In this document: positions 1-6,635 of the stretch, piece after piece
How positions within the stretch are numbered: the first letter of the stretch is position 1
How the letters are laid out: every line of letters starts with the position of its first letter
DNA from: a virus
Lineage: Duplodnaviria > Heunggongvirae > Uroviricota > Caudoviricetes
Length of the DNA stretch: 6,635 nt
Virus record (IMG/VR): IMGVR_UViG_2574180227_000018
Strand: one strand, 5' to 3'
Notes under the pieces: generated by a model
What the model was told of the DNA's origin: nothing
What the model saw: the letters and a program-made list of their open reading frames with translations, nothing else
Database searches by the model: none
Program-made: the position numbers and the translations under genes

Positions 1-1053
1 TTAAACTTCGTTTAACGCTTCCTGTATTCTTCGACCAATCCATTTCATGACCGGTACAGGCATTGAATTTCCAATGGCCTTATAACGATGAGCTGGAGAT
101 GAATTTTTCCATGGAATATCTGTATATCCATCGGGAAAACCTTGTAGCCTCTCGCATTCGGTTGGCGTCAACCTACGAACCCTTGAATATGGCGCTCTTT
201 CAACTATGAGCCCACCAGACATAGTCATGTCCTGGTTAGTTGTTCCGTTATAGCCAGCTATTACTGTGCCTGTTCGTTTTGGCAATGCTTCAAGGCAATA
301 TCGGTGCAATTTTCCTTCAATGCCTTGATCAAGAAGGGATTCGGATTTTTTCTTCTTTCCGTAATAGTTTTTATCGCCCTGCGACACAGGCGGGAACTCA
401 AATAATACCTTTCCGGGATCGAGCCTTTTTCCAGCACTTGCCACAACAAACACTCTTCTGCGAGCCTGGGCGACTCCGAAATATTGGGCATCAAGTACTC
501 GCCAGGCGACGATACGCGATGGTCCAGACACAACACCAGCGTTTGCCCATCTTTTCCTTGCTGGCTGTAATGCGCAACCTGCTCCGGCCAGCGCACCAAG
601 AAAATGACCGAATGCATTGTCATGGCTACTTAAAACTCCTGTGACGTTTTCCCATACGATTATTGAGGGGGATTTATTGAGCGATGCCCGAACGGTATCT
701 ATCTGATTCGCCAGTTCAACAAAAGACAGTGTTAACTGCCCCCGTGGATCTGAAAGGCCTTTTCGTTTGCCTGACATACTGAATGCCTGACACGGAGTTC
801 CACCTACAAGAATATCTGGTGCTTCAATAAGCCCATCCCTGATACGAGGCGCAAGCAAAGCCATATCACCAAGATTTGGTATATGGGGCCAGCGATATGA
901 AAGAAGTGTTGACGGGAAGTCCTCTATTTCACTGAACCATCTGGCTTTCCAGCCAAGATTGCTCCAGGCTACTGTCGCAGCTTCAATACCACTGCATACT
1001 GAACCATAGGTTAGTGACTTATCAGACTGAAAGTAATGTTTCTTGTTCCCCAC
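1..1053 (-). CDS. DNA (cytosine-5)-methyltransferase, phage-type, complete (GTG start at 1053, stop codon at 1-3)
   Basis: 350-aa ORF carrying C5-MTase motifs in canonical order: catalytic PCQ (GGTPCQAFS), ENV (VWENVTG), QxRxR (QARRRVFVV), and C-terminal RRLTPTECERLQGFPDGYT and AIGNSMPVPV. Gly-rich N-terminal motif I-like stretch (VCSGIEAA). SD-like AAGGAAA lies 7 nt upstream of the GTG. Short target-recognition region between motifs VIII and IX. Confidence 0.9.
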   Translation of the reverse strand: MGNKKHYFQSDKSLTYGSVCSGIEAATVAWSNLGWKARWFSEIEDFPSTLLSYRWPHIPNLGDMALLAPRIRDGLIEAPDILVGGTPCQAFSMSGKRKGLSDPRGQLTLSFVELANQIDTVRASLNKSPSIIVWENVTGVLSSHDNAFGHFLGALAGAGCALQPARKRWANAGVVSGPSRIVAWRVLDAQYFGVAQARRRVFVVASAGKRLDPGKVLFEFPPVSQGDKNYYGKKKKSESLLDQGIEGKLHRYCLEALPKRTGTVIAGYNGTTNQDMTMSGGLIVERAPYSRVRRLTPTECERLQGFPDGYTDIPWKNSSPAHRYKAIGNSMPVPVMKWIGRRIQEALNEV

Positions 1054-1207
1054 GGCAGGATTTCCTTGTGTATGTGGGGTGCTCTGTGGCGCTCTGAGAT
1101 GTGATTTGATTGAGGGTTTTGCAGCGCGGACATTTTACTTCCAGATAACTGAAACTGGCCCGTGCCAGTAGCTTATTGCAGTGTCGGCACCGTATGTTTC
1201 GATACAT
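1022..1207 (-). CDS. com: Com-like C4 zinc-finger protein (phage Mu Com family translational activator); overlaps the methyltransferase start by 32 nt
   Basis: Translation MYRNIRCRHCNKLLARASFSYLEVKCPRCKTLNQI...EHPTYTRKSC has two CxxC knuckles with Mu Com-like spacing and flanking residues (IRCxxCNKLL, CPRCK, EHPT), as I recall the Mu Com sequence. ATG at 1207 is preceded by AGGAGG with 10-nt spacing; the ORF track's longer form (to 1252) starts on a non-ATG codon with no SD. Its 3' end overlaps the downstream DNA-modification gene, as com does with mom. Confidence 0.7.
   Translation of the reverse strand: MYRNIRCRHCNKLLARASFSYLEVKCPRCKTLNQITSQSATEHPTYTRKSCRGEQETLLSV
1048..1079 (-). promoter_or_regulatory. 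mRNA hairpin sequestering the methyltransferase GTG start; SD lies in the loop
   Basis: Inverted repeat ccccac (1048-1053) and gtgggg (1074-1079). In the minus-strand mRNA the 6-bp GC-rich stem pairs CCCCAC with GUGGGG, which is the GTG start plus the next codon. The 20-nt loop contains the AAGGAAA SD. Confidence 0.35.
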
Positions 1208-1616
1208 GGCCGCATAACCTCCTGCTTTGTTGTTGATGCCTTTCTCATGCAATCGATCGACAAAAACGATCGATTCGGTTTGTTTAATTGATACAACAAA
1301 TAGATTGAAAAGTCATCAACAATGATTCAGGGCGGTGATTATTTACTTAAAGAAAACGAAGAGTTAGGTGGTGAAAACGATCATAAAATGATCATTTTAT
1401 TGACTTTTTATACAGTGAAGGTAGGATTGTGCGTATATGTAGTATGTTTCAAATCAATGGGATACTACATACATAAAGGGCGACCCAGATAGCGCGAACT
1501 ATTCTGGGCCGATTTAGACAATTTTGCATCAATGCTTTACTTCGAGCTCGTGGCGTATCCTATGATATTCCCCGGTCTCCTGTAAAGCAGAGATGCATAA
1601 AAAGGAGATCTTTATC
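1208..1616. promoter_or_regulatory. Divergent intergenic regulatory region containing four GATC (Dam) sites in two close pairs
   Basis: AT-rich 409-bp region between divergent com (minus) and the small + strand gene. GATC at 1255-1258 and 1268-1271 sit in repeated TCGATCGA and CGATCGAT contexts; GATC at 1379-1382 and 1390-1393 sit in the inverted repeat GATCATAAAATGATCA. TTGACT at 1400-1405 is a possible -35 for the + strand gene. Promoters not confidently placed. Confidence 0.3.
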
Positions 1617-1787
1617 ATGGATAAAGAGCCTGTTTACCCTGCCTGTAAGACTCCCTTACAGCTCATCTATCGCCGTTCTCGATCTCAAAATGGCAAGACA
1701 TACAAACCAAAAAATGCTTCCTGTTTCAGGATGCTGATATGCCCTGCCTGTTCTCCCCAGAGGGAAAATACACAAAACGTGCATTAA
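1617..1787 (+). CDS. Hypothetical small Cys-containing protein (56 aa from ATG 1617; ORF track gives 64 aa from 1593)
   Basis: AAAGGAG SD at 1601-1607, 9 nt before ATG 1617. Product MDKEPVYPACKTPLQLIYRRSRSQNGKTYKPKNASCFRMLICPACSP has a CPxC knuckle plus two more Cys and is basic. No family recognised. Confidence 0.45.
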   Translation: MDKEPVYPACKTPLQLIYRRSRSQNGKTYKPKNASCFRMLICPACSPQRENTQNVH

Positions 1788-1796
1788 CAAATTCCC

Positions 1797-1816
1797 CCGG
1801 CAGGGAAACCTGCCGG
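1797..1816. terminator. Hairpin between convergent stop codons (8-bp stem, GAAA loop)
   Basis: ccggcagg gaaa cctgccgg lies between the + gene stop (1785-1787) and the minus gene stop (1826-1828). Flanking U-tracts are weak on both strands. Confidence 0.4.
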
Positions 1817-1825
1817 TCGGTATTG

Positions 1826-2071
1826 TTACATCATAGTACCGTCAGTTCCGGGCTGAACCGGCTCTGGTTGCTCTACGGGTTGAGGAGCATTTTCCGTGCT
1901 GTTTTCAGCCGGAGAACGGCCAACCATTCGGGCCAGCACTTCATCAACATATGCGTCGATTTGTGCCTCAAAATCCTTGCGAACCTGCGCCTTCAGCACG
2001 CGGTTCACTTCTTCAGAATAAAGTGCCTGTTTGACAAGCTCTTCAGTAACCGTGCCTTTAATCTCTGGCAT
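1826..2071 (-). CDS. Hypothetical protein, 81 aa (helical N-terminal half, Pro/Glu/Gln-rich acidic tail)
   Basis: Strong SD AAGGAG 7 nt upstream of ATG 2071. Protein-like composition. Starts 35 bp downstream of the 60-aa gene, so likely co-transcribed with it. Confidence 0.6.
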   Translation of the reverse strand: MPEIKGTVTEELVKQALYSEEVNRVLKAQVRKDFEAQIDAYVDEVLARMVGRSPAENSTENAPQPVEQPEPVQPGTDGTMM

Positions 2072-2106
2072 GAATATTCTCCTTTTGCAGGTATATTGCC
2101 CCGTTA

Positions 2107-2289
2107 TCAGAGCGGGGTCGGGTCGTTTGGGGATGATGGTGCCTGTGCTGTTTTACTGAGCTTTTCGGCTGCTGCGTCATCAATTTTGCGGCGAATATAA
2201 TTTCTGATGACCTTATAACCGCCGCTCACCAGATATAACGCACTGACCACAGCGCAGAAATAAAGCAGCATTGTATGAACGAATGTCAT
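2107..2289 (-). CDS. Hypothetical small membrane protein, 60 aa (one N-terminal transmembrane helix, charged C-terminal tail)
   Basis: SD TAAGG upstream of ATG 2289. Hydrophobic segment LLYFCAVVSALYLVSGG followed by KVIRNYIRRK. Confidence 0.5.
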   Translation of the reverse strand: MTFVHTMLLYFCAVVSALYLVSGGYKVIRNYIRRKIDDAAAEKLSKTAQAPSSPNDPTPL

Positions 2290-2358
2290 ATAACCTTACC
2301 TTTGATATTGACTACATAATTCGTTATCGGGTAAAAACATGACGAAGTGACTGGTAAC

Positions 2359-2384
2359 TACTCCTTCGGGAGTATTTTTATTTT
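2359..2384 (+). terminator. Intrinsic terminator-like hairpin, + strand orientation (6-bp stem, UUCG tetraloop, T-tract)
   Basis: tactcc ttcg ggagta followed by tttttatttt. The U-tract follows the hairpin only on the + strand. Confidence 0.4.
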
Positions 2385-2403
2385 CCTTTATGGGTTAGGT
2401 AGC

Positions 2404-2440
2404 TCCCGCCAGCCATATCATGACCGGCGGGATTTTTTTT
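2404..2440 (+). terminator. Intrinsic terminator-like hairpin, + strand orientation (7-bp GC stem, T8 tract)
   Basis: tcccgcc, a 15-nt loop, ggcggga, then tttttttt (2433-2440). On the minus strand the hairpin sits just after the esterase stop but has no following U-tract. Confidence 0.4.
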
Positions 2441-4478
2441 ATTCTGTTACCGCTTTTTTCACTTCCACCACAATGCTGTCAATCAGCACCGGGTAAGTTG
2501 CATTTTTGGTGATATCCGTTACGCGGAGTTTGTCCACCGGGAAAGTTCCTACTGGTGACTGCGTCAGGGTAAACGCGGCACCATCCTGACCATCAATAAC
2601 CGGAATAACCTGAAGGCTGTTATTTCCTGCAAAACGGAAGGCCAGCGTATGCCATTCATTATCAAATACACCAAAGGTTCCCAGTTTCTGGTTATTTGTT
2701 GCCACTTTTGCATTGTGGTGCATCACATTCAGGTCTTTTGCGTCTGTCTGGATGTAGAACGATGCCAGCAGATTATTCCCTGCATCCCCTGTCAGGGTGA
2801 CACCCTGCGGCAGAGAGGAAACCGGCCAGTAAAGCGCCATGACATACTGGTTTGCCACCAGGTCGCCAGGTACTTTAAAACGACAACTGATTAAACCACC
2901 ATTTTTCAGCAGTTCAGCACCAGTACCGGCATCATGATCCAGATACCAGGATGATTTACCTGTTTCCTTGGTCAGTTTCATTGCCTTACCACCTGTGCCT
3001 CCTGCATCACTGATAATTTCAGCTTTACCGCCAGCCGGCTCCCAGCCCTGGGCTTTCAGATTTCCTTCTGACTCACTGACACGGTAAGACAGCAGTGTTG
3101 TGGTTACTGCTTCAGTTTCTGAAGGTGACGGCACTGGTGCTTCAGTTTCAGAAGATGGAACATCGGCTTTTACTGTGGTTCGCCCTGCATGAGTCAGAAC
3201 AGCCGTGGCCAGACGGTCGGAAATAATCCCACGACGTGCCCATGAACTGAAATGGCTGGCCCGGCCCGCAGATGTCCAGGTGGCGGCACTGTTACGCCAC
3301 GTTGAGCCGTAATAACCAATGGATTCAATATCCGGGTCTTCTGTCGGATTGTTGGTGGGTACATTCGCGCCATTTTCATCTGTCATTAATGGGACGAAAT
3401 GAATGTTTTTATCTGTTTTATTTTTGTAGCCGTCATAGATTGCCTGGTATGCCTGTTCGTTTTTCTGTTTCCAGAAATACGTGGTATCGCCACAAATCCA
3501 CGGAACGCCAGCAGCACTGCCACCGGTACACTGTTCCGCCTGTTCAGCCAAGTCTGCGCGGAATTTTTCCACCATCGCCAGAAACAGCGCGGAATGCTCC
3601 GTCGGCTTCGCATCAATATCAAACTCGCCCTGCATCCACACCACAGCAAGCAGGCGGTTTTTCGGGTTCTTCGCCAGTGCCGCTTTTGTCCGGCTGATTA
3701 AGTCCTTATACAGCGGCTTATCCACACCCCAGCGGGCTGAGTCCTCTGAAGCACCCGTGCTGTCACTGTACGTGCCGTCAGCACCCGCCGTGAATGCAGA
3801 ACCACCACGGCAGCAGGGAACCAGCAGAATCCCCGCATCTGCCGGAATAAACGGCAGCAGTTTTTTGGCAATGTGAAGCCCCTGACCCACGGTGCCATAT
3901 TGCCCTTTAGCCACATCCGCTTTCGGGTGATTTTTTCCACTCATATCCTGCACATCATGCAGACAGTGGTCGGCCAGAATGATGTCGTTATACTGACAGG
4001 CTTTACCTCCCGGCGTGACTGTACTGCGACGGGCTAACTGCATAATACGCGGTTCGGGGTGGTCATATGTCTCCGGCAGCGGCAGACCTTCACCGTAGGC
4101 CATCCCGTTTGACTGACCAGCAAGAACCACCACGTAATACCAGGAAGGGGAGCTGGAAGCAGTTTCATTTCCTGACGGACGGGTATGTGTTTCAGCATTA
4201 TCCCAGTCTGACGGTTCAGCAGTACCGGCAACATCAGCACTTAACGGAATGACAGCACCAATACCCGCACCGGTAATTTCCACGCTCGGATCACCGGATA
4301 CTGGCCTTACCCACAGGCAATCCCGTGTATTAAAACTGATGAGACAGTCAGCAAATGTCATTCCTCCTTTTGTTTCGGCCGGAGGAAAGGGAGCCTCAAG
4401 AAATGCCGCTGTACCACCGGAAACTTTAACAGTAAAGTTTCCGGGCATTGATGATAGTTGAACCCATTTGGACGTCAT
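2439..4478 (-). CDS. SGNH/SASA-family carbohydrate esterase (sialate O-acetylesterase-like, prophage NanS-p-like architecture), 679 aa, three domains
   Basis: GQSN catalytic-serine motif in VVVLAGQSNGMAYGEG and a downstream WMQGEFD block, typical of sialate O-acetylesterase/SASA domains. About 110 aa of N-terminal domain, a Ser/Pro/Glu/Thr linker with tandem SETEA repeats, and about 250 aa of C-terminal Gly/Thr-rich, probably beta-rich domain. No signal peptide. ATG at 4478. Confidence 0.8.
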   Translation of the reverse strand: MTSKWVQLSSMPGNFTVKVSGGTAAFLEAPFPPAETKGGMTFADCLISFNTRDCLWVRPVSGDPSVEITGAGIGAVIPLSADVAGTAEPSDWDNAETHTRPSGNETASSSPSWYYVVVLAGQSNGMAYGEGLPLPETYDHPEPRIMQLARRSTVTPGGKACQYNDIILADHCLHDVQDMSGKNHPKADVAKGQYGTVGQGLHIAKKLLPFIPADAGILLVPCCRGGSAFTAGADGTYSDSTGASEDSARWGVDKPLYKDLISRTKAALAKNPKNRLLAVVWMQGEFDIDAKPTEHSALFLAMVEKFRADLAEQAEQCTGGSAAGVPWICGDTTYFWKQKNEQAYQAIYDGYKNKTDKNIHFVPLMTDENGANVPTNNPTEDPDIESIGYYGSTWRNSAATWTSAGRASHFSSWARRGIISDRLATAVLTHAGRTTVKADVPSSETEAPVPSPSETEAVTTTLLSYRVSESEGNLKAQGWEPAGGKAEIISDAGGTGGKAMKLTKETGKSSWYLDHDAGTGAELLKNGGLISCRFKVPGDLVANQYVMALYWPVSSLPQGVTLTGDAGNNLLASFYIQTDAKDLNVMHHNAKVATNNQKLGTFGVFDNEWHTLAFRFAGNNSLQVIPVIDGQDGAAFTLTQSPVGTFPVDKLRVTDITKNATYPVLIDSIVVEVKKAVTE

Positions 4479-4577
4479 AATAATCAGCCTGTTCCTGAAT
4501 AAACAGAATTATCATATCCACAGACCGATAAACGCCATTTTGCGTTAATTCAGTAAAGGCCCAACAAAGAGAGCGTC

Positions 4578-5138
4578 TTATTTTTCCGAAACGCTCGCAG
4601 GATAATAACGATAAAGGGTTGAAAGGCCGATATCAAAAATAAGTGCCACCTGTCTTCGGCTGACACCCCCGGCCAGTAAACGCCCGACCTGCTCGTATTG
4701 TTCCTGCGTGAGACGACGGGGTCTGCCGCCGGTTCGTCCCCTTTCACGGGCAGCAGCAAGACCAGCCCGTGTCCGTTCGACAATCAATTCACGCTCCATT
4801 TCTGCCAGCGCACCCATTATGTGAAAAAAGAAGCGCCCCATGGGGGTTGACGTATCAATGTTGTCAGTAAGACTACGAAAATTTATCCCCTGTTGCTGTA
4901 ATTCATCTGTCAGCGCAACAAGGTGGCGCATACTGCGCCCCAGCCTGTCCAGTTTCCAGACCATCAGTGTGTCGCCGGGTTTTAGTTTCTTCAGTGCCCG
5001 CTTCAGTCCCGGCCGCTGCGTCGTTTTACCACTCATTTTGTCTTCAAAAATCTGCTCACATCCTGCACATTCCAGCGCATTTCTTTGTAAACCTGTGTTC
5101 TGGTCATTTGTTGATACGCGTATATAGCCAATCAGCAT
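4578..5138 (-). CDS. pin: Serine recombinase, DNA invertase of the Pin/Gin/Hin/Cin family, 186 aa
   Basis: N-terminus MLIGYIRVSTNDQNTGLQ carries the catalytic Ser motif. Resolvase-type catalytic domain (VWKLDRLGRS, MGALAEMERELI) and C-terminal HTH (GGVSRRQVALIFDIGLSTLYRY). SD AAGGAAGG 7 nt upstream of the ATG. Immediately adjacent to an inverted-repeat-bounded segment. Confidence 0.95.
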   Translation of the reverse strand: MLIGYIRVSTNDQNTGLQRNALECAGCEQIFEDKMSGKTTQRPGLKRALKKLKPGDTLMVWKLDRLGRSMRHLVALTDELQQQGINFRSLTDNIDTSTPMGRFFFHIMGALAEMERELIVERTRAGLAAARERGRTGGRPRRLTQEQYEQVGRLLAGGVSRRQVALIFDIGLSTLYRYYPASVSEK

Positions 5139-5192
5139 GTATTTACCTTCCTTAAAAAGAGGTGGAAATGCTTTTTAAAGCAGATATACGGC

Positions 5193-5218
5193 ATCCCTGA
5201 AACCTCGGTTTACGGGAA
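5193..5218. other. Left inversion crossover site (gix/pix-like: two 12-bp half-sites around central TC at 5205-5206)
   Basis: atccctgaaacc tc ggtttacgggaa is an imperfect palindrome resembling the gix/hix core (AAACC-TC-GGTTT). An identical 26-bp copy lies inverted at the right edge. Confidence 0.7.
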
Positions 5219-5226
5219 ACGGTAAA
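5201..5226. repeat. Inverted repeat, left arm (26 bp, perfect match to reverse complement of 6610-6635)
   Basis: aacctcggtttacgggaaacggtaaa compared by eye with the reverse complement of the last 26 bases of the window. Confidence 0.85.
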
Positions 5227-5587
5227 CAGGGCGGCGAATGCCCTGCCATCGAACGGAACGGCCGTTGCCGCGAACAGGCTGGCAAATGCCCACACAATTA
5301 ATGGTGTTCCCTTTGACGGAACGCAGGATATCAACATTACCTCCGGTATGACCGAAGCTGCTGCTGATAACAAATACGTTCGCAACGTTCAGCTTGGTGC
5401 CCAGAGTTACCATTCACCCGGAGGTAATGAAATGTCCTGGAGTTATGGCGCGCCTTCCGGTTGTATGCTTTCAGGTATTAACGTGCAGGAGACCGGGAGA
5501 AATTCAGCCGATAATATCGGAGGCGTTTATTACCGTCCGGTGCAGATATATATCGGTAATGCCTGGCGCACAGTTTCATCCGTCTGA
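5201..5587 (+). CDS. Silent alternative tail-fiber C-terminal cassette (Sv'-like); no start of its own in this orientation
   Basis: Open frame begins right after a TGA at 5198-5200 and runs through the recombination site to the stop at 5585-5587. The encoded NLGLRETVNRAANALPSNGTAVAANRLA...INGVPFDGTQDINITSGM... parallels the minus-strand fiber C-terminus (NLGLRETVNKAADALPSGGTAVAANRLA...INGVPFDGTRDINITSGM...), and the ends are similar (VYYRPVQIYIGNAW versus VYYRQIQYCINGNW). Confidence 0.7.
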   Translation, partial: NLGLRETVNRAANALPSNGTAVAANRLANAHTINGVPFDGTQDINITSGMTEAAADNKYVRNVQLGAQSYHSPGGNEMSWSYGAPSGCMLSGINVQETGRNSADNIGGVYYRPVQIYIGNAWRTVSSV

Positions 5588-5595
5588 TTAAAGGA

Positions 5596-5618
5596 AAAGG
5601 GTGCGATAAGCACCCTTT
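5596..5618. terminator. Bidirectional terminator hairpin between the convergent Sv' cassette and tfa (9-bp stem, 5-nt loop)
   Basis: aaagggtgc gataa gcacccttt. On the minus strand it directly follows the tfa stop and is followed by a UUUUCCUUU tract. Confidence 0.6.
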
Positions 5619-5621
5619 ACG

Positions 5622-6164
5622 TTATTCAGGCTTCTCCGGCCATTTAATGTCGTCAAATTCAGCTTTGTTTTTAATCGCTGGTAGTTCCATTTTTTTCACC
5701 TGACTGATGTATGCCATCCATCGGGTAAGTGCGGCTCTGTCTTCATCACTGATGGTGCCCAGCTGTAATTCTGTTCTCCAGTCATTAATTTTTTCATATG
5801 CCTGATTAAGATATGACTGGCGCATTGCTTCCAGTTTTCTTGCGTAGTTAACCGGAATACGGGAGATCACGCCATTATCAAACTTCCAGTTACCCGAAAT
5901 ATCAGCACCTTCAGGGAGTTCGTCGACTTCAACCACAGAGAACCCCGCAGGATACAGCGCCGAAGCGTCCTGTGATATTGAGCAGATAATGCCGCTGTCA
6001 GGTGTTATACAAAGTTTATATTTTTTTGTGAATAATGGCAGGGACTCGTAGAAATCCTTACCATCTTCACTCTGAAAATACTGTACATCATTACCATAGA
6101 GGGTATTTTCCGGGTAATATCGTTTAACATTAATCAGTTGCATAAACATCACCATGTGAATCAA
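5622..6164 (-). CDS. tfa: Tail fiber assembly protein (Tfa chaperone; P2 G / Mu U / lambda Tfa family); probable start at ATG 6143
   Basis: C-terminal region LGTISDEDRAALTRWMAYISQV...DIKWPEKPE resembles the conserved Tfa C-terminus (lambda Tfa ends ...PDIEWPAVP), with SEDGKDFYE and ADISGNWKFDNGVI blocks upstream. The ORF-track start at 6164 is a TTG without SD; ATG 6143 has a GGTGA SD. Confidence 0.85.
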   Translation of the reverse strand: MIHMVMFMQLINVKRYYPENTLYGNDVQYFQSEDGKDFYESLPLFTKKYKLCITPDSGIICSISQDASALYPAGFSVVEVDELPEGADISGNWKFDNGVISRIPVNYARKLEAMRQSYLNQAYEKINDWRTELQLGTISDEDRAALTRWMAYISQVKKMELPAIKNKAEFDDIKWPEKPE

Positions 6165-6263
6165 TGATAAAAACAGGAATAATACTATCGCTATATACGG
6201 ACAGGGGTTGTCTGAGATAACGCATATATCAGGCGCTGCCTGCCGTACGCCATGAGCCGTTAA

Positions 6264-6635
6264 TTAAATACTTGCAGCGGATACCCAATTCCCATTAATA
6301 CAATATTGTATCTGTCTGTAATAAACACGGTCATCACCACCACGCATTTCCCAGTCTCCGTCAGTCTTAAAACCGGTAATCACATTTCCTGATGACAGGG
6401 AGTAATTATATTCCAGTACGCCGCTTAATGCCTGCGCTCCCAGTCTTACCCCTGTAACATAACGCTGATTGGCCGTTGATTCCGGCATTCCTGACGTAAT
6501 GTTTATATCCCGCGTCCCGTCGAAAGGAACACCATTAATATTTCTTGGGGTGGCGAGTCTGTTTGCTGCCACGGCGGTTCCCCCCGATGGCAGGGCATCA
6601 GCGGCCTTATTTACCGTTTCCCGTAAACCGAGGTT
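6264..6635 (-). CDS. Tail fiber protein, C-terminal variable part (Sv-like), 5'-truncated by the window edge; currently expressed orientation
   Basis: The reading frame is open from the last base of the window through the inverted repeat to the stop at 6264-6266. The ORF-track GTG at 6572 is internal. Homologous to the + strand cassette. Confidence 0.8.
   Translation of the reverse strand, partial: NLGLRETVNKAADALPSGGTAVAANRLATPRNINGVPFDGTRDINITSGMPESTANQRYVTGVRLGAQALSGVLEYNYSLSSGNVITGFKTDGDWEMRGGDDRVYYRQIQYCINGNWVSAASI
6610..6635. repeat. Inverted repeat, right arm (26 bp), part of the right inversion site, which continues past the window edge
   Basis: Reverse complement equals 5201-5226. 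The predicted crossover dinucleotide is at 6630-6631, so the outer half-site lies beyond the window. Confidence 0.85.

Follow-up and report, generated by a model that had tools for sequence, protein, structure and literature searches.

The com–methyltransferase operon and its prophage

The window, by which is meant the whole 6,635 nt stretch of DNA that was analyzed (IMG/VR record IMGVR_UViG_2574180227_000018, Caudoviricetes), begins with two overlapping genes that are both encoded on the minus strand. The larger occupies positions 1–1053, with a GTG start codon at 1053–1051 and a stop codon at 3–1, and encodes a predicted C5-cytosine DNA methyltransferase of 350 amino acids (RefSeq WP_000527073). 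The smaller, com, lies at 1022–1207, with an ATG start codon at 1207–1205 and a stop codon at 1024–1022, encodes 61 amino acids (RefSeq WP_032164298, 'Com family') and is preceded by the Shine–Dalgarno sequence GGAGG at 1222–1218. The mechanical list of open reading frames (ORFs) holds a longer version of com that starts at a TTG codon (1252–1022, 76 amino acids); the ends of both genes in the RefSeq annotation are those called here. The 3′ end of com overlaps the 5′ end of the methyltransferase gene at 1022–1053 on the minus strand, so that the 32 nt overlap reported by the first-pass annotation is exact. Plus-strand ORFs within 1–1252, such as that at 240–644, were disregarded as antisense to a well supported gene.

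By its profile match, the 61-residue product is a C4 zinc-ribbon protein of the Com family and is presumed to be a translational activator. It matches Pfam family PF10122 (Zn_ribbon_Com) with an E-value of 1e-12 and a score of 47.7 bits, the cut-off being 22.9, and the profile search called for in the first-pass annotation thus bears out its description of a Com-like C4 zinc finger. The protein consists of an N-terminal CxxC...CxxC zinc ribbon and a short variable tail, as in the rest of the family (∼60 residues); Cys7, Cys10, Cys26 and Cys29 are invariant in an alignment with the Com proteins of Mu, B3 and other phages, and the identity to Mu Com is 45%. No match was found among the NCBIfam models, and the PDB yielded no relative, only weak matches to the eS27 zinc ribbon.

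The larger ORF is predicted to be a complete C5-cytosine DNA methyltransferase, as had been claimed. It matches PF00145 over profile positions 5–323 of 324 (E = 1.6e-42) with the catalytic PCQ, ENV, QxRxR and GNS elements in place, and it scores 137 bits with TIGR00675 (dcm), for which the cut-off is 100.65. Motifs IV (GGTPCQAFS), VI (WENV), VIII (QARRRVF), IX (RRLTPTECERLQGFP) and X (IGNSMPV) align with those of M.HhaI and are invariant among the relatives. PF00145 is the only family that the payload matches, and the Mom family, PF25680, is not detected in it. The target-recognition region (approximately residues 207–290) gave no match to characterized enzymes, as the PDB and profile matches span the catalytic core only. 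Comparison with diverged Com-linked and lambdoid relatives gave dN/dS values of 0.12–0.22 with dS near 1, from which the gene is judged to be under purifying selection.

The window corresponds to the right-hand end of a Mu-like prophage of the Sp18 type in Escherichia coli. In E. coli SW070917 an apparently complete Mu-like prophage is 100% identical to it and encodes MuA, MuB, Gam and a Mor-family activator. The methyltransferase gene is the last gene of the prophage, the end of which lies ∼160 bp past position 1, with no further ORF in between; an approximately 60 nt cassette tail is followed by ∼95 nt of Mu-like right end, and beyond this there is lambdoid or host DNA, with host genes directly adjoining the end in four other insertions. 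No restriction endonuclease gene is found past position 1, in agreement with the earlier claim that such a partner was lacking, and the enzyme is an orphan methyltransferase. Com and the methyltransferase overlapping it thus form the terminal operon at a Mu-like right end. The position downstream of the invertase that had been described as equivalent to that in Mu holds in this sense, but the pair does not follow the invertase (4578–5138) directly. An additional ∼3.3 kb intervenes, with genes for a SASA/DUF6645 esterase, DUF1378 and DUF826 and a plus-strand ORF that is frameshifted. The esterase block next to the pair is also found as lambdoid accessory cargo.

The putative operator, start-codon hairpin and upstream region

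The binding motif of Com has been determined by SELEX and EMSA as CC(N)2-3GAG / GAG(N)2CC (PMC6483171). A putative Com operator on the mRNA that matches this published motif is located at 1078–1094 on the minus strand (GAGCGCCACAGAGCACC, that is, GAG-N2-CC-N3-GAG-N2-CC), where it encodes part of the conserved 'ATEHPT' motif of Com and sits immediately 5′ of the hairpin described below. This motif occurs once in the window, against an expectation of 0.01. In 14 diverged loci carrying both payload types, GAGCGCCA and GAGCACCCCACA do not vary, and the operator and hairpin blocks form the longest invariant runs, so that no other nucleotides of the locus are as strongly conserved. These nucleotides double as coding sequence for the tail of Com and the N-terminus of the payload, so that constraint at the protein level may contribute to their conservation. 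Conversely, the 'EHPT' tail, which is widely conserved among Com proteins, may be kept because its codons constitute the RNA operator and one hairpin arm, rather than for a function in the protein.

The predicted hairpin spans 1048–1079 on the minus strand and resembles the translation-inhibition structure (TIS) of Mu. Its 5′ arm, CCCCAC (1079–1074), pairs with GUGGGG (1053–1048), which includes the GTG start codon, and the Shine–Dalgarno sequence of the methyltransferase, AAGGA (1067–1063, minus strand), lies in the loop. The hairpin is present in both the minimum-free-energy and the centroid structures, with a predicted pairing probability of 1.00 for the start codon. The hairpin is small and the z-score of its folding energy weak (−1.2 to −1.6), so that the support for it is comparative and not thermodynamic: in the 14 loci both arms are invariant and the loop is variable. 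As the stems are invariant there is no covariation within the lineage, and stem turnover between lineages was used instead; across ten types of junction, stems that are unrelated in sequence pair with the start codon or with the Shine–Dalgarno sequence. In the predicted folding of the window locus, no convincing equivalent was found of the small motif-presenting hairpin of Mu (AUGC/GCAU).

Just upstream of com, an inverted-repeat pair of CGATCG sites, which contain the Dam target GATC, is located at 1251–1275, within which TCGATCGAT is invariant in the 14 loci. A second pair of GATC sites lies further upstream at 1379–1393 and is kept in the mom-type prophage of O157. Four of the 12 GATC sites of the window fall within 1255–1393. 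A scan of the minus strand upstream of com found no σ70-like promoter, which is expected of an activator-dependent promoter; by analogy, the promoter of the operon may be of this kind and possibly also Dam-sensitive. In com–mom operons of Mu-like phages the late promoter requires an activator of the C/Mor type and is regulated by Dam methylation and OxyR; here, a conserved GATC cluster is seen and the prophage encodes a Mor-family protein.

Replacement of mom and the wider family of com loci

Of 235 E. coli records matching positions 1–1500, ten carry the methyltransferase, and the rest (∼225) match from ∼1039 onwards and carry mom. The com gene and upstream region of the mom-type records are 97–98% identical to the window, and this identity runs through the operator, the hairpin, the Shine–Dalgarno sequence and GTGGGGAACA, and then stops. 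In alignments with mom-type prophages the left cassette junction falls at 1043/1044 on the minus strand, where 1044 is the last shared base (GTG GGG AAC A) and divergence begins at 1043, in codon 4; megablast coverage of the mom-type genomes begins at 1039. The Mom protein of the sibling prophages aligns with the methyltransferase through the first three to four codons only. The right junction lies outside the window, ∼55–65 nt past position 1, and is followed by the ∼95 nt of shared right end. Since a near-identical com precedes mom in these genomes and the identity stops at codon 4, the body of the methyltransferase gene has entered behind an intact switch. On this comparison, the exchanged segment begins somewhere in the first four to six or so codons and ends ∼60 nt past the stop codon, and what was kept comprises the promoter region, com, the putative operator, the Shine–Dalgarno sequence, the hairpin and the first three codons (M-G-N). 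The proposal in the first-pass annotation that a cytosine methyltransferase stands in place of Mom therefore agrees with the occupation of the mom slot in these prophages.

The mom-bearing operon of this type, known from E. coli O157:H7 and related strains, otherwise corresponds closely to the present one. Com is 89% identical in amino-acid sequence; the promoter region, operator motif, start-codon hairpin, Shine–Dalgarno sequence, GTG start, first three codons and Mu-like right end are the same, as is the upstream block of esterase, DUF1378 and DUF826, and the shared parts are 97–98% identical in nucleotide sequence. The difference lies in the payload, which is Mom, a Gly-tRNA-dependent adenine hypermodifying enzyme (PF25680; PMC13219725), in one case and, from codon 4, a C5-cytosine methyltransferase in the other. 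Strictly speaking the present locus is therefore no com–mom operon, although it would operate in the manner of one.

The com–mom operon of Mu itself is likewise a terminal operon at the right end, in which the gene for Com, a small C4 zinc-finger protein, overlaps that of the payload, and it shares the GAGCAYCCCAC operator region, a CCCAC/GUGGG hairpin that buries the GUG start codon (PMC6483171) and clustered CGATCG Dam sites upstream, as found in the mom regulatory region. The overlap differs, however, being 32 nt here and 80 nt in the RefSeq annotation of Mu (less with the GUG start codon of the literature), as does the GATC spacing, with two conserved sites ∼47 nt from the com ATG in the present locus. 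The Com proteins have diverged to the extent given above, extra cargo lies between the invertase and com, and the Mu payload carries out N6-carbamoylmethylation of adenine, whereas C5 methylation of cytosine is predicted here from sequence.

The placement of other methyltransferases behind com is already known. Com-like genes are followed by non-specific N6-adenine methyltransferases in FluMu (Hin1523), Pnm1 (Nma1821) and an island of Haemophilus aegyptius (Hia5), and in B3 ORF47 (Com) accompanies the Dam-like ORF48 (PMC3299994). As in the present locus, a com homologue in these elements is followed by a DNA methyltransferase in place of mom, and putative Com sites lie at the 5′ end. However, the enzymes are adenine amino-methyltransferases and not C5-cytosine methyltransferases, and only in the present case can the exact junction be traced against a near-identical mom-bearing sibling. 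The com–methyltransferase pair is also annotated as such by the NCBI pipeline. No description of a Com–C5 variant came up in literature searches that combined com with C5 or cytosine methyltransferases.

Diverged relatives of the methyltransferase, with 79% identity in E. coli and 68% in Salmonella (where the cluster comprises 1584 sequences) and Citrobacter, are all overlapped by com at Mu-like right ends. The prophage copies of the methyltransferase occupy different chromosomal sites, and some lie inside Stx phages, which points to recent transposition. The closest relatives without Com are found in the late regions of lambdoid prophages: enzymes of the same family from lambdoid prophages of Klebsiella, Citrobacter and Pectobacterium and from phage ZF40 are 63–69% identical, and the C-terminal half of the Dam-fusion methylase of P1 and P7 is ∼46–47% identical. 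All of these are, like the present enzyme, orphan, phage-borne and probably expressed late. They differ in that they have no Com, sit between the antiterminator Q and the holin (the 'moron' position), in the lambdoid prophages without a nuclease neighbour, and are presumably controlled by antitermination; their N-terminus reads MTS..., in contrast to the mom-derived MGN... of the present enzyme. Such late regions may be the source from which the C5 cassette was captured, aided by the insertion of Mu-like prophages in lambdoid prophages.

As a word-indexed search with the Com protein reached only close enterobacterial relatives, the wider survey was carried out by pattern-based scans of loci. 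The strict Com motif was found at 85 of 109 unique com junctions, in some of which com and the payload do not overlap, and in 1% of control windows. The payloads of the 109 junctions are Mom, D12 N6A, N6/N4 and C5 enzymes, and com loci with non-Mom methyltransferases resembling those of FluMu, Pnm1 and Hia are abundant among them. Near-identical com genes of E. coli precede at least three payloads, namely mom and two C5 alleles with 77% nucleotide identity, and in other bacterial families C5 enzymes that are only very distantly related (28% identity) are linked to com as well. In Margulisiibacteriota/Saganbacteria, Com-like matches beside aspartyl-tRNA synthetase were set aside as zinc ribbons that are probably unrelated. 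These observations lead to the tentative proposal, regarded as slightly more doubtful than secure, that the operator, the hairpin and the first codons form a conserved docking junction, a 'payload slot' at which phages have repeatedly exchanged DNA-modification enzymes whose chemistries are unrelated (Mom, D12 N6A, N6/N4, C5).

Proposed mechanism, alternatives and implications

The locus is considered probably to be an Sp18-type com–mom operon with an orphan C5 methyltransferase in place of the body of mom behind the retained switch, giving a late, Com-gated and self-protective enzyme. Homology argues well for Com-dependent, late, self-protective methylation, and it is from Mu in particular that the binding of Com, the dependence on it, the timing and the protective role are carried over by analogy. 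Transcription of the operon would start in late lytic growth at a promoter that depends on an activator and is perhaps Dam-sensitive, and the CCCCAC/GUGGGG hairpin would lock the start codon of the methyltransferase. Com translated from the same mRNA would then bind the adjacent GAG-N2-CC-N3-GAG-N2-CC sequence and open the hairpin, so that the methyltransferase would be made only once the cell was committed to lysis. The enzyme would modify cytosines of the phage, and of the host, at a short motif, and the methylated progeny DNA would be protected in the next host from restriction enzymes that are sensitive to cytosine methylation. As m5C can attract McrBC and McrA, this protection would be conditional on the host, and tight gating would spare the lysogen harm such as self-cleavage by systems of the McrBC/McrA type.

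Overlapping genes are commonly coupled in translation, and the foremost alternative, although an unlikely one, is that ribosomes completing com unwind the hairpin, with the Com protein being dispensable or acting elsewhere. The 32 nt overlap, the location of the hairpin inside the com frame and the com stop codon 29 nt past the GTG are consistent with such coupling, and simple coupling could contribute in any case because the hairpin is traversed by ribosomes finishing com. However, Com of Mu exerts its effect as an mRNA-binding protein (PMC6483171). The published motif is kept here exactly, unique in the window and invariant, and its presence at most com junctions extends to some without an overlap.

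Next in probability, and again unlikely, is that the methyltransferase is cargo that serves epigenetic reprogramming of the host, interference with competing phages or defence, or sensitization or killing through methyl-dependent nucleases. The moron position of its close lambdoid relatives and the lambdoid character of the neighbouring esterase block would fit this role. The gene nevertheless occupies precisely the slot of a known anti-restriction enzyme under the same switch, where other partners of com are DNA-modifying enzymes, some of which have been shown to block many restriction enzymes (PMC3299994), and late lytic gating would leave little time for regulation of the host.

The operon is very unlikely to be a remnant, silent or in decay, that arose as a non-functional fusion by accidental recombination, even though the allele is present in only ten of 5426 complete E. 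coli genomes and the adjacent plus-strand ORF is frameshifted. Against this, the ORF is intact with every catalytic motif, the dN/dS values given above are low at dS near 1, Com-linked alleles extend to Salmonella and Citrobacter, and the scattered copies, including those inside Stx phages, imply recent transposition. C5 methyltransferases are typical components of restriction–modification systems, but the supposition that this one belongs to a Type II system with an endonuclease situated beyond the window or lost not long ago is barely tenable, given the short cassette tail and right end past position 1, com upstream and lambdoid relatives that likewise have no nuclease neighbour; a restriction–modification remnant was ruled out, as no endonuclease ORF lies beyond the methyltransferase stop in five independent insertions.

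The Com–C5 locus, with its replacement of mom behind a retained switch, is a new variation on an anti-restriction module already known from phages and not a new type of system. It extends the com-gated module from adenine modification, by Mom and N6A methyltransferases, to C5 methylation of cytosine. The existence of a near-identical mom-bearing sibling makes it an unusually clean natural payload swap, and the position of the junction just inside the coding sequence implies that the whole translational switch was reused. This isogenic-like pair of phages is suited to asking whether control by Com is independent of the payload, and to comparing the trade-offs of DNA modifications against restriction systems and methyl-dependent nucleases. 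Com–methyltransferase prophages occur within Stx-converting phages and in STEC strains, and routine methylome surveys would miss the m5C of a silent, lysis-gated methyltransferase.

The com and methyltransferase genes

On the minus strand of the window, an ORF of 61 aa (ATG at 1207, stop at 1024-1022) overlaps one of 350 aa (GTG at 1053, stop at 3-1) by 32 nt (1022-1053), precisely the figure given in the first-pass annotation; a mechanical ORF list also holds a longer com version of 76 aa with a TTG start at 1252. A Com-like protein and a complete C5-cytosine methyltransferase had been proposed, and profile searches confirmed both. The small ORF matches Pfam PF10122 (Zn_ribbon_Com) with E = 1e-12 and a score of 47.7 bits against a cut-off of 22.9, and the large ORF matches PF00145 over nearly its whole length (E = 1.6e-42) as well as TIGR00675 above that profile's cut-off. 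In an alignment with Mu Com, B3 Com and others, all four zinc-ribbon cysteines are invariant in the window Com, which is 45% identical to Mu Com. Comparison with M.HhaI and an alignment of relatives found the catalytic motifs of the methylase to be complete (GGTPCQAFS, ENV, QARRRVF, RRLTPTECERLQGFP and GNS). Judged by these matches, the ORFs are members of the Com and C5-methylase families; both genes had already been labelled by automatic annotation.

Searching 5426 complete E. coli genomes with window positions 1-1500 returned 235 matching records, only ten of which cover the methylase. In the other ∼225, which are Sp18-type Mu-like prophages of O157:H7 and relatives, the match begins at ∼1039 and runs upward at 97-98% identity, with the same com followed by mom, which bears out the earlier placement of the methylase at the mom position. 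When a mom-type sequence is aligned with the window, identity extends through com up to ...GAGCGCCACAGAGCACCCCACATACACAAGGAAATCCTG(C/T)CGTGGGGAACA, ends at codon 4 and then collapses. Mom and the methylase use the same GTG as their start, and therefore both proteins begin M-G-N. On the 3' side of the stop codon ∼55-65 nt differ, followed by ∼95 nt of a Mu-like right end common to both types. The loss of identity at codon 4 and its return past the stop indicate that the mom body was exchanged for a methyltransferase, from about codons 4-6 to just beyond the mom stop, a swap that kept everything controlling mom in place. Mu mom itself starts at an upstream ATG in RefSeq (2607 versus 2637 in the Mu record, L006); both the literature and the conserved hairpin put its true start at the downstream GUG, and the Sp18-type genes have the GTG start only.

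The predicted translational switch

The Com site, defined by SELEX, EMSA and SHAPE as CC(N)2-3GAG / GAG(N)2CC, is presented in Mu beside a translation-inhibition hairpin that holds the GUG start of mom (PMC6483171). The 6.6-kb window has just one match, a putative Com motif (GAG-CG-CC-ACA-GAG-CA-CC at 1094-1078), where 0.01 would be expected. Directly 3' of it a hairpin is predicted in which CCCCAC (1079-1074) is base-paired to the start-codon segment GUGGGG (1053-1048), with the Shine-Dalgarno AAGGA in the loop. The hairpin is found in both the minimum-free-energy and centroid structures with a start-codon pairing probability of 1.00; its folding z-scores are weak, at about -1.4. The equivalent arrangement in Mu is GAGCAUCCCAC...GUGGG; the small motif-presenting hairpin of Mu is not evident at the window locus.

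An alignment was made of 14 non-identical loci, drawn from an E. coli-type and a Salmonella/Citrobacter-type com lineage, each lineage including both payload types (the two kinds of gene directly behind com). The stretches that stay invariant over the greatest length are GAGCACCCCACA, ACACAAGGAA, GTGGGGAACA, TCGATCGAT and GAGCGCCA; variation is seen in the hairpin loop and the remainder of com. No stem covariation was found within the window's lineage. Retained at this locus, the predicted switch is also its most conserved part, and its nucleotides double as coding sequence, both for the Com tail (ATEHPT...) and for the N-terminus of the payload. This tail's most conserved residues, A-x-E-H-P-T, are coded by the very nucleotides of the Com motif and the 5' hairpin arm (1073-1090, minus strand; alignment A3), and constraint on the RNA may explain why this protein motif is conserved. 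EHPT is missing from B3-type Com proteins, and their operators differ too.

Prophage context, expression and origin

Part of the E. coli SW070917 chromosome is 100% identical to the window. There the two genes, named 'Com family DNA-binding transcriptional regulator' and 'DNA cytosine methyltransferase' in RefSeq, are the final two of an apparently complete Mu-like prophage. Besides head and contractile-tail genes, this prophage carries those for Mu transposase, MuB-like ATPase, Gam and a Mor-family activator. Its head-gene region includes, beyond the window, a feature annotated 'tRNA-OTHER' (record L172, 1153-1237). The Mu-like element has inserted into a lambdoid prophage whose tail genes L and K flank it (record L002, 19842-20000; L172, 19156-19487), and in two Japanese Stx1a/Stx2c-converting phages the same element is annotated 'inserted bacteriophage Mu-like phage', with a short target duplication (record L001, 7833-7836). 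In those phages the annotated insert ends 164 bp past window position 1; in SW070917 the next gene, 159 bp away, is lambdoid tail gene L; and at four other sites where a related element has inserted, the very next genes belong to the host, with the split host gene visible in one (locus L008). Since the prophage ends ∼160 bp past position 1 and lambdoid or host genes adjoin it, there is, as had been proposed, no restriction endonuclease partner, and a restriction-modification system is ruled out. The first-pass annotation had named such a gene just beyond position 1 as evidence against its reading, and that check came out negative.

A promoter scan found no sigma-70-like promoter upstream of com, which fits an activator-dependent promoter like Pmom. 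Four of the window's 12 GATC sites cluster at 1255-1393, and a CGATCG-N7-CGATCG pair, resembling the CGATCG cluster upstream of com in Mu, is invariant across com lineages. From the promoter scan, the GATC cluster and the Mor-family activator we infer only that late, Dam-sensitive expression of com and the methylase is plausible. A frameshifted hypothetical gene (RefSeq; 1322-1787, plus strand), annotated in methylase-type and mom-type prophages, is oriented convergently towards com; two CxxC pairs, as in a zinc ribbon, occur in its 3' part (1593-1787, 64 aa), which matches nothing in Pfam.

Between the invertase and com lies a lambdoid/Stx-phage late-type block (1826-4478, minus strand) with a SASA + DUF6645 esterase (679 aa, NanS-p/YjhS-like 9-O-acetyl-sialate esterase, 77-81% nucleotide identity to Stx phages), DUF1378 (2107-2289) and DUF826 (1826-2071), all on the minus strand. 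The same block is present in mom-type Sp18-like prophages, and thus the Mu-like lineage took up lambdoid accessory cargo. Further on, a Gin/Pin-like serine invertase (4578-5138, minus) adjoins inverted repeats (5201-5283/6553-6635, the outer pair, extending up to the window end, and 5297-5356/6480-6539) that enclose alternative tail-fibre C-termini (5348-5587, plus; 6264-6572, minus) and a tail-fibre assembly gene (5622-6164). The region 4578-6635 is a G-segment-like invertible host-range switch.

Relatives of the methylase in E. coli (79% identical) and Salmonella (68%; 1584 sequences in the cluster) likewise have an overlapping Com ORF, and an invertase lies upstream of them in comparable gene neighbourhoods, with host genes directly after the methylase in the E. 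coli loci; a Citrobacter relative (∼69%) has an overlapping Com ORF directly 5'. The pairing of Com with a C5 methylase is, on these comparisons, not a one-off. Among Com-linked alleles dN/dS is 0.12-0.22 with dS near 1, and the methylase is therefore under purifying selection. Between the window and L008 the com regions are almost identical, but nucleotide identity of the methylase genes is only 77%, so that no fewer than three payloads (mom and two C5 alleles) stand behind the same switch. The nearest Com-free relatives (Klebsiella and Citrobacter, 67-69%; Pectobacterium, 63%) start MTS..., versus MGN... in the Com-linked methylase. The Klebsiella and Pectobacterium genes are located in lambdoid prophages, the former between the Q antiterminator and holin. 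This suggests that the C5 cassette was captured from a lambdoid late region, which is plausible because these Mu-like prophages insert into lambdoid prophages and because the lambdoid block is already carried between invertase and com. Such nesting provides a physical opportunity for gene exchange between both phage types.

Com payloads beyond the window

Mom is a Gly-tRNA-dependent adenine-modifying enzyme (PMC13219725). Non-specific N6-adenine methylases replace mom behind com homologues in FluMu, Pnm1 and an H. aegyptius island, and a DNA methyltransferase behind the com homologue of Pseudomonas phage B3 has likewise been noted (PMC3299994). Literature searches found no description of a C5-cytosine methylase in the mom slot. 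The first-pass observation is confirmed and its interpretation supported: the locus would work like a com-mom operon, yet it is not one in the strict sense because its payload is not Mom.

Pattern scans with the Com alignment gave 160 loci, and in 153 a gene starts at or overlaps the com end. These payloads comprise B3-ORF48-like D12 N6-adenine methylases (45 loci), Chuche-type N6/N4 methylases in P2-like prophages (35), Mom (33), C5 methylases (12, two of them very distant enzymes of 28% identity in Kiloniellaceae and Aquirhabdus) and others (28), including Neisseria/Haemophilus-type enzymes without a Pfam match. Com-like zinc-ribbon matches in Margulisiibacteriota/Saganbacteria MAGs (L060, L075, L090) have aspartyl-tRNA synthetase genes immediately next and no DNA-modifying enzymes; these zinc ribbons are probably unrelated, and the adjacency is curious since Mom uses charged tRNA. 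Methylophaga thiooxydans DMS010 holds at least 12 near-identical copies of Com with an N6A-methylase on separate scaffolds, several at scaffold ends (L031, L039, L042-L052), which points to either a multi-copy transposable prophage or a repeat in the assembly.

The strict Com motif occurs at 85 of 109 unique junctions versus 1% of control windows, a descriptive figure rather than a probability as the loci are mutually related. Structure predictions for ten junction types place the start codon or Shine-Dalgarno in a paired stem, and the stem sequences differ widely: CCCCAC/GUGGGG, GAGCAUCC/GGAUGCUC, GCCAUAG/CUAUGGC, CUUACCUG/CAGGUAAG, GCGUCAUC/GAUGACGC and GGCCAU/AUGGCC. Given these motifs and stems across payload classes, Com appears to act as a general gate on the translation of DNA-modifying enzymes, with the window locus as one more payload class. 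Most appealing are the clean, in-frame exchange of one payload for another and the hint of a general exchange slot.

Follow-up and report, generated by a model that had tools for sequence, protein, structure and literature searches.

The stretch of DNA analysed here, referred to throughout as the window (6,635 nt), is found with 100% identity in an E. coli chromosome. Matches were also obtained to two records of Stx-converting phages, in which the annotation of this region reads 'region of the inserted Bacteriophage Mu-like phage'. The features discussed below are listed in Table 1. The window is best explained as the right-end module of a Sp18/Mu-like transposable prophage, in which com overlaps a DNA-modification gene within a single operon.

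Table 1. Coordinates of the genes, RNA elements and exchange junction in the window
Feature	Position	Strand	Basis or remark
C5 cytosine DNA methyltransferase, 350 aa, predicted regulated payload	1-1053	minus	PF00145, TIGR00675
Com, 61-aa CCCC zinc-ribbon protein, predicted translational activator	1022-1207	minus	PF10122, Mu Com alignment, RefSeq CDS
Payload exchange junction	1036-1043	minus	com-mom homology ends, 10-15 nt 3′ of GUG
Stem 3′ arm GUGGGG (GUG start and Gly codon 2 of the methyltransferase)	1048-1053	minus	Pair probabilities
Loop, 20 nt, with Shine-Dalgarno AAGGAA (1067-1062)	1054-1073	minus	Folding
Stem 5′ arm CCCCAC	1074-1079	minus	Within com codons His-Pro-Thr; homologous to Mu UCCCAC
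Putative Com-binding site GAGCGCCACAGAGCACC	1078-1094	minus	Exact match to the SELEX motif GAGNNCC(N)2-3GAGNNCC (here GAGNNCC-N3-GAGNNCC)
DUF826 gene	1826-2071	minus	
DUF1378 gene	2107-2289	minus	
SASA/DUF6645 esterase, 679 aa	2439-4478	minus	
Gin-type serine invertase	4578-5138	minus	

The genes for the 679 aa SASA/DUF6645 esterase, DUF1378 and DUF826 are located between gin and com (1826-4478), inside the Mu-like element. Mu itself carries nothing at this position, while the com-mom genomes considered below carry these same genes. Long inverted repeats of 83 and 60 nt, 83% complementary, can furthermore be observed between positions 5201-5356 and 6480-6635, where they enclose a tail-fibre-assembly gene (5622-6164) and alternative tail-fibre C-termini and are adjoined by the Gin-type invertase gene. 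This arrangement looks like a G-segment-like invertible host-range switch that is cut by the end of the window.

Between the DUF826 gene and com, a frameshifted hypothetical pseudogene is annotated in RefSeq on the opposite strand (1322-1787, plus strand), spanning the would-be com promoter region. GATC sites are depleted across the window (12 observed versus 23 expected), and four of the twelve fall within 139 bp upstream of com (1251-1275 and 1379-1393). Two of these are found in a palindrome with 9-bp arms (AATCGATCG-N7-CGATCGATT), and the stretch CAATTAAA...CGATCG...GATCGATT is reminiscent of the Dam/OxyR control region, with its three GATC sites, that precedes the mom promoter of Mu. The GATC stretch is located approximately 45 nt from the com ATG here and approximately 75 nt from it in Mu, and as such the promoter layout must differ from that of Mu.

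The translated com product belongs to the Zn_ribbon_Com family (Pfam PF10122; e-value: 5.8e-13) and shares 49% amino acid identity with Mu Com, with residues Cys7, Cys10, Cys26 and Cys29 aligning with the Mu cysteines of a four-Cys zinc ribbon. No NCBIfam model matches the protein. The RefSeq CDS (WP_032164298.1) bears the name 'Com family DNA-binding transcriptional regulator', while the Mu protein that has been characterised binds RNA and activates translation, exposing a naming problem in RefSeq.

The com open reading frame overlaps that of the downstream gene by 32 nt at its 3′ end, the com stop codon (1024-1022) being located 29 nt past the GUG of the latter. On the basis of its family and motifs the downstream gene is assigned to the C5 cytosine DNA methyltransferases. 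The translated product shows a full-length Pfam match (PF00145, covering 5-323 of 324; e-value: 1.6e-42) and a match to the dcm model (TIGR00675; e-value: 1.1e-39), its best solved relative is M.HhaI, and GGTPCQAF (catalytic PCQ), WENV (ENV), QARRR (QxRxR) and IGNSMP (GNS) are readable in the translation. The window gene, matching PF00145 and TIGR00675, is thus not a Mom gene (PF25680), although Mom is encoded behind the same leader in other genomes. The GTG at 1053-1051 is the first and only usable start codon of the 350 aa open reading frame, since the next in-frame methionine would delete methyltransferase motif I, and RefSeq annotates the same CDS with this start.

This start codon is masked in the predicted mRNA structure. 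The minus-strand sequence around it reads ...GAGCGCCACAGAGCACCCCACAUACACAAGGAAAUCCUGCCGUGGGGAACAAG..., and can be laid out on the mRNA as GAGCGCCACAGAGCA-CCCCAC-AUACACAAGGAAAUCCUGCC-GUGGGG-AAC. An earlier note on this DNA had described the GTG and the following GGG codon as pairing perfectly with an upstream CCCCAC and had called for the minus-strand mRNA to be folded from about 1120 to 1000. Both points are borne out: C1079-C1074 is the exact Watson-Crick complement of G1053-G1048, and the stem is present, with the start region paired, in the minimum-free-energy and centroid structures of the 121-nt fold as well as in those of a 51-nt fold. Each of the six stem pairs has a probability of 0.98-0.996 across four contexts of 66-241 nt, in which the GUG has a P(unpaired) of at most 0.01, and the isolated hairpin has a predicted free energy of -10.9 kcal/mol, compared to -8.7 kcal/mol for the translation-inhibition structure (TIS) of Mu. 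The same note had placed the Shine-Dalgarno sequence in the loop, and this holds for AAGGAA, which lies 9 nt from the GUG and forms a predicted anti-Shine-Dalgarno duplex of -5.4 kcal/mol. It is, however, not free there, as a nested 3-bp helix is predicted between its AGG (1066-1064) and CCU at 1059-1057 (G1065 and G1064; P(unpaired): 0.02-0.03), and the Shine-Dalgarno sequence is therefore probably also partly masked.

Taken as a single sequence, the leader provides weak evidence for a selected structure. The 51-nt fold has a z-score of -1.8 against dinucleotide shuffles, and when the 70 nt upstream were dinucleotide-shuffled 1000 times, the GUG was masked as well as observed in 8.5% of the shuffles and an exact CCCCAC occurred 4-45 nt upstream in 4.2%. 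Comparative data were therefore used, and it is from the relatives of the locus that the more-than-chance status of the stem comes. A search of Rfam with positions 900-1400 gave no family match, the sole match being a chance snoRNA (e-value: 0.98), and Rfam holds no curated model for a Com site or start-masking element. Promoter and terminator scans around com likewise gave nothing informative at the hairpin.

Immediately 5′ of the inhibitory stem a putative Com-binding site can be recognized. In Mu, Com recognizes CC(N)2-3GAG in the hexaloop of a short hairpin closed by a C-G pair, and the bipartite SELEX consensus for the protein is GAGNNCC(N)2-3GAGNNCC (PMC6483171). This bipartite motif occurs once in the window (1094-1078), where 0.01 matches would be expected, with its CC-ACA-GAG core at positions 1089-1082 conforming to CC(N)2-3GAG and the core region aligning with GCCUGCGAGCA of Mu. 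The last CC of the putative site (1079-1078) forms the first two bases of the 5′ arm of the stem, suggesting how Com binding could destabilise the latter.

A C1089-G1082 closing pair with a CACAGA hexaloop is possible at this site; the hairpin stem comprises only 2 bp (G1090-C1081 and C1089-G1082) and is predicted with high probability in short contexts and low probability in a 241-nt context. Among the 21 distinct enterobacterial leaders described below, the third position of this hairpin is a U-A pair in ten and unpaired in eleven, including that of the window. As the corresponding Mu hairpin has 4 bp, presentation of the site may differ from that in Mu. Blocking of the site in silico, by forcing 1094-1078, 1094-1076 or 1089-1082 to be unpaired, left the GUG paired through alternative long-range partners. 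The start codon of Mu was likewise not freed when its 19-mer was blocked, and this approach was rejected as uninformative and is not counted against the model.

The earlier note had further proposed an equivalent of the stem-loop that occludes the mom start in Mu. In Mu, it has been established experimentally that a short hairpin with the Com site is located directly 5′ of the TIS, the stem of which holds the mom GUG (PMC6483171). The leader in the window aligns column for column with the Mu TIS (GAAUGCCUGCGAGCA-UCCCAC-GGAGAAACAUU-GUGGGA), and the stem sits inside the 3′ end of a PF10122 com gene, immediately 3′ of a perfect match to the Com motif. On the strength of this alignment, the adjoining motif and the position in com, the stem is assigned as homologous to the Mu TIS, which carries the earlier proposal beyond mere analogy.

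These elements suggest how the operon could be regulated. The 3′ end of com would double as a two-part RNA switch, comprising the Com site GAGCGCCACAGAGCACC and an abutting 6-bp G+C-rich stem, with the stem burying the GUG of the downstream gene and the Shine-Dalgarno sequence held in the loop, where it is probably also weakly paired. In the absence of Com, 30S subunits would be unable to reach the start, and the potentially harmful methyltransferase would not be made. As Com accumulates from the same late transcript it would bind its site, and since two to four bases at the beginning of the 5′ arm also belong to this site, binding would be expected to destabilise the stem, whereupon the Shine-Dalgarno sequence and GUG would be exposed and the methyltransferase translated. 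Alongside the sequence elements, their predicted pairing and the homology to Mu set out above, and the RNA-level purifying selection and payload exchange at the leader documented below, we infer Com binding, stem melting and activation, and consider it likely that Mu-type Com-dependent translational activation operates at this locus. The methyltransferase itself would presumably serve a late anti-restriction function.

For comparison with relatives, 160 com loci were gathered from genome and viral contig collections. The genes behind com belong to Mom (PF25680; 35 loci), N6/N4 methyltransferase (PF01555; 33), Dam-like methyltransferase (PF02086; 31), C5 methyltransferase (PF00145; 17) and Hin1523-like (weak PF02086; 12) families. 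As the stems of distant lineages differ in their register relative to the Com motif and start codon, a single covariance model, and with it positional covariation across all lineages, was dropped in favour of counting start-codon accessibility per locus. In 80 distinct com leaders the P(unpaired) of the payload start was compared with that of com's own start, which served as an internal control on the same mRNA. The median values are 0.00 for payload starts and 0.38 for com starts, and values below 0.1 were found for 61/80 payload starts and 8/80 com starts; the Wilcoxon p-values for this comparison overstate its significance, the loci not being independent. By family, payload starts with a P(unpaired) below 0.1 are found in all 19 Mom loci, 13/15 PF01555, 10/13 C5, 11/12 Hin1523-like and 8/21 Dam-like loci. 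Distant lineages mask the payload start with unrelated stems, each adjoining a GCC-N2-3-GAGC motif, as seen for GCAUCC/GGAUGC in the C5 loci of Neisseria, for GCCAUAG/CUAUGGC in Haemophilus, and for GCCAUGAG/CUCAUGGC and CGUCAUCU/AGAUGACG.

Several additional observations were made in this collection. Start masking is much less consistent in the Dam-like loci, several of which carry leaders with two GCC-N3-GAG motifs and a long-range GGCCA/UGGCC pairing in place of a local stem. In Methylophaga thiooxydans DMS010, at least 11 contigs have identical com and Dam-like methyltransferase ends, many of them at contig ends, a pattern that fits a multicopy transposable Mu-like prophage breaking the assembly. 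Com-like zinc ribbons are also encoded before genes without a DNA-modification function, in three loci of Margulisiibacteriota/Saganbacteria MAGs and three further loci, the adjacent genes encoding an apparent aspartyl-tRNA synthetase, an ABC/AAA-like ATPase and proteins without a Pfam match. It may be that a zinc ribbon this short is matched by chance in these cases, or that Com serves other payloads.

Both arms of the window stem lie inside the com open reading frame, and ribosomes translating com must therefore also open the stem. An alternative explanation is thus translational coupling in cis, in which these ribosomes, rather than the Com protein, open the stem and methyltransferase synthesis is tied to com translation. 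The inclusion of both arms and of the methyltransferase GUG in com, the stop codon of which follows only 29 nt later, is in keeping with such coupling, as is the overlap between com and payload that is common across the family, where payloads start 16-97 nt before the com stop. In the Haemophilus-type loci, however, the masked payload start is located 55-57 nt after the com stop and would never be reached by com ribosomes, and the Com-site hairpin and masking stem are nevertheless kept. Coupling would furthermore leave the invariant Com motif and the frozen synonymous sites beside the stem (see below) unexplained, and in the Mu literature Com is described as binding RNA and activating the translation of mom (PMC6483171; PMC3299994 and refs 13 and 14 therein). 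Coupling in cis may contribute to expression of the methyltransferase, and is unlikely as the sole mechanism; we regard it as an improbable replacement for Com-dependent activation.

A second alternative is that the complementarity arose by chance or as a side effect of protein coding, with a C-rich com tail (His-Pro-Thr) happening to face the G-rich GUG GGG and no regulatory role attached. The frequencies with which shuffled sequences reproduced CCCCAC and equal masking, as given above, are compatible with this explanation. The 21 distinct enterobacterial leaders extracted from the com loci bear directly upon it. None of the five inner stem pairs varies among the 21 leaders, and by themselves these pairs are uninformative in this regard. 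The outer pair is C-G in 12/21, U-A in 8/21 and U-G in 1/21 leaders and is broken in none, and as judged from the aligned leaders it covaries. As the five core pairs never vary, direct covariation rests on this one pair, which splits two clades.

The codons provide a further line of evidence against a coding by-product. All twelve strictly conserved non-methionine residues of the zinc ribbon use two to five codons each across the 21 leaders, while the codons for Ala41 (GCC), Glu43 (GAG) and Pro45 (CCC), all within the Com site and 5′ arm and outside the payload open reading frame, are fixed in 21/21 leaders, synonymous positions included. The next codon, Thr46, located just outside the stem core, is either ACA or ACG. 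By our own arithmetic, this split between fixed and varying codons has a probability of 1/455. Codon usage in these leaders shows purifying selection that acts on the RNA inside the com reading frame, at fourfold-degenerate positions of the 5′ arm and Com site, while com elsewhere varies synonymously. Protein-level selection for the EHPT residues is unlikely, the C-terminal tail of Com being reported as disordered and dispensable for RNA binding (PMC6483171), and the conserved 'A-x-E-H-P-T' of Com is for this reason best read as the imprint of an RNA element on the protein. With the start codons of distant lineages masked by unrelated stems in addition, a chance or coding origin of the complementarity appears highly improbable.

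The same leader precedes different payloads. In the E. coli collection, the full com and C5 methyltransferase unit is present in ten genomes, while in approximately 220 complete genomes a Mom-family gene stands behind the same com, upstream region and leader. The com-mom genomes cover positions 1039-1400 of the query at approximately 98% identity (98.6%), and the two types are identical through GTGGGGAACA, after which they diverge; they become homologous again 64 nt past the payload stop, at the Mu-like right-end repeats. The com-methyltransferase unit of the window is furthermore collinear with com-C5 methyltransferase loci of Salmonella and Citrobacter, with approximately 71-72% nucleotide identity, and the arrangement is therefore old. 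Leaders sharing 94-96% identity precede either payload in Salmonella and Citrobacter, Mom being encoded in one locus, with the break falling 10-20 nt after the GUG. As the breaks in E. coli and in Salmonella/Citrobacter both fall just after the GUG, the alignments indicate that the same payload junction is used in two lineages. By these computational comparisons the leader is shown to act as a payload-independent cassette boundary, with the leader rather than the enzyme as the apparent conserved unit.

The 23-nt GAGCACCCCACATACACAAGGAA and 10-nt GTGGGGAACA blocks, which do not differ between the E. coli and Salmonella lineages, could supply homologous sequence for exchange, and together with payload junctions 10-20 nt past the stem in two genera they might suggest that the hairpin is mainly an RNA stability or processing element, or a recombination site conserved for cassette exchange, with translational control incidental; however, where a block is conserved, exchange at it is to be expected as a result and does not account for the conservation, it is specifically the start codon that is paired in otherwise unrelated stems, and neither a terminator-like nor an RNase signature was found at the hairpin, so that we give this explanation very little weight.

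Control of mom by com through the TIS is textbook knowledge, and the mechanism proposed for the window is in this sense already known, with the C5 payload behind a com leader constituting a new example. The Mu com-mom paradigm, documented for Mom and suggested for some adenine methyltransferases, is thereby extended to a C5 cytosine methyltransferase. A literature search for an operon of com and a C5 methyltransferase found none, its coverage being partial and such absence no proof, and no relevant link to Com was found in a report on Aca regulators (PMC13551039). Modest additions are provided by the selection seen on the RNA within com and by the payload junction that recurs shortly 3′ of the stem.

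At least five enzyme families are found behind a Com site and start-masking stem. If the com-linked adenine methyltransferases, which are nearly non-specific, are taken as a guide, the C5 enzyme could be of broad specificity and toxic to the host. We tentatively suggest that the Com site and masking stem might constitute a payload-agnostic portable switch and an exchange boundary for anti-restriction enzymes, with the broad-specificity, host-toxic C5 enzyme made only late in the lytic cycle, a proposal that we regard as possible and still doubtful. A switch that is conserved in com while payloads are swapped downstream of it would provide a simple rule for locating late, probably toxic DNA-modification and anti-restriction genes in Mu-like prophages.

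Among known systems, HIV Tat-TAR has been likened to Com, as a small basic protein that recognizes a hexaloop hairpin containing CC...GAG (PMC6483171). It is, however, unrelated to the Com switch, acting on transcription elongation and not on the unmasking of a start codon. A closer likeness is seen in the loci where a DNA methyltransferase gene takes the place of mom behind a com homologue, namely those of the adenine methyltransferases Hin1523 (FluMu), Hia5 and Nme1821 (Drozdz et al. 2012, PMC3299994), in the 5′ region of the first of which possible Com sites have already been remarked upon (PMC3299994). ORF47/48 of phage B3 represent a further com-linked adenine methyltransferase case (Morgan et al. 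2002, as cited in PMC3299994). These com-adenine methyltransferase loci carry a Com hairpin (AUGC-CUUGA-GCAU) and a stem (GCCAUAG/CUAUGGC) over an AUG. Their enzymes are N6-adenine methyltransferases (PF02086-like) of relaxed specificity, whereas that of the window is a C5 methyltransferase, and their com gene does not overlap the payload and is associated with a stem of unrelated sequence, in contrast to the Mu-homologous stem of the window.

The Sp18-type Mu-like prophages of E. coli with com-mom share com, the upstream region and the leader through GTGGGGAACA with the window at approximately 98% identity, and differ in the exchange of the payload body together with 64 nt of flanking sequence on its 3′ side, the payload being a 1.1 kb C5 methyltransferase gene here and a 0.75 kb mom gene there. 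The com-mom module of Mu is alike in having a Com zinc ribbon gene immediately upstream of, and overlapping, its payload, a GCC-N3-GAGCA Com motif ahead of a (U/C)CCCAC...GUGGG(A/G) stem with the GUG in its 3′ arm and the Shine-Dalgarno sequence in its loop, and a position beside the right end of a Mu-like element that places it downstream of a gin-type invertase gene. The window differs from Mu in the presence of approximately 2.7 kb of lambdoid-type genes (esterase, DUF1378 and DUF826) between gin and com, and in the sequence of Com, with only the 49% identity given above. The Com-site hairpin has 2 bp in the window and 4 bp (AUGC/GCAU) in Mu, and the loop of the masking stem comprises 20 nt with a predicted inner AGG/CCU helix in the window and 11 nt in Mu. 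Finally, the payload of the window is a C5 cytosine methyltransferase in the place occupied by Mom in Mu.

Follow-up and report, generated by a model that had tools for sequence, protein, structure and literature searches.

An orphan C5 cytosine methyltransferase gene in the mom position at the right end of an Sp18-type Mu-like prophage of Escherichia coli

The window analysed here is a stretch of 6,635 nucleotides of tailed-phage DNA (IMG/VR record IMGVR_UViG_2574180227_000018). On the minus strand it holds, in order, a tail-fibre inversion segment, a Gin-type invertase, a NanS-p esterase followed by DUF1378 and DUF826 genes, com and an intact C5 cytosine DNA methyltransferase (MTase) gene (Table 1). 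Every gene named in the order proposed by an earlier note on this DNA was found at its position. These features would form four units: a 1.4-kb host-range switch of the tail fibre, flipped by the invertase at two gix sites; 3.3 kb of accessory genes, comprising the NanS-p sialate O-acetylesterase, DUF1378, DUF826, a terminator-like hairpin and a decayed ORF; com with its upstream control region; and the MTase in the position of mom.

Table 1. Genes and sequence elements of the window, by position
Feature	Position	Strand	Evidence
C5 cytosine DNA methyltransferase, 350 aa	1..1053	-	PF00145, E 1.6e-42; GTG start 1053-1051, stop 3-1
com, 61-aa zinc-ribbon translational activator (CxxC...CxxC)	1022..1207	-	PF10122, E 1e-12; RefSeq Com family protein
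5' junction of exchangeable modification cassette	1036..1044	-	Alignment of window, O157 Mom version and Mu; junction strings, 10 loci
Predicted hairpin equivalent to the Mu translation inhibition structure	1048..1079	-	Predicted fold, -12.0 kcal/mol
Candidate Com-binding hairpin, GCGC-CACAGA-GCAC	1079..1092	-	Match to SELEX/footprint motif and loop geometry
Conserved region upstream of com, presumed promoter/operator of com-MTase operon	1208..1340	-	Sequence read directly
Decayed ORF, fragments 1322-1492 and 1593-1787 in different frames	1322..1787	+	phrog_26524
Terminator-like hairpin and T-run closing the cargo block	1792..1808	-	Consensus scan; 18 bp past DUF826 stop
DUF826 small protein, 81 aa (cargo gene 3)	1826..2071	-	PF05696, E 3e-15; phrog_311
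DUF1378 small hydrophobic protein, 60 aa (cargo gene 2)	2107..2289	-	PF07125, E 1e-38
NanS-p-type sialate O-acetylesterase, 679 aa	2439..4478	-	PF03629 (SASA), PF20350 (DUF6645)
Gin/Pin-type serine DNA invertase, 186 aa	4578..5138	-	PF00239, E 1.4e-51; PF02796
gix-type crossover site beside invertase, ATCCCTGAAACC-TC-GGTTTACGGGAA	5193..5218	.	Sequence match
Alternative tail-fibre C-terminal segment (Sv'), silent in present orientation	5201..5587	+	phrog_1833 tail fiber, E 1e-53
Tail-fibre assembly chaperone, sole one in segment	5622..6164	-	PF02413, E 3e-19
Expressed tail-fibre C-terminal segment (Sv), continuing from constant part beyond window	6264..6635	-	phrog_1833, E 5e-27
Distal gix-type site, cut by right edge of window	6618..6635	.	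Crossover core 6630-6631

The invertase is 75% identical to Mu Gin and 72% identical to PinE of prophage e14. Beside it, the 14-mer of the Mu gix site, AAACCTCGGTTTAC, lies at 5200-5213 and is identical to both annotated boundaries of the Mu G segment; the string AAACCTCGGTTT within it (5200-5211) would be expected 0.03 times by chance. Read from the minus strand, the window starts with AACCTCGGTTTACGGGAAACGG, which equals plus-strand 5201-5222 and marks the inverted partner site. The full distal site is visible at 26621-26632 of a related locus (L001). The inversion segment, which the earlier note had placed within positions 1-5138, is thus real, but its span is about 5206-6630. The chaperone gene lies between two oppositely oriented tail-fibre C-terminal segments and its product is 32–33% identical to Mu U and U'. 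Sv is 56% identical to the C terminus of Mu S and forms inverted repeats with 5201-5356. Related prophages carry the inversion segment in both orientations: that of the chaperone is opposite in the sister prophages L006 and L007, and in FHI_NMBU_11 the constant part of the fibre gene runs into Sv'.

From the invertase stop to the com start is 3,370 bp, compared with 94 bp in Mu, which bears out the roughly 3 kb of inserted cargo described earlier. The esterase has a catalytic SASA domain (residues ~104–428) and a C-terminal lectin-like DUF6645 domain (~459–674), and its best structural matches are NanS (PDB 3pt5, E 1.6e-118) and NanS-p (6yp6, E 4e-111). The same three-gene module follows stx in Shiga-toxin phages (933W, 1717, 1720a-02 and phi24B gp84), where nanS-p, DUF1378 and DUF826 share order, orientation and sizes with the genes of the window. 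From residue ~100 onwards, the esterase and lectin domains are 77–81% identical to Stx-phage nanS-p in nucleotide sequence and 77–80% in protein sequence. In contrast, the N-terminal ~95 residues form a domain peculiar to the Mu-like versions, which did not align with the capsid-binding DUF1737 domain found at the N terminus of the Stx-phage enzymes. The small genes are also less similar, at 53–56% identity for the DUF1378 protein and 45% for the DUF826 protein against the same-position gene of phage 1720a-02. The block lies between stx and holin in the Stx phages, whereas here it lies between invertase and com. According to the earlier note, the same cargo in unrelated contexts would count against a Mu-type locus. 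The cargo does occur in such a context; this identifies its origin and leaves the Mu-type reading intact. The first fragment of the decayed ORF aligns with positions 1–53 of phrog_26524 (E 8e-29), and RefSeq marks the ORF as frameshifted in three relatives. Nothing similar to it was found in the phage collection except two records of the same Mu-like phage family.

The Mu-type context can be seen directly. Loci 98–100% identical to the window lie within complete transposable prophages that encode the Mu transposase, a MuB-like ATPase, Gam, a Mor-family activator, the gpT head protein and DUF935. One such prophage with an identical locus splits ttdB, with one half of the gene on each side of the element. 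These prophages confirm the right end of Mu type that had been proposed from the gene order. The window resembles the right end of Mu (G segment-gin-com-mom) in gene order, orientation and the 14-bp gix core, and in both elements terminal repeats are followed by variable host sequence. It differs in having, besides the cargo, a C5-MTase for Mom and one fibre chaperone gene where Mu has two. Sp18 of O157:H7 Sakai and Sp18-like prophages of STEC, a recognised family of Mu-like prophages (PMC10132054), are essentially the same phage. They are 92–98% identical from position 1039 to the right edge (com, cargo, invertase and fibre switch), share the terminal 93 bp and occupy variable sites, some of them inside Stx prophages. 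Unlike the window, they carry a true Mom (PF25680) in place of the MTase. Some copies of the element may be defective, since the tape-measure gene of the FHI_NMBU_11 carrier prophage is frameshifted. In the AST198 copy the structural genes are lost, and fibre fragments adjoin the MuB and transposase genes.

The window ends exactly at the MTase stop codon, as the earlier note observed, and its suggestion of a prophage boundary just past position 1 also held. In eight independent insertions, the sequence diverges after ...CGCCGCGCTATA, which places the terminus 164 bp to the left of position 1. The terminus ends in ...CTATA, in contrast to ...CTTCA in Mu, and its last 93 bp are common to window-type and Sp18-type relatives. 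A lambdoid gene directly to the left, which was to speak against a prophage end, is indeed present in some genomes; this is because the Mu-like phage has transposed into a lambdoid prophage.

The MTase is an orphan enzyme without a nuclease partner. Its catalytic motifs (GSVCSGIE, GGTPCQAF, ENV, QxRxRVF and GNS) were invariant among the 12 homologues compared, its nearest solved structures are M.HhaI and M.HaeIII, and RefSeq labels the identical gene a DNA cytosine methyltransferase. The swapped modification enzyme described in the earlier note was confirmed by the O157:H7-type relatives, which are co-linear rightwards from about 1039 and carry Mom after com (PF25680, E 2.6e-77; 79% identical to Mu Mom). 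MTase-type and Mom-type relatives agree through GTG GGG AAC A and are unrelated beyond it. Sp18-type relatives are thus identical into the first 10–11 nt of the last gene before true Mom begins, and blast matches to Mom-type genomes start at window position 1039. In the window, mom has given way to the MTase body and about 70 bp of sequence 3' of it, and the exchange has two fixed limits. The first is at the fourth or fifth codon, directly beyond the hairpin in which the GUG start is sequestered; the second is about 93 bp short of the phage terminus, immediately outside repeats resembling transposase-binding sites. Among 5426 complete E. coli genomes, ten contain the MTase type, with com present every time, and 226 contain the Mom type, a roughly 20-fold difference in favour of Mom. 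Each of the ten carries an intact MTase ORF of at least 99.8% identity; the chromosomal sites differ, and two Stx phages are among the locations. Other E. coli and Salmonella have alleles of 79% and 68% identity with the same in-frame junction; in Salmonella, one MTase cluster comprises 1584 member sequences.

Com is 52% identical to Mu Com across the zinc ribbon. Its gene is preceded by a Shine-Dalgarno sequence (AGGAGG, 1223-1218) and overlaps the MTase start at its 3' end. The MTase ORF has no start region of its own, and its GUG lies inside a conserved inhibitory hairpin. The 5' arm of this predicted hairpin, CCCCAC (1079-1074), pairs with GUGGGG (1053-1048), which includes the start codon, and the loop between them holds an SD-like AAGGA (1067-1063). 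The fold (z -2.4) was matched by 2 of 200 shuffles, and the Mom-type, Salmonella and N6/N4-MTase relatives are predicted to form the same hairpin. Directly 5' of it, CC-N3-GAG at 1089-1082 is placed in a six-base loop with a closing C-G pair. This candidate Com hairpin aligns with AUGC-CUGCGA-GCAU of Mu, and the recognition motif of Mu Com is 5'-CC(N)2-3GAG-3' from SELEX and footprinting, with the loop geometry and translation inhibition model described in PMC6483171. Its stem contains a C-A mismatch and folds weakly alone (-1.7 kcal/mol). The loop and the CCCCAC...GUGGGG hairpin with its GUG are found in the window, the Mom type, the Salmonella MTase type, the 79%-identical E. coli MTase type and Mu. 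The three middle bases of the motif differ by lineage (ACA, AUC, AGC or AUU), whereas CC and GAG are constant. In IMG/VR, the control pattern was found in all 70 related viral loci (9/9 with C5-MTase, 29/29 with Mom and 32/32 with N6/N4-MTase), and cassettes of all three classes begin at the same GUGGGG. Across the enterobacterial set the stem of the start-codon hairpin is invariant, so no compensatory change is available to prove that selection acts on the structure rather than on the sequence.

By analogy with Mu Pmom, 1208-1340 is presumed to be the promoter region of the com-MTase operon. Within this region, a perfect 25-bp palindrome (1251-1275) carries two GATC sites; the palindrome is kept in a Salmonella relative despite diverged flanks, and in AST198 the homology to the window upstream of com stops at 1340. 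A consensus promoter scan upstream of com gave nothing convincing, and promoter and regulator sites were not found.

Operons in which com is followed by a non-Mom N6-adenine methyltransferase have been described in FluMu (hin1523), Pnm1 (nma1821) and B3, and hia5 of H. influenzae aegyptius belongs to the same group (Drozdz et al., 2012; PMC3299994). Com-binding elements were proposed at the 5' end of those genes (PMC3299994). The window resembles these operons in having a com homologue and then an unrelated DNA methyltransferase at the mom position, but its enzyme is a C5 cytosine methyltransferase of another fold family. Further PF01555 and Dam-type cassettes behind com were found in the IMG/VR survey. 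Outside Mu-like phages, the MTase body is 64–70% identical to late-region C5-MTases of lambdoid prophages in Citrobacter, Klebsiella, Enterobacter and Pectobacterium and of phage ZF40, and 46–48% identical to the C5 domain of P1 Dmt. All of these are likewise orphan enzymes of phage late regions. The lambdoid-type enzymes have their own N terminus (MTS...) and are encoded between the Q antiterminator and the lysis genes without com, whereas the Mu-like MTases begin MGN... from the mom start, overlapping com. The nearest non-Mu relatives of both the cargo block and the methylase occupy the Q-to-lysis slot of lambdoid phages.

By analogy with com-mom of Mu, we infer that the com operon would be transcribed late in lytic growth. 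Com would then bind the CC-N3-GAG hairpin and open the neighbouring start-codon hairpin, and only at that stage would the MTase be translated. The suggested dependence on Com comes from sequence conservation. The MTase would act on phage DNA after its replication and ahead of packaging, making progeny resistant to m5C-sensitive restriction enzymes of the next host, and tight gating would spare the lysogen chromosome m5C that McrA- or McrBC-type enzymes could attack. Late, Com-gated translation that protects progeny DNA from restriction is likely on these grounds. A late role is also supported by the 69–70% identical MTases without the MGN N terminus in the late slot of lambdoid prophages. Taken jointly, the late Com-gated methylase and the assignment of the window to the right end of an Sp18-type Mu-like transposable E. 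coli prophage with four units on the minus strand are held with good, though not full, confidence.

The MTase could instead serve the lysogen, being expressed independently of Com in the prophage state and methylating the host chromosome to change expression or to block incoming restriction systems. Its place at the extremity of the prophage is typical of accessory genes, the neighbouring NanS-p is widely held to benefit the lysogen (PMC10462455; bioRxiv 10.64898/2026.04.10.717836), and orphan phage methyltransferases are common. However, a GUG held in an inhibitory hairpin and overlapping com, in a gene without its own start region, fits such expression poorly, an identical junction in 70 of 70 relatives whatever enzyme follows is hard to explain with an unused gate, and the lambdoid phage homologues lie in the late transcript. 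A lysogenic role is therefore unlikely. Still less probable is that the locus is the inert end of a dead prophage, with com-MTase an accidental recombination product without current function. The frameshifted tape-measure gene of FHI_NMBU_11, the AST198 copy without structural genes, the decayed ORF in the cargo region and the rarity of the MTase type agree with decay; we consider it highly improbable nonetheless, given an intact, nearly invariant ORF at different sites and in two Stx phages, diverged alleles that keep the in-frame junction, complete catalytic motifs and an inversion segment seen in both orientations.

The earlier note also suggested that the position beside pin/gin invertases is an arms-race slot that recruits genes for cytosine modification or modification-dependent restriction. 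It was correct that mcrA adjoins pinE at the end of e14, and Mu and the window-type family place the modification gene 0.1–3.4 kb from the invertase. In addition, in a P2-like prophage (L104) an N6/N4 MTase gene separates the invertase from the tail sheath gene, and a Pantoea plasmid (L115) has a C5-MTase 3 kb from an invertase. Against this, the invertase neighbour in the window is the esterase, no invertase is present within 3 kb of several Com-linked cassettes, and the modification gene co-varies with com and the hairpin rather than with the invertase. When 21 invertase loci from other species were surveyed, a DNA methyltransferase lay within 3.5 kb in only two, and Com, Mom and McrA were found at none. 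Pfam scans of ten neighbouring genes identified one tail sheath gene, two genes of tape-measure type, an integrase, three host-type genes and two MTases, and one protein fell in no family; the sheath locus is matched in its pattern of gene sizes by 9–10 further loci. A dedicated slot is thus quite improbable, and the modification gene tracks com and the phage end instead. The e14 locus is similar in that a Pin-type invertase ends a tail-fibre switch and is followed by a gene related to cytosine methylation and then by the prophage boundary. However, mcrA encodes a restriction enzyme, adjoins pinE directly and has expression signals of its own, without com or the gating hairpin, in an element that is not a transposable phage. 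More simply, the feature common to Mu, Sp18 and e14 is the end of the late/tail region at the prophage boundary.

The selective benefit of the MTase version over Mom is not obvious, because m5C guards against fewer restriction enzymes than the adenine modification by Mom and can attract type IV enzymes. Late, Com-gated methylation of progeny DNA is nevertheless the preferred reading. Methylases in place of mom have already been published. In this family, the Mom-type sister phages allow the in-frame junction at the start-codon hairpin to be located to within a few bases.

The order of tail-fibre switch, gin, com and mom is textbook Mu. In the window, the gene that follows com encodes an intact C5 cytosine methyltransferase (MTase) and not Mom (PF25680); the Pfam scan gave no Mom family match for it, and sister prophages carry Mom at this place, which bears out the swapped modification enzyme proposed in the earlier note. 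The description of the sequence in that note was also correct, to judge from the gene calls, the gix 14-mer and the occurrence of both segment orientations in sister prophages. The features of the locus are collected in the table.

Features of the window
Feature	Coordinates	Strand	Remarks
C5 cytosine methyltransferase, intact	1-1053	-	PF00145, E 1.6e-42; stop codon at positions 3-1
com (zinc-ribbon translational activator)	1022-1207	-	PF10122, E 1e-12; 52% identical to Mu Com
com/MTase overlap	1022-1053	-	32 bp
Start-codon hairpin	CCCCAC 1079-1074; AAGGA in loop 1067-1063; GUGGGG 1053-1048	-	GUG is the MTase start codon
Candidate Com-binding hairpin	1092-1079	-	Predicted; GCGC-CACAGA-GCAC with CC-ACA-GAG in loop; matches Mu motif (PMC6483171)
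Perfect palindrome, 25 bp	1251-1275		AATCGATCG-TTTTTGT-CGATCGATT; two GATC (Dam) sites
Opposite-strand ORF	1322-1787	+	Split into two frames; phrog_26524 N terminus
Terminator-like hairpin	1808-1792		Ends the cargo block
DUF826 gene	1826-2071	-	Pfam scan
DUF1378 gene	2107-2289	-	Pfam scan
NanS-p-type esterase, 679 aa	2439-4478	-	SASA PF03629; C-terminal lectin-like DUF6645 PF20350; PDB 3pt5 NanS E 1.6e-118; 6yp6 NanS-p E 4e-111
Esterase residues 1-95	4194-4478	-	Conservation between two Mu-like lineages about 60%
Serine invertase	4578-5138	-	PF00239 and PF02796; 75% identical to Mu Gin, 72% to e14 PinE
gix 14-mer	5200-5213		AAACCTCGGTTTAC
Tail-fibre C-terminal segment	5201-5587	+	phrog_1833
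Inversion segment	5206-6630		Two alternative fibre C termini, one chaperone gene
Small hairpin	5591-5623		Between convergent ends in the inversion segment
Tail-fibre chaperone	5622-6164	-	Between the two opposed fibre C-terminal segments
Tail-fibre C-terminal segment	6264-6635	-	phrog_1833

The limits of the exchange were located by comparison with Mom-type relatives. Numerous genomes match the window only rightwards from position 1039 and carry com followed by a 245-aa Mom family protein (PF25680, E 2.6e-77; 79% identical to Mu Mom). In alignment, the Mom and MTase versions differ by only three substitutions over com, the hairpin region and GTG GGG AAC A, and are unrelated beyond that point. 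On the 3' side, homology returns approximately 70 bp past the MTase stop, approximately 93 bp from the prophage terminus. Thus, the exchanged cassette consists of the enzyme body from about codon 5 together with a short 3' tail. Among 5426 complete E. coli genomes, the MTase cassette was found in 10, with com present every time, and the Mom cassette in 226. One strain, FHI_NMBU_11 (NZ_CP045712.1), contains two Mu-like prophages of the Sp18-like family (at approximately 521590 and 3574022), one with Mom and one with the C5-MTase, and is a natural strain for setting the two cassettes side by side.

The elements that control mom in Mu have counterparts at the junction. In Mu, Com binds a short hairpin that has a C-G closing pair and presents 5'-CC(N)2-3GAG-3' in a six-base loop; this hairpin adjoins the translation inhibition structure, whose stem includes the mom GUG start (PMC6483171). 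The start-codon hairpin of the window has a predicted folding energy of -12.0 kcal/mol (z -2.4), equalled by 2 of 200 shuffled sequences, and is predicted alike in relatives. Its stems are invariant across the enterobacterial set, so there are no compensatory changes to back the structure. From the conservation of this arrangement among relatives we infer that the MTase would be translated only once Com opens the hairpin, as for mom. Upstream of com, a consensus scan gave no convincing sigma-70 promoter, as expected if the promoter is activator-dependent. The perfect palindrome found 44-68 bp upstream of the com start is kept in a Salmonella relative though its flanks differ; it is a candidate operator, and is possibly methylation-sensitive by analogy with the GATC cluster of Mu Pmom. 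Neither Rfam nor a tRNA scan gave a match in the window.

A Com-anchored scan of IMG/VR yielded 80 loci, in which the gene after com was classified as Mom (29), the C5-MTase family of the window (9), a PF01555 N6/N4 methyltransferase (32), a Dam-type enzyme (3) or uncertain (7). The Com motif and the CCCCAC...GTGGGG hairpin were found in all 70 of the Mom, C5-MTase and N6/N4 loci, and in each the ORF begins at that GTG. An 11-nt junction (GUGGGGAAC..) is common to these three classes and is absent from the three Dam-type loci. The E. coli-type and Salmonella-type com lineages are each found with Mom and with the C5-MTase. The third cassette class (L053-L084, 32 viral contigs) encodes a 260-268-aa PF01555 protein after com, with a gene start at approximately 3143-3152 and a GTGGGG start inside the same hairpin as in the Mom and C5 types. 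In the Dam-type loci (L086-L088), the enzyme lies behind a more distant com without a recognisable hairpin. At locus L091 (3295-4404), a weak Com-like match is followed by a protein, 369 aa or longer, that has a P-loop and a GNAT acetyltransferase domain; this may be a further modification enzyme linked to Com, unless the Com match arose by chance.

The MTase has the conserved C5 motifs I (FxGxG-type AdoMet site), IV (PCQ catalytic cysteine), VI (ENV), VIII (QxRxR) and X (GNS), and the sequences GSVCSGIE, GGTPCQAF, WENV, QARRRVF and IGNSMPVPV are invariant in a 12-sequence alignment. The alignment with M.HhaI spans motifs IV-VI and IX-X. When target specificity was sought, the solved-structure matches (M.HhaI and M.HaeIII) covered catalytic motifs only and the database names were generic, so that neither yielded a specificity. 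The MTase is preceded by com and followed by 164 bp and the prophage end; the Pfam scan found no nuclease family in the window, and a restriction-modification system was ruled out since the MTase has no nuclease partner. Alleles with the same MGN... start are 79% identical in E. coli and 68% identical in Salmonella, where one cluster contains 1584 member sequences. The retention of this start in both alleles indicates that the com-MTase fusion is old and widespread and is no single-strain accident.

Homologues of the MTase in lambdoid prophages of Citrobacter and Pectobacterium are 69-70% identical over residues 13-350 and differ at the N terminus (MTS...). These genes lie between the Q antiterminator (or DNA-replication/RusA genes) and the lysis genes, in the late transcript. 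More distant relatives are found in phage ZF40 (64%) and in the C5 domain of P1 Dmt (46-48%). A search for a closer lambdoid donor within E. coli matched only P1-type Dmt genes, in part, at approximately 70% nucleotide identity.

The genes between the invertase and com, here called the cargo block (esterase, DUF1378 and DUF826 genes), also have their nearest non-Mu relatives, like the MTase, in the accessory slot of lambdoid phages from Q to the lysis genes. The esterase gene is 77-81% identical in nucleotides to its nanS-p counterparts in Stx phages. Stx phage 1720a-02 has stx2A followed by nanS-p, two small genes of 60 and 81 aa and the holin, and the three genes of the cargo block show, in order, 80%, 56% and 45% protein identity to nanS-p and the two small genes of this phage; phage 1717 has the first two in the same arrangement. 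The block occurs, in several allelic forms, in all E. coli members examined and in approximately 220 complete genomes, whereas the Salmonella relatives have other genes at this place and Mu has none. Genes of the insertion sequence or integron type are absent, and a cassette of either kind was ruled out. The opposite-strand ORF is marked as frameshifted in all relatives examined, and no phage DNA resembling the 1290-1830 segment was found outside the Sp18-like Mu-like family. Sp18-like Mu-like phages of STEC are a described family, often inserted in other mobile elements (PMC10132054), and repeated insertions in lambdoid prophages were found here also. A link between such repeated insertion and the origin of both the cargo block and the MTase is plausible.

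The N terminus of the esterase fails to align with those of the Stx-phage proteins. DUF1737, which is capsid-binding in phi24B, is absent, and residues 1-100 match no Pfam family. An exhaustive HMMER search of 1.84 billion representative proteins gave five weak matches to the N-terminal domain, with no informative domains, and AlphaFold modelling from the single sequence reached a mean pLDDT of 46, too low for the model to be usable. This domain might serve to attach the esterase to a different virion, or its role might lie elsewhere.

The reading of the locus as a Mu-type right end was confirmed by its position within a complete Mu-type prophage in a genome with a near-identical locus, and by gix, the Gin-type invertase and com. 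The best database match to the window was 99.4% over 1-5354, and no record identical to the entire window was found. In one E. coli genome, the MTase gene is 100% identical and the aligned parts of the window are 98% identical. The prophage in this genome lies between the two halves of ttdB and encodes a repressor-like protein, a Ner-like protein, Mu transposase, a MuB-type AAA ATPase, Gam and a Mor-family activator, as well as lysis genes, DUF935, a Mu F-like protein, gpT head, sheath, tube and baseplate. The Mu-type context ruled out a P2- or lambda-type prophage end.

The window ends, as had been noted, at the MTase stop, with its left edge at the last base of the stop codon, and the prophage boundary suspected just beyond position 1 was located by leftward comparison of near-identical loci. 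Eight independent insertions (in ttdB, rhsD, melA, two lambdoid/Stx prophages and three other sites) are alike up to ...CGCCGCGCTATA (also written ...AAAAAAATCGCCGCGCTATA) and diverge thereafter. This places the right terminus outside the window, 164 bp beyond position 1 (19837-19850 in the near-identical prophage locus L001), in agreement with the annotation of a Mu-like phage inserted in an Stx1a phage. The terminus ends in TA, whereas that of Mu ends ...GCCGCTTCA. The last 93 bp contain three GTATCAAA repeats resembling transposase-binding sites, and the 3' limit of the swap lies just outside them. The 14-mer beside the invertase gene is an exact match to both annotated G-segment boundaries of Mu. 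Its inverted counterpart is truncated at the right edge of the window (6635), where the distal gix site stops one base before the AAACC half-site. The inversion segment has a single chaperone gene, where Mu has U and U', and is seen in either orientation among sister prophages; once the segment is flipped, as in FHI_NMBU_11, the chaperone gene comes after the fibre gene but lies on the other strand.

A broader proposal of the earlier note was that the slot beside pin/gin invertases recurrently hosts genes for DNA modification or modification-dependent restriction. The example on which it drew is correct, as pinE in e14 is followed by mcrA at the prophage end. An invertase scan with one genome per GTDB species gave 21 usable loci, and a methyltransferase lay within 3.5 kb of the invertase in two of them. 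A panel search for Com, Mom and McrA found none in the 21 loci. For ten of the loci, a single neighbour gene was compared with Pfam, which identified one P2-type tail sheath, two tape-measure-type genes, one integrase, three host-type genes (a glycosyltransferase, an RpiR-family regulator and a secretin), one gene without a family and the two methyltransferases. Nine or ten further loci, judged by gene size only, show the pattern of the sheath locus (approximately 390 aa, approximately 172 aa, then 809-1039 aa). As this sample is small, the recurrence beside invertases is unsupported rather than disproved. The modification gene tracks com and the phage end rather than the invertase. One of the two methyltransferases is a C5 enzyme 3 kb from the invertase (L115). 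The other (L104, 777-1529, in an Enterobacter prophage) is an N6/N4 enzyme 55% identical to the Com-linked cassette; it is flanked by a Pin-type invertase and by an ORF of 390 aa, whose size agrees with that of the P2-type tail sheath gene at a neighbouring locus, and com is absent.

Unrelated adenine methyltransferases have been reported to stand in for mom behind com in FluMu, Pnm1, an H. influenzae aegyptius island and phage B3, and possible Com sites have been pointed out at the 5' end of hin1523 (PMC3299994). The com-MTase locus extends this published replacement and does not overturn current understanding. Within the library searched, no paper was found on a C5 cytosine enzyme behind com, on a start-codon-hairpin junction common to three enzyme classes, or tying the nanS-p block to Mu-like phages or Sp18; in RefSeq, genes of the window type are annotated one by one. 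It is conceivable, if rather doubtful, that the Com-binding and GUG-sequestering hairpins together serve Mu-like phages as a universal dock for toxic enzymes of DNA modification, at which Mom, C5-cytosine, N6/N4 and Dam-type cassettes are swapped by recombination, the first three of them at the 11-nt junction. The donors would be accessory genes from the late region of lambdoid prophages, which are frequent insertion targets of these phages. The C5 enzyme could in that case be a broad- or short-site 'hypermethylase' that gives general protection, doing for cytosine what Mom and the non-specific adenine methylases Hia5, Hin1523 and Nma1821 do for adenine.

The locus gives a base-pair view of a phage changing its presumed anti-restriction chemistry while keeping its safety catch. 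Unrelated enzymes (Mom, a C5 methylase and an N6/N4 methylase) are inserted within the same few nucleotides, behind a hairpin that by analogy with Mu would be Com-controlled. The com hairpin is therefore a putative translational gate of natural origin that can be carried over to other toxic enzymes acting on DNA. Since the sister phages differ only in the cassette and reside in sequenced STEC strains, adenine and cytosine modification can be compared against host restriction and against type IV (Mcr) systems. The NanS-p block, and probably the methylase, represent a transfer of genes out of the lambdoid (Stx-type) late region into a Mu-like phage, which bears on how STEC prophage pools trade fitness genes.

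Follow-up and report, generated by a model that had tools for sequence, protein, structure and literature searches.

The 6,635-nucleotide stretch of DNA that we analyzed (hereafter, the window) belongs to an E. coli prophage, Mu-like and of the Sp18 type, and forms its right end, in which gin, com and a DNA-modification gene are present. Two pairs of GATC sites lie upstream of com. The explanation that we favor, with a probability of about 0.68, is that the proximal pair (pair 1) is the Dam-sensitive arm of an OxyR operator that represses com and the methyltransferase, that Dam relieves this repression, and that the distal pair (pair 2) is a separate element. Because pair 1 resembles the methylation-sensitive OxyR site of Mu mom and pair 2 is without a supported role, the locus would be a further instance of a known switch. 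The Dam/OxyR mechanism itself is already textbook knowledge, and it is here proposed at a further locus. Our literature search returned neither a study of OxyR or Dam at com loci of the Sp18 type nor a methylome list that includes these GATCs.

The com locus and its four GATC sites

The minus-strand genes run from gin through three moron genes to com and a C5 DNA methyltransferase, and the prophage end adjoins a disrupted ttdB. The com gene (1022–1207, minus strand) encodes a homologue of the zinc-ribbon translational activator (Pfam PF10122, Zn_ribbon_Com, E = 5.8e-13), and its product was aligned with Mu Com. Its ATG is at 1207, preceded by the Shine-Dalgarno sequence AGGAGG at 1223–1218 on the minus strand, and the GATC pairs are upstream of both. 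The C5 cytosine DNA methyltransferase gene (1–1053, minus strand; PF00145, E = 1.6e-42) overlaps the 3′ end of com. Both genes are intact, and the methyltransferase is probably the regulated cargo of the com operon. O157 relatives have Mom (PF25680) in place of the C5 methyltransferase, joined after the fourth codon, and the methyltransferase start region (GTG GGG AAC A...) is kept regardless of the cargo gene. A com gene followed by a DNA methyltransferase that replaces mom has been described for FluMu hin1523, Pnme1 nma1821, Hia5 and B3 ORF48 (PMC3299994). Modules of that type encode non-specific adenine methyltransferases in Haemophilus, Neisseria and Pseudomonas, whereas the enzyme here is a C5 cytosine methyltransferase. 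We also considered a gin relic between DUF826 and com, suggested by 11 nt that are shared with the end of Mu gin, and rejected it; tblastn and blastn searches with both Gin proteins gave nothing significant. No Rfam family matched positions 1100–2400 at E ≤ 1.

The GATC sites are at 1255–1258, 1268–1271, 1379–1382 and 1390–1393. The original prediction described them as two pairs with 13- and 11-bp spacing in palindromic contexts, and both the positions and the sequence are as described: the quoted contexts TCGATCGA, CGATCGAT and GATCATAAAATGATCA are found at 1253–1260, 1267–1274 and 1379–1394. The actual symmetries exceed those that were quoted. Pair 1 (1251–1275) is a perfect inverted repeat with 9-bp arms, AATCGATCG-N7-CGATCGATT. 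Pair 2 (1379–1400) includes a perfect 18-bp palindrome, ATAAAATGATCATTTTAT, at 1383–1400, with the GATCs within or adjoining it. The two pairs are 108–124 bp apart. The sites are clustered above chance, as had been claimed, although the chance expectation of one or two sites was too high, as a local dinucleotide Markov model gives 0.97 for 1253–1400. The window as a whole is GATC-poor (12 sites versus 23 expected). When 12 sites were placed at random, the probability of four within 140 bp was 0.015, and that of two tight pairs within 140 bp was 0.0009. Across the 39-kb prophage of one relative, a 13-bp-spaced GATC pair occurs only at the com-upstream site.

Pair 1 as a candidate OxyR operator arm

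Comparison of homologous loci, which the original prediction had named as a check, showed the GATCs of pair 1 to be conserved and those of pair 2 to be restricted to close relatives. A 13-bp GATC pair is present in 42 of 53 distinct enterobacterial com-upstream sequences, a count that includes related sequences (about 21 representatives differ by >12 of 162 positions), and in none of 63 non-enterobacterial ones. The Haemophilus and Neisseria com loci that we sampled have no upstream GATC pair. The background rate of such a pair is 0.006 per 150 bp. Most enterobacterial carriers have it at −64/−51 nt from the com ATG, and it is retained with Mom, a C5 methyltransferase or an N6/N4 methyltransferase as cargo. 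Pair 1 is invariant in six E. coli variants with unrelated sequence farther upstream; in the E. coli variants the half-site B block (see below) is also invariant, and the neighbouring 20 nt vary. Among relatives the flanks diverge while pair 1 persists. Between the two GATCs, the positions specified by the OxyR consensus are kept (G in 17/20, T in 19/20, A in 13/20 and C in 19/20) and the unspecified positions vary. The GAT flank is conserved, and the outer palindrome arms are often broken in relatives that retain the OxyR-specified positions. In one lineage (L012), the downstream GATC is replaced by CTAT, the canonical OxyR arm (ATCGTTTGTATCTAT, 9/10), and some lineages have lost GATCs by deletion. 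We rejected a hairpin (RNA or DNA) or terminator as the conserved feature at pair 1: the outer stem is broken, without compensation, in 6–8 of 20 lineages, and no T-run follows pair 1 on the com strand.

Three OxyR-type half-sites were distinguished on the minus strand. Half-site C (1256–1270, ATCGTTTTTGTCGAT), which would be the Dam-sensitive arm, overlaps both GATCs of pair 1 at its ends and matches ATAGnTnnnAnCTAT at 7/10 positions, with a G where the OxyR consensus has A. The 17-mer from GATC to GATC is identical at 15 of 17 positions to the gtr/agn43 OxyR site GATCGTTTATATCGATC (PMC7708049). Half-site B (1287–1301, ATTTGTTGTATCAAT, 7/10) is without a GATC and begins 31 bp upstream of half-site C, start to start. 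Joined by N16, B and C score 14/20 in the window, and sites at the same offset score 14–16/20 in most other lineages examined, Mu included. Half-site A (1309–1323, ATTGTTGATGACTTT) and half-site B, separated by N7, make the best full-consensus match in the window. Their score of 14/20 equals that of agn43 and exceeds the 13/20 of Mu, and the probability of a maximum of at least 14 in shuffles of the intergenic region is only about 0.03 for a consensus that is degenerate and AT-rich. Half-site A is not conserved in the JE86-type variant. An alternative N7 partner of half-site C, ATCAATTAAACAAAC (1278–1292, minus strand), scores 5/10; the resulting full site (1292–1256) scores 12/20 in the window, and the equivalent site scores 13–15/20 in most relatives. 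The highest-scoring OxyR-consensus sites terminate at the pair in most lineages, starting from −85/−86 with N7 or from −94/−95 with N16, with scores of 14–16/20. Four of the eight window sites that score at least 12/20 lie within 1256–1323. With 12/20 (N7) and 14/20 (N16), the sites that contain pair 1 are comparable to the proven sites of Mu (13 and 14) and agn43 (14).

At the mom promoter of phage Mu, three GATCs lie in the site of OxyR (‘MomR’), and Dam methylation lifts the repression. Pair 1 aligns with GATCs 2 and 3 of the Mu mom region, which are 13 bp apart (AATCGATCGGTAATACAGATCGATT in Mu, AATCGATCGTTTTTGTCGATCGATT in the window). The block AATCGATCG-N8-GATCGATT and the 13-bp spacing are common to both, as are the location at the right end of a Mu-type phage, past gin and directly upstream of com, and an ATAG-type half-site 31 bp upstream. 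In both, com overlaps the modification gene, which has the conserved start GTG GGN AAN. The loci differ in that there are two GATCs here and three in Mu. The remaining Mu GATC is 18 bp upstream (Mu spacings are 18 + 13, in CGATCG contexts); the window has the 13-bp pair in an identical context and TATC 22 bp upstream, and Salmonella-type relatives have the upstream GATC. The stretch between GATC and ATG is also 27 nt shorter, at 47 nt versus 74 in Mu, and has no space for a C site and promoter; a C5 methyltransferase replaces Mom as the cargo, and three extra genes stand between gin and com. Pair 1 would be inherited from the control region of the Mu com-mom operon.

At agn43 (flu), OxyR is a repressor that is excluded by methylation (PMC13337833). 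The agn43 site reads ATCGATCGTTTATATCGATCGAT: the palindrome ATCGATCG-N7-CGATCGAT is identical in form to that of pair 1, with 20 of 23 bases identical, and an L009-type relative is identical to agn43 at 25 of 27. The agn43 site differs in having a third GATC 19 bp upstream and its partner half-site at N7, and phase variation has been demonstrated for agn43. The OxyR sites published for gtr read GATCGTTTATATCGATC and GATCGGTAACAACGATC (PMC7708049 Table 2), and gtr uses two GATC pairs, each spaced by 13 bp within one OxyR half-site (PMC2909390). The agn43/gtr-type arrangement of two GATCs 13 bp apart in an OxyR half-site is present in ATCGTTTTTGTCGAT. Like the window, gtr and opvAB have half-sites about 32 bp apart (31 bp here), two GATCs per half-site and modification genes that are phage-borne or horizontally acquired (PMC2909390; PMC7708049 Table 2). 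They differ in having two alternative GATC-bearing OxyR sites, with ON and OFF states; here one half-site has GATCs, and pair 2 does not qualify as another. The original prediction of a methylation-sensitive switch like that of Mu mom is therefore partly supported: for pair 1, comparison speaks for it, through the match to Mu, agn43 and gtr and through conservation, and for all four GATCs as one switch there is no support.

Promoter context, pair 2 and alternative explanations

The leader between pair 1 and com (1208–1250, minus strand) holds the Shine-Dalgarno sequence and possibly the core promoter. Because the 47 nt include the Shine-Dalgarno sequence and the annotated promoter of Mu needs 67 bp, a Mu-type C site cannot fit. 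In a Salmonella-type relative (L010), a terminator is directly followed by the operator, and the promoter-like TCGATA-16-TATCAT, with an upstream TG, lies at a position equivalent to the window leader; its −35 is inside the pair, an operator-promoter overlap of the agn43/gtr type. At the −10 position of the relatives, the window has a poor match, TGAGAA (1247–1242), with CATCAA (1238–1233) as an alternative, and the leader region varies among E. coli variants. The sublineage that comprises the window and O157 carries GGCATC in place of the GATATC of sister variants, and the best −10 candidates are thereby lost. The promoter scan called no sigma-70-like promoter on the minus strand near pair 1 upstream of com. 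Candidates for the com promoter are ATGACT-17-TATCAA (1313–1288), TGAGAA or CATCAA downstream of pair 1, and the distant TTTACA-18-TAGGAT (1586–1557). As the −10 candidate in the window is poor and variable, pair 1 could coincide with the −35, or transcription could begin farther upstream and run through pair 1.

Pair 2 appears to lie outside the conserved operator, in one sublineage only. It is confined to loci with Com at least 95% identical; among relatives that retain pair 1, it is absent from those of the AST198/JE86 type and from all Salmonella/Citrobacter ones. No OxyR match was found at pair 2, where the best half-site scores 6/10, and its palindrome occurs once in the prophage. The palindrome is centered about 42 bp upstream of the predicted start of a promoter-like site, TTGACT-16-TAGGAT (1400–1427, plus strand), which faces away from com. 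The two hexamers are invariant in four relatives, and the spacer and downstream bases vary. Pair 2 is most likely either a decayed duplicate of a pair-1-type site or an element of this putative divergent promoter. We rejected a location inside a real gene: the frameshifted hypothetical gene annotated by PGAP at 1322–1785 (plus strand) was treated as no real family, with homologues of variable length only in the same E. coli prophages and without a Pfam family.

Four other explanations were weighed. The cluster may have no present function, with pair 1 a relic of a Mu-type operator beside a decayed promoter and pair 2 the product of chance or a decayed duplicate. This would account for the GGCATC variant, the lack of a called promoter, the deletion of GATCs in some lineages and the weak alignment, across two 1-nt deletions, of the pair-2 region with a pair-1 region. 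It is hard to reconcile with the invariance of pair 1 and the B block next to variable sequence and with an intact com and methyltransferase; moreover, the promoter of Mu is likewise a very poor sigma-70 match and is activator-dependent (PMC3378877). We regard it as unlikely, if the least so of the four. All four GATCs could instead form one bipartite epigenetic switch like those of gtr, opvAB or pap, in which OxyR or Lrp alternates between distal pair 2 and proximal pair 1 to give heritable ON and OFF states. In its favor are the low chance probability of the tight pairs within 140 bp, the two GATC pairs of gtr (PMC2909390), a 39-bp block around pair 2 that four relatives share unchanged, and the (A/G)TTTT that follows three of the four GATCs on the minus strand. 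Such a switch is nevertheless very improbable given the relatives that keep pair 1 without pair 2, the 11-bp rather than 13-bp spacing and 6/10 half-site of pair 2, and the distance between the pairs, compared with 51–64 bp in gtr. In pap, single GATCs 102 bp apart lie inside Lrp sites, and PapI and PapB are needed. Both loci have two GATC-bearing regions about 100 bp apart upstream of an operon, but here the GATCs are in pairs, 108–124 bp apart, and the context of pair 1 is OxyR-like. No papI/papB-like gene was found in the window or the prophage, and a pap-like Lrp switch was rejected on spacing and on the missing partner genes.

Another explanation is that the pair-1 palindrome is the site of a phage regulator (a Mor/C-family late activator or another), with the GATCs merely part of its recognition sequence. 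The perfect 9-bp inverted repeat beside the com start, the Mor-family activator encoded by the prophage and the C-dependence of the Mu mom promoter (PMC3378877, PMC4461284) are consistent with this. However, the same sequence is found in agn43 and gtr, both without a Mu activator (PMC7708049), and Mu C binds downstream of GATC 3, off the pair, in the annotated promoter. Relatives often break the outer arms and keep the OxyR-specified positions, and com-bearing Mu-like phages outside the enterobacteria are without the pair. No matching motif was found by eye at other late-promoter regions of the prophage; the upstream regions of lys, I, the tape-measure gene and com gave only short chance-level matches, e.g., CATGAGA. 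We give this explanation a low probability, between those of the relic and the four-GATC switch. SeqA binding is compatible with GATC spacings of 11 and 13 bp, those of the two pairs. As SeqA targets, the pairs would be transiently sequestered when hemimethylated after replication, and com-methyltransferase expression would be tied to replication without OxyR. Mutants in seqA do shift the switching bias of agn43, but later agn43 work credits OxyR, not SeqA, with sequestration (PMC13337833). Because SeqA needs only GATC, it would leave the conserved G, T, A and C spacer positions, the GAT flank and the strict 13-bp spacing unaccounted for, and we consider it the least probable of the four.

Proposed mechanism and its implications

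Under the favored explanation, an OxyR operator arm at pair 1, we infer OxyR binding, its sensitivity to methylation, the direction of the effect and the promoter position from sequence. OxyR, a host LysR-type regulator, would bind half-site C (1270–1256) when both GATCs are unmethylated, and possibly also when they are hemimethylated. Its partner would be half-site B (1301–1287, 31 bp away) or the N7-spaced sequence at 1292–1278. Bound OxyR would block transcription of com and the overlapping C5 methyltransferase gene. Dam methylation of the two adenines per strand would prevent OxyR binding and allow transcription, and translation of the methyltransferase would still require Com.

In short com loci, where the operator would sit on or beside the core promoter, the cargo could conceivably alternate in lysogens between heritable ON and OFF states, like agn43 and gtr, an extension that we consider doubtful. 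Since short loci have no Mu-type C site between the operator and com, transcription may not be confined to late lytic growth. If such heritable switching occurs, adenine methylation by the host would govern a second DNA modification, this one phage-borne, and subpopulations would arise that are unlike in the modification and restriction resistance of their chromosomes and of the phages they release.

A GATC pair spaced by 13 bp, with a spacer that has G, T, A and C at set positions, could serve as a signature in searches for other Dam/OxyR-controlled genes. The operator, com and a Com-dependent start would make up a portable control cassette with interchangeable cargo (Mom, C5 and N6/N4 methyltransferases). 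If pair 1 acts as inferred, a Dam/OxyR readout would govern an entire family of Mu-like prophages in enterobacteria, beyond one phage. Such prophages are frequent among pathogenic E. coli (O157, O111, O26, O103) and in Salmonella, and the switch, if real, would set when their DNA bears an extra modification.

Clustered GATC sites upstream of com

The window comes from the right end of a Mu-like E. coli prophage of the Sp18 type; one complete relative is a prophage of ~39 kb inserted at ttdB. On the minus strand lie genes for a Gin-like invertase (4578-5138), a 679-aa protein with DUF6645 and sialate-O-acetylesterase-like (SASA) domains (2439-4478), a DUF1378 protein (2107-2289), a DUF826 protein (1826-2071), com (1022-1207; ATG at 1207, Shine-Dalgarno at 1223-1218) and a C5 DNA methyltransferase (1-1053) that overlaps com. 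Mu lacks the three genes (SASA/DUF6645, DUF1378 and DUF826) between gin and com. A terminator-like hairpin (1808-1793) follows these three genes. Adjoining the invertase gene, long inverted repeats with 83% complementarity (5201-5283/6553-6635, and also 5297-5356/6480-6539) flank tail-fibre and tail-fibre-assembly ORFs, and the region between them, which reaches the window end, resembles an invertible G segment.

Given these gene coordinates, the four GATC sites sit in a 618-bp gap upstream of com. They occur at 1255 and 1268 (pair 1) and at 1379 and 1390 (pair 2), which confirms the original prediction of two pairs with spacings of 13 and 11 bp. The contexts it quoted were all found in the window, and the true symmetries extend beyond them: pair 1 forms a perfect inverted repeat, AATCGATCG-N7-CGATCGATT (1251-1275), and a perfect 18-bp palindrome, ATAAAATGATCATTTTAT (1383-1400), holds pair 2. 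The window is GATC-poor (12 sites versus 23 expected from dinucleotide shuffles), and a local Markov model predicts 0.97 sites for 1253-1400. The earlier chance figure of one or two was therefore too high, and the cluster is more unusual than had been estimated. In random placements of the 12 sites, 1.5% of trials had 4 inside 140 bp and 0.09% had two tight pairs. CTAG does not occur anywhere in the window.

Resemblance of pair 1 to OxyR operators and its conservation

Classical cases of Dam/OxyR control include Mu mom (PMC3378877; PMC2909390) and the switches of agn43, gtr and opvAB (PMC13337833; PMC2909390; PMC7708049). Pair 1 resembles Mu mom, agn43 and gtr in sequence and spacing, and it is very likely a functional element of this type. 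We put the probability that it is a Dam-sensitive OxyR operator, judged from sequence comparison, at about 0.68. Pair 1 (AATCGATCGTTTTTGTCGATCGATT), GATC 2/3 of Mu mom (AATCGATCGGTAATACAGATCGATT) and GATC II/III of K-12 agn43 (ATCGATCGTTTATATCGATCGAT) have 13 bp spacing, as do the gtr OxyR sites GATCGTTTATATCGATC and GATCGGTAACAACGATC (PMC7708049 Table 2). The gtr region contains two such pairs (-110/-97 and -46/-33, 13 bp within each), each enclosed by a single OxyR half-site, where OxyR no longer binds once the DNA is methylated (PMC2909390). The agn43/gtr site is identical to pair 1 (GATCGTTTTTGTCGATC) at 15/17 positions, and agn43 is identical to the Citrobacter/Salmonella version CGATCGTTTTTATCGATCGATAAGTTA at 25/27.

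We scanned for the Toledano consensus (ATAGnTnnnAnCTAT-N7-ATAGnTnnnAnCTAT, maximum 20), the source cited for the OxyR half-site by PMC2909390. The agn43 and Mu sites score 14/20 and 13/20. The best site of the whole window (14/20, 1323-1287) is directly upstream of pair 1, and 4 of the 8 window sites scoring at least 12/20 fall within 1256-1323. Dinucleotide shuffles of the intergenic region gave P = 0.03 for a maximum of at least 14 and P = 0.025 for at least four sites of at least 12. In most lineages the best sites terminate at the GATC pair; the start is at -85/-86 for the N7-spaced site and at -94/-95 for a site with a 31-bp half-site distance, the latter scoring 14-16/20. The 31-bp layout is also present in Mu, and a spacing of ~32 bp is used by gtr and opvAB, where it is ascribed to reduced OxyR (PMC2909390; PMC7708049).

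The strongest evidence for OxyR is the conservation pattern of the nine bases that separate the two GATCs. In a set of 20 divergent pairs, the consensus-specified positions were G in 17/20, T in 19/20, A in 13/20 and C in 19/20, and the consensus-'n' positions varied (majority base in 11-15/20). At the sequence level, this pattern is the signature of an OxyR recognition sequence. A hairpin was rejected as the conserved feature because breaks in the outer palindrome arms are frequent and carry no compensatory changes.

Conservation was counted over distinct 150-bp com-upstream sequences from 160 loci with Com relatives, taken from species-representative genomes and viral contigs. An exactly 13-bp GATC pair was present in 42 of 53 enterobacterial sequences, in most carriers at -64/-51 from the com ATG, against a background of 0.006 per 150 bp in these loci. 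It was found in 0 of 63 non-enterobacterial com loci (Acinetobacter, Haemophilus, Neisseria, Methylophaga and others). The pair is retained despite diverging flanks, and in the whole prophage of one relative the only 13-bp-spaced pair is the one upstream of com. In one sub-class, mostly from Salmonella, another GATC lies 18 bp further upstream, which gives the 18/13 pattern of Mu, and this region can be aligned by eye to Mu's ATAG-containing site. Four loci (L011, L156, L159 and L160; about 1420-1460) are missing 31 bp and with it the GATC cluster, apparently through deletion between repeated GATCGAT motifs, and keep the -10 TATCAT. In another locus (L135) one GATC has become GAAC; a further one (L012, about 1400-1440) has CTAT at the downstream GATC position, and the resulting ATCGTTTGTATCTAT matches the canonical OxyR half-site at 9/10.

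The motif ATCGATCGGTTTCAACGATCGAT, with a third GATC ~19 bp off, also recurs without com in seven viral contigs and three unrelated contexts (L184, 5107-5129; L213 and L274; L232, L269, L276 and L288), in one of them upstream of an ORF starting MKVFIINL. These recurrences may mark additional phage genes with Dam/OxyR-type sites.

Promoter layout and the standing of pair 2

In Mu, the annotated late promoter and the C-activator site occupy the 74 nt from GATC 3 to the com ATG. The window and most relatives (the short class) have only ~47 nt from the pair to the com ATG, Shine-Dalgarno included, so a Mu-type layout is impossible: unlike in Mu, the candidate operator probably overlaps or adjoins the core promoter, with no room for a C site. 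The prophage encodes a Mor-family activator. In a Salmonella-type locus (L010), the operator comes straight after a strong terminator. The GATC pair there contains the -35 of a promoter-like site with an upstream TG (TCGATA-16-TATCAT), and the position of its -10 is taken by TATACT or TATAGT in other lineages. The window has a poor TGAGAA there, and its next -10 candidate, CATCAA, is degraded relative to the TATCAT and TATCAA of sister variants; this stretch is variable among E. coli variants. An alternative upstream start candidate, ATGACT-17-TATCAA (1313-1288), would set the operator roughly at +8 to +30, an arrangement that resembles agn43. Under both placements a protein bound to pair 1 should repress. 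OxyR on unmethylated pair 1 would block transcription of com and the methyltransferase gene, and Dam methylation would relieve the block. Phase-variable expression of the prophage DNA-modification gene in lysogens seems unlikely.

A 23-nt imperfect inverted repeat lies either side of the operator (1221-1243/1309-1331), with one arm entering the Shine-Dalgarno. Between operator and Shine-Dalgarno is a short CAA repeat (1226-1235) whose copy number varies by lineage (three in the window, five in the compared locus L092).

The original prediction suggested that the four GATCs could form a methylation-sensitive switch and proposed their conservation in homologous loci as a check. The comparison partly supports it: pair 1 is conserved and is probably such a switch, and pair 2 is not part of a conserved switch. 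Pair 2 is confined to loci whose Com shares at least 95% identity with that of the window, its two sites are 11 bp apart, and its best OxyR half-site scores 6/10. In AST198-type and JE86-type E. coli prophages, pair 1 persists together with its upstream block, and the pair 2 position holds unrelated sequence. The pair 2 palindrome occurs once in the prophage, and the + strand ORF annotated by PGAP across it belongs to no family. The pair 2 region (1356-1415, minus) aligns to the pair-1 region of a Citrobacter relative (L009, 1415-1453) as TGTATAAAAAGTCAAT-AAAATGATC-ATTTTAT-GATCG versus TGTATTAAA--TAAATCAAAACGATCGTTTTTATCGATCG, and two single bases are deleted within the pair. The alignment is weakly supported (p about 0.003, uncorrected for the 11 comparisons), and it suggests that pair 2 may have begun as a copy of the operator and then decayed. 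Promoter-like TTGACT-16-TAGGAT on the + strand (1400-1427) adjoins pair 2 and points away from com, towards a small ORF (56 aa, 1617-1787, +) with a good Shine-Dalgarno (AAGGAG) and no Pfam family. Its hexamers are invariant and its spacer variable in four relatives. Both leads are weak, and neither establishes a function for pair 2. Another GATC, at 1607, lies between the Shine-Dalgarno and ATG of the 56-aa ORF.

A portable com cassette

Replacement of mom by methyltransferases behind com has been described in FluMu, Pnme1 and B3, and Sp18 has been noted with Mom and Mom regulators (PMC3299994). Our literature search found no paper on the OxyR/Dam site of Sp18-type prophages or on its conservation across com loci. 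The locus differs in architecture from the known Dam/OxyR loci, with two GATCs in the candidate operator, and it sits in a modular cassette. O157 relatives share com and the regulatory region with the window and carry a Mom-family protein (PF25680) as cargo. The two versions are identical through the fourth codon of the cargo, GTG GGG AAC A, and unrelated beyond (window 1039-1053, minus; L002, a compared locus, about 4000-4014). A GTG GGN AAN start was found in every cargo type seen (Mom, C5 methyltransferase and N6/N4 methyltransferase). The Com-dependent start region appears to be kept as a piece of a portable cassette, and this modular cassette drives at least three kinds of cargo.

Follow-up and report, generated by a model that had tools for sequence, protein, structure and literature searches.

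The com-mom operon of phage Mu is a textbook case of multilayered control, in which Dam, OxyR, C, Fis, Com and the divergent promoter momP2 all take part. What do Mu-like prophages carry on the divergent side of this control region? The question is raised by a small open reading frame (ORF) in a stretch of 6,635 nucleotides (hereafter the window), which is the right end of an E. coli Mu-like prophage of the Sp18 type (Sp18 being named in O157:H7 Sakai). The segment is present in about 220 of 5,426 complete E. coli genomes, and its genes are arranged as follows:

1..1053, - strand: Dcm-type C5 DNA methyltransferase, which here follows com in place of mom
1022..1207, - strand: com, the divergent neighbour of the small ORF; its product scores 47.7 bits against PF10122
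1617..1787, + strand: the small ORF, 56 aa, of a putative zinc-ribbon family; codon 7 (1635-1637) is TAC, Tyr, where relatives have Cys; CPAC at 1740-1751
1826..2071, - strand: DUF826 gene, 81 aa, convergent on the small ORF
2107..2289, - strand: DUF1378 gene
2439..4478, - strand: SASA/DUF6645 esterase
4578..5138, - strand: Gin-type invertase
Listed after the Gin-type invertase: invertible tail-fibre segment
5348..5587, + strand: tail-fibre fragment of the invertible segment, annotated in a near-identical record

The original prediction, made from the letters of the window, placed a small gene in the divergent com region, converging on the 81-aa gene. This layout is correct, with com on the opposite strand on one side and the two stop codons facing each other on the other. 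The ORF had also been called the only + strand gene in the window; the other listed genes do lie on the - strand, except for the tail-fibre fragment, which is also on the + strand. In the Mu sequence, which we compared, no gene lies between gin and the com control region. Since this gap is empty in Mu, the esterase-DUF1378-DUF826 block and the small ORF are additions of the Sp18-type lineage. The slot beside com is known with other cargo as well, namely nanS-p/DUF1378/DUF826, a 68-aa ORF and, in Salmonella, three ORFs without assigned function. An origin of the segment from a lambdoid Stx phage was rejected, as the similarity is confined to the nanS-p gene.

Public annotation gives different answers for this place. 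In near-identical records NCBI PGAP annotates 1322..1787 as a 'hypothetical protein, frameshifted' of 154 aa, a call that is made because an uninterrupted 154-aa ORF exists in O157:H7. Other gene callers report a 135-137-aa ORF that begins at the ATG at 1322 and overlaps the small ORF in a different frame (PHROG 26524). In the window the long frame is broken by a stop at 1490-1492.

The product of 1617..1787, MDKEPVYPACKTPLQLIYRRSRSQNGKTYKPKNASCFRMLICPACSPQRENTQNVH, has 56 residues, a pI of 9.69 (10 K+R versus 3 D+E) and a GRAVY of -0.9; it is hydrophilic and has no membrane helix. A CPAC knuckle occupies residues 42-45, the Shine-Dalgarno sequence (SD) AAGGAG lies at 1602-1607 with a spacing of 9 nt to the ATG, and the stop is a TAA at 1785-1787, so that the earlier description of a basic protein with a CPxC knuckle and a good SD was accurate. 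An in-frame ATG at 1593 would give 64 aa and has no SD.

To compare copies within E. coli we reduced about 55 loci to 25 unique haplotypes. None of these interrupts the small ORF, whose 13 substitutions comprise 8 synonymous and 5 non-synonymous changes (binomial P=0.0056 for an expected synonymous fraction of 0.25). Over the same stretch the other two frames give synonymous to non-synonymous ratios of 2:11 (the long frame) and 4:9; within the overlap the long frame has 0:7, and over its upstream 100 codons 8:14, against 6:16 in control frames. Of the annotated 154-aa model, no more than the last 53-56 codons are conserved. These counts are small because the family is narrow, being known from Mu-like prophages of E. 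coli and Salmonella alone.

An exhaustive HMMER search of 1.84 billion representative proteins returned one remote relative, a 53-aa protein of Salmonella enterica, MDKEARLCPSCHEQMTPIFRGSFTRKGKTYRPKKAASFPIWLCPKCSPAEESH (E 9e-7), which is 43-48% identical to the E. coli protein. Orthologues of this Salmonella type stand divergent from com in Mu-like prophages (L058, L059 and L121-L124, with three contigs from IMG/VR), and com is there followed by mom or by a Dcm-type methylase, whereas the opposite flank is unrelated to that of E. coli. At the nucleotide level the ORF is 58% identical between E. coli and Salmonella, with identities of 0.62, 0.73 and 0.40 at the three codon positions, a pN of 0.32 and a pS of 0.78, which is saturated. 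Changes inside the Salmonella-type clade number 5 synonymous and 4 conservative ones. Single copies deviate: the E. coli copy L005 lacks the SD spacer, and the Salmonella-type copy L124 is frameshifted within an A-run. Conservation of the frame in related prophages, on which the prediction had been made to depend, thus holds in the E. coli haplotypes and in Salmonella. With an open frame, a synonymous excess and a positional orthologue, the comparison shows that the small gene is real and under purifying selection, with its position, leader and promoter conserved.

Further searches widened this distribution little. No copies beyond the E. coli Mu-like ones were found by tblastn in the phage and plasmid collections, no relative appeared when the GTDB species-representative genomes were scanned twice, once by protein and once by alignment, IMG/VR searched with 15-mers gave mainly chance matches, and blastn of the leader against 111 loci yielded no new type. 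Word-indexed protein searches mostly miss the gene because gene callers call the overlapping long ORF. In the literature we found ECs4996 unmentioned, and the supplements of the Sakai RIBOseq small-gene study do not contain the locus.

Different alleles are found within E. coli. The window carries Cys7->Tyr (TGC>TAC, A at 1636) together with Arg49->Gln, and this Tyr7 allele occurs in 2 of the 5,426 complete genomes and in three metagenomic or viral contigs. About 60 of about 200 complete-genome records have the plain Cys allele, and 139 have a +G allele, with one extra G right after ATGGAT. This G creates a new in-frame ATG 4 nt downstream (ATGG-ATG-AAA-GAG) and a product beginning MKEPVCPAC..., at an SD spacing of 13 nt; the shift of the start could lower expression of the small gene.

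What kind of protein is encoded? The family consensus is M-D-K-E-x(2,3)-C-P-x-C-x31-C-P-x-C-S-P, over 52-56 residues of basic character and with an invariant G-K-T-Y-(K/R)-P in the basic linker. Every Salmonella member and every E. coli member with the Cys allele has CPxC knuckles at 7-10 and 42-45, and their four Cys are kept. The expectation of a Cys-knuckle protein is supported, and its type is that of a zinc ribbon. The window copy has Tyr at position 7 in place of one of the four zinc ligands, so that zinc binding by this copy is doubtful. A fifth Cys, C36, is found in E. coli copies and is Ser or Asn in Salmonella. A single-sequence AlphaFold model of the Cys allele, a check that the original prediction had proposed, has a pLDDT of 71 and places strands 14-19 and 35-40 between the knuckles as a two-stranded ribbon; the top Foldseek matches in the PDB are generic zinc ribbons at non-significant values (best E 2.5).

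Profile scores point the same way and stay below the curated cut-offs: PF13453 (Zn_ribbon_TFIIB) scores 21.2 bits with the Salmonella member and 13.2 bits with the E. coli protein against a cut-off of 22, and PF03966 (Trm112p) 17.2 bits against 22. The window's own Tyr allele has no match in the Pfam scan, and PDB sequence searches with the single protein and with a profile returned nothing. The small protein belongs to no family in Pfam, PHROGs, NCBIfam or PADLOC, its sole PHROG match being the wrong-frame long ORF. As had been anticipated, then, no nameable family was reached at threshold in any of these collections or by Foldseek. By its sequence pattern, the product is a member of an unnamed, narrowly distributed CPxC-x31-CPxC zinc-ribbon family, whose zinc binding is putative.

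The DNA around the ORF contains the following elements:

1322..1616, + strand: upstream part of the annotated frameshifted protein; non-coding, spanning the com/mom control region, the promoter and the leader
1400..1427, + strand: predicted sigma-70 promoter of the small gene, from a sequence scan; TTGACT (1400-1405), 16-nt spacer, TAGGAT (1422-1427)
1436..1471, + strand: SL1, 5'-terminal stem-loop of the predicted mRNA, TATGTAGTAT / ATACTACATA; the stem is conserved, the loop differs between E. coli and Salmonella
1481..1511, strand not assigned: SL2; pairing is kept while the sequence differs between haplotypes, and the window version is the weakest
1525..1597, + strand: SL3, a long imperfect hairpin and the most conserved non-coding block
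1557..1586, - strand: promoter-like TTTACA-18-TAGGAT inside SL3; hexamers and 18-nt spacing are invariant in all variants, the spacer differs
1574..1581, + strand: anti-SD GGUCUCCU in the 3' arm of SL3, complementary to the SD AGGAGAUC at 1603-1610
1602..1627, + strand: translation initiation region; SD AAGGAG and an 8-bp hairpin TCTTTATC/GATAAAGA (1609-1616/1620-1627) with the AUG (1617-1619) as its 3-nt loop
1797..1816, either strand: GAAA-tetraloop hairpin CCGGCAGG-GAAA-CCTGCCGG, 8 bp, between the two stops

The promoter is 7 nt from a GATC (1390-1393) in the com control region, and three sequence versions of it are found at this one place. In the Salmonella prophage L058 it reads TTGACT-16-TAAGAT, with the hexamer positions and the 16-nt spacing kept and a different spacer sequence; L123 has unrelated upstream sequence, yet carries TTGACG-16-TATAAT at an equal distance from SL1. 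The mRNA is predicted to start at about 1434 and to open with a leader of about 180 nt that forms three stem-loops. This leader folds at -69 kcal/mol in the window (z -4.3) and at -72 kcal/mol in Salmonella (z -5.9), with the same architecture. Its - strand also folds (z -6.1), and a strand test on the E. coli-Salmonella comparison counted 5 G.U versus 3 A.C changes, a margin that favours neither strand. No Rfam 15 covariance model matched at E<=1 anywhere in the window.

Conservation is distributed unevenly along this RNA. Within E. coli there are 3.9 variable sites per 100 nt in SL3, 0 in the SD region, 7.6 in the ORF and 47 in SL2; the E. coli and Salmonella leaders share 76% identity overall and are nearly invariant over SL3 and the SD, while adjacent synonymous sites are saturated. 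On these figures the leader surpasses the ORF in conservation, and it is probably the main regulatory part. At least four versions of SL2 are found (CCCAGCATAG/CTATGCTGGG, GGTCCAGATAG/CTATCTGGACC, GACCCGGTAG/CTACCGGGTC and the window form), all of them hairpins of 10-13 bp with -13 to -22 kcal/mol, and L121 and L123 carry two copies of it. Read on the - strand, SL2 precedes a (U)CCCUUUAUGU tail, whose U-tract is poor in haplotypes B and C. SL3 has changed in Salmonella at one outer pair by compensation (UA>CG) and at two pairs to wobbles, and in L121 and L123 its apical stem is rebuilt around an unchanged TATC-CTAT-GATA apex.

The complementarity between SD and anti-SD is found in 7 of 7 leader variants (three E. 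coli types, L058, L121, L123 and L124). In L121, L123 and L124, which have an altered SL3 partner, the minimum free energy (MFE) structure includes the SD:anti-SD helix, and in E. coli and L058 the helix lies 5-10 kcal/mol above the MFE; these folding data support, although they do not prove, translational gating by alternative structures. The hairpin that holds the AUG in its loop folds at -9.4 kcal/mol with a z of -1.6, which is not significant alone. Positions 1603-1616 have no variable sites in E. coli, and the Salmonella change C1616>T retains a U.G pair.

The leader also occurs apart from the ORF. In L006-type E. coli prophages the promoter and the leader are kept to about 1595 and then run into an unrelated 68-aa ORF, which also starts with MDK; in L057 the leader and the ORF are both absent. 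With different ORFs behind it, the leader is an expression platform whose cargo can be exchanged. Downstream of the ORF, the GAAA-loop hairpin that had been predicted between the stop codons is found at 1797-1816, with a folding energy of -22 kcal/mol for each strand (z about -4.1). It is a probable terminator common to the small gene and the DUF826 operon, and Salmonella has at the equivalent position a canonical + strand terminator, CTCCAGCC-TTAT-TGGCTGGAG-TTTTTCTGTT, right after the stop codon. In the window itself the combination of Tyr7, Gln49 and the weakest SL2 suggests that this copy may be functionally impaired.

We consider it reasonably probable that Sp18-type Mu-like prophages have at 1617..1787 a real small gene, monocistronic and with its own promoter, a folded leader and a product of the zinc-ribbon family. 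The sigma-70 promoter at 1400-1427 would fire away from the com-mom or com-dcm operon, beside GATC sites of the Dam/OxyR type. The resulting mRNA would open with the three-stem-loop leader, in which the SD could pair with the anti-SD in SL3 and the AUG could sit in the loop of the 8-bp hairpin; with these two features, translation is probably gated by RNA structure. The transcript would end at the GAAA hairpin. The product would most likely bind nucleic acid, and our best guess, inferred as are the zinc binding and the SD gating, is that it serves the com-mom control region, and the DNA-modification module that com controls, as a regulator or an accessory factor. A bolder form of this proposal, in which the leader is a new cis-regulatory RNA (an SL3/anti-SD/SD switch next to the Dam/OxyR sites of the mom control region) gating a new trans-acting zinc-ribbon regulator of com-mom or com-dcm, for example an antagonist by which the lethal modification function is kept silent in lysogens, is speculative and on present evidence improbable; a conserved promoter-like antisense site within the leader might supply another layer of control.

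Which known system comes nearest? In function, the nearest are the divergent momP2 promoter of Mu and small phage Cys4 proteins such as Com. Com of Mu (PF10122, Zn_ribbon_Com), a zinc-finger protein that activates translation, and the small protein are both basic Cys4 zinc-knuckle proteins of about 60 aa from Mu-like phages, encoded at one control region; both have a CP.CKT knuckle, and in both systems the start codon is buried in RNA structure. They differ in the spacing between the knuckles, which is about 17 residues in Com and 31 in the small-protein family, and the small gene lies on the opposite strand from com under its own promoter. Homology to Com was rejected: BLASTP gave an E of 0.012 over 13 residues in a single comparison that covers the knuckle only, and there is no match to PF10122. 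The loop motif bound by Com, CC(N)2-3GAG (PMC6483171), was not seen in the loops of the small-gene leader when its sequence was read by eye.

As for the promoter, the Pmom region of Mu has the divergent promoters momP1 and momP2 (PMC4287176 and PMC3378877, which cite Balke et al. 1992 and Sun and Hattman 1998). The small-gene promoter resembles momP2 as a sigma-70 promoter that fires away from com-mom next to Dam/OxyR GATC sites. Whereas momP2 overlaps P1, has no known product and has gin ending right there, the small-gene promoter is placed past the GATC pair, at roughly 100 bp from the presumed com promoter region, and drives a long leader and a conserved ORF. In the promoter-leader-ORF segment we found no sequence homology to Mu.

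Generic zinc ribbons (PF13453, PF03966 and PhnA/YjdM PF08274, as well as those of serine integrases and ribosomal proteins) share with the small-protein family two CPxC knuckles around a beta-hairpin, which in the small protein is a predicted one; they lack the basic linker of 31 residues with GKTY(K/R)P that sets this family apart, and the family's scores stay below the curated cut-offs. P2 Ogr/Delta and RalR/Lar of the rac prophage are small phage Cys4 proteins of similar size and prophage origin, encoded by stand-alone genes. They share the Cys4 likeness, but spacing and motifs differ, so that the resemblance is a lead only; the Pfam and NCBIfam scans gave no HMM match to either family.

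Several other readings of the locus have to be weighed against the preferred one. The small protein may be a 'moron' product, expressed in the lysogen and acting on a target of its own (anti-restriction, anti-defence or superinfection exclusion) rather than on com-mom, so that its place beside com would reflect nothing but a permissive cargo slot. A sigma-70 promoter and a terminator of its own, an orientation against the late operon, the different cargo that the slot holds in other prophages and the anti-restriction nature of the adjoining module all fit such a gene. The product, however, matches nothing in PADLOC or in any anti-defence family, and it is linked to com and the control region in every context seen, while the other flank varies; we regard this reading as unlikely.

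Alternatively, the ORF may be incidental, and selection may act on a structured RNA or DNA that separates com from DUF826 and works as a terminator or insulator array or as a momP2-like decoy promoter. Such an array would shield a toxic modification operon from read-through, and the ORF would be translated to no purpose. As the ORF can be replaced by an unrelated one in L006-type prophages, the leader rather than the protein may indeed be what is selected; the greater conservation of the leader, the joint absence of leader and ORF from L057 and the lack of a known product of momP2 in Mu are in keeping with this, as is SL2, with its pairing kept by compensatory change, its U-containing tail on the - strand and its duplication in L121 and L123. 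Against it stand the codon-position pattern and the synonymous excess, which are specific to the frame of the small ORF, an invariant SD, Cys ligands conserved over 58% nucleotide identity, and in Salmonella a dedicated terminator directly 3' of the stop codon. We think it distinctly unlikely that the ORF is a bystander.

The - strand of the leader raises a further question. Its fold, the invariant hexamers of the site at 1586-1557, which could drive an antisense transcript towards com, and the U-tail of SL2 make an antisense RNA or an insulating terminator possible. Carried further, they suggest a type I toxin-antitoxin or cis-antisense module, in which the highly structured, SD-sequestered mRNA of a small basic zinc-ribbon protein would be kept off by a short antisense RNA that starts at this site and ends at SL2. 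The invariant spacing of the hexamers around a variable spacer, the stability of the - strand fold and the likeness of SL2 on that strand to a weak intrinsic terminator would suit such a module, and hok-type mRNAs typically have a long, folded 5' UTR in which the SD is occluded. A precedent for the protein exists in RalR/Lar of the rac prophage, a small non-membrane type I toxin resembling a zinc ribbon. But the small protein is hydrophilic and has no membrane helix, no similarity to a known toxin appeared in the Pfam, NCBIfam and PADLOC scans, SL3 and the anti-SD on the + strand account for the conserved hexamers equally well, and in haplotypes B and C the run of U behind SL2 is poor. A mutated zinc ligand or a shifted start is tolerated, as is the wild-type allele. 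Such a module therefore seems very unlikely.

The annotated models finally suggest that the small ORF is the decayed C-terminal remnant of a 154-aa gene, as in the PGAP model, whose intact form would be WP_115801860 of O157:H7. The annotation in near-identical records, the uninterrupted O157:H7 ORF (P0026, 205 members), the grouping of the 135-aa upstream-frame ORFs in PHROG 26524 and an upstream frame that is open for about 100 codons in haplotypes A and B all speak for it. However, the 154-aa form needs the one extra G directly 3' of the small ORF's ATG GAT, which also makes the new ATG, and the +G is found on the type C background too, where the upstream frame is closed. That frame has no coding signature, as the ratios given above show, and it crosses the promoter and three hairpins, one of which is swapped wholesale between haplotypes. 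In Salmonella the small ORF is conserved at the same position, whereas the long frame is not kept and stops short of it; the gene is therefore the ORF of 53-56 codons, and the pseudogene model, which we hold to be highly improbable, is rejected. A programmed -1 frameshift from the long frame into the small ORF was likewise discarded, there being no in-phase slippery heptamer and no conservation of the upstream frame.

Public annotation thus conceals the small gene in a false 154-aa 'frameshifted' pseudogene or in a wrong-frame 135-aa ORF, and a one-base insertion in an over-sampled lineage has led to the propagation of a wrong gene model. The corrected model yields defined candidates of two kinds, a new leader RNA and a new regulator or accessory factor, and the interest of the gene rests on a fixed place in a classical control region, on an unusually conserved leader and on the annotation error now exposed. 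In pathogenic E. coli (Sp18 of O157:H7 and relatives) as well as in Salmonella, the divergent side of the com region of Mu-like prophages is occupied. If the leader does act as a switch for a zinc-ribbon regulator, a previously unrecognised player would join a regulatory circuit that has been studied for decades.

Besides the small gene and its leader, the following features were noted in the window and in related loci:

Window 1..1252, minus strand: com and, downstream of it, a Dcm-type C5 cytosine methyltransferase gene (PF00145, 350 aa), the methylase standing in place of mom.
Window 1251..1275: perfect 9-bp palindrome AATCGATCG-N7-CGATCGATT, with four GATC-overlapping sites.
Window 1379-1382 and 1390-1393: second GATC pair, adjoining the divergent promoter.
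Window 1481..1511: stem-loop SL2 of the leader, a 10-13-bp hairpin seen in at least four different sequences.
Window 1557..1586, minus strand: promoter-like TTTACA-18-TAGGAT, within stem-loop SL3.
Window 1826..4478, minus strand: esterase (SASA/DUF6645, nanS-p-like)-DUF1378-DUF826 block, between gin and com of this Mu-like prophage.
L006 (an E. coli prophage locus) 2815..3220, and also L062, L063 and L065: alternative cargo behind the same promoter and leader.
L058 (a Salmonella prophage locus) 6338..7274, plus strand: three ORFs (108, 81 and 122 aa) in the accessory slot that separates the small gene from the tail-fibre assembly gene.

The start of the small gene itself is variable. Compared with the window (1617..1627), locus L003 and 139 complete-genome records have an extra G behind ATGGAT, and this insertion, which shifts the start onto a new ATG, is the most frequent allele among complete STEC genomes. 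In computed folding the start-codon hairpin is weakened by the insertion from -9.4 to -5.3 kcal/mol; on one haplotype the insertion gives a 154-aa ORF, the seed of the database annotation.

The alternative cargo in L006 consists of a 68-aa plus-strand ORF (MDKLTTDPKLQAARIAAD...) and a convergent minus-strand ORF of 66/78 aa, which could form a small two-gene module; family searches with these ORFs returned no match for either. There were likewise no precomputed Pfam matches for the three L058 ORFs. The esterase block is of a kind typical for lambdoid Stx phages, and its esterase is 77-81% identical to the Stx-phage genes. In phage Mu this position is empty. Farther along, inverted copies of ...AACCTCGGTTTACGGGAAACGGTAAA... 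(window 5193..5230 and 6605..6635, the window ending within one of them) bound a tail-fibre segment that adjoins a Gin-type invertase; these are presumably gix recombination sites.

Within the leader, the minus-strand promoter-like sequence keeps the same hexamers and spacing from E. coli through Salmonella. Clear transcription and translation of com (ECs4997) are recorded in ordinary Sakai culture (RPKM of 81.7 for RNA and 727 for footprints; RIBOseq supplement, PMC5597208), and such expression would be compatible with a constitutive promoter on the upstream side of com. SL2 is present as a tandem duplicate in the leaders of the Salmonella-type loci L121 and L123, and on the minus strand (U)CCCUUUAUGUAGU comes after it. 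The hairpin may serve as an intrinsic terminator guarding com-mom against read-through. The palindrome, which Salmonella keeps, sits between the com Shine-Dalgarno sequence and the presumed com promoter. As in Mu, the palindrome and the second GATC pair are likely Dam/OxyR-type control sites.

The GTG start of the methyltransferase (1053) lies inside a CCCCAC...GTGGGG hairpin, similar to the translation-inhibition structure of Mu (CCCAC...GTGGG). The com-methylase pairing recurs in five further loci (L009, L057, L058, L121 and L124), and com-mom is the arrangement in most E. coli relatives, which suggests that different DNA-modification enzymes can be gated by Com.

Follow-up and report, generated by a model that had tools for sequence, protein, structure and literature searches.

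Read on its minus strand, the window, a 6,635-nucleotide stretch of DNA from a virus of the class Caudoviricetes (IMG/VR record IMGVR_UViG_2574180227_000018), is the right end of a Mu-like prophage. In this direction, genes for tail fibres and their assembly, which include an invertible segment (about 5150-6635, minus strand), are followed by a Gin-type invertase gene (4578-5138, minus strand), then by a gene for a NanS-p-like sialate O-acetylesterase of 679 amino acids with SASA and DUF6645 domains (2439-4478, minus strand; Pfam PF03629 and PF20350, phrog_143), and then by two small genes. The first of these (2107-2289, minus strand) encodes a 60-aa membrane protein of the DUF1378 family and the second (1826-2071, minus strand) an 81-aa acidic protein of the DUF826 family, predicted to be cytoplasmic; each is defined by its ORF and by Pfam, PHROGs and RefSeq matches. 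Beyond them come a hairpin, an ORF on the plus strand that is convergent with them, com (1022-1252) and a gene for a C5 cytosine methyltransferase (1-1053). The gap between gin and com in phage Mu itself measures 95 nt, so the DNA that carries the esterase gene, both small genes and the convergent ORF is additional here, and an earlier sequence-only reading of this DNA was right that a Mu-type layout has no genes at this place.

Both small genes start with ATG and are separated by 35 nt. Putative ribosome-binding sites can be read directly ahead of each: AAAGGTAAGG (2294-2303, minus strand), with a Shine-Dalgarno-like AAAGG/AAGG, for the DUF1378 gene, and AAGGAG (2079-2084, minus strand) for the DUF826 gene. 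The proposal of two real, tightly linked small genes with such motifs is thereby upheld.

Several predicted structures punctuate this region. Ten nucleotides past the DUF826 stop codon, a GC-rich, terminator-like hairpin (CCGGCAGG/CCUGCCGG; 1797-1816, minus strand; -21.6 kcal/mol, z=-4.1) stands between DUF826 and the convergent ORF and com, and likely marks the end of the transcript. Directly past the esterase stop codon, an A8 tract accompanies a 13-bp hairpin (2404-2440, minus strand; -23.2 kcal/mol, z=-4.9). In the sense direction no U tract goes with this second hairpin; in the plus-strand direction the element has the form of a canonical intrinsic terminator (hairpin and T8), and it is predicted to terminate antisense transcripts only. 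An A-tract and hairpin of different sequence likewise follow nanS-p in phage VT2-Sakai (-22.6 kcal/mol, z=-5.5). The spacer between the esterase and DUF1378 genes additionally holds a small plus-strand hairpin followed by a T run (2359-2374), which is terminator-like with a weak fold (-8.1 kcal/mol, z=-2.1). A search of the minus strand for a sigma-70-like promoter site ahead of the pair, the esterase-DUF1378 spacer included, found none. Because the spacer has no promoter consensus and the hairpin behind the esterase gene has no sense U tract, we infer a transcript shared by the pair and the esterase gene. From what is known of Mu, transcription would come from gin or from the late operon of the tail fibres.

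The two protein families and their coding status

Although the sequence-only reading could not assign a family to either protein, both belong to catalogued ones. The 60-aa protein matches DUF1378 (PF07125) with 131.5 bits against a gathering cutoff of 25 (E=1.2e-38, covering model positions 1-59 of 59) and phrog_494 (E=3.5e-34), and RefSeq names it 'DUF1378 family protein' (WP_000144787.1). The 81-aa protein matches DUF826 (PF05696) over residues 1-52 with 56.5 bits, again against a cutoff of 25 (E=3.2e-15), and phrog_311 over residues 1-80 (E=5.7e-30); its RefSeq name is 'DUF826 domain-containing protein' (WP_032182795.1). All four families are labelled as being of unknown function.

In the DUF1378 protein, a basic stretch comprising K26, R29, R33, R34 and K35 comes after the only hydrophobic segment (residues 3-21, mean Kyte-Doolittle 2.0). 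The net charge is +3 across residues 25-40, residues 1-5 carry no charge, and the AlphaFold2 model is one continuous helix spanning residues 2-48. Hydropathy, charge and structural model agree with the earlier description of one membrane pass flanked by a basic segment, and the predicted topology is N-out/C-in with a minimal periplasmic part. The protein carries the conserved motif LYLVSGGYKxIRNYxRRKIDDAA; across alignments of the family, L9, F11, L20 and G24 are invariant, and G23 and R29 nearly so. It thereby fits the general DUF1378 pattern: a length of roughly 50-90 aa and a hydrophobic helix at the N-terminus that closes with (S/A)GG(Y/W) and leads into a basic IRxY motif. The family is small, with 27 clusters recovered when 1.84 billion representative proteins were searched exhaustively by profile, and all organism names obtained for it belong to the Enterobacterales. 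Its divergent members, from Klebsiella/Raoultella, Pantoea, Kosakonia, Phytobacter and Mangrovibacter hosts, are 50-91 aa long and retain the junction motif (S/A)GG(Y/W)xxIRxY.

Other identities for the membrane protein were considered and set aside. It matches no holin family in Pfam, NCBIfam or PHROGs, and a separate holin is already present in every lysis cassette that bears DUF1378. NCBIfam yielded nothing meaningful for the pair. Matches to the pilin chaperone TraQ (E of about 0.04-0.16) fall far under the cutoffs, and a match of the membrane helix to TRAP-gamma, from a search of the profile against PDB sequences, is likewise sub-threshold (E=0.009).

The DUF826 protein has a pI of 4.4 and an acidic, Pro/Glu-rich tail that contains six prolines and ends in TMM. 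In its AlphaFold2 model, two helices (residues 10-17 and 20-50) precede a disordered tail, as the earlier reading had described. The DUF826 profile retrieved nothing meaningful from PDB sequences, and Foldseek returned zero matches of the model at E<=0.001 among viral and PDB structures. Between residues 29-56 and the cytoplasmic helix of DUF1378, hhalign gave a weak alignment (E=0.001, probability 20%), a hint that DUF826 may have been derived from that helix. Records of PhiR phages label DUF826 a 'head completion protein'; neither Pfam nor PHROGs backs this label, and we regard it as an annotation artefact.

Comparison with diverged alleles gave dN/dS values of 0.11-0.32 for DUF1378 and 0.09-0.29 for DUF826 (pairwise Nei-Gojobori, with unsaturated dS). 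With Pfam scores far over the gathering cutoffs, these values (0.09-0.33 for the pair) identify both ORFs as genuine protein-coding genes. Loss of coding conservation in homologous loci, which would have spoken against the cassette, is thus not what is seen, and judging from these ratios both genes are under purifying selection. Both ORFs are also intact in 88 of 90 complete three-gene blocks, as defined below.

The 464-bp stretch at 1826-2289 is matched in 464 of the 5426 complete genomes of E. coli searched, with at least 80% coverage in 196. In prophage Sp18 of E. coli O157:H7 Sakai, the two genes are annotated as ECs_4994/ECs_4995, with 98.3% DNA identity over the same stretch, and RefSeq annotates proteins identical or nearly identical to both in about 200 complete E. 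coli genomes. The pair is therefore not the undescribed module that it had seemed to be: it is already catalogued as sequence families and constitutes a widespread phage module of uncharacterised function, found in hundreds of E. coli prophages, those of the O157:H7 reference strains among them. Our literature search found a function assigned to neither DUF1378 nor DUF826, and older locus tags and ORF names likewise gave nothing. Some annotations of Stx2a phages place DUF1378 and DUF826 between nanS-p and S (PMC10462455).

A mobile three-gene block shared by Mu-like and Stx phages

IMG/VR was scanned with alignments of DUF1378 and of the esterase, and the fetched loci were searched with custom profiles. 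Among esterase-seeded loci having enough DNA, DUF1378 lies directly downstream of the esterase gene in 78 of 79 and DUF826 is present in 72 of 73. Seen from the other side, the esterase gene is directly upstream in 97 of 149 distinct DUF1378 neighbourhoods, and DUF826 is also found in nearly all esterase-DUF1378 neighbourhoods with enough downstream DNA (91/93). What had been described as a two-gene cassette is hence part of a conserved block, esterase-DUF1378-DUF826, that is shared with Stx phages. The window has the same order on one strand, as do about 90 distinct viral loci. Following the block, the 97 esterase-linked neighbourhoods carry an S21-type holin gene in 59 cases and com in 22. 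The window does not have holin S and endolysin R directly after the block; the hairpin, the convergent ORF and com stand there instead, a Mu-like variant represented by at least 22 distinct loci.

In VT2-Sakai the order is stx2A, stx2B, nanS-p, DUF1378, DUF826, S, R, and other lambdoid phages are arranged in the same way. The old annotation of VT2-Sakai fuses both small ORFs into 'orf43'. Compared with this Stx/lambdoid region (933W, VT2-Sakai), the window agrees in its three families, in their order and, closely, in their spacing. The lambdoid DUF1378 is about 52% identical to the window protein, and the DUF826 of Stx phages has the helical core, acidic tail and C-terminal MM seen here, whereas over its ~95 N-terminal residues the esterase bears no relation to that of the Stx phages. 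The surroundings also differ, as the window block sits in a transposable Mu-like prophage with a hairpin and com after it, while the Stx phages continue into the S-R-Rz lysis genes. Other Mu-like prophages, including Sakai Sp18, have the order gin-esterase-DUF1378-DUF826-com. Sp18 shares gin, the esterase gene and com with the window as neighbours; after com it carries mom, in place of the C5 cytosine methyltransferase gene of the window, and its convergent ORF, ECs_4996, is intact in Sakai but frameshifted in the window. A mobile block is thus common to Sp18-type Mu-like prophages, where it lies between gin and com, and to Stx/lambdoid phages, where it lies between stx and the pinholin gene S. 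Adjacency of the esterase and DUF1378 genes extends to a third backbone, that of a phage with P2-like tail genes, and the three backbones are unrelated.

Linkage of this kind could reflect a function connected to the esterase. DUF1378, with DUF826, might bring the signal-less NanS-p-like enzyme to its extracellular substrate, through targeting to the membrane or through holin-like export that stops short of full lysis, or might regulate it. Such a helper would explain the joint movement of the three genes and their adjacency, in the proportions given above, on three unrelated backbones. It would also fit the near confinement of DUF826 to esterase-containing loci and the persistence of the esterase-DUF1378 linkage while the proteins drop to ~50-60% identity. 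The near-obligate linkage in E. coli could mean an esterase-related function and is, to that extent, an observation that counts against a role in lysis. About one third of the distinct DUF1378 neighbourhoods, however, have no esterase gene and lie within lysis cassettes. Of 10 loci with a broken esterase gene, 9 retain an intact pair, though this is roughly what gene length alone predicts. Known export components show no similarity to the pair, the TraQ and TRAP-gamma matches being sub-threshold. Overall, we consider a dedicated esterase helper unlikely.

In one locus (L005), a DUF826 allele close to that of the window (98.8% DNA identity) is paired with a DUF1378 allele that differs strongly. 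Recombination between the two genes therefore takes place, and the two proteins are not tightly allele-matched, a point against reading them as partners in lysis. The DUF1378 allele exchanged here is of lambdoid type, so purifying selection could have acted elsewhere than in Mu-like prophages. From that perspective, the pair might be functional in lambdoid phages and merely carried along in the Mu-like prophage on the fragment that delivered the esterase gene, the more so as the boundary of the block is the holin gene in lambdoid phages. Such passive carriage is distinctly improbable given that both ORFs are intact in 23 of 23 distinct Mu-like blocks examined and that Mu-like lineages separated by dS of 0.15-0.9 retain dN/dS of 0.09-0.32 (window versus L006 and L004).

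DUF1378 in lysis cassettes

No esterase gene is present in the distant DUF1378 loci, which come from Klebsiella, Pantoea, Kosakonia and related hosts. In these loci (~48 distinct neighbourhoods), DUF1378 is the last gene of a cassette encoding holin, endolysin and i-spanin/o-spanin, and its ATG often overlaps the i-spanin stop by 4 nt, for instance with the spanin gene at 3456-4004 and DUF1378 at 4001-4261. The GenBank phage EKP1 presents the order class II holin, lysozyme, Rz, a 74-aa ORF, DUF1378. Variations on this arrangement include an i-spanin gene directly downstream of DUF1378 (L178) and a locus with Q, holin, lysozyme, DUF7940, spanin, DUF1378, a 68-aa DUF826 homologue (E=9e-15) and the small terminase subunit (L176). 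The succession spanin-DUF1378-DUF826 in the latter indicates that the pair, and not DUF1378 alone, is older than its link to the esterase. In a phage with P2-like tail genes (L215/L091), the order is lysozyme, i-spanin, o-spanin, esterase, DUF1378, and here the esterase gene looks to have been inserted between spanin and DUF1378. Judged by these gene orders, the evolutionary home of the pair is the lysis cassette.

Most of these cassettes share a type of endolysin. When endolysins of the signal-anchor-release (SAR) type are called by a basic N-terminus followed by an Ala/Gly/Ser/Leu-rich hydrophobic segment, 42 of 50 spanin-linked cassettes encode one and the other 8 encode a soluble endolysin. 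SAR-type endolysins are also found in all lambdoid three-gene loci examined and in Sp18. The association between DUF1378 and SAR endolysins is strong, though not absolute, and the eight cassettes with a soluble enzyme mean that a SAR-specific role cannot be general.

These neighbourhoods bear directly on the functions first proposed for the pair. Survey of prophage neighbourhoods, suggested by the sequence-only reading as a check, did find the pair recurring, and the context in which it recurs is that of esterase and lysis genes. A module for superinfection exclusion or abortive infection, in which the small membrane protein and its soluble partner protect the lysogen, would be in keeping with the location of the pair in accessory DNA absent from Mu. 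Small membrane proteins are common exclusion factors, and gin is expressed in lysogens in Mu, so that a block downstream of gin in a Mu-like context could be expressed in the lysogen as well. Against this, PADLOC holds no family for the 60-aa protein and gives only PbeC, at E=0.052, for the 81-aa protein. No promoter-like site precedes the pair, the lambdoid pair lies in the Q-dependent late operon between stx and S, and the overlap of distant DUF1378 genes with the spanin stop places them inside lysis operons. An exclusion module is, on this evidence, quite improbable.

A toxin-antitoxin system is hardly credible. Two small adjacent genes for a basic membrane peptide and an acidic protein do recall a membrane toxin (DUF1378) with its antitoxin (DUF826). 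Co-occurrence is nonetheless not obligate, as DUF1378 occurs without DUF826 in ~48 neighbourhoods, and the allele mix in L005 shows the two genes being swapped independently. Pfam, NCBIfam and PADLOC give zero matches to toxin-antitoxin families, neither the order of the genes nor the lack of a promoter of their own is typical, and the position of last gene in late lysis operons is unlike the usual arrangement of toxin-antitoxin systems or of defence genes expressed in lysogens. With relatives of DUF1378 usually ending late lysis operons, often without DUF826, and with no PADLOC match, the earlier suggestion of exclusion, abortive infection or toxin-antitoxin activity finds no support. The presence of these relatives in lysis gene clusters instead makes a helper role in lysis likelier than a defence or toxin-antitoxin module.

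A possible accessory role in lysis

A helper role in lysis is the reading we favour, at a confidence somewhat short of even: the pair would be an accessory lysis factor at the inner membrane with an acidic cytoplasmic partner. DUF1378 would be anchored in the inner membrane through its N-terminal helix, with the basic C-terminal helix in the cytoplasm, and would act at the holin step or at the step of endolysin release. DUF826 would serve as its acidic cytoplasmic partner or modulator. The pair may have reached the Mu-like prophage together with the esterase gene from a lambdoid late region, and it would be transcribed with that gene into an RNA ending at the hairpin at 1797-1816. By adjusting lysis, it may also affect the release of the leaderless esterase.

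Small membrane proteins that assist lysis provide a frame for this proposal. [quoted passage not shown] Both gp25, which belongs to DUF2730, and DUF1378 are small and have a transmembrane helix at the N-terminus with only ~3-4 residues in the periplasm; the orientation is N-out/C-in, by prediction in the case of DUF1378. In both, a Gly-Gly near the cytoplasmic end of the helix is followed by a basic motif. The genes for gp25 and for distant DUF1378 members are found just downstream of the spanin genes, in phages that have SAR endolysins. Proximity to the endolysin gene within a few genes applies to the distant DUF1378 members but not to the window and Sp18, where the lysis genes are ~25 kb off. 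The cytoplasmic domains also differ, that of gp25 being anionic and 73 aa long, while that of DUF1378 comprises ~36 aa and is net basic.

Homology between DUF1378 and the releasin was considered and rejected, as profile-profile alignment gave an hhalign probability of 0.5% (E=0.12); a Pfam search at E<=1 gave no DUF2730 match for the window proteins. Sp18 carries a releasin homologue of its own, ECs_4966 (DUF2730, E=7e-20). The presence of this gene and the distance of ~25 kb between the pair and the lysis genes in Sp18-type prophages both count against a lysis role. Accessory genes are, moreover, known to accumulate at the flanks of lysis cassettes, and location by itself does not prove function.

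The lysis factor Lcc6 (SO_4795) of the Shewanella phage LambdaSo offers a second comparison. Residues 5-22 of this 65-aa protein form a transmembrane segment, and its tail is cytoplasmic. Its gene lies at a distance from the lysis cassette, and the protein is non-toxic alone and required for lysis by pinholin and SAR endolysin (bioRxiv 10.1101/2024.01.23.576932). Compared by description only, Lcc6 and the window DUF1378 are alike in architecture and in their displaced location, and the Sp18 endolysin is SAR-like. On that footing Lcc6 would be the closest functional analogue of DUF1378, although it comes from Shewanella and the names recovered for DUF1378 are all Enterobacterales.

The partner protein may be viewed in a similar light. 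Cytoplasmic antiholins such as T4 RIII and P1 LydB are small soluble proteins that are encoded with lysis genes and modulate a membrane lysis protein. The size and location of DUF826 would fit such a role; as no sequence or fold similarity was found, the likeness is one of analogy only.

A broader version of the favoured reading is possible but doubtful. In it, DUF1378, together with DUF826 in E. coli phages, would be an unrecognised fifth component of lysis in Enterobacterales phages, resembling releasin or Lcc6 and working with a pinholin and a SAR endolysin.

Taken together, the pair is best classed among known phage modules of uncharacterised function, and not among new candidates for defence or toxin-antitoxin activity. 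In essentially all Stx phages sampled, it sits between stx/nanS-p and the lysis genes. If the pair tunes lysis, the amount of Shiga toxin and esterase freed by an induced lysogen would be affected. Were DUF1378 indeed a fifth lysis component, it would co-determine the timing and extent of lysis in Stx phages, and so the release of Shiga toxin and NanS-p.

Lysis-cassette relatives of the small-gene pair

The position of the two small genes next to a spanin gene in the wider family has a counterpart in phage Mu itself. The Mu region (L180 2025-2805, gp24-gp26) reads spanin, gp24, gp25 (the membrane releasin), gp26 (small soluble) and the small terminase subunit, and the viral locus L176 (4001-4525) reads spanin, DUF1378 (membrane), DUF826 (small soluble) and the small terminase subunit. 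The parallel is one of gene position, and no sequence similarity was detected when gp25 was compared with DUF1378.

Some of the lysis cassettes that contain DUF1378 carry yet another gene, DUF7940, which encodes a small protein with two transmembrane segments and lies between the endolysin and spanin genes. It was found in L175 (3186-3449), L176 (3271-3477), L187, L193 and L203. Soluble endolysins are encoded in all five cassettes and a lambda-S-type holin in L176, L187, L193 and L203, while no holin is annotated in L175. DUF7940 is a candidate for a further uncharacterised lysis accessory gene.

How the esterase gene may have joined this arrangement is suggested by a phage whose tail and baseplate genes are P2-like (L215/L091; IMGVR_UViG_2671181127_000013) and in which lysozyme is followed by i-spanin, o-spanin, nanS-p and DUF1378. 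DUF826 is absent, and the start of the esterase gene overlaps the o-spanin stop. This locus has the appearance of an intermediate stage, with the esterase gene inserted between the spanin and DUF1378. Roughly 95 N-terminal residues of the Mu-like enzyme (residues 1-95, window 4194-4478) do not align with the N-terminus of Stx-phage NanS-p; alignment to the lambdoid versions begins at residue 96-108, with 70-80% identity in the catalytic part and the DUF6645 part. The N-terminal domain of the esterase therefore seems to be backbone-specific.

Exchange and variation within the pair

Alleles of the two small genes can be exchanged separately. In the Mu-like prophage of E. coli STEC799 (L005 5001-5461), the DUF826 allele is window-like, with 98.8% DNA identity, whereas the DUF1378 allele is very different (59 aa, dN 0.39) and the esterase allele also differs. 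This puts the point of recombination within the 35 nt that separate the small genes. A lambdoid prophage of E. coli A34 has a 59-aa ORF in the DUF826 position (L008 3683-3862). A search for homology between this ORF and DUF826 detected none; the two share a design, in which the N-terminus is helical and the tail is acidic and rich in Pro, and in the ORF this tail finishes in PMMP. DUF826 variants repeatedly end in a hydrophobic or Met-rich C-terminal tip, such as TMM, MMM, TML or TLL.

Flanking hairpins and the convergent ORF

Immediately 3' of the esterase stop codon lie an A8 tract and a very stable hairpin (within window 2359-2440), which, when read on the opposite strand, forms a perfect intrinsic terminator. 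VT2-Sakai has an A-tract and hairpin at the equivalent position (L002 4862-4905), although the sequence is not conserved. Together with a second, small terminator-like hairpin on the plus strand (2359-2374) and the hairpin at 1797-1816, this element would flank the DUF1378 and DUF826 genes with antisense-stopping signals. On the plus strand, a convergent ORF (1322-1787) is broken into 56-aa and 64-aa pieces and is recorded as frameshifted in RefSeq, whereas its Sakai homologue, ECs_4996, is an unbroken 154-aa protein. No family was assigned to ECs_4996, the sole match being a weak one to a Trm112p-like zinc ribbon (E=0.035).

The modification gene behind com

Window 1-1252 holds com and a gene for a 350-aa C5 cytosine DNA methyltransferase (PF00145, E=2e-42), which follows com and overlaps its 3' end. 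While com is still present, mom, which is found in Sakai Sp18 and most relatives, is absent from the position behind it, and likeness to the mom-carrying prophages ends at about position 1039. The same methyltransferase arrangement is common to several other E. coli genomes. Taken together, the modification enzyme appears to have been exchanged while the Com translational control region in front of it stayed the same.

Follow-up and report, generated by a model that had tools for sequence, protein, structure and literature searches.

The spacer between a nanS-p-like gene and a DUF1378 gene of a Mu-like Escherichia coli prophage carries two hairpins that look like terminators on the plus strand, in a place where the flanking genes run on the minus strand. 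What do these hairpins terminate? An earlier reading of the DNA, made from the letters alone (the sequence-only reading), proposed a short plus-strand RNA ending at the hairpins, antisense to the 5' leader of the DUF1378 mRNA and laid out like a type I toxin-antitoxin locus. The analysis presented here leads us to conclude that the region is very probably an Hfq-dependent, terminator-bounded sRNA gene and an orthologue of EcOnc37 from the O157:H7 strain Sakai. The RNA part of the earlier proposal is already in the literature, where it is a catalogued sRNA candidate.

The window, meaning the whole 6,635-nt (6.6-kb) stretch of DNA analysed, is the right end of a Mu-like E. coli prophage and matches E. 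coli prophages, including relatives of Sakai Sp18, at 94-99.9% identity. Positions 1700-2900 share 99.9% identity with two complete E. coli chromosomes and ~98% identity with many O157, O26, O103, and O111 strains; segments labelled "inserted Bacteriophage Mu-like phage" in two Stx phage records match at 94% identity. The genes of the window that are relevant here are the following:

1-1053, minus strand: C5 DNA methyltransferase.
1022-1252, minus strand: Com zinc-ribbon protein.
1322-1787, plus strand: frameshifted homologue of Sakai ECs_4996, the sole plus-strand gene of the region.
1826-2071, minus strand: DUF826 protein.
2107-2289, minus strand: DUF1378, a 60-aa membrane protein (Pfam PF07125, E = 1.2e-38; PHROG 494).
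2439-4478, minus strand: NanS-p-like sialate O-acetylesterase (SASA and DUF6645), convergent with the putative sRNA gene.
4578-5138, minus strand: Gin-type invertase.

The usual place of the nanS-p/DUF1378/DUF826 trio is the lambdoid late operon, directly 5' of the holin gene, so the cassette was acquired by the Mu-like phage. Other features of the window were recorded as side observations. The ECs_4996 homologue (PHROG 26524) is split by a frameshift into ORFs 1322-1492 and 1593-1787, and its orthologue in DETEC-S792 is a pseudogene according to PGAP. Between the end of this plus-strand pseudogene (1787) and the end of the DUF826 gene (1826) lies a perfect 8-bp hairpin, CCGGCAGG-GAAA-CCTGCCGG (1797-1816), overlapped by a weaker stem (1793-1808) that the scan flagged as a minus-strand terminator; the hairpin is probably a two-way terminator. 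The Com-type zinc-ribbon ORF overlaps the start of the C5 DNA cytosine methyltransferase gene, which stands in the position held by mom in phage Mu and by a 'DNA modification protein' in Sakai Sp18, and it seems that one cargo gene has replaced another under the presumed control of Com. Inverted repeats at 5201-5356 and 6480-6635 (83 nt and 60 nt, 83% complementary) enclose ~1.1-1.3 kb with the tail-fibre C-terminal and tail-fibre-assembly ORFs, adjoining the Gin-type invertase gene. This is a G-segment-like invertible region, and the tail-fibre assembly gene apparently runs opposite to its counterpart in DETEC-S792, whose record is nearly identical. Weak Rfam matches at 5586-5668 on the minus strand (sraA, 22 bits; SR1 antisense, 17 bits), far under the gathering scores, reflect just a GC hairpin and U-run terminator 3' of the tail-fibre assembly gene.

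The two hairpins and the T-tracts that follow them are arranged as follows:

2359-2374, plus strand: T1 (hairpin 1), TACTCC-TTCG-GGAGTA, a 6-bp stem with a UUCG loop, followed by TTTTTATTTT at 2375-2384.
2375-2403, plus strand: U-rich tail of T1 (TTTTTATTTT, 2375-2384) and U-rich linker, a probable Hfq contact judging from the mapped CRAC peak.
2404-2432, plus strand: T2 (hairpin 2), GC-rich stem TCCCGCC...GGCGGGA.
2433-2440, plus strand: T8 tract of T2, its last two bases overlapping the stop codon of the nanS-p-like gene on the opposite strand.

Sequence, folding, and strand check agree that both hairpins lie where the sequence-only reading had placed them and are terminator-shaped on the plus strand only. 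Folded alone as plus-strand RNA, T1 reaches -7.9 kcal/mol (z -3.67) and T2 -14.7 kcal/mol (z -3.24), with 0 of 200 shuffles as good in either case. The combination that marks an intrinsic terminator, a GC-rich stem-loop and a U-tract, is present in both hairpins on the plus strand and in neither on the minus strand. Viewed from the minus strand, A-runs precede the hairpins and non-U-rich sequence follows them, so the terminator form exists only on the plus strand. A consensus terminator scan called T1 a plus-strand terminator and missed T2 because its perfect stem leaves a loop of more than 8 nt. The earlier observation that no credible plus-strand gene ends here and that the flanking genes run on the minus strand also holds: the nearest plus-strand gene, the ECs_4996-like pseudogene, ends 570 nt upstream, at 1787, with its own hairpin at 1797-1816. 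An ORF on the plus strand at 2347-2496 (49 aa, GTG start) was not taken as a gene, since it reads through both terminators.

The stem of T2 is stable on the other strand too. In this spacer type, T2 as a minus-strand RNA forms 13 bp with -23.2 kcal/mol (z -5.08) versus -14.7 kcal/mol on the plus strand, because two G-U pairs of the minus-strand stem are A-C mismatches on the plus strand; the stems of the remaining spacer types are as good on one strand as on the other. The spacer as a whole likewise folds better as minus-strand RNA (z -4.47 versus -2.08).

A published RNA matches the position and strand of these terminators. The 149-nt spacer of the window is 96.3% identical over 161 nt to the spacer between ECs4993 and ECs4994 in Sakai Sp18, which has the same flanking genes, with the RNA in antisense orientation; of 5426 complete E. 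coli genomes, 174 contain the 161-nt spacer at a coverage of at least 80%. EcOnc37 appears in Table S2 of Tree et al. 2014 (PMC4104026), which places it on the minus strand of Sp18 (5077340-5077410) and credits it with a Rho-independent terminator and Hfq binding in 5 of 5 CRAC datasets from Sakai, without a Northern blot entry. ECs_4993 and ECs_4994 are on the plus strand of the Sakai record and EcOnc37 is on its minus strand; therefore, EcOnc37 corresponds to the plus strand of the window.

The reads themselves agree with this assignment. RNase E CLASH reads called EcOnc37 by Waters et al. 2016 (PMC5286369) include UUUAUGGGUUAGGUAGCUCCCGCCAGCCA, UUUUCCUUUAUGGG...CCAUAUC, ...CCACUCCUUCGGGAGU, and AUUCGUUAUCGGGUAAAAACAUCGAAGCGACUGAUAACCACUCCUUCGGGAGU, and their sequences are those of the window plus strand across 2319-2420. 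One read (5077401-5077373, TTTATGGGTTAGGTAGCTCCCGCCAGCCA) equals window positions 2388-2416 on the plus strand, another (5077407-5077369) runs from the linker into the 5' arm of T2, several span hairpin 1 (..CCACTCCTTCGGGAGT), and one (5077467-5077415) equals window positions 2319-2373 (PMC5286369). These read sequences served as the anchor for converting Sakai coordinates to those of the window. On this scale, the Hfq CRAC peak of Sakai falls at window positions ~2379-2450, that is, on the U-rich linker, T2, and the U-tail. A U-rich stretch followed by a terminator hairpin and a long U-tail is the usual Hfq-binding module of enterobacterial sRNAs. The short plus-strand RNA ending at these terminators, which had been a guess, is thus supported by Hfq CRAC and CLASH reads from a locus of 96% identity.

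In the portion of the CLASH tables covered here, nearly all EcOnc37 partners are single reads with weak statistics, and one partner has 4 reads (PMC5286369), so no target is established. Several of the Sakai hybrids in that portion pair via CGAAGCGAC / GAUAACCACUCC, the equivalent of the 5' stretch of the window RNA. An intramolecular RNase E CLASH hybrid from Sakai joins the two arms of T2 in the sense orientation, in the 3'UTR of ECs4993 (PMC5286369). A full-text literature search for EcOnc37, EcOnc33, and ECs4993-4996 found no main-text mention, the data being confined to supplements. At the locus, a search against all Rfam families with E up to 10 returned noise only (anti-hemB, 15.7 bits versus a gathering score of 49.5), so no curated family covers it, and there is no PGAP annotation.

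The candidate promoter elements and the predicted RNA are these:

2308-2313, plus strand: candidate -35 element TTGACT; TTGAC(T/A/G) is conserved in 16 spacer variants.
2332-2337, plus strand: -10-like element TAAAAA; TAAAA is invariant in all variants, and the element is non-canonical, with the last T missing.
2344-2345, plus strand: predicted transcription start, the 7th-8th base after the -10 element, the 7th being G2344.
2344-2358, plus strand: 5' unstructured region GAAGUGACUGGUAAC, unpaired in the centroid fold, a candidate seed.
2344-2440, plus strand: predicted full-length sRNA of ~97 nt, based on EcOnc37 orthology, CLASH reads, and the CRAC peak.

The sequence-only reading had seen no convincing promoter by eye, and in this it agrees with our consensus promoter scan of 1700-2900, which gave no sites; the comparison of spacers described below, however, disclosed the candidate TTGACT-N18-TAAAAA. 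Applied to the Northern-verified RNA EcOnc33, the scan overlooks the promoter region as well, and its negative outcome therefore weighs little. The motif TTGACT-18 nt-TAAAAA occurs once in the window versus 0.02 expected occurrences. Within the part of the CLASH data covered, three Sakai reads with EcOnc37 as the 5' partner start at 5077442 or 5077441, 7-8 nt after TAAAAA, and two start upstream, at the window equivalents of 2337 and 2319. As far as these reads go, some of the plus-strand RNA starts further upstream or the start site differs, and it is mainly because of the two upstream reads that the start at ~2344 is provisional. Together, these data suggest that the plus-strand sRNA probably has its own promoter, with a non-canonical -10 element. 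Other sequences considered as promoter elements (CATAAT at 2315-2320, TTGATA-N17-TATCGG, and TATAAC at 2289-2294) were rejected, as they had no partner hexamer or were not conserved in other spacer types.

To place the spacer among its relatives, we compared the regions upstream of DUF1378 in 63 IMG/VR loci, Sakai Sp18, Sakai Sp6, and two other E. coli prophages. This set contains 20 distinct upstream sequences, 16 of them with nanS-p upstream. All 16 nanS-p variants (65 loci) carry TTGAC(T/A/G) and TAAAA(A/C) separated by 18 nt (17 in one type), and all 16 have a GC-rich hairpin whose tract of 5-8 T ends 73-104 nt past the predicted start. The sequence separating the promoter hexamers, the body of the RNA, and the loop of the terminator differ widely among them. 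In one IMG/VR locus (L061; 660-817, minus strand), an 11-bp deletion takes one of two tandem TTGACA copies, and the other stands exactly 18 nt before TAAAAC.

T1 is restricted to the Mu-type (type A) spacer variants, and all the diverged nanS-p/DUF1378 spacers examined retain the T2 stem followed by 5-8 T. Compensatory changes affect 2 of the 10 stem pairs of T2 (CG<->GC/GU and GC<->AU), and the loop length varies from 15 to 24 nt. The covariation score is 0.142 versus 0.048 in shuffles, a value reached by 1 of 500 shuffles; the conservation of T2 with compensatory changes exceeds chance expectation.

Intact DUF1378 ORFs of 48-57 aa that have no nanS-p upstream (loci L064, L066/L069, and L067) show neither the promoter motif nor an antisense terminator within 300 nt, and locus L065 has a single weak terminator-like site 228-259 nt upstream of DUF1378. 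Among the loci examined, the antisense unit was seen only where nanS-p lies upstream. A profile search of genome contigs with the DUF1378 alignment found one locus, in Cedecea neteri, without the antisense unit. In a separate observation, the Mu-like prophage of JE86-ST05 contains a lambdoid 'type B' spacer, and the cassette with its antisense unit has therefore moved between phage types more than once.

The lambdoid phages have an RNA in the same place. CLASH reads ending in ...CCCTGCCCCGGCGGCCTTTTTT, which are labelled EcOnc33, match the antisense terminator found in the most frequent type of lambdoid spacer and map to the Sakai minus strand between nanS-p (ECs_1527) and DUF1378 (ECs_1528) of Sp6. 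For EcOnc33, Table S2 of Tree et al. 2014 (PMC4104026) records an Hfq peak, seen in 5 datasets, together with a terminator and a ~71-nt band on a Northern blot. One EcOnc33 read begins with CTGCATG, 7 nt past the TAAAAA of its unit. The Mu-type unit has ~23 extra nt, which form hairpin 1. The same table gives no homologue for EcOnc33 or EcOnc37 (PMC4104026), so the link between the two is one that we infer.

Taken together, the spacer between the nanS-p-like gene and DUF1378 of the Mu-like prophage very probably holds an independent antisense transcription unit on the plus strand. A sigma-70-type promoter (2308-2337) would start the RNA at ~2344, as suggested by conservation and by the 5' ends of published reads. 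The weak terminator T1 (2359-2384; 6-bp stem) may release a form of ~40 nt, and the strong terminator T2 (2404-2440) would end most transcripts at ~97 nt; the RNA is documented in Sakai, and its exact 3' end is predicted. Hfq presumably contacts the U-rich linker, T2, and the U-tail here as CRAC recorded in Sakai, and the RNA would then most likely pair with its targets in an Hfq-dependent manner via its unstructured 5' part, GAAGUGACUGGUAAC, the putative pairing region. Since the RNA is complementary without mismatch to the sense transcript at the nanS-p/DUF1378 junction, an action in cis on the late transcript is also possible. Given the greater stability of T2 on the minus strand and the RNase E hybrid in the sense orientation, the hairpin may in addition serve the nanS-p mRNA, capping or processing it, besides its role in the sRNA.

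An extension of this scheme, which we consider unlikely, is that the EcOnc33/EcOnc37 unit is a conserved cis-antisense element guarding the entry to the lysis cassette (DUF1378-DUF826-holin) in lambdoid prophages, the Mu-like copy having been carried along with the nanS-p cassette. If so, the RNA or convergent transcription would destroy or block leaky late transcripts in lysogens before they reach the holin gene, and the unit would be functionally a type I-like antitoxin for lysis genes.

Other explanations for the locus share parts of this evidence. The toxin-antitoxin proposal holds that the plus-strand RNA is a type I antitoxin that blocks translation of the DUF1378 mRNA or destabilises it, as in hok/sok or through a standby site as in tisB/istR-1. 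DUF1378 has 60 aa, a single hydrophobic helix at its N terminus, and a basic tail; the gene for the antisense RNA lies directly upstream of it, and this RNA is complementary to the sense RNA across 2344-2440. The predicted fold of the sense leader pairs the SD with 2329-2341, adjoining the region targeted by the sRNA; a standby site like that of tisB/istR-1 is compatible with this geometry. However, the predicted RNA (2344-2440) starts at ~2344, which leaves 44 nt to the SD (~2293-2300) and 55 nt to the start codon (2287-2289), so the SD is not covered, and the earlier suggestion that the RNA is antisense to this SD falls short by those 44 nt. DUF1378 matches only PF07125 in Pfam and no Hok, Ldr, TisB, Ibs, or Fst family, PHROG 494 is without function, and the consensus scan gave no promoter from which DUF1378 could be transcribed separately. 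The lambdoid DUF1378 gene sits inside the late operon, with nanS-p before it and the holin gene after it, and the RNA in Sakai binds Hfq strongly and hybridises with many unlinked mRNAs. The hok/sok reading is unsupported given that the DUF1378 genes of L064, L066/L069, and L067 without nanS-p lack the antisense unit (L065 having its one weak site) and that the RNA starts 44 nt from the SD. With no toxin family, no promoter for DUF1378, no constant co-occurrence, and an RNA bound by Hfq, we consider the type I layout very unlikely. A conserved TTTTTA in the sense strand was also tried as an anti-SD and rejected: the idea fits this spacer type only, and the type C leader is unstructured (z -0.28) with a different SD.

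The hairpins could instead act as insulating terminators of plus-strand transcripts from far upstream, started in the ECs_4996-like gene or in host DNA outside the prophage end, in which case the Hfq-bound RNA would be a 3' fragment of read-through. This is suggested by the two reads that begin upstream of the predicted start in the part of the Sakai CLASH data covered, by the presence of a plus-strand gene at 1322-1787, and by the poor -10 element of the sRNA. Yet the ECs_4996-like gene is a frameshifted pseudogene in the window and is followed by the perfect 8-bp hairpin with a GAAA loop (1797-1816), the CLASH tables hold no antisense ECs4994 or ECs4995 fragments, the same promoter and terminator are kept in lambdoid contexts that have no ECs_4996-like gene, and the lambdoid homologue EcOnc33 is a discrete RNA of ~71 nt; read-through is thus quite improbable as the source of the RNA. 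A function in the sense RNA, with the hairpins acting as 3' stabilisers or processing sites for the nanS-p mRNA or giving DUF1378 a structured leader, and their terminator look on the plus strand incidental or a relic, would account for the lower minus-strand energy of T2 (-23.2 versus -14.7 kcal/mol; z -5.08), the better fold of the whole spacer as minus-strand RNA, and the RNase E hybrid of the T2 arms in the sense 3'UTR of ECs4993. Against it, the A-run of the sense strand, which is the T-run of the antisense strand, is kept in every variant and 0 variants have a U-run after the hairpin in the sense direction; other spacer types have an equally good stem on both strands, and the Hfq-bound plus-strand RNA is directly documented in Sakai. 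As a replacement for the sRNA gene, a sense-strand function is highly improbable; use of T2 in the sense strand is more likely a second use alongside the sRNA gene.

The main value of identifying an sRNA gene of the EcOnc37 type here is one of annotation, as an unannotated spacer of a common O157-type Mu-like prophage holds a detected Hfq-binding sRNA gene. Comparison of the loci adds several proposals that we did not find stated in the literature searched: a candidate promoter, TTGACN-N18-TAAAAN, that appears to be kept together with the antisense-facing terminator while the body diverges; the probable positional homology of EcOnc37 (Sp18) and the Northern-verified EcOnc33 (Sp6); and, at the loci examined, an apparent link between the unit and the nanS-p/DUF1378 junction in lambdoid and Mu-like phages alike. 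The unit lies just upstream of the lambdoid lysis genes, and its function could be of interest, whether in trans on the host or in cis on the late transcript.

Among known systems, hok/sok resembles the locus in having a short antisense RNA beside and opposite the gene of a small single-helix membrane protein; it differs in that the window RNA has no overlap with the translation initiation region and DUF1378 stands outside the known toxin families. The anti-sRNAs AgvB and AsxR, as well as StxS and HnrS, are similar in being short, prophage-encoded, Hfq-associated RNAs with intrinsic terminators from the late or moron regions of O157 prophages. They differ in place: AsxR and AgvB are encoded immediately 3' of PR' and stx, StxS lies in the interval from PR' to tR', and HnrS belongs to the late genes of Sp9, Sp10, and Sp12. 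They also have no sequence similarity with EcOnc37 (the EcOnc10 read UCUACCCAAUCAGUACAUUACUGCUGUGA is unrelated). Position and sequence rule out HnrS (EcOnc10-12), AsxR, and AgvB as the identity of the window RNA.

EcOnc37 itself comes from the same prophage type and has the same spacer, strand, two hairpins, and T-tracts as the window. It belongs to another strain and differs by a small number of substitutions and indels that fall mainly in its 5' part (GAAGUGACUGGUAAC in the window versus AGCGACUGAUAAC in Sakai), by a hairpin 1 of 5 bp rather than the 6 bp of the window, and by a T7 rather than a T8 tail. EcOnc33 shares the antisense position, the TTGACA-N18-TAAAAA arrangement, and a homologous GC-rich terminator stem with a T-run (GCCGCC...GGCGGC versus CCCGCC...GGCGGG in the window), while it lacks hairpin 1, is ~23 nt shorter, and has a 5' body of unrelated sequence (CUGCAUGUUUUGCUUUGGAUAUAAC...). 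By this comparison, EcOnc33 and EcOnc37 appear to be variants of a single transcription unit found together with the nanS-p/DUF1378 junction.

Follow-up and report, generated by a model that had tools for sequence, protein, structure and literature searches.

The locus raises the question of what a large esterase gene does in a Mu-like prophage, in between the genes of a Gin-type invertase and com, and how its product might reach a substrate. The longest open reading frame of the 6,635-nucleotide window, i.e., the whole stretch of DNA that was analysed, starts with ATG and encodes the esterase; it is followed by two small genes, forming a three-gene unit.

4578..5138: gin-type invertase gene; product with Resolvase and HTH_7 domains, 71% DNA identity to Mu gin
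2439..4478, minus strand: esterase coding sequence, 679 aa, stop codon at 2439-2441
2404..2432, minus strand: GC-rich hairpin of 13 bp right after the esterase stop codon, preceded by A8; fold z-score -4.55
2107..2289, minus strand: DUF1378 gene, 60 aa; PF07125, E 1.2e-38
1826..2071, minus strand: DUF826 gene, 81 aa; PF05696, E 3.2e-15
1793..1816, minus strand: terminator-like hairpin at the end of the three-gene unit; z -3.5, followed by AAUUUGUU
1022..1207: com, on the other side of the esterase gene from the Gin-type invertase

The host element is a complete Mu-like prophage of about 39-40 kb. Its end is identical at four different chromosomal sites, which as context counts in favor of the explanation preferred below. 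The order (gin)-esterase-DUF1378-DUF826-com was present in all 39 loci examined, and the gin allele is accompanied by the esterase N-terminus in a ratio of approximately 1:1 among complete E. coli genomes (206 and 207 records, respectively). The esterase allele was found in 205 of 5,426 complete E. coli genomes (~4%), many of them O157:H7 or O111. The three-gene unit is fixed in a lineage of transposable Mu-like prophages of STEC, where it is located between gin and com. A recent one-off insertion of the cassette was ruled out, as the arrangement is fixed in the lineage and also occurs in diverged Shigella and Salmonella relatives. A preliminary description of this DNA had placed the gene between the invertase and com, away from the lysis genes, and had called this position unusual. 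The lysis genes are indeed located ~24 kb away, and the position is unusual compared to lambdoid phages, but not within the Mu-like lineage, in which it does not vary. The esterase-DUF1378-DUF826 trio is furthermore present in phage 1720a-02, upstream of S/R.

The protein itself is already known. Its exact sequence is public under the names sialate O-acetylesterase, YjhS or DUF6645 protein and falls into a cluster of 1046 members at 90% identity; the usual RefSeq label for the allele is only "DUF6645 domain-containing protein," and NCBIfam contains no model for the esterase or the small open reading frames. A full-text literature search returned no relevant report on a Mu-like nanS or DUF6645 gene, although an earlier mention may exist. 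Judged by its sequence, the protein is a variant of the well-studied NanS-p kind that differs in the replacement of its N-terminus and in the Mu-like gin-com setting. It is composed of three modules, between which lie two linkers of low complexity.

4245..4478, minus strand (aa 1-78): N-terminal module, predicted small all-beta, cupin-like barrel; not DUF1737
4143..4244, minus strand (aa 79-112): linker 1, predicted disordered (pLDDT <50), ending with ASSSP at aa 107-111
3189..4142, minus strand (aa 113-430): SGNH type II/SASA catalytic domain with Ser123 (codon 4110-4112), Gln122 and His409 (codon 3252-3254)
3105..3188, minus strand (aa 431-458): linker 2, rich in Pro/Ser/Thr/Glu, the segment that varies most from allele to allele
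2442..3104, minus strand (aa 459-679): C-terminal lectin-like jelly-roll domain (DUF6645), matching 6YP6

The proposal of an SGNH/SASA esterase with a GQSN motif, of the sialate O-acetylesterase type and equipped with a putative C-terminal carbohydrate-binding module, was borne out by the profile and structure comparisons. Pfam assignment of the three regions identified SASA (PF03629) at aa 116-313 with an E-value of 5.9e-12 and 46.1 bits, above the gathering score of 24.8, and DUF6645 (PF20350) at aa 524-642 with an E-value of 2.1e-68, while residues 1-115 gave no match even at E<=10, and hence no DUF1737 (PF08410). [quoted passage not shown] The C-terminal domain shows 78-82% identity to Stx-phage NanS-p and matches the C-terminal domain of phi24B NanS-p (PDB 6YP6), which is lectin-like and putatively sugar-binding, at aa 459-674 with an E-value of 4.3e-111 and 78.7% identity. 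At the level of sequence, the SASA and DUF6645 similarities are far beyond chance. A full-length single-sequence AlphaFold model was unusable (pLDDT 34); both large domains have solved homologues.

For NanS it was shown that Ser19 and His301 are catalytic and that Gln18 contributes to the oxyanion hole (PMC9063846). In the protein encoded here, Ser123 and Gln122 of the GQSN motif (aa 121-124) align with NanS Ser19 and Gln18, and His409 of an RASH motif (aa 406-409) aligns with His301, suggesting that catalysis would proceed as in NanS via a Ser123/His409 dyad without a catalytic Asp and with Gln122 in the oxyanion hole. Moreover, all four aromatic residues proposed to bind sugar in phi24B NanS-p, i.e., Y510, Y515, Y540 and F611 (PMC10462455), are kept as Y545, Y550, Y575 and F646.

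As a whole, these data are quite probably best explained by a NanS-p-type sialate 9-O-acetylesterase of SGNH type II, which is expressed late, is released at lysis and helps sibling lysogens. For the NanS-p enzymes of EDL933 and O104:H4, esterase activity on Neu5,9Ac2 and de-O-acetylation of mucin glycans were demonstrated experimentally (PMC8065619). By analogy, the enzyme would act outside the cell and strip free or mucin-bound sialic acids of their 9-O-acetyl groups, its lectin-like C-terminal domain presumably keeping it on sialoglycans, and the deacetylated sialic acids would become usable by sialidases and the Nan pathway of sibling lysogens. This benefit for the lysogens is extrapolated from the Stx-phage alleles.

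Alternatively, the enzyme might modify a phage receptor, acting on O-acetylated O-antigen, capsule or polysialic acid and thereby supporting adsorption or blocking superinfection, as modelled on the esterase tailspikes of phage G7C and the Vi phages. The gene adjoins the tail-fibre host-range switch, the SASA region weakly matches the "tail protein" family phrog_25867 (E 4.1e-5), and this option was raised for NanS-p in the review literature (PMC8065619). However, enzymes with proven specificity for Neu5,9Ac2 share 58-81% identity with the catalytic domain, the proposed sugar-binding residues are the same as in phi24B NanS-p, and Pfam revealed no domain for attachment to a tail fibre or tailspike. 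Catalytic and C-terminal domains nearly identical to these furthermore occur in phages of podo-, sipho- and myovirus type, whose tails and receptors differ greatly, which disfavors a role in receptor recognition, and we regard this alternative as very unlikely. Among the two substrates that had been suggested for de-O-acetylation, i.e., LPS and sialic acids, LPS is the less likely one.

As the preliminary description had stated, a signal peptide-like N-terminus was not seen: the best 10-aa hydropathy window within the first ~40 aa reaches 0.86 and a basic n-region is lacking, as judged by a hydropathy heuristic and not by a dedicated predictor. Because of the missing signal peptide, the esterase would exit from the cell at lysis, possibly being carried in part on virions. 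Regarding its production, two candidate promoter elements are located upstream of the ATG.

4536..4553, minus strand: late-promoter-like upstream box CTGAATTAACGCAAAATG of putative function; 11/15 positions match the lys/head-protease box
4511..4516, minus strand: putative -10-like hexamer TATGAT, separated from the box by 19 nt and from the ATG by ~32 nt

The box was first noticed by eye, and its pattern was defined solely from the sites upstream of the lys and head-protease genes of the prophage. The spacing from the box to the -10 element is 19 nt at the esterase gene vs. 20 nt at lys (TACGCT) and at the protease gene (TATGCT). In a two-block scan with flexible spacing on both strands of the ~40-kb prophage, the esterase site was the sole additional match, resulting in three matches observed vs. 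a mean of 0.57 per shuffled prophage; using the rigid 56-nt lys/protease template the test was not significant and the esterase site did not rise above background. Two versions of the box exist, and all of the esterase loci compared (38/38) retain it. A match to a -35 element is absent at the candidate promoter; activator-dependent Mu-type late promoters lack a -35 element. A generic sigma-70 scan performed no better than on shuffled sequences and gave no convincing esterase promoter. Neither com nor the tail genes were found to be preceded by a similar box, and the set of late promoters is therefore incomplete.

The esterase gene appears to have a late-type promoter of its own, and the likeness of its box to those preceding lys and the head-protease gene suggests late expression. 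With a candidate promoter of the lysis/head type and a putative terminator of its own, the three-gene unit would be transcribed such that the esterase is synthesized in the cytoplasm late in lytic growth. In addition, the gin-esterase interval contains no obvious terminator, so that read-through from gin, resulting in low constitutive expression in lysogens, is possible. Downstream, the hairpin behind the esterase stop codon might attenuate expression of DUF1378 and DUF826. In Stx phages an A-run and a hairpin likewise follow nanS-p, the stem sequences being different.

The N-terminal module is the part of the protein for which the preliminary description needs to be corrected. A resemblance of the three-domain build to NanS-p had been noted, and this holds for the SASA and the C-terminal domain but not for the N-terminus: alignment with NanS-p of Stx phages shows no homology before about aa 100, and an unrelated module with a predicted six-stranded all-beta fold takes the place of DUF1737, which comprises one helix and three strands in about 55 aa (bioRxiv 10.64898/2026.04.10.717836). 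The module was seen only on SASA esterases of Mu-like prophages, with a Mu-like context in 39/39 loci. Of 50,697 phage records searched by tblastn only two contain it, both as Mu-like inserts; this search with both N-terminal variants yielded no stand-alone relatives and hence no members of phrog_4772. Word-indexed protein searches returned only fragments from E. coli, Shigella and Salmonella, and a search of genome contigs gave no match. The 1445-aa repeat protein P0005, nine stretches of which matched the N-terminal query, was judged to be a compositional artefact rich in G/A/V/T; the stretches are individually below significance and the Pfam matches of the protein are unrelated.

This restricted distribution bears on a further possibility, in which the enzyme is borne by the virion: the cupin-like module would dock the esterase on the Mu-type capsid or tail as DUF1737 docks phi24B gp84, and particles would carry a sialate esterase/lectin, or shed it after cleavage of the linker, aiding persistence or movement in mucus. 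For phi24B NanS-p it was reported that the N-terminal DUF1737 is a capsid-decoration domain, that processing takes place at SSP-type linker motifs, for gp84 beside an SISSP motif in the equivalent linker, and that most DUF1737 proteins are stand-alone (bioRxiv 10.64898/2026.04.10.717836). The module described here occupies the same position, is under purifying selection and is followed by a disordered linker closing with SSSP at aa 108-111, and the similarity of this motif to the phi24B cleavage motif is only a lead. The structural relatives of the module are stand-alone phage proteins of 77-99 aa, with A0A2I7QQY7, M4QT04 and A0A1W5PTV6 as the top BFVD matches. A diverged copy with 29% identity also forms the N-terminus of the esterase in a Mu-like prophage of Salmonella, and the module stays constant at 98-99% identity even where the SASA and C-terminal domains have been exchanged. 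The candidate late-type promoter would also be compatible with a structural role. On the other hand, the linkage of the N-terminus to the phage backbone has a neutral explanation: crossover with lambdoid alleles can occur only inside the SASA-to-DUF826 homology, so that the 5' end, which is not homologous, is invariably retained together with gin. Moreover, neither the head nor the tail module includes the esterase gene, a paralogue of the N-terminal module is missing from the prophage, and cupin-like domains also serve in dimerisation or sugar binding. We consider docking on the particle rather unlikely; it would be compatible with the lysis-released sialate esterase preferred here. The more general notion that NanS-p N-terminal modules are swappable docking adaptors matched to the particle, DUF1737 for phi24B-like capsids and the cupin-like module for Mu-type ones, with cleavage at the SSSP linker releasing the enzyme, is similarly unlikely.

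The gene as a whole is a mosaic, in which the N-terminus tracks the Mu-like backbone and lambdoid alleles are the closest relatives of the SASA and C-terminal domains. This mosaic structure could also be read as that of an inert passenger, i.e., a decaying remnant of recombination with lambdoid prophages that is functionless in the Mu-like phage, and some copies are truncated or frameshifted (523 aa in L013, fragments in P0004 and P0006, split matches in L025 and L040). However, the open reading frame is full-length in the great majority of loci and its cluster is large, the catalytic residues are intact, and purifying selection acts on all three parts of the protein (pN/pS: N-terminal module, 0.24/0.77; SASA, 0.19/0.71). 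The arrangement is furthermore kept across Mu-like prophages of E. coli, Shigella and Salmonella despite divergence of the N-terminus to 29-60% identity, making a functionless remnant highly improbable.

Compared to NanS-p of Stx/lambdoid phages (933W P42/z1466; phi24B vb_24B_21, i.e., gp84), the sialate esterase of the Mu-like prophage shares the SASA and C-terminal domains with their catalytic and aromatic residues, is likewise prophage-borne and devoid of a signal peptide, is located downstream of a late-type promoter, here a candidate one, and is followed by DUF1378 and DUF826. These small genes were described between nanS-p and S in Stx phages (PMC10462455). The DUF1378 product, for which hydropathy predicts a single N-terminal hydrophobic helix, is 53-56% identical to its Stx-phage counterpart after nanS-p, and the DUF826 product is 45% identical. 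The differences concern the N-terminus, where a ~78-aa beta module and a longer linker replace DUF1737, and the host, a transposable Mu-like myovirus instead of a lambdoid phage. Furthermore, Stx-phage nanS-p lies between stx and S, just upstream of S-R-Rz, and is controlled by Q antitermination, whereas the gene described here lies between gin and com and is predicted to depend on a Mu-type late activator. The prophage encodes an activator of the C/Mor family (WP_086218902.1) and, as its major head protein, gpT (WP_001142982.1). Chromosomal NanS (YjhS) shares the SGNH type II fold family, the Ser/His dyad without catalytic Asp and the oxyanion Gln. It is, however, a single-domain protein of the nan regulon that has an export signal and a periplasmic site of action, whereas the protein of the window is phage-encoded and has additional N- and C-terminal domains.

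These differences matter since NanS-p esterases enable EHEC to use O-acetylated mucin sialic acids and several copies are present per strain: counts based on lambdoid prophages or on the DUF1737 architecture would miss the Mu-like allele. Sp18-type prophages were reported not to be inducible by mitomycin (PMC2669165). Because it resides in a Mu-type prophage that is reportedly not SOS/mitomycin-inducible, this esterase copy would be expressed under other conditions than the stx-linked, Q-dependent copies. The clean swap of DUF1737 for an unrelated conserved module moreover offers a handle on a virion-displayed, mucus-binding or mucus-modifying role with a particle-specific adaptor; if the docking reading were true, Mu-like phages of STEC and Salmonella would bear a sialate esterase/lectin on their particles.

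Phage morons are autonomous cargo units of promoter, gene and terminator that reside in late regions of temperate phages. The three genes resemble such a moron in that they form a compact unit, carry elements similar to a promoter and a terminator, are inserted between gin and com of the conserved backbone, and are missing from Mu. Classical morons, however, are usually expressed in the prophage without control by the phage programme, and as the esterase promoter resembles the late promoters of the phage itself, such expression in the lysogen is doubtful. The surrounding region corresponds to the right end of Mu with respect to the identity of gin, the recognisable inverted repeats of the G segment, the presence of com and a DNA-modification gene at the extreme right end. 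It differs by the 3.3-kb insertion between gin and com, which in Mu are separated by a gap of 95 bp, and by the Com-controlled gene, which in the window encodes a C5 cytosine methyltransferase and not Mom. Close relatives of the prophage retain Mom.

The preliminary description had placed a SASA-type esterase between the invertase and com, and the longest ORF of the window is such a gene, encoded on the same strand as all of its listed neighbors:

1..1053, minus strand: C5 cytosine methyltransferase gene
1022..1207, minus strand: com
1826..2071, minus strand: DUF826 gene
2107..2289, minus strand: DUF1378 gene
2439..4478, minus strand: esterase ORF, 679 aa
 aa 62-677: PHROG 143 (E = 0)
 aa 116-313: SASA, PF03629 (Pfam E 5.9e-12)
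 aa 524-642: DUF6645, PF20350 (Pfam E 2.1e-68)
4578..5138, minus strand: Gin-type invertase

The assignment of the GQSN domain to the sialate esterases is upheld by the alignment of aa 104-428 with crystallised NanS/YjhS (3PT5; E 1.6e-118, 58% identity). Catalysis by NanS relies on Ser19 and His301 without a catalytic Asp, Gln18 being part of the oxyanion hole (PMC9063846); the equivalent Ser123, His409 and Gln122 of the esterase sit in GQSN and RASH motifs. The extra C-terminal domain, suspected earlier of carbohydrate binding, remains a candidate for this function, as aa 459-674 align with the C-terminal domain crystal of phi24B NanS-p (6YP6; E 4.3e-111, 78.7% identity), a lectin-like jelly roll for which carbohydrate binding was proposed (PMC10462455), and all four aromatics of the proposed site are kept (Y545, Y550, Y575 and F646). 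Moreover, experiments on the NanS-p alleles of EDL933 and O104:H4 demonstrated Neu5,9Ac2 esterase activity, with mucin glycans as targets (PMC8065619). Because of this demonstrated activity and the identity to Stx-phage NanS-p (81% in SASA, 78–82% in the C-terminal domain), homology argues strongly that the window allele is a NanS-p-type sialate esterase. The enzyme is ordinary and already annotated, its exact sequence being named “sialate O-acetylesterase,” “YjhS” or “DUF6645 domain-containing protein” in public databases; what is new is that one domain has been replaced and that the gene sits in a Mu-like element as part of a putative late unit. A literature search, covering subscription papers in part, returned no description of a Mu-like nanS-p or its N-terminal module.

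The protein would work like NanS-p and has two of three domains, the gene partners and probably late-gene status in common with it, but it lacks the DUF1737 N-terminus and its gene is not at the lambdoid stx-S location. The NanS-p-type three-domain build suggested before is therefore correct for the SASA and C-terminal domains and incorrect for the N-terminus. Published NanS-p proteins start with DUF1737 of about 55 aa (PMC10462455). In phi24B this domain, one helix and three strands, forms a hexamer bound to the central capsid hexons, and cleavage at SSP-type motifs of the linker releases the enzyme (bioRxiv 10.64898/2026.04.10.717836). For the window esterase DUF1737 was ruled out, as aa 1-115 are without any Pfam match at E<=10, and homology to Stx-phage NanS-p begins only at about residue 100 in DNA and protein alike. 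When 1.84 billion representative proteins were searched with the N-terminal sequence by HMMER, without an index, five matches resulted, the informative ones being an E. coli/Shigella variant (60% identity) and a Salmonella variant (29% identity), each followed by a linker and the SASA “AGQSN” start. For aa 1-78 AlphaFold, run with a six-sequence alignment, predicted an all-beta domain of six strands (pLDDT 74–90) and, after it, a disordered linker ending in ASSSP. Foldseek of this fold against the PDB gave weak agreement; matches in BFVD were stand-alone uncharacterised phage proteins of 77–99 aa (TM up to 0.65, E about 0.01), and the Salmonella variant matches phrog_4772 (79 positions, function not annotated; E 6.8e-6). 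Since the module contains no His, it is unlikely to have the metal-binding active site of a cupin. Purifying selection on the module is comparable to that on the catalytic domain (pN/pS 0.24/0.77 versus 0.19/0.71 for SASA). No paralogue of it was found in the same prophage.

The module was found in 34 IMG/VR loci, four genome loci and a Salmonella locus, all with the order tail-fibre assembly gene, (gin), esterase, DUF1378, DUF826 and com; in loci without gin, part of its 3′ end is left. Among complete E. coli genomes, 206 records have this gin allele at >=95% identity and 207 records (205 of 5,426 genomes) have this esterase N-terminus, the two occurring together in a nearly 1:1 ratio. Lambdoid phages carry nanS-p, DUF1378 and DUF826 in the same order upstream of S and R. 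Identities to the window allele differ by domain:

Mu-like loci L018/L021: N-terminal module 98–99%, SASA 67–68%, C-terminal domain 40–47%
Lambdoid Stx-phage NanS-p: N-terminal module no homology, SASA 81%, C-terminal domain 78–82%

These values indicate recombination inside the esterase gene, the module moving with the Mu-like backbone and the enzymatic part being swapped with the lambdoid pool. Such a backbone-linked module would fit the role of a phage-type-specific adaptor. The linkage is also explained neutrally: if crossovers are possible only inside the homologous part, the 5′ end, which lacks homology, is never separated from gin. Docking of the esterase onto Mu-type particles by the module is put forward as a rather improbable role. 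In the Salmonella enterica locus (L005, GCA_037428405.1) two small ORFs of 58 and 87 aa without family match lie between invertase and esterase (9426-9910), and the esterase is seen only as far as the contig end, its C-terminal part missing from the assembly.

The window forms the right end of a Mu-like prophage, about 39 kb long and complete, which encodes MuA/MuB, Gam, a Mor/C-family activator, lysis genes, portal, protease, gpT head protein, contractile tail and baseplate, together with gin and an invertible tail-fibre segment. In prototype Mu the gin-com gap is only 95 bp without esterase, whereas here it carries the cassette of esterase, DUF1378 and DUF826. Best matches are STEC chromosomes (98–99% identity), and two GenBank Stx-phage records, annotated with “an inserted Mu-like phage,” also match. 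The exact esterase protein occurs at four different chromosomal sites with identical prophage ends, as expected because the phage transposes. Mu-like copies sit inside Stx1a and Stx2c prophages (LC727895.1, LC727881.1; L002), and one is inserted within a lambdoid tape-measure gene (locus L010, 12152-13971), so that one composite element can hold two nanS-p-type genes of different architectures.

A generic sigma-70 scan gave nothing convincing for the esterase. Comparison within the prophage revealed an element common to the upstream regions of lys, head protease and esterase, of the general form CTGAnnTnnCGCAAAA box, 19–20 nt and TAnnnT, with the lys and head-protease boxes at 11532-11549 and 19460-19477 of L045 (prophage of NZ_CP045712.1):

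lys: box CTGATATTCCGCAAAGCC, spacer 20 nt, -10-like TACGCT
head protease: box CTGAAATCCCGCAAAACC, spacer 20 nt, -10-like TATGCT
esterase: box CTGAATTAACGCAAAATG, window 4536-4553, spacer 19 nt, -10-like TATGAT

A degenerate 15-mer found only these sites in 40 kb even with one mismatch allowed, a circular count, since these very sites had supplied the pattern. With lys and protease alone, a rigid 56-nt template did not single out the esterase site; a two-block pattern gave exactly one extra prophage match, the esterase site (shuffles: mean 0.57 matches per 80 kb; chance expectation in this 100-nt stretch about 7e-4). The box is kept in 38/38 esterase loci in two sequence versions, despite diverged intergenic DNA around it; no equivalent was found upstream of the tail operon or com in the prophage. 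The boxes are candidate binding sites of the Mor/C-family late activator. Margolin, Rao and Howe reportedly described in 1989 four C-dependent late promoters of Mu without -35, and from these and the shared box, late transcription of the cassette as a unit is inferred. Downstream of DUF826 lies a terminator-like hairpin (z -3.5). The esterase-DUF1378 spacer holds two hairpins (2359-2374 and 2404-2432) with T-runs on the plus (antisense) strand; the strong one after the esterase stop, the first on the sense strand, has z -4.55 and is preceded there by A8, with no U-tail. In Stx phages 1717 and 1720a-02 an A-run and GC hairpin likewise follow nanS-p, position kept and stem sequences differing. 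Read-through from gin into the esterase is possible.

Following the proposal for Stx-phage NanS-p (PMC8065619), the esterase would be synthesised in the cytoplasm at a late lytic stage and, having no signal peptide by a heuristic check, as anticipated, be freed at lysis. The lectin-like domain would hold sialoglycans while the Ser123/His409 dyad strips 9-O-acetyl groups, making the sugar available to sialidases and, in sibling lysogens that survive, to the Nan pathway. Sp18-type Mu-like prophages are reported to be intact, yet not mitomycin-inducible (PMC2669165), suggesting that the Mu-like copy would answer other triggers than Q-dependent copies.

Further features of the element were observed. 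In L045, RefSeq annotates a “tRNA-OTHER” (18740-18819) on the antisense strand between head-morphogenesis and virion-morphogenesis genes. Between DUF826 and com, two conserved plus-strand ORFs (1322-1492 and 1593-1787) run antisense to the cassette, in RefSeq one frameshifted hypothetical gene; neither has an NCBIfam match, and the second has none in Pfam or PHROGs. Within 1-1252 the Com zinc-ribbon gene overlaps the methyltransferase gene (PF00145, TIGR00675), which occupies the position of mom at the right end of Mu; close relatives with com 95–98% identical carry a Mom-family gene instead (L010; PF25680, E 4e-77), so the modification gene under Com control has been swapped. The Mu mom promoter is under Dam/OxyR control, of which a perfect 9-bp-stem palindrome, AATCGATCGACAAAAACGATCGATT, with two GATC (Dam) sites at 1251-1275, just upstream of the annotated com start (1207), is reminiscent. 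Finally, inverted repeats 88–94% identical to the Mu G-segment boundaries (5200-5246 and 6604-6635; segment 5200-6635) flank the tail-fibre C-terminus and assembly genes. The assembly gene lies on opposite strands in otherwise identical copies (L006 versus L007-L009; the window versus L001), so that public assemblies captured the tail-fibre switch in both states.

Follow-up and report, generated by a model that had tools for sequence, protein, structure and literature searches.

DNA inversion by serine invertases is already a well-established mechanism, and the element described here is an ordinary example of it apart from having just one chaperone gene, not two. In the G segment of phage Mu with its invertase Gin, as also in D108 and SfMu, the order is fibre constant part, site, segment, site, invertase and com. 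The e14 P/PinE locus of E. coli K-12 and the pix-type locus of EPEC E2348/69 combine short fibres with small segments of 1.8–1.9 kb, as here, each segment holding two convergent tfa (tail-fibre assembly chaperone) genes and e14 lying in a lambdoid context, and both orientations of these loci coexist in clonal cultures (PMC4272514). The P1/P7 C segment with Cin and the Salmonella Hin/hix system belong to the same family of Fis- and enhancer-dependent invertases and likewise use 26-bp sites. P1 differs in having a much larger segment with two tfa genes, and the target of Hin is a flagellin promoter and not fibre coding sequence.

The window, that is the whole 6,635-nt stretch of DNA that was analysed, lies at the right-hand end of an E. 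coli Mu-like prophage with Mu-type baseplate and tail genes and com, and the genes upstream of the fibre in the L001 sequence encode a tape measure, a DNA circularization protein, baseplate V, gp46, gp47 and a YmfQ-family protein. Its features, collected in Table 1, follow the Mu order and very probably constitute a host-range switch whose segment and invertase are homologues of the Mu G segment and Gin. In the sequence of its site, the homology of its fibre and the prophage around it, the system is closest to Mu G/Gin, not to e14 Pin: the invertase start codon lies 67 bp from the site centre here as in Mu, the invertase reads away from the segment, the inner half of the site and the 14 nt that follow are nearly those of gixL, and the constant part of the fibre is 41% identical to residues 1–191 of Mu S, with the site at the same protein position. 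The present segment measures 1.43 kb against 3.06 kb in Mu; its variable parts reach 121–126 aa against ~320–335 aa, because ~240 central Sv residues are absent; its perfect repeat is 26 bp long, that of Mu reportedly 34 bp; one tfa takes the place of U plus U', with 120 nt in front of it rather than 2 nt; the outer half-sites of its two sites differ from each other, unlike those of Mu; and three cargo genes lie between invertase and com, with a C5 methylase in the position of mom, which L002 retains. Similarity to e14 was observed in the invertase, which is 72% identical to PinE and whose first 33 codons are especially close to pin at their silent sites (pS 0.18), whereas the pix core of the e14 and EPEC loci is AAACCTTGGTTTGGGAGAA and the gix-like sequence here is AAACCTCGGTTTACGGGAA. 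The tip of P1 Sv' is 41% identical to the tip of cassette B. The EPEC E2348/69 'Mu' phase-variable locus was considered as an experimental precedent and set aside for its pix sites, two tfa genes and truncated invertase. The first-pass annotation had proposed a switch of the Mu G, P1 C or e14 P type with a Pin-type invertase; the type of inversion switch stands, but with a single tfa and not the full Sv-U/Sv'-U' pair, and the Pin label fits the silent sites of the first 33 codons, while the system as a whole is nearest to Mu G/Gin.

Table 1. Coordinates of the features of the switch in the 6,635-nt window.
Feature	Positions	Strand	Evidence or remarks
Serine DNA invertase, Gin/Cin/Pin/Hin family, 186 aa	4578–5138	-	Pfam Resolvase 1.4e-51, HTH_7 1.7e-14
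Candidate enhancer, two Fis-type 15-mers	5054–5117	-	Mu gin nearly identical at matching positions
Invertase-proximal gix-type site, 26 bp	5193–5218	.	ATCCCTGAAACC-TC-GGTTTACGGGAA; central TC at 5205–5206; aligns with Mu gixL
Perfect inverted repeat, 26 bp, left arm	5201–5226	.	
Cassette A, silent fibre C-terminus, 126 aa, P2-H/SfMu-S'-type tip	5207–5587	+	PHROG_1833 tail fibre 2.3e-52
GC-rich hairpin between convergent stops	5591–5623	.	inverted repeat; minus strand continues with UUUUCCUUU
Tail-fibre assembly chaperone (tfa), 173 aa, downstream of cassette B	5622–6143	-	Caudo_TAP 3.2e-19, PHROG_136 1e-54
Untranslated spacer, 120 nt, cassette B stop to tfa start	6144–6263	-	
Cassette B, expressed fibre C-terminus, 123 aa in window, Mu-S-type tip	6264–6635	-	frame open to window edge
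Perfect inverted repeat, 26 bp, right arm	6610–6635	.	
Fibre-proximal site, partial in window	6618–6635	.	TTCCCGTAAACC-GA-GGTT

The adjacent serine invertase named at first pass is confirmed by its Resolvase and HTH_7 domains, and this domain architecture together with the catalytic Ser9 places it in the Gin/Cin/Pin/Hin family. With 75% identity to Mu Gin it is nearly equidistant from Gin and PinE, its best PDB matches are the Gin structures 3UJ3/4M6F (2e-91), and the RVS9T and DRLGR motifs align with Gin, as do K46/R47/K50 (GLKRALK) and Q150/R153/L154 (EQVGRLL). Hin numbering runs one ahead of that of the present invertase. Conserved here are the Fis-contact residues K47/R48/K51 and Q151/R154/L155 of Hin, described as unique to enhancer-dependent invertases (PMC3798978). 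The enhancer expected in this family comprises two Fis sites near the start of the invertase gene, ~100 bp away from the closer recombination site. Two candidate Fis sites, G-N13-C 15-mers with the sequences GTATCAACAAATGAC (5103–5117) and GTGCAGGATGTGAGC (5054–5068), have their centres 96 and 145 bp away from that of the site and sit within the first 30 invertase codons, as in Mu; the one at +96 equals the Mu sequence exactly and the one at +145 differs from it by one base. The core blocks of these candidate sites are invariant among the window, L005, pinE and gin, silent positions included, and lower silent-site divergence was observed for codons 2–33 of the invertase in several pairs. The spacing of the two 15-mers, 49 bp, departs from the 48 bp of the Hin system, which counts against such an enhancer. 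As far as conserved sequence can indicate, inversion may depend on Fis and an enhancer.

The 1.43-kb segment is bounded by 26-bp arms with a gix-type core, and the repeat is perfect, as the first-pass annotation had claimed. In 100 dinucleotide shuffles no perfect inverted repeat was longer than 22, the mean for the longest one being 13.6, and a perfect inverted repeat of at least 26 bp has an analytic expectation of ~5e-9. The arms continue as imperfect repeats of 83 nt and 60 nt, each at 83%, and these stretches are the N-terminal parts common to cassettes A and B. The Mu gixL sequence used for the alignment of the invertase-proximal site was TTATCCAAAACC-TC-GGTTTACAGGAA, and the natural flip boundaries lie within this site. 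The fibre-proximal site is located inside the fibre ORF at the boundary between constant and variable parts and is cut by the window edge, as had been noticed; its outer half, placed outside the window at first pass, is indeed mostly outside, but 4 nt of it are inside, and the rest, ATCGATAA, was taken from L001 positions 7994–8006. The left site is complete in the window and the right site in L001 and L002. The two 26-bp sites are inverted to each other, with imperfect 12-bp half-sites and an identical 2-bp crossover sequence (TC/GA) that is also that of Mu gix.

Two diverged fibre C-terminal cassettes in opposite orientations had been described, and they are present: cassettes A and B are 49% identical overall and their tips 29% over the last 75 aa, and both cross the site in one common frame (NLGLRETVN...). 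The frame of cassette A is closed upstream by a TGA at 5198–5200, just beyond the site, and its tip matches PDB 9CUY (8e-16) and is 56–58% identical to the tips of P2-like H and SfMu S'; in L001 cassette A is joined to the fibre gene and the full A-form is annotated. The tip of cassette B matches the Mu S tip in PDB 5YVQ_A (5.5e-22) with 56% identity. As proposed, this minus-strand cassette continues the reading frame of the fibre gene coming in from the right, its frame being open at 6635; a stop immediately outside, which the earlier annotation had named as contrary evidence, was looked for in the near-identical prophage L001, where the frame stays open for 194 codons up to an ATG, and the same-orientation relatives L006 and L002 have uninterrupted fibre ORFs of 298 and 297 aa. 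The fibre has 317 aa (B-form, reconstructed) or 322 aa, with a variable part of 121–126 residues; the swappable tip of this ~320-aa fibre measures ~75 aa. Both cassettes are under purifying selection, which is strong for cassette A: the dN/dS of its tip is 0.06–0.10 at dS 0.6–1.6, that of the cassette B tip is 0.23, and cassette A is undamaged in every relative examined. The two tips resemble different known tips, P2 H and SfMu S' in the one case and Mu S in the other, which suggests different receptors, and the A and B forms would then differ in receptor specificity.

In the proposed mechanism, the 186-aa invertase would bind the two inverted 26-bp gix-type sites and cut at the central TC/GA, and the 1.43 kb between them would be inverted, most likely in a Fis-bound enhancer complex on the first ~30 invertase codons, by analogy with Gin and Hin. 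The flip would exchange the last 121–126 residues of a short Mu-S-like fibre and thereby present one of two receptor-binding tips. In the state captured by the window, cassette B and the downstream tfa would form the expressed pair, with cassette A silent, and the in-frame junction of cassette B with the fibre gene supports this assignment, already made at first pass.

Both orientations were observed in nature. With positions 5201–6635 flipped in silico, the window shows 2 mismatches over its 6635 bases against the prophage carried by E. coli SW070917, a genome whose BLAST matches to the window are interrupted precisely at 5201; L006 and L004 likewise represent one element facing either way and, once one is flipped, differ at 32 of 6975 bases. 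The segment is oriented as in the window in 12 complete E. coli genomes and flipped in 15, in agreement with the earlier claim of a two-orientation switch; the exact window in its own orientation was not found among these genomes, the best same-orientation match being 94.6% identical. Two independent near-identical prophage pairs that differ only by the flip argue that the segment inverts, and the element offers a clean case of a Gin-type switch whose activity is borne out by natural variants. It is hardly credible that RecA-dependent recombination between the cassette arms, or an assembly error, produced these differences in place of the invertase. Over ~150 bp the arms are indeed 83% identical, with 26 perfect bp besides, and sequence alone gives no identification of the acting enzyme, but a single-base difference between the arms of L004 and L006 confines their exchange to a core of 17 identical bp, AACCTCGGTTTACGGGA, with the central TC, the gix central dinucleotide. 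Efficient RecA exchange needs roughly 25 bp or more, so a tract of 17 bp speaks against it; moreover, canonical sites adjoin an undamaged homologue of Gin that retains the catalytic serine, the breakpoint was reused in two independent lineages, and a 26-bp repeat is too short for an assembler error.

Given inversion by the invertase, the single tfa bears on what the flip achieves. The tfa product matches Mu U in PDB 5YVQ_B (2.3e-17) and is 32–33% identical to Mu U and U'. An assembly chaperone of its own behind each C-terminus is not the arrangement here: only cassette B has a tfa, and no plus-strand ORF of at least 40 aa was detected downstream of cassette A in the window. The same layout with one tfa and none behind cassette A was observed in L002, L004, L005, L006 and L017, and in the literature consulted no report of it or of inversion in Sp18-type prophages was found. 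The segment might flip while only the B orientation is infectious, the A fibre misfolding for want of a chaperone, so that the locus would be an on/off switch or a decaying relic. Consistent with this, the only tfa of the segment is antisense to the fibre operon in the A-on state, related A-type tips elsewhere (P2-like phages, SfMu and POP15) each directly precede a tfa, and promoter signals upstream of tfa do not rise above chance. This explanation nevertheless seems unlikely, as the cassette A tip has a low dN/dS and is undamaged in every relative examined, A-on genomes are at least as common as B-on genomes, and the tfa-less A-type cassette has been kept across relatives of 84–94% identity with differing partner tips. 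For a switch between two functional tips, it is conceivable, if still tentative, that one promiscuous Tfa serves both, or else that the P2-H-type tip is chaperone-independent here; either would bear on the usual view that each tip requires an adjacent Tfa of its own, and a cassette A that lacks a chaperone yet is strongly selected raises the question of Tfa specificity.

A shared chaperone would need tfa to be expressed in both orientations, perhaps out of the spacer in front of the gene; this conserved spacer spans 51–121 nt across the one-tfa relatives against 1–5 nt in Mu, SfMu, P2-like phages, e14 and POP15. An internal sigma-70 promoter for tfa was rejected: in the window and in three relatives the right strand had no consistent site, and shuffled sequence gave equal counts. 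A Mu C-dependent late-promoter motif was likewise rejected for the spacer, which is unlike Pmom and the upstream region of the window's own com. Two tfa types were distinguished, with 75% identity N-terminally and 48% C-terminally, but the conserved N-terminal domain was discarded as a sign of a shared partner because Mu U and U' behave alike (72% and 38%), which makes it uninformative. The hairpin at 5591–5623 folds with -18.9 and -24.7 kcal/mol (z -2.7 and -3.7), has equivalents in L006 and L017, and is a likely terminator after tfa because UUUUCCUUU comes next on the minus strand.

The compact fibre and its apparently promiscuous lone chaperone could offer a handy scaffold for the study and engineering of receptor-binding tips. 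Silent cassettes of this kind are commonly misannotated as a pseudogene or 'hypothetical protein'. A search beyond E. coli with the 322-aa fibre, one genome per species, gave only 9 weak, partial matches, and the prophage family therefore seems confined to strain-level diversity of E. coli, where such prophages are widespread in pathogenic strains, including O157:H7 and other STEC.

Judged by genome comparison, the segment bounded by the inverted repeat inverts. In E. coli SW070917 the prophage is 100% identical to the window over 5201-6635, this match running on one strand and that of the flanks on the other; the BLAST match breaks exactly at 5201, and an in silico flip of 5201-6635 left 2 mismatches in 6635 bases against that prophage. 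A second, diverged lineage behaves alike: once the flip is allowed for, L006, a related locus, and L004, from O157:H7, are separated by 32 substitutions in 6975 bases. With a single-base difference between their arms, the permitted flip boundaries lie within a 17-bp core, AACCTCGGTTTACGGGA, central TC included. Gin-family enzymes cut in this interval, and 17 bp do not suffice for efficient exchange by RecA. In 5426 complete E. coli genomes, matches covering at least 80% were oriented as the window in 12 and flipped in 15. The phase-variation switch proposed in the first-pass annotation is supported comparatively by both flips and the census, and its proposal that the minus-strand cassette and tfa, the tail-fibre assembly (chaperone) gene, form the expressed pair agrees with the open frame of cassette B at the window edge and with tfa lying on the same strand. 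As captured, the fibre operon runs through cassette B and then tfa to a hairpin followed by a U-run, and cassette A is silent.

Features of the window around the invertible segment and in the neighbouring genes
Feature	Position	Strand	Details
Methyltransferase gene	1-1053	minus	Dcm-type C5 DNA cytosine methyltransferase; GTG start
com	1022-1207	minus	Mu-type; 32-nt overlap with the methyltransferase GTG start
ORF pair	1322-1492, 1593-1787	plus	Cys-pair motifs in the second
DUF826 gene	1826-2071	minus	small gene
DUF1378 gene	2107-2289	minus	small gene
SGNH/SASA gene	2439-4478	minus	679 aa; carbohydrate-esterase domain, C-terminal DUF6645
30-nt direct repeat	3108-3157		duplicated SETEAP-type linker of the 679-aa protein
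Invertase gene	4578-5138	minus	serine recombinase, 186 aa; Resolvase 1.4e-51, HTH_7
Left repeat arm	5201-5226		26 bp, perfect
Cassette A	5207-5587	plus	126 aa; TGA at 5198-5200 closes the frame upstream
GC-rich hairpin	5591-5623		between cassettes A and B
tfa	5622-6143	minus	Caudo_TAP 3.2e-19; the only one in the segment
Spacer			120 nt; between cassettes, before tfa
Cassette B	6264-6635	minus	frame open up to the window edge
Right repeat arm	6610-6635		26 bp, perfect

The perfect 26-bp repeat, the two diverged fibre cassettes (alternative C-termini, 49% identical) on opposite strands within it and the adjacent serine invertase, all noted in the first reading, were recovered. The longest perfect inverted repeat in 100 dinucleotide-preserving shuffles averaged 13.6 and never exceeded 22, and the analytic expectation for one of at least 26 bp is ~5e-9. 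An imperfect extension of ~150 bp at 83% identity exists because each arm codes for the shared N-terminal portion of the two cassettes. The left site reads ATCCCTGAAACC-TC-GGTTTACGGGAA, against TTATCCAAAACC-TC-GGTTTACAGGAA in Mu gixL, and the 14 nt inward of it are identical between the window segment and Mu. The right site is cut by the window edge as described, but its outer half is not wholly outside, as 4 nt fall within the window; in SW070917 this outer half is TTATCGATAACC. Within the first ~30 codons of both cassettes (5207-5300, 6540-6635), variants such as NRAANALPSNG and NKAADALPSGG are swapped between arms in strain STEC2018-607 (L002), L004 and L006, indicating that gene conversion acts between these arms.

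The constant part of the fibre, taken from SW070917, exhibits 41% identity to residues 1-191 of the Mu fibre S, and the site occupies the matching position within the protein (FIDNLGLRETVN in the window/SW070917 fibre, FIQNLGLQETVN in Mu). The cassette B tip (last ~75 residues) shares 56% identity with the receptor-binding tip of Mu S (PDB 5YVQ, 5.5e-22); the cassette A tip is 56-58% identical to the P2 H and SfMu S' tips and also resembles the phiTE short fibre (PDB 9CUY, 8e-16). The B and A forms comprise 317 and 322 aa, whereas Mu S has 504 aa, ~240 central residues of its variable part being missing here. Both cassettes match the C-terminal part of PHROG_1833, a 322-position tail-fibre profile, and the fibre family is therefore already present in databases.

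In the segments of Mu, SfMu, P1 and e14 each cassette has its own chaperone, 1-3 nt past the fibre stop, whereas the window has a single tfa, 32-33% identical to the Mu chaperones U and U' (PDB 5YVQ_B, 2.3e-17). The A-type cassette is without tfa in every relative examined (window, L002, L004/L006 and L017, the element in LC727881), and the silent cassette of a further relative, L005, is A-like; unlike in this family, tfa directly follows each A-type tip of P2-like phages, SfMu and Pectobacterium phage POP15. One tfa type, that of the window and, at 90% identity, of L005, stands behind tips B and C, which are 25% identical to each other; another, that of L006 and, at 96.5% identity, of LC727881, stands behind tips B and D, 38% identical to each other. 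On these pairings the chaperone looks promiscuous. An untranslated spacer of 51-121 nt precedes tfa in all family members, and these tip pairings, the spacers and the conserved cassette A fit one chaperone shared by both tips. A promoter able to express tfa when antisense to the fibre operon was sought in the window and three relatives and not found. Alternatively, the A tip may be chaperone-independent, or the A state may be non-productive. Against a non-productive A state stand the dN/dS of the cassette A tip (0.06-0.10 at dS 0.6-1.6) and the occurrence of the A-joined orientation as commonly as the B-joined one, which also argue that cassette A is not in decay. Between the window and STEC2018-607, dS is ~1.1 for the A tip (5300-5587), 0.06 for the invertase and 0 for the B tip, and the L006 tfa is only 64% identical to that of the window though the neighbouring B tips are nearly the same; such patterns point to strongly mosaic evolution, with tips and chaperones swapped as separate modules.

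The invertase, whose start lies 67 bp from the left-site centre, shares 75% identity with Mu Gin and 72% with e14 PinE, and its best PDB matches are solved Gin structures (2e-91). Ser9 is retained, as are K46/R47/K50 (basic, in helix B) and Q150/R153/L154 (in helix 1); such helix-B and helix-1 residues are conserved uniquely in Fis/enhancer-dependent invertases (McLean et al., PMC3798978). Codons 8-28 harbor two G-N13-C 15-mers, candidate Fis sites whose midpoints lie 96 and 145 bp away from that of the recombination site, the nearer identical to its Mu counterpart and the farther differing by one base; the native Hin enhancer similarly lies ~100 bp from hixL (PMC3798978). The core blocks TCAACAAATGACCAGAA and TGTGCAGGATG show no variation, silent positions included, across four invertase genes. 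In several pairs codons 2-33 diverge less at silent sites than the remainder of the gene does, such as 0.18 against ~0.75 between the window and pinE; when Mu is compared, the drop is only marginal. From the invertase-specific residues, the Mu-like 15-mers, the core blocks and these silent sites, we infer a Gin/Hin-type invertasome with predicted Fis dependence.

With the features of a Gin/Hin-family invertase and of a fibre C-terminus switch, the element works like the Mu G/Gin switch, and we count it among switches of that established kind, its gene layout being a variant. The earlier assignment to the Mu G/P1 C/e14 P type holds as a fibre C-terminus switch and fails for the paired chaperones of classical segments, which are lacking. 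No paper describing a one-tfa invertible fibre layout was found in a literature search; a 'Mu prophage' inversion confirmed by experiment was found only for EPEC E2348/69 (PMC4272514), and this locus, of pix type and with two tfa genes, was ruled out as the same system.

The window holds, in reverse complement, the right end of a Mu-like prophage in which Mu-type baseplate genes lead to the fibre, the invertible segment and the invertase, after which come three cargo genes, com and a DNA methylase. The methylase occupies the expected mom position, and its GUG start is base-paired within a hairpin (CCCCAC-N20-GUGGGG, Shine-Dalgarno in the loop) built like the stem that inhibits translation of Mu mom. 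Since STEC2018-607, with a true mom, is near-identical over com, the hairpin and the first ~5 codons and divergent beyond, the methylase seems to have inherited Com-dependent translational control. The 679-aa SGNH/SASA protein (PHROG_143, unknown function), directly downstream of the invertase and kept there in all examined relatives, may act as a surface-glycan deacetylase, whether carried on the virion or serving lysogenic conversion. The DUF826 and DUF1378 genes, of families typical of lambdoid prophages, are cargo between invertase and com, and the plus-strand ORF pair is probably a pseudogene, as its counterpart in SW070917 is annotated as frameshifted. In STEC2018-607 (L002 9766-10661, minus) an intact 297-aa B-form fibre ORF is absent from the annotation, short spurious 'hypothetical proteins' stand in its place and the silent cassette is labelled a pseudogene, the kind of annotation artefact that recurs where fibre loci are invertible. 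In SW070917 the element lies beside lambdoid tail genes and an ompC copy (L001 14795-17435), and in LC727881 and LC727895 the Mu-like element lies within Stx-converting phages, nested positions consistent with Mu-type transposition into resident prophages.

Follow-up and report, generated by a model that had tools for sequence, protein, structure and literature searches.

The DNA analysed here (the window below) is a stretch of 6,635 nucleotides covering a host-range switch of a Mu-like E. coli prophage, an invertible segment that carries two alternative tail-fibre tips and one gene for a fibre-assembly chaperone (tfa). The general nature of this locus as an invertible host-specificity region is already known. 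Starting from the recombinase side, the segment consists of cassette A, a hairpin, tfa, a spacer and cassette B. It is about 1.43 kb long, with Gin-type cores at 5205-5206 and 6630-6631, and its parts (387, 34, 522, 120 and 372 nt) occupy it fully, leaving no space for a second tfa.

Features of the invertible segment and of the adjoining recombinase gene (positions in the window).
Feature	Positions	Strand	Description
Gin-type serine DNA invertase (186 aa)	4578-5138	minus	Resolvase PF00239, 1e-51; HTH_7 PF02796, 2e-14
Left gix-like crossover site	5193-5218		ATCCCTGAAACC-TC-GGTTTACGGGAA; core dinucleotide 5205-5206; aligns with Mu gixR
Cassette A, alternative fibre C-terminus	5201-5587	plus	Open frame, 128 codons and stop; chaperone gene absent downstream
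Hairpin	5591-5623		Inverted repeat; core stem 5596-5604/5610-5618; between convergent cassette A and tfa
tfa, tail-fibre assembly chaperone (173 aa, Mu U-like)	5622-6143	minus	Caudo_TAP PF02413
Proximal spacer (leader)	6144-6221	minus	Invariant blocks; TATTAT hexamer 35 nt before ATG
Distal spacer	6222-6263	minus	3' remnant of a type-E fibre cassette that was displaced, about 42 nt
Cassette B, fibre C-terminus in expressed position	6264-6635	minus	Open to window end, 123 codons and stop

The recombinase gene adjoins the segment, and its product has the architecture of a small serine recombinase, with a resolvase catalytic domain and a C-terminal HTH. The protein is 76% identical to Mu Gin across 181 aa. 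In Mu, the recombinase gene contains, in its 5' part, a Fis-bound recombinational enhancer that acts in cis; the first 250 nt of the invertase gene studied here are about 80% identical to Mu gin. The left crossover site could be aligned with Mu gixR nearly base for base. The right site is truncated by the window end and is complete in the homologous loci L001-L013 and L018, which gives two 26-bp sites in inverted orientation with a shared central dinucleotide.

Inversion of the segment was observed by comparing related prophages. Loci L003 and L004 represent one prophage in two orientations, and the SNP equivalent to position 5204 remains with the flank, which places strand exchange at the TC core. 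Two other prophages (H3 and H4) are 100% identical to the window with the segment flipped. Among complete genomes, 28 carry the segment in the window state (A beside the recombinase) and 43 in the flipped state (B beside the recombinase), the flipped state being at least as frequent as the other. This census shows flipping in lysogens, not the infectivity of both virion types. A version locked in the flipped state was found in three genomes; in the locked variant L010 the fibre gene is fused to cassette A, the recombinase is deleted and the antisense tfa is still intact. CP066032, in which an inversion was confirmed by long reads (PMC9881135), was considered as a family member and rejected, as it carries a classical two-tfa Mu segment.

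Each cassette encodes a fibre tip, and the first 155 nt or so of each form one arm of the inverted repeat, the left arm in A and the right arm in B. In two syntenic loci of the same orientation (L003 and L007), the annotated fibre gene has cassette B as its 3' end; the constant part of this gene lies past the right end of the window. The co-orientation of tfa with the expressed minus-strand cassette, noted in the original prediction, is thereby borne out. In the flipped homologues L001 and L004, the fibre gene continues in frame into cassette A instead. The two tips are members of the Mu S/P2 H family, and about 75 aa at the C-terminus of each show homology to the tip of Mu S to which Tfa binds. 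Identity with the Mu S C-terminus is 56% for tip B; over its C-terminal 73 aa, cassette A shows 57% identity with P2 H and SfMu gp52, and tip A matches the Mu S chain 5YVQ_A with a value of 1.6e-6. A Caudo_TAP gene is found at most 17 nt after the relatives of tip A in P2, SfMu, POP15, Rac-SA53 and 19-1-2. This arrangement in five lineages suggests that tips of this class normally have a Tfa partner. The chaperones of the relatives of tips A and B (P2 G, SfMu gp51 and Mu U) are mutually 85-91% identical.

Purifying selection acts on both tips. The frame of cassette A is intact in all of the 15 loci examined, with dN/dS ratios of 0.06-0.18 at dS values up to more than 1, that is, at synonymous saturation between alleles. 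For type C, the other cassette without a tfa, dN/dS is 0.09. Judging from these ratios, the tfa-less cassette is not a relic and is under strong purifying selection. Taken together with the orientation census, these data disfavour the suggestion that the flipped form is non-functional.

The tfa ORF, listed at 5622-6164 on the minus strand, is the sole Caudo_TAP ORF (PF02413, E 3e-19, 69.8 bits against a curated cut-off of 22.1). Its product matches the Mu U chain 5YVQ_B (2e-17 across residues 17-154) and shares only 32-35% identity with U and G; its dN/dS is 0.11-0.27. The gene likely starts at ATG 6143 (MQLINV..., 173 aa), the RefSeq call in all homologues, and not at the TTG that gives 6164. 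N-terminally extended Tfa proteins of 190 or 210 aa, proposed by some gene finders, were rejected as probable artefacts because the added residues result from in-frame reading of a U-rich leader, in which the window allele has ATA instead of ATG. A second tfa was searched for by tblastn with eight Tfa proteins (those of the window, L005 and L012, Mu U and U', SfMu gp50 and gp51, and P2 G) and by Pfam analysis of all larger ORFs, in the window and in the 42-kb prophage L014. None was found, tblastn matches being confined to 5625-6143 in the window and to one place in the whole of L014. The original observation of an inversion segment with only one chaperone is confirmed, no second tfa-like frame having appeared on re-analysis, and the interpretation attached to it is only partly supported.

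Comparison with homologous invertible segments revealed that the one-tfa layout is conserved in 15 loci (73-100% identity), including one prophage inserted in Stx phages. The layout is typical of Sp18-like Mu-like prophages of E. coli. The locus is common in pathogenic strains (O157 Sp18 and other STEC), and O157:H7 genomes carry the same segment at about 82% identity. Searches of genome contigs gave no match with a single protein and retrieved non-inverting relatives only with an alignment. Slot occupancy was strict in the 15 loci: type A or C occupies the tfa-less slot, and type B, D or E stands beside tfa. In Mu, the N-domain of Tfa binds the fibre tip and remains in the virion (PMC9608196). 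In the present family, Tfa N-domains that are 86-100% identical adjoin tips B, D or E, the variable parts of D and E being only 38-49% identical to B; one N-domain type is thus found beside three different tips. Conversely, tip B occurs together with Tfa alleles that share only 64% identity. The family shows replacement of tip cassettes, with fossil ends left behind and cassette B spread among otherwise different prophages. Three features had been missed in the original reading, namely a scar of about 42 nt in the spacer, the conserved Sp18-like architecture, and a homology between the tips that may be sufficient for one chaperone.

The hairpin between cassette A and tfa is predicted to be terminator-like on both strands. 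Its folding energy is -24.7 kcal/mol (z -4.05) on the plus strand and -19.1 kcal/mol (z -2.3) on the minus strand, where it is followed by UUUUCCUUU. Hairpins with other sequences occupy the equivalent position in L005, L012 and L018.

On the other side of tfa, a start at ATG 6143 leaves a gap of 120 nt (6144-6263) to cassette B; the gap of about 100 bp (6165-6263) proposed originally is correct for the TTG start. Its unusual length was confirmed: the spacers are 120/121, 86, 79 or 51 nt long in every single-tfa segment seen, against at most 17 nt at 18 other fibre-tfa junctions from two-tfa invertons and non-inverting phages. The distal DNA of the spacer is read in another frame in L006, as the fibre end ...YLINGSWRTAGST before a stop codon, with one mismatch in about 40 nt. 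As part of the spacer is a recombination scar, the great length of the spacers may be a historical accident without functional meaning. The proximal part is about 90% conserved between alleles, while differences of 25-55% can occur in the cassette or tfa beside it, and it was found in 60 of 5426 E. coli genomes, always adjoining tfa. This conservation can be explained by mosaic recombination, its divergence relative to that of the neighbouring B cassette being about neutral. A stable RNA structure was not detected in the spacer (fold z +1.1), nor was an Rfam match at E ≤1. The proximal part was also considered as a second, older cassette-end fossil, which was rejected, the similarity to eight cassette ends not being significant at the DNA level. 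In one frame it reads KYALFQTSIACIWR before a stop codon and mimics the tip motif, an observation retained as a lead only.

We searched these regions for a promoter that could drive tfa. Scanning the tfa strand of four spacer types (window, L005, L012 and L018) at 9/12 matches did not reveal any sigma-70 promoter, and none of the spacer types contains a recognisable -35 element. A -10-like hexamer with 5/6 matches lies 31-35 nt before the tfa ATG in each of three unrelated spacers; such a shared window arose in 39 of 5000 shuffles, in a test designed post hoc with the data already seen. In Mu, the C-dependent late promoter has a 16-bp imperfect dyad centred at -43.5, upstream of the -10 hexamer (PMC2582627). 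In the window allele, GTTAT-CTCAGA-CAAC-CCC precedes TATTAT by 22 nt, near the Mu register; its right half is not conserved in other alleles. The C-box-like motif spotted by eye within it (TTAT-N6-CAAC-CCC) is not shared by the other alleles. When the spacer was locally aligned with regions upstream of lys, I, P, com and other genes of the phage itself and with the four Mu late promoters, no significant similarity emerged (all z <1.7). No promoter reading into the segment from the recombinase side was found on the plus strand at 5100-5200.

The best explanation, with a probability that we put at roughly 0.55, is a compact switch of the Gin/G type in which a single Tfa is shared by both tips. 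The Gin orthologue inverts the DNA between the two gix sites, so that the constant part of the short tail-fibre gene is joined to tip B in the window state and to tip A in the flipped state; one promiscuous Tfa of the Mu U type would serve both fibre forms. The tfa gene would form a free-standing cistron, set off from the upstream cassette by the spacer of 51-121 nt and followed by the bidirectional terminator-like hairpin. Read-through from the fibre gene can reach it in the window state. When the segment is flipped, its transcription would have to begin at a site carried along by the segment, inside the spacer or further upstream, or enter from the recombinase side. A single Tfa for both tips appears biochemically plausible on sequence grounds, since the tips are homologous and this Tfa lineage tolerates different tips. 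We infer that Tfa probably acts on tip A and that tfa would be expressed while antisense to the fibre gene. An internal tfa promoter, evoked in the original prediction, would be the most economical way to obtain a working switch, but the scans gave no consensus promoter and the sigma-70 site proposed for this role is at chance level (see below).

Alternatively, the tips of the tfa-less slot (A and C) may fold and trimerise without the Tfa of this phage, being either chaperone-independent or assisted by a Tfa from other prophages, with tfa serving only its neighbouring cassette and the spacer being a functionless scar. Such a situation would agree with the absence of a recognisable promoter for a flipped tfa antisense to the fibre gene, with the scar in part of the spacer and with the strict slot occupancy, although the latter is equally explained by descent and homologous replacement. 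Tfa-family chaperones do cross-function between unrelated phages, but borrowing a Tfa from other prophages would be a precarious strategy for a transposable phage, which changes hosts. Moreover, the tail-fibre genes P2 G and Mu U are essential, and the relatives of tip A directly precede a Caudo_TAP gene in five phage lineages. We consider this alternative unlikely; a chaperone-free flipped form, one of the possibilities raised originally, is conceivable and is disfavoured by the gene order around the tip A relatives. It is quite unlikely that types A and C, which are P2-H-like, are now independent of any Tfa, tfa serving the neighbouring cassette only. If true, this would provide a natural tip of the Mu S/P2 H class that trimerises on its own.

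The flipped state might also represent an OFF or low-infectivity state, in which fibres with tip A would be mostly misfolded for want of a chaperone and the inversion would modulate infectivity, not host range. The position of the flipped tfa on the opposite strand, a hairpin blocking read-through and the failure to detect a promoter would fit such a state. However, the constraint on cassette A at synonymous saturation and its intact frames in every locus would be unexpected if its product were useless, and three genomes are locked in the flipped state, which makes this explanation very unlikely. Finally, we can hardly retain the weak sigma-70-like promoter proposed within the gap, TTATCT (6215-6220) and TATATA (6192-6197): the hexamers and their 17-nt spacing are present as described, but the site has only 7/12 matches, a quality found 2.3 times per 100 nt per strand in the window and equalled or exceeded by four more sites on the same strand of the gap alone, its -10 lacks the invariant T at position 6 and becomes TATATG in the other spacer allele, and it is missing from the 51-nt and 79-nt spacers.

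Should one Tfa indeed serve at least two tip types and be expressed in either orientation, as in the shared-chaperone switch that we favour, the family would represent a host-range switch of minimal design found in nature. A further use would be as a test bed for the specificity of Tfa chaperones, relevant to the engineering of phage or tailocin host range by tip swaps.

Among known systems, the prophage family of the window is that of Sp18, a Mu-like prophage of E. coli O157:H7 Sakai; the literature searched on Sp18 contains no description of its lone chaperone, spacer or tip types. The segment resembles the G segment of Mu, whose design is shared by SfMu and D108, in its Gin orthologue, its near-identical gix sites, its position after the baseplate genes and before com, its U-like Tfa, and its alternative C-terminal cassettes, convergent within the segment and joined to a constant N-terminal fibre part. 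It differs from the Mu segment in its length (about 3 kb in Mu), in its single tfa in place of two (Mu S-U/U'-S'), in its short cassettes of only 118-128 codons, in a fibre of about 300 aa against 504 aa, and in a cassette-tfa gap that is 2 nt in Mu. For the tips and their chaperone, the nearest models are the Mu S-U complex (PDB 5YVQ) for tip B and P2 H-G for tip A. The P1 C segment with Cin and the e14 P segment with Pin likewise combine alternative fibre ends with an invertase of the same serine family, as reflected by cross-matches of pinE in the census. The two chaperones originally ascribed to Mu, P1 and e14 were verified, and SfMu likewise has one tfa per cassette. In all four systems, tfa follows each fibre end with a gap of 0-6 nt or an overlap, whereas the present segment has one tfa, 120 nt away from its cassette.

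The window represents the right-hand end of a prophage resembling Mu. A 100%-identical copy was found in E. coli SW070917, within a complete Mu-like prophage of 40 kb carrying genes for transposase, a Mor/C-type activator, lysis, head, tail and baseplate. In O157:H7 genomes the segment is present at about 82% identity; the locus is already known as an invertible region in Sp18. The product of tfa, the tail-fibre assembly chaperone gene lying between the alternative fibre ends (cassettes A and B, encoding tips A and B), was the only Caudo_TAP protein in the window. Searching the window and the whole prophage by tblastn with eight Tfa proteins did not reveal any second copy or remnant, for which the segment physically has no room, confirming the original prediction of a single chaperone gene. 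The gap in front of tfa was indeed long and non-coding, but it extends over 6144-6263 from the RefSeq ATG, and the interval first proposed (6165-6263) applies only with the upstream TTG start. In the commoner spacer allele (loci L005-L011), starting Tfa at an ATG that lies in frame 18 codons upstream would extend it by the hydrophobic MAIVLFLFLSLIYMVMF, and many gene callers report versions of 190 or 210 aa (P0001, P0003, P0027-P0036); the window allele has ATA at this position. The apparent extension is probably no more than an in-frame reading of a U-rich leader.

Features of the window and of its invertible segment
Feature	Position	Strand	Remark
C5 cytosine methyltransferase gene	1-1053	-	
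com	1022-1252	-	precedes methyltransferase gene
Two small DUF genes			between com and SASA-esterase gene
SASA-esterase/DUF6645 gene	2439-4478	-	679 aa
Serine recombinase gene	4578-5138	-	
Inverted-repeat arms, first pair	5201-5283 / 6553-6635		83% complementary; bracket the rest
Inverted-repeat arms, second pair	5297-5356 / 6480-6539		83% complementary; bracket the rest
Cassette A	5201-5587	+	128 codons
Cassette A-tfa interval			34 nt, with strong hairpin
tfa	5622-6143	-	from ATG used by RefSeq in every homologue; 6164 if upstream TTG
Spacer	6144-6263		non-coding
Cassette B	6264-6635	-	

The SASA carbohydrate-esterase/DUF6645 gene lies between the Gin-like recombinase gene and com, where Mu has no gene. 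It is kept in all Sp18-like loci read and may encode an accessory enzyme that modifies receptors or is associated with the tail. A C5 cytosine DNA methyltransferase gene, not mom, overlaps and follows com (1-1252), whereas a sister prophage of strain STEC2018-607 carries com and mom at the equivalent place (L002 1950-2841), indicating that the modification module was swapped behind the same translational activator. The 61-aa "hypothetical protein" placed by RefSeq just upstream of the recombinase (L001 8299-8484; window 5152-5385, minus strand) is antisense to whichever cassette adjoins, overlaps the inverted repeat and varies with orientation; it is probably spurious. In the same prophage, a "tRNA-OTHER" is annotated amid head-morphogenesis genes (L014 23153-23237).

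The recombinase shares 76% identity with Mu Gin, and positions 5193-5218 (ATCCCTGAAACC-TC-GGTTTACGGGAA) align nearly base for base with Mu gixR; at the right crossover site, the window stops four bases into the outer half. We read 15 related loci at 73-100% identity: 13 in complete E. coli genomes, the window, and one in a Mu-like phage that is inserted in Stx phages. The same layout was common to all 15 (a cassette, a hairpin, one antisense tfa, a spacer and a cassette, the recombinase lying outside the segment), so that the proposed comparison with homologous invertible segments yielded no second tfa. Six loci were in the state of the window and eight were flipped, with the tfa-less cassette in frame with the fibre gene and tfa antisense, while one (L010) was locked in the flipped form. 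This last variant, found in three genomes (NZ_AP022815, H29 and H30; L010 3001-4300), has the recombinase and the tfa-proximal cassette deleted and the fibre permanently joined to cassette A; tfa, still antisense, is undamaged and diverges from the DUF6645 gene. The segment was flipped in two genomes otherwise identical to the window (H3 and H4), and loci L003 and L004, having the same protein accessions, represent one prophage in two states. Between them, a C/G polymorphism immediately outside the TC core remains with the flanking DNA, which is what strand exchange at that core predicts. In a census of complete genomes, which alone does not give infectivity for both virion types, cassette A adjoined the recombinase in 28 and cassette B in 43. 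Gin-type inversion thus occurs in nature, and lysogens carry an active switch.

Overall identity between tips A and B is 50%, and they share the C-terminal motif YYR-x-x-Q-x-x-I-x-x-x-W. The last 73 residues of tip A are 57% identical to the P2 H and SfMu gp52 tips, and tip A matches the Mu S chain of PDB 5YVQ; tip B shares 56% identity with the tip of Mu S. Along almost its entire length, Tfa matches Mu U (5YVQ_B; 2e-17). Since Mu U (B-like tip) and P2 G and SfMu gp51 (A-like tips) show 85-91% mutual identity, a single type of chaperone already works with both tip subtypes. Within the single-tfa family, Tfa and tip partners are shuffled: the N-terminal halves of Tfa, corresponding to the fibre-binding domain of Mu U (PMC9608196), are 86-100% identical across loci, yet adjoin tips B, D or E, although D and E share only 38-49% identity with B in their variable parts; conversely, one and the same tip B occurs with Tfa alleles of only 64% identity. 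Because the relatives' chaperones are highly similar and pairings are shuffled, sharing of one Tfa by tips A and B is plausible. Alternatively, tip A could be chaperone-independent, or its chaperone supplied in trans. However, in five lineages (P2, SfMu, Certrevirus POP15, Rac-SA53 and an Avunavirus) a co-oriented Caudo_TAP gene begins no more than 17 nt after the relative of tip A, so that a Tfa partner is normal for this class. This speaks against the chaperone-free flipped form envisaged in the original prediction, and we regard the alternative as unlikely.

Cassette A alleles have diverged to dS values from 0.6 to saturation (most synonymous sites differ), with dN/dS of 0.06-0.18 and every frame intact. 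The type C cassette, which occupies the same slot, gave 0.09, cassette B 0.07-0.35 and tfa 0.11-0.27. By these measures the tfa-less cassette is a functional coding sequence, which argues strongly against the flipped form being dead, as had also been considered, and makes a flipped state of low infectivity improbable. Cassette B and the spacer (6264-6635, 6144-6263) are nearly identical across L002-L011 (94-98% aa, dS 0.08-0.2), while prophages sharing this cassette differ widely in cassette A (dS above 1) and tfa (64-100% aa). This suggests that cassette B spread horizontally and recently by recombination.

The 42 nt next to the cassette B stop codon (6222-6263) recur with one mismatch in locus L006, where, in another frame, they form the end of a type-E fibre (YLINGSWRTAGST followed by the stop). 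This stretch is a scar by its sequence: B has replaced an E-type cassette, leaving its last 13 codons. Of 5426 E. coli genomes, 60 had the other 78 nt (6144-6221), in each case preceding tfa. The blocks ATATGCGTTAT-Y-TCAGA and GCGATAGTATTATTCCTGTTTTTATCATTGATT are invariant across alleles, even where the adjoining tfa is only 57-75% or the adjoining cassette only 48% identical. This conservation could come from function or, equally, from mosaic recombination, because spacer divergence is approximately neutral relative to cassette B. In other family members the spacers are unrelated and measure 86, 79 and 51 nt, whereas in two-tfa invertons and in phages without inversion all 18 fibre-tfa junctions examined (including the closest non-inverting homologues of tfa, at 54-61% identity) measure 17 nt or less. 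Long spacer and single-tfa design therefore go together.

No sigma-70 promoter at 9/12 was found on the tfa strand in any spacer type. The sigma70-like hexamers originally predicted in the gap are present but match at only 7/12 positions, and the window has 2.3 matches of this quality per 100 nt per strand, so that it is highly improbable that this site drives tfa. For an internal promoter of some kind there is a lead: 5/6 -10-like hexamers (TATTAT, AATAAT, TATGAT) lie 31-35 nt before the tfa ATG in three unrelated spacers. Only 39 of 5000 shuffles gave such a shared window, in a test designed after the data were seen, and we take this position as a hint and not as proof. In the window allele, GTTAT-CTCAGA-CAAC-CCC lies about 22 nt upstream of TATTAT, close to the Mu C-box register relative to the -10 (PMC2582627); its right half is not conserved in other alleles. 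The spacer showed no significant similarity to the upstream regions of the phage's own lys, I, P and com or to four Mu late promoters, and its RNA did not fold stably (z +1.1) or match any Rfam family. Between cassette A and tfa, both strands form a strong hairpin (z -4.05 and -2.3), which leads into a U-run on the tfa strand, and other variants have hairpins of different sequence in the equivalent position. This fits two convergent transcription units.

We consider it most likely (probability about 0.55) that one promiscuous Tfa serves both fibre forms. As an autonomous cistron, tfa would be read through from the fibre gene in the window state; once the segment is flipped, its transcription would begin within the segment or read in from the recombinase side. 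The anatomy, natural inversion, selection on the two tips, homologies of tips and chaperones, shuffling of partners and the spacer scar are shown, whereas we infer both the action of Tfa on tip A and the expression of tfa when antisense.

By recombinase, crossover sites, genomic position and logic, the single-tfa switch is a member of the Gin/G-segment class. In Mu, P1 and e14, as the original prediction stated, and also in SfMu, every cassette has its own chaperone gene, which follows it directly (6 nt or less, or overlapping), an arrangement absent from the window segment, which measures 1.43 kb instead of about 3 kb and also differs in cassette length. In the searched literature we found neither the single chaperone nor the spacer described, and likewise nothing on the fossil cassette end or the tip types. 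A non-inverting Mu-like relative in E. coli (L030-L032) has no recombinase and encodes a 331-aa fibre followed, after a 14-nt gap, by a tfa (57% identical); next come another fibre, which is lambda-Stf-like and accompanied by a DUF4376 protein, and finally com and mom. This layout would be a different way to carry two receptor-binding proteins. The single-tfa segment is not a new principle but a neat natural system in which to study how promiscuous Tfa is and how expression can be independent of orientation.

Follow-up and report, generated by a model that had tools for sequence, protein, structure and literature searches.

Near one end of the stretch of phage DNA analysed here (6,635 nucleotides, hereafter the window) lie two short tail-fibre cassettes in inverted orientation. 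They raise the question of why two coding sequences should share a perfect 26-nucleotide repeat, remain alike for well over a hundred nucleotides beyond it, and then diverge in their C-terminal tips. A preliminary description of this DNA answered that the cassettes arose by duplication, that diversifying selection then acted on the distal tips, and that the extended homology provides a substrate for gene conversion. We favor a different answer, to which we assign a probability of roughly 0.85: the stretch of about 150 bp is the proximal arm, a conserved shaft module, of one of two alternative fibre cassettes in a Gin-type switch, and at the level of the prophage population it serves as a junction at which tips are swapped.

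The locus is a Gin-type invertible tail-fibre segment in an Sp18-like, Mu-like E. coli prophage. On the minus strand the window gives the right end of this prophage, in the order Sv2 (6635→6264), tfa (6143→5622), Sv1 (5201→5587, on the opposite strand) and invertase (5138→4578); past the invertase come genes for a 679-aa DUF6645/SASA-esterase protein, for DUF1378 and DUF826 proteins, for a Com zinc-ribbon protein and for a C5 DNA methylase. The constant N-terminus of the fibre, Sc (194 aa), is encoded just beyond the window. By the convention used for Mu and P1 the invertible segment corresponds to window positions 5206–6630, and within its 1.4 kb it holds the two cassettes, Sv1 and Sv2 (123–128 aa), and one tfa. 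The features, in window coordinates, are as follows.

4578–5138, minus strand: serine DNA invertase of the Gin/Cin/Pin/Hin family (Pfam Resolvase, 1.4e-51; HTH_7, 1.7e-14)
5193–5218: invertase-proximal 26-bp gix-like crossover site, ATCCCTGAAACC-TC-GGTTTACGGGAA, with the central dinucleotide at 5205–5206
5201–5226: left copy of the 26-nt perfect inverted repeat; it takes in the final 4 nt of the outer half-site, then TC and the inner half-site, and ends in 8 nt of coding sequence
5227–5362, plus strand: left arm, codons 10–54 of Sv1, conserved shaft module (74% DNA identity to the right arm)
5363–5587, plus strand: Sv1 tip with its stop codon, a C-terminal domain of the P2 gpH type; silent in the orientation of the window
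5591–5623: hairpin lying between the stop codons of Sv1 and tfa, which are convergent; an inverted repeat and likely two-way terminator
5622–6143, minus strand: tail-fibre assembly (chaperone) gene tfa, sole copy (Pfam Caudo_TAP, 3e-19; PHROG 136, 1e-54)
6144–6263, minus strand: noncoding gap of 120 nt from the Sv2 stop to the tfa start, from the open reading frame list
6264–6473, minus strand: Sv2 tip with its stop codon, a C-terminal domain of the Mu S type (Tfa-binding, receptor-binding); expressed in the orientation of the window
6474–6609, minus strand: right arm, codons 10–54 of Sv2, from the ungapped comparison and relatives
6610–6635: right copy of the 26-nt perfect inverted repeat, pairing with 5201–5226

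The fibre gene is split: its constant 5′ part lies beyond the segment, its alternative 3′ parts lie within, and the reading frame runs on through the crossover site. Specifically, in E. coli SW070917 (locus L001) an annotated CDS of 322 aa joins Sc and Sv1 in frame, and PHROG 1833, a tail-fibre profile of 322 positions, covers the whole Sc–Sv1 protein (E = 1e-130). Likewise, the annotated fibre CDSs of loci L005–L009 and L011–L013 cross the crossover site into the tfa-side cassette. Pfam returned no family for either cassette, for the arms alone or for the full fibre, even at E ≤ 5; the expected match to its “phage tail fibre repeat” family was absent, so no Pfam assignment is made. Against species-representative genomes, the Sc protein found one distant locus only (Kluyvera, 41% over 82 aa), too distant for comparisons of the arms, which were done on E. 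coli genomes.

The invertase begins with MLIGYIRVSTNDQ and has a resolvase catalytic domain with the serine in a YxRVST motif and a C-terminal HTH; it matches PHROG 125 (“DNA invertase,” 6e-95) and over 181 aa shares 76% identity with Mu Gin (E = 6e-109). The crossover site beside it is in register with the Mu site TTATCCAAAACC-TC-GGTTTACAGGAA and with Mu's annotated G-segment boundary. The Sc-proximal site begins at 6618 and is centred on 6630–6631, and the window end leaves 18 of its 26 bp (6618–6635); in L001, where it is complete, it reads TTATCGATAACC-TC-GGTTTACGGGAA. The two sites, each made of imperfect dyad half-sites, are in inverted orientation and have an identical central TC. The 26-bp core of the preliminary description is indeed a perfect run, but it is not the recombination site, which is offset to 5193–5218. 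A search of the window for further crossover sites with the 14-nt AAACCTCGGTTTAC at up to three mismatches found none, yielding the true site plus one three-mismatch match at 3–16. A core-like AACACCGGTTTAC within the invertase gene of some relatives, where it encodes NTGLQ, was put down to a chance resemblance within the coding sequence. Across its first 150 nt the invertase gene has a mean column identity of 86% with Mu gin and P1 cin, a non-specific figure, as the catalytic core is encoded there; P1's annotated enhancer falls within that same stretch, and the signal of any Fis-dependent enhancer in the window's gene would be inseparable from coding constraint.

Inversion at these sites can be seen by comparing genomes. 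L001 carries the window's prophage with exactly 5201–6635 flipped: window positions 1–5200 match it in reverse, and 5201–6635 match it forward at 100%. The orientation breakpoint thus falls exactly at 5201, where the perfect repeat stops. In many relatives the base at 5204 (core position 4), just outside the TC, is C on the invertase side and G or A on the Sc side, and it keeps with its flank whichever cassette adjoins it, as comparison of L005 and L006 with L010, in which the segment is flipped relative to both, makes clear. Because this base stays with the flank, the point of exchange lies to its right, as expected for cleavage at the TC at 5205–5206. The segment occurs in both orientations in the population; among 5,426 complete E. 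coli genomes, the junction of the invertase with the P2H-type cassette is present in 28 and that with the Mu-S-type cassette in 43, and O157:H7 strains appear in both lists.

The similarity between the inverted arms was measured by ungapped comparison of 5201–5590 on the plus strand with the reverse complement of 6261–6635. The perfect run is exactly 26 nt (5201–5226/6635–6610) and is followed by similarity that stays in register. Identity is 78.7% over 5201–5350 (against 6486–6635), 78.2% over 5201–5356, and 74.2% over 5227–5350, when the core is left out. An independent repeat search placed the arms at 5201–5283/6553–6635 and 5297–5356/6480–6539, each at 83%. In steps of 30 nt, identity is 0.83 at 5321–5350, 0.53 at 5351–5380 and about 0.3 beyond 5396; homology ends at ∼5356–5362, that is, ∼130–136 nt past the core or ∼156–162 nt with it. 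The similarity noted in the preliminary description is therefore confirmed, and the extension of about 150 bp beyond the core that had been proposed is somewhat too long. Past the core the longest exact runs in the window's pair are 14, 14 and 8 nt, and the best-conserved blocks of arm DNA, at 5238–5251 and 5297–5310, are short and discrete. In 10,000 shuffles of the partner over 5227–5356 the mean identity was 25.7% and the maximum 40.8%, compared with 73.8% observed, which rules out chance, and the two cassettes align by BLASTP with 50% identity (E = 7e-38).

The pattern of substitution suggests what has kept the arms alike. For arm codons 10–54 the Nei–Gojobori method gives a pS of 0.63, a dS of ∼1.35, a dN of 0.16 and an ω of 0.12, and identity at codon positions 1, 2 and 3 is 84%, 87% and 46%. 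We judge the arms to be old because dS is ∼1.35, synonymous sites are near saturation and third positions agree at only 46%; the arm past the core represents an ancient divergence in which the two copies stayed alike through purifying selection on the protein, and is neither young nor homogenised. The 26-nt core shows zero differences between the copies; it is held identical at the DNA level, and it carries the inner half of the crossover site. Each cassette opens with the same shaft module of ∼52 aa, with the motif INGVxFDGxxDIxI (…ANRLAxxxxINGVPFDGTxDINITSGM…). The blocks quoted in the preliminary description are all present, namely INGVPFDGT(Q/R)DINITSGM, LGAQ, VYYR and N-W (G-N-A-W in Sv1, G-N-W in Sv2). 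The shaft motif occurs twice in the arms of the P1 C segment, and matches to the arm are found in fibres of Aeromonas T4-like phages and in many unrelated fibre PHROGs. The LGAQ, VYYR and N-W motifs are family-wide in the C-terminal domain that follows and are found also in Mu S and S′.

Beyond the arms, the cassettes remain homologous along their whole length while their tips are 29% identical (E = 7e-07, still detectably homologous), in agreement with the earlier picture of a conserved proximal part and diverged distal tips. The Sv2 tip is 56% identical to the C-terminus of Mu S (PDB 5YVQ_A residues 436–503, E = 5.5e-22); the Sv1 tip shares 56% identity with the C-terminus of gpH from the P2-like phage fiAA91-ss and matches PDB 9CUY, a “short tail fiber” (E = 8e-16). 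Because tips share 56% identity with those of other lineages and 29% with each other, acquisition of modules by exchange accounts for them better than divergence in place, and the comparison fits an origin of the tip modules by exchange, not by local duplication followed by divergence. Ten orthologous P2H-type tips give a pooled dS of 0.84, dN of 0.10 and ω of 0.12, values that point to purifying selection, and seven Mu-S-type tips differ from one another by only 1–3 nt in 210. A pooled ω of 1.69 for the Mu-S tips was dismissed as a sign of positive selection, as it stems from only 1–3 substitutions per pair. The comparison of the tip paralogues is saturated at synonymous sites (pS 0.74). Pairwise averages over orthologues, which could miss a few selected sites, gave no evidence of diversifying selection on the tips. 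In 12/12 genomes (the window and 11 relatives) the reading frame of each cassette runs uninterrupted to its stop codon.

It is informative to examine the arms across these relatives, a panel of 11 E. coli loci (22 cassettes, six tip types), alike in layout, that is small and not phylogenetically independent. Blocks of arm haplotype (e.g., the LANAHT and LATPRN alleles at nt 78–96) are reshuffled against tip type and position, and the nearest neighbor of an arm often belongs to a different tip type. Identity is 95% between the window's Sv2 arm and the arm of the P2H cassette in L005, and 92% between the window's Sv1 arm and that of the T4 cassette in L011. Over arm nt 27–150 (124 nt) the four-gamete test fails in 182 of 378 informative site pairs, with an Rmin of 12, although some incompatibilities at such divergence could be recurrent mutation. 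A PHI-like distance test for recombination gave p = 0.23 and is powerless here, incompatibility being pervasive at all distances within the 124 nt, and the reading of the arm as a junction relies on Rmin, the haplotype blocks and the discordance of arm and tip. Mu-S tips that differ by 1–3 nt carry arms that differ by 10–31 nt, with the last arm difference at nt 92–162, and the P2H cassettes of the window and L011 have a dS of 0.02 in the tip and 0.53 in the arm. A profile of the modules against relatives gives 65–75% identity for Sc, 86–93% for the arm and 99–100% for the Mu-S tip, the gap and the N-domain of tfa; on the other side of the profile, gin is 98% identical and the arm ∼74%. Because nearly identical tips ride on diverged arms, haplotypes are reassorted and the identities of the modules contrast, the arm is a junction between modules of different histories and acts as a recombination joint at the population level.

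The same panel bears on whether the two arms of one genome evolve in concert. Mean arm identity is 0.819 within genomes and 0.805 between them (permutation p = 0.25), and within-genome values in relatives span 0.72–0.96. At the upper end, the arms of L010 are 96% alike with a perfect run of 98 nt, and its P2H cassette bears an arm otherwise found on Mu-S cassettes; the arms of L005 are 93% alike. The near-identity in L010 probably reflects local conversion. Efficient RecA-dependent exchange in E. coli requires roughly 23–27 bp or more of identity, and the exact runs past the core in the window (≤14 nt) are therefore too short for it.

How else might the two cassettes have come to share their arms? 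The duplication proposed at the outset would have been an inverted one in place, with the tips diverging under diversifying selection while gene conversion kept the proximal parts alike. Homology over the full length of the cassettes would agree with this, as would the close arms of L005 and those of L010, which look like a product of local conversion; furthermore, the P1 arms, essentially perfect over 562 nt, demonstrate that homogenised arms exist in this class. In the present genome, however, a dS of 1.35 with third positions at 46% and the lack of any exact run above 14 nt past the core speak against such a process, as do the lack of a difference between within-genome and between-genome arm identity, the greater closeness of each tip to other lineages than to its partner, and orthologous tips that either have an ω of 0.12 or are near-invariant. 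We consider this explanation unlikely and, for this genome, largely refuted. Duplication followed by divergence is not supported by the saturated arms (pS 0.63) and the affinities of the tips, nor is diversifying selection by the constraint on the P2H-type tips, the near-invariance of the Mu-S tips and a paralogue comparison that is saturated. The role of the homology as a substrate for conversion survives in part, in that recombination in the population is evident from Rmin and from L010, but ongoing conversion in this genome is not borne out by the short exact runs or by the concerted evolution test.

It is also worth considering that the arms might be conserved as DNA, with accessory sites bound by the invertase or by a host protein (e.g., Fis), and so belong to an extended recombination site. 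They do directly adjoin the crossover sites, and their best-conserved blocks are short and discrete, as such sites might be; yet conservation tracks codons (84–87% at positions 1–2, 46% at position 3), Mu inverts with 34-bp repeats alone and no arms, partner-arm identity ranges from 72% to 96% in relatives that are found in both orientations, and the annotated enhancer of P1 lies inside the invertase gene and not in the arms. We therefore regard a role of this kind as very improbable. Less probable again is that the similarity is an artefact of chance or composition, or that one intact gene is paired with a decaying pseudogene copy. In most relatives RefSeq labels the silent cassette a pseudogene, an incomplete “phage tail protein,” and Sv1 is without a tfa of its own; nonetheless, shuffling gives at most 41% identity where 74% is observed, the cassettes are open in every one of the 12 genomes, the P2H-type cassettes evolve with an ω of 0.12, and either cassette is fused to Sc in different genomes.

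In the reading that we prefer, a shaft module serving as a junction, the steps are as follows. The serine invertase recombines the two inverted 26-bp gix-like sites at the central TC. In the state seen in the window this joins Sc to Sv2, with its Mu S-type tip; in the other it joins Sc to Sv1, with its P2 gpH-type tip. One fibre thereby receives two alternative receptor-binding tips, and a changed host range, as in Mu, may follow; we infer this change because the tips belong to different types. Both arms stay alike through constraint on the protein, with the outer 26 nt alone held identical as DNA. Across the prophage population, homologous recombination at the arm and core re-pairs tips with different backbones, and the histories of arm haplotypes and tips are discordant because the arm is the junction for this re-pairing. 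The anatomy, the inversion, the regime of selection and the mosaicism are read directly from the comparisons above, and the exchanges themselves would presumably be mediated by RecA or by a phage recombinase.

The chaperone gene of this segment deserves separate attention. The tfa product matches PDB 5YVQ_B (Mu U, 2.3e-17) and is 32% identical to Mu U and likewise to P2-type G. The two fibre ends do not each have a U/U′-type chaperone gene of their own; a single tfa is present, co-oriented with Sv2, and two cassettes with one tfa are found in all 12 genomes. Only 34 nt lie between the Sv1 stop and the tfa stop, and they form a hairpin with a ΔG of −20.8 kcal/mol on the plus strand and −18.9 on the minus strand (z about −3), which is likely to act as a two-way terminator. 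In the Sv1-ON state, common in the E. coli census, the fibre gene and the sole tfa are on opposite strands. The variants of tfa do not follow the adjacent tip type. Mu U and P2-type G are 70% identical, as against 29% for their tip types (here Sv2 and Sv1), and because the chaperones are so much more alike than the tips, one chaperone may serve both. The 120-nt gap is 98–100% conserved along with the Mu-S tip module in L002, L005, L006 and L010. A scan of 5100–6635 for σ70-like promoters, a class that does not include Mu-type late promoters, gave two matches, fewer than the 3.9 that shuffles led one to expect, and the gap contained none.

If the Sv1-ON state is functional, tfa might be expressed whatever the orientation, perhaps from the conserved 120-nt gap; the P2H-type tip might fold without a cis-encoded chaperone; or Tfa proteins might be borrowed from co-resident prophages. 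Were any of these true, the switch would toggle chaperone coupling and not just two tips. One can imagine, then, a minimal, asymmetric G segment that toggles between chaperone-coupled and chaperone-uncoupled fibres, with an arm that was possibly selected as a “universal adaptor” for any tip and backbone; we find this extension possible but, on balance, doubtful.

Comparison with known systems helps to place the locus. It shares with the Mu G segment (Gin; S/U and S′/U′) a nearly identical crossover site, with 1 nt different in the inner half-site, that lies inside the fibre gene at the conserved peptide N-L-G-L-(Q/R)-E-T-V-N, as well as a constant fibre N-terminus outside the segment with alternative C-termini inside. 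The order is also the same: fibre, invertible segment and invertase, after which the prophage ends with com and a gene for DNA modification. The Sv2 tip is homologous to the C-terminus of Mu S, and tfa to Mu U. In contrast, the Mu repeats are 34 bp long and similarity collapses directly beyond them, with no arms of 130 nt; the Mu segment is ∼3 kb with variable parts of 320–336 aa and two chaperone genes, whereas this one is 1.4 kb with one tfa; here the invertase is separated from com by small DUF genes and the gene for a 679-aa DUF6645/SASA protein; and a C5 cytosine methylase takes the place of Mom. With the P1 C segment (Cin) the locus has in common inverted repeats that reach far into the variable cassettes past the crossover site, arms that encode the INGVxFDG shaft motif, and an adjacent invertase gene, for which the P1 annotation gives an internal enhancer. 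It differs in that the P1 arms, measured from P1's GenBank record, are perfect over 562 nt and 98.7% identical over 620 nt, and P1 has both U and U′; the long homogenised arms of the P1 type are absent here, where 26 perfect nucleotides give way to ∼136 nt at 74% with saturated synonymous sites (dS 1.35). The locus thus stands between Mu and P1 in the length of its arms, which, unlike those of P1, are not homogenised.

Sp18 of O157:H7 Sakai and related Mu-like prophages of STEC belong to the same family by DNA similarity: O157:H7 genomes match the junction queries at 87–94%. Sp18, an O157 Mu-like prophage, has been described as carrying an invertible host-specificity region with genes distinct from those of Mu (PMC2669165). 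The window differs from these relatives in its divergent Sc (65–75% to those sampled) and in its pairing of arm to tip, and in the literature searched we found no description of the arm structure or of the single tfa. More broadly, the locus resembles other cases of mosaic fibre evolution (P2 H, Mu S, P1 S and p15B Min), in that P2-type and Mu-type tips occur on one Mu-like backbone and conserved blocks serve as junctions for horizontal exchange; the classic papers on this subject are reportedly those of Haggård-Ljungquist in 1992 and of Sandmeier, Iida and Arber in 1992. The Min system of p15B has six crossover sites, and there are two here.

For basic biology these findings carry little weight, since invertible fibre switches and fibre mosaicism are textbook matter and the Sp18-type region had already been noted. 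Nonetheless, the locus adds a Gin-type fibre switch member within the Sp18-like prophage family. Our reading would also explain the “pseudogene” calls of annotation pipelines, the silent cassette being probably a functional alternative cassette comparable to an exon. The layout with a single tfa poses a modest, testable question about the specificity and expression of chaperones in such switches. The discordance of arm and tip makes the locus a clean and compact case in which a conserved shaft module works as a recombination joint, and a joint of this kind may help in the design of chimeric fibres for Mu-like or P2-like phages and for tailocins.

The prophage backbone has a different history from what its invertible segment carries. 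The elements on which this and the following points rest are, in window coordinates unless another locus is named:

L001 (the same prophage, segment flipped) 6419-7000, just outside the window's right edge: Sc, the constant fibre part
5588-6263: region with the lone tail-fibre assembly gene (tfa) shared by both fibre cassettes, the same in L001, L002 and L005-L013
6144-6263, minus strand: 120-nt non-coding gap from the stop of Sv2, the cassette with the Mu S-type (Mu-S) tip, to the start of tfa
5204 and its partner just past 6635: crossover-site base next to the central TC, mismatched between the two sites in L005, L006 and L009-L013 (core position 4)

Specifically, the Sc of this prophage has only 65-75% DNA identity to that of its relatives, whereas the invertase is 98% identical in eight of 10 relatives and the module of Mu-S tip and tfa is 99-100% identical in four of the 10; separate histories therefore follow. 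The 120-nt gap, which is conserved at 98-100% jointly with the Mu-S tip module, is far longer than the equivalent 2 nt in Mu and also exceeds the 51-79 nt found in relatives with other tip types. No σ70-like matches lie inside it.

While Mu and P1 have two assembly genes, U and U', one tfa is common to the two alternative fibre cassettes in this prophage and in its relatives (L001, L002, L005-L013). It shares a strand with Sv2 only, with the effect that when Sv1, the cassette with the P2 gpH-type (P2H) tip, is the one switched on, tfa and the fibre gene are on opposite strands; this orientation is frequent. Across the window and the same relatives, sequence variants of tfa do not follow the type of tip next to them.

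In many relatives (L005, L006, L009-L013) the base adjoining the central TC differs between the two crossover sites, being C at the invertase side and G or A at the Sc side. A 1-bp mismatch of this kind has been proposed as a possible block to inversion in the SfMu paper (PMC4406740). Here it occurs whether the cassette adjoining the Sc side is of Mu-S or of P2H type, as a comparison of L005 and L006 with L010, which are related but distinct prophages, shows; the mismatch therefore appears to be tolerated.

To the left of the invertase lie the following genes:

2439-4478, minus strand: 679-aa protein with a SASA domain (sialate O-acetylesterase-type) and a C-terminal DUF6645
1826-2289, minus strand: small genes encoding DUF826 and DUF1378 proteins, in the interval from the esterase-like gene to com
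1593-1787, plus strand: 64-aa ORF with paired CxxC-like cysteines (…YPACKTP…ICPACSP…)
1022-1252, minus strand: Mu-type Com zinc-ribbon gene
1-1053, minus strand: C5 cytosine DNA methylase gene

The SASA/DUF6645 gene, directly downstream of the invertase, keeps this position in all relatives but is absent from Mu, whose gin-com interval likewise has no counterpart of the DUF826 and DUF1378 genes. Its product, listed in PHROG 143 under 'unknown function', may be an esterase that is associated with the tail or modifies surface glycans. The 64-aa ORF runs opposite to its neighbours, and in L001 and L002 the annotation gives the matching region as a hypothetical gene with a frameshift. Finally, com overlaps the start of the methylase gene by 32 nt in the place where Mu has com-mom. 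Since com is followed by a true mom gene in the related prophage L002, one DNA-modification enzyme has been swapped for another behind one and the same translational-regulator gene.
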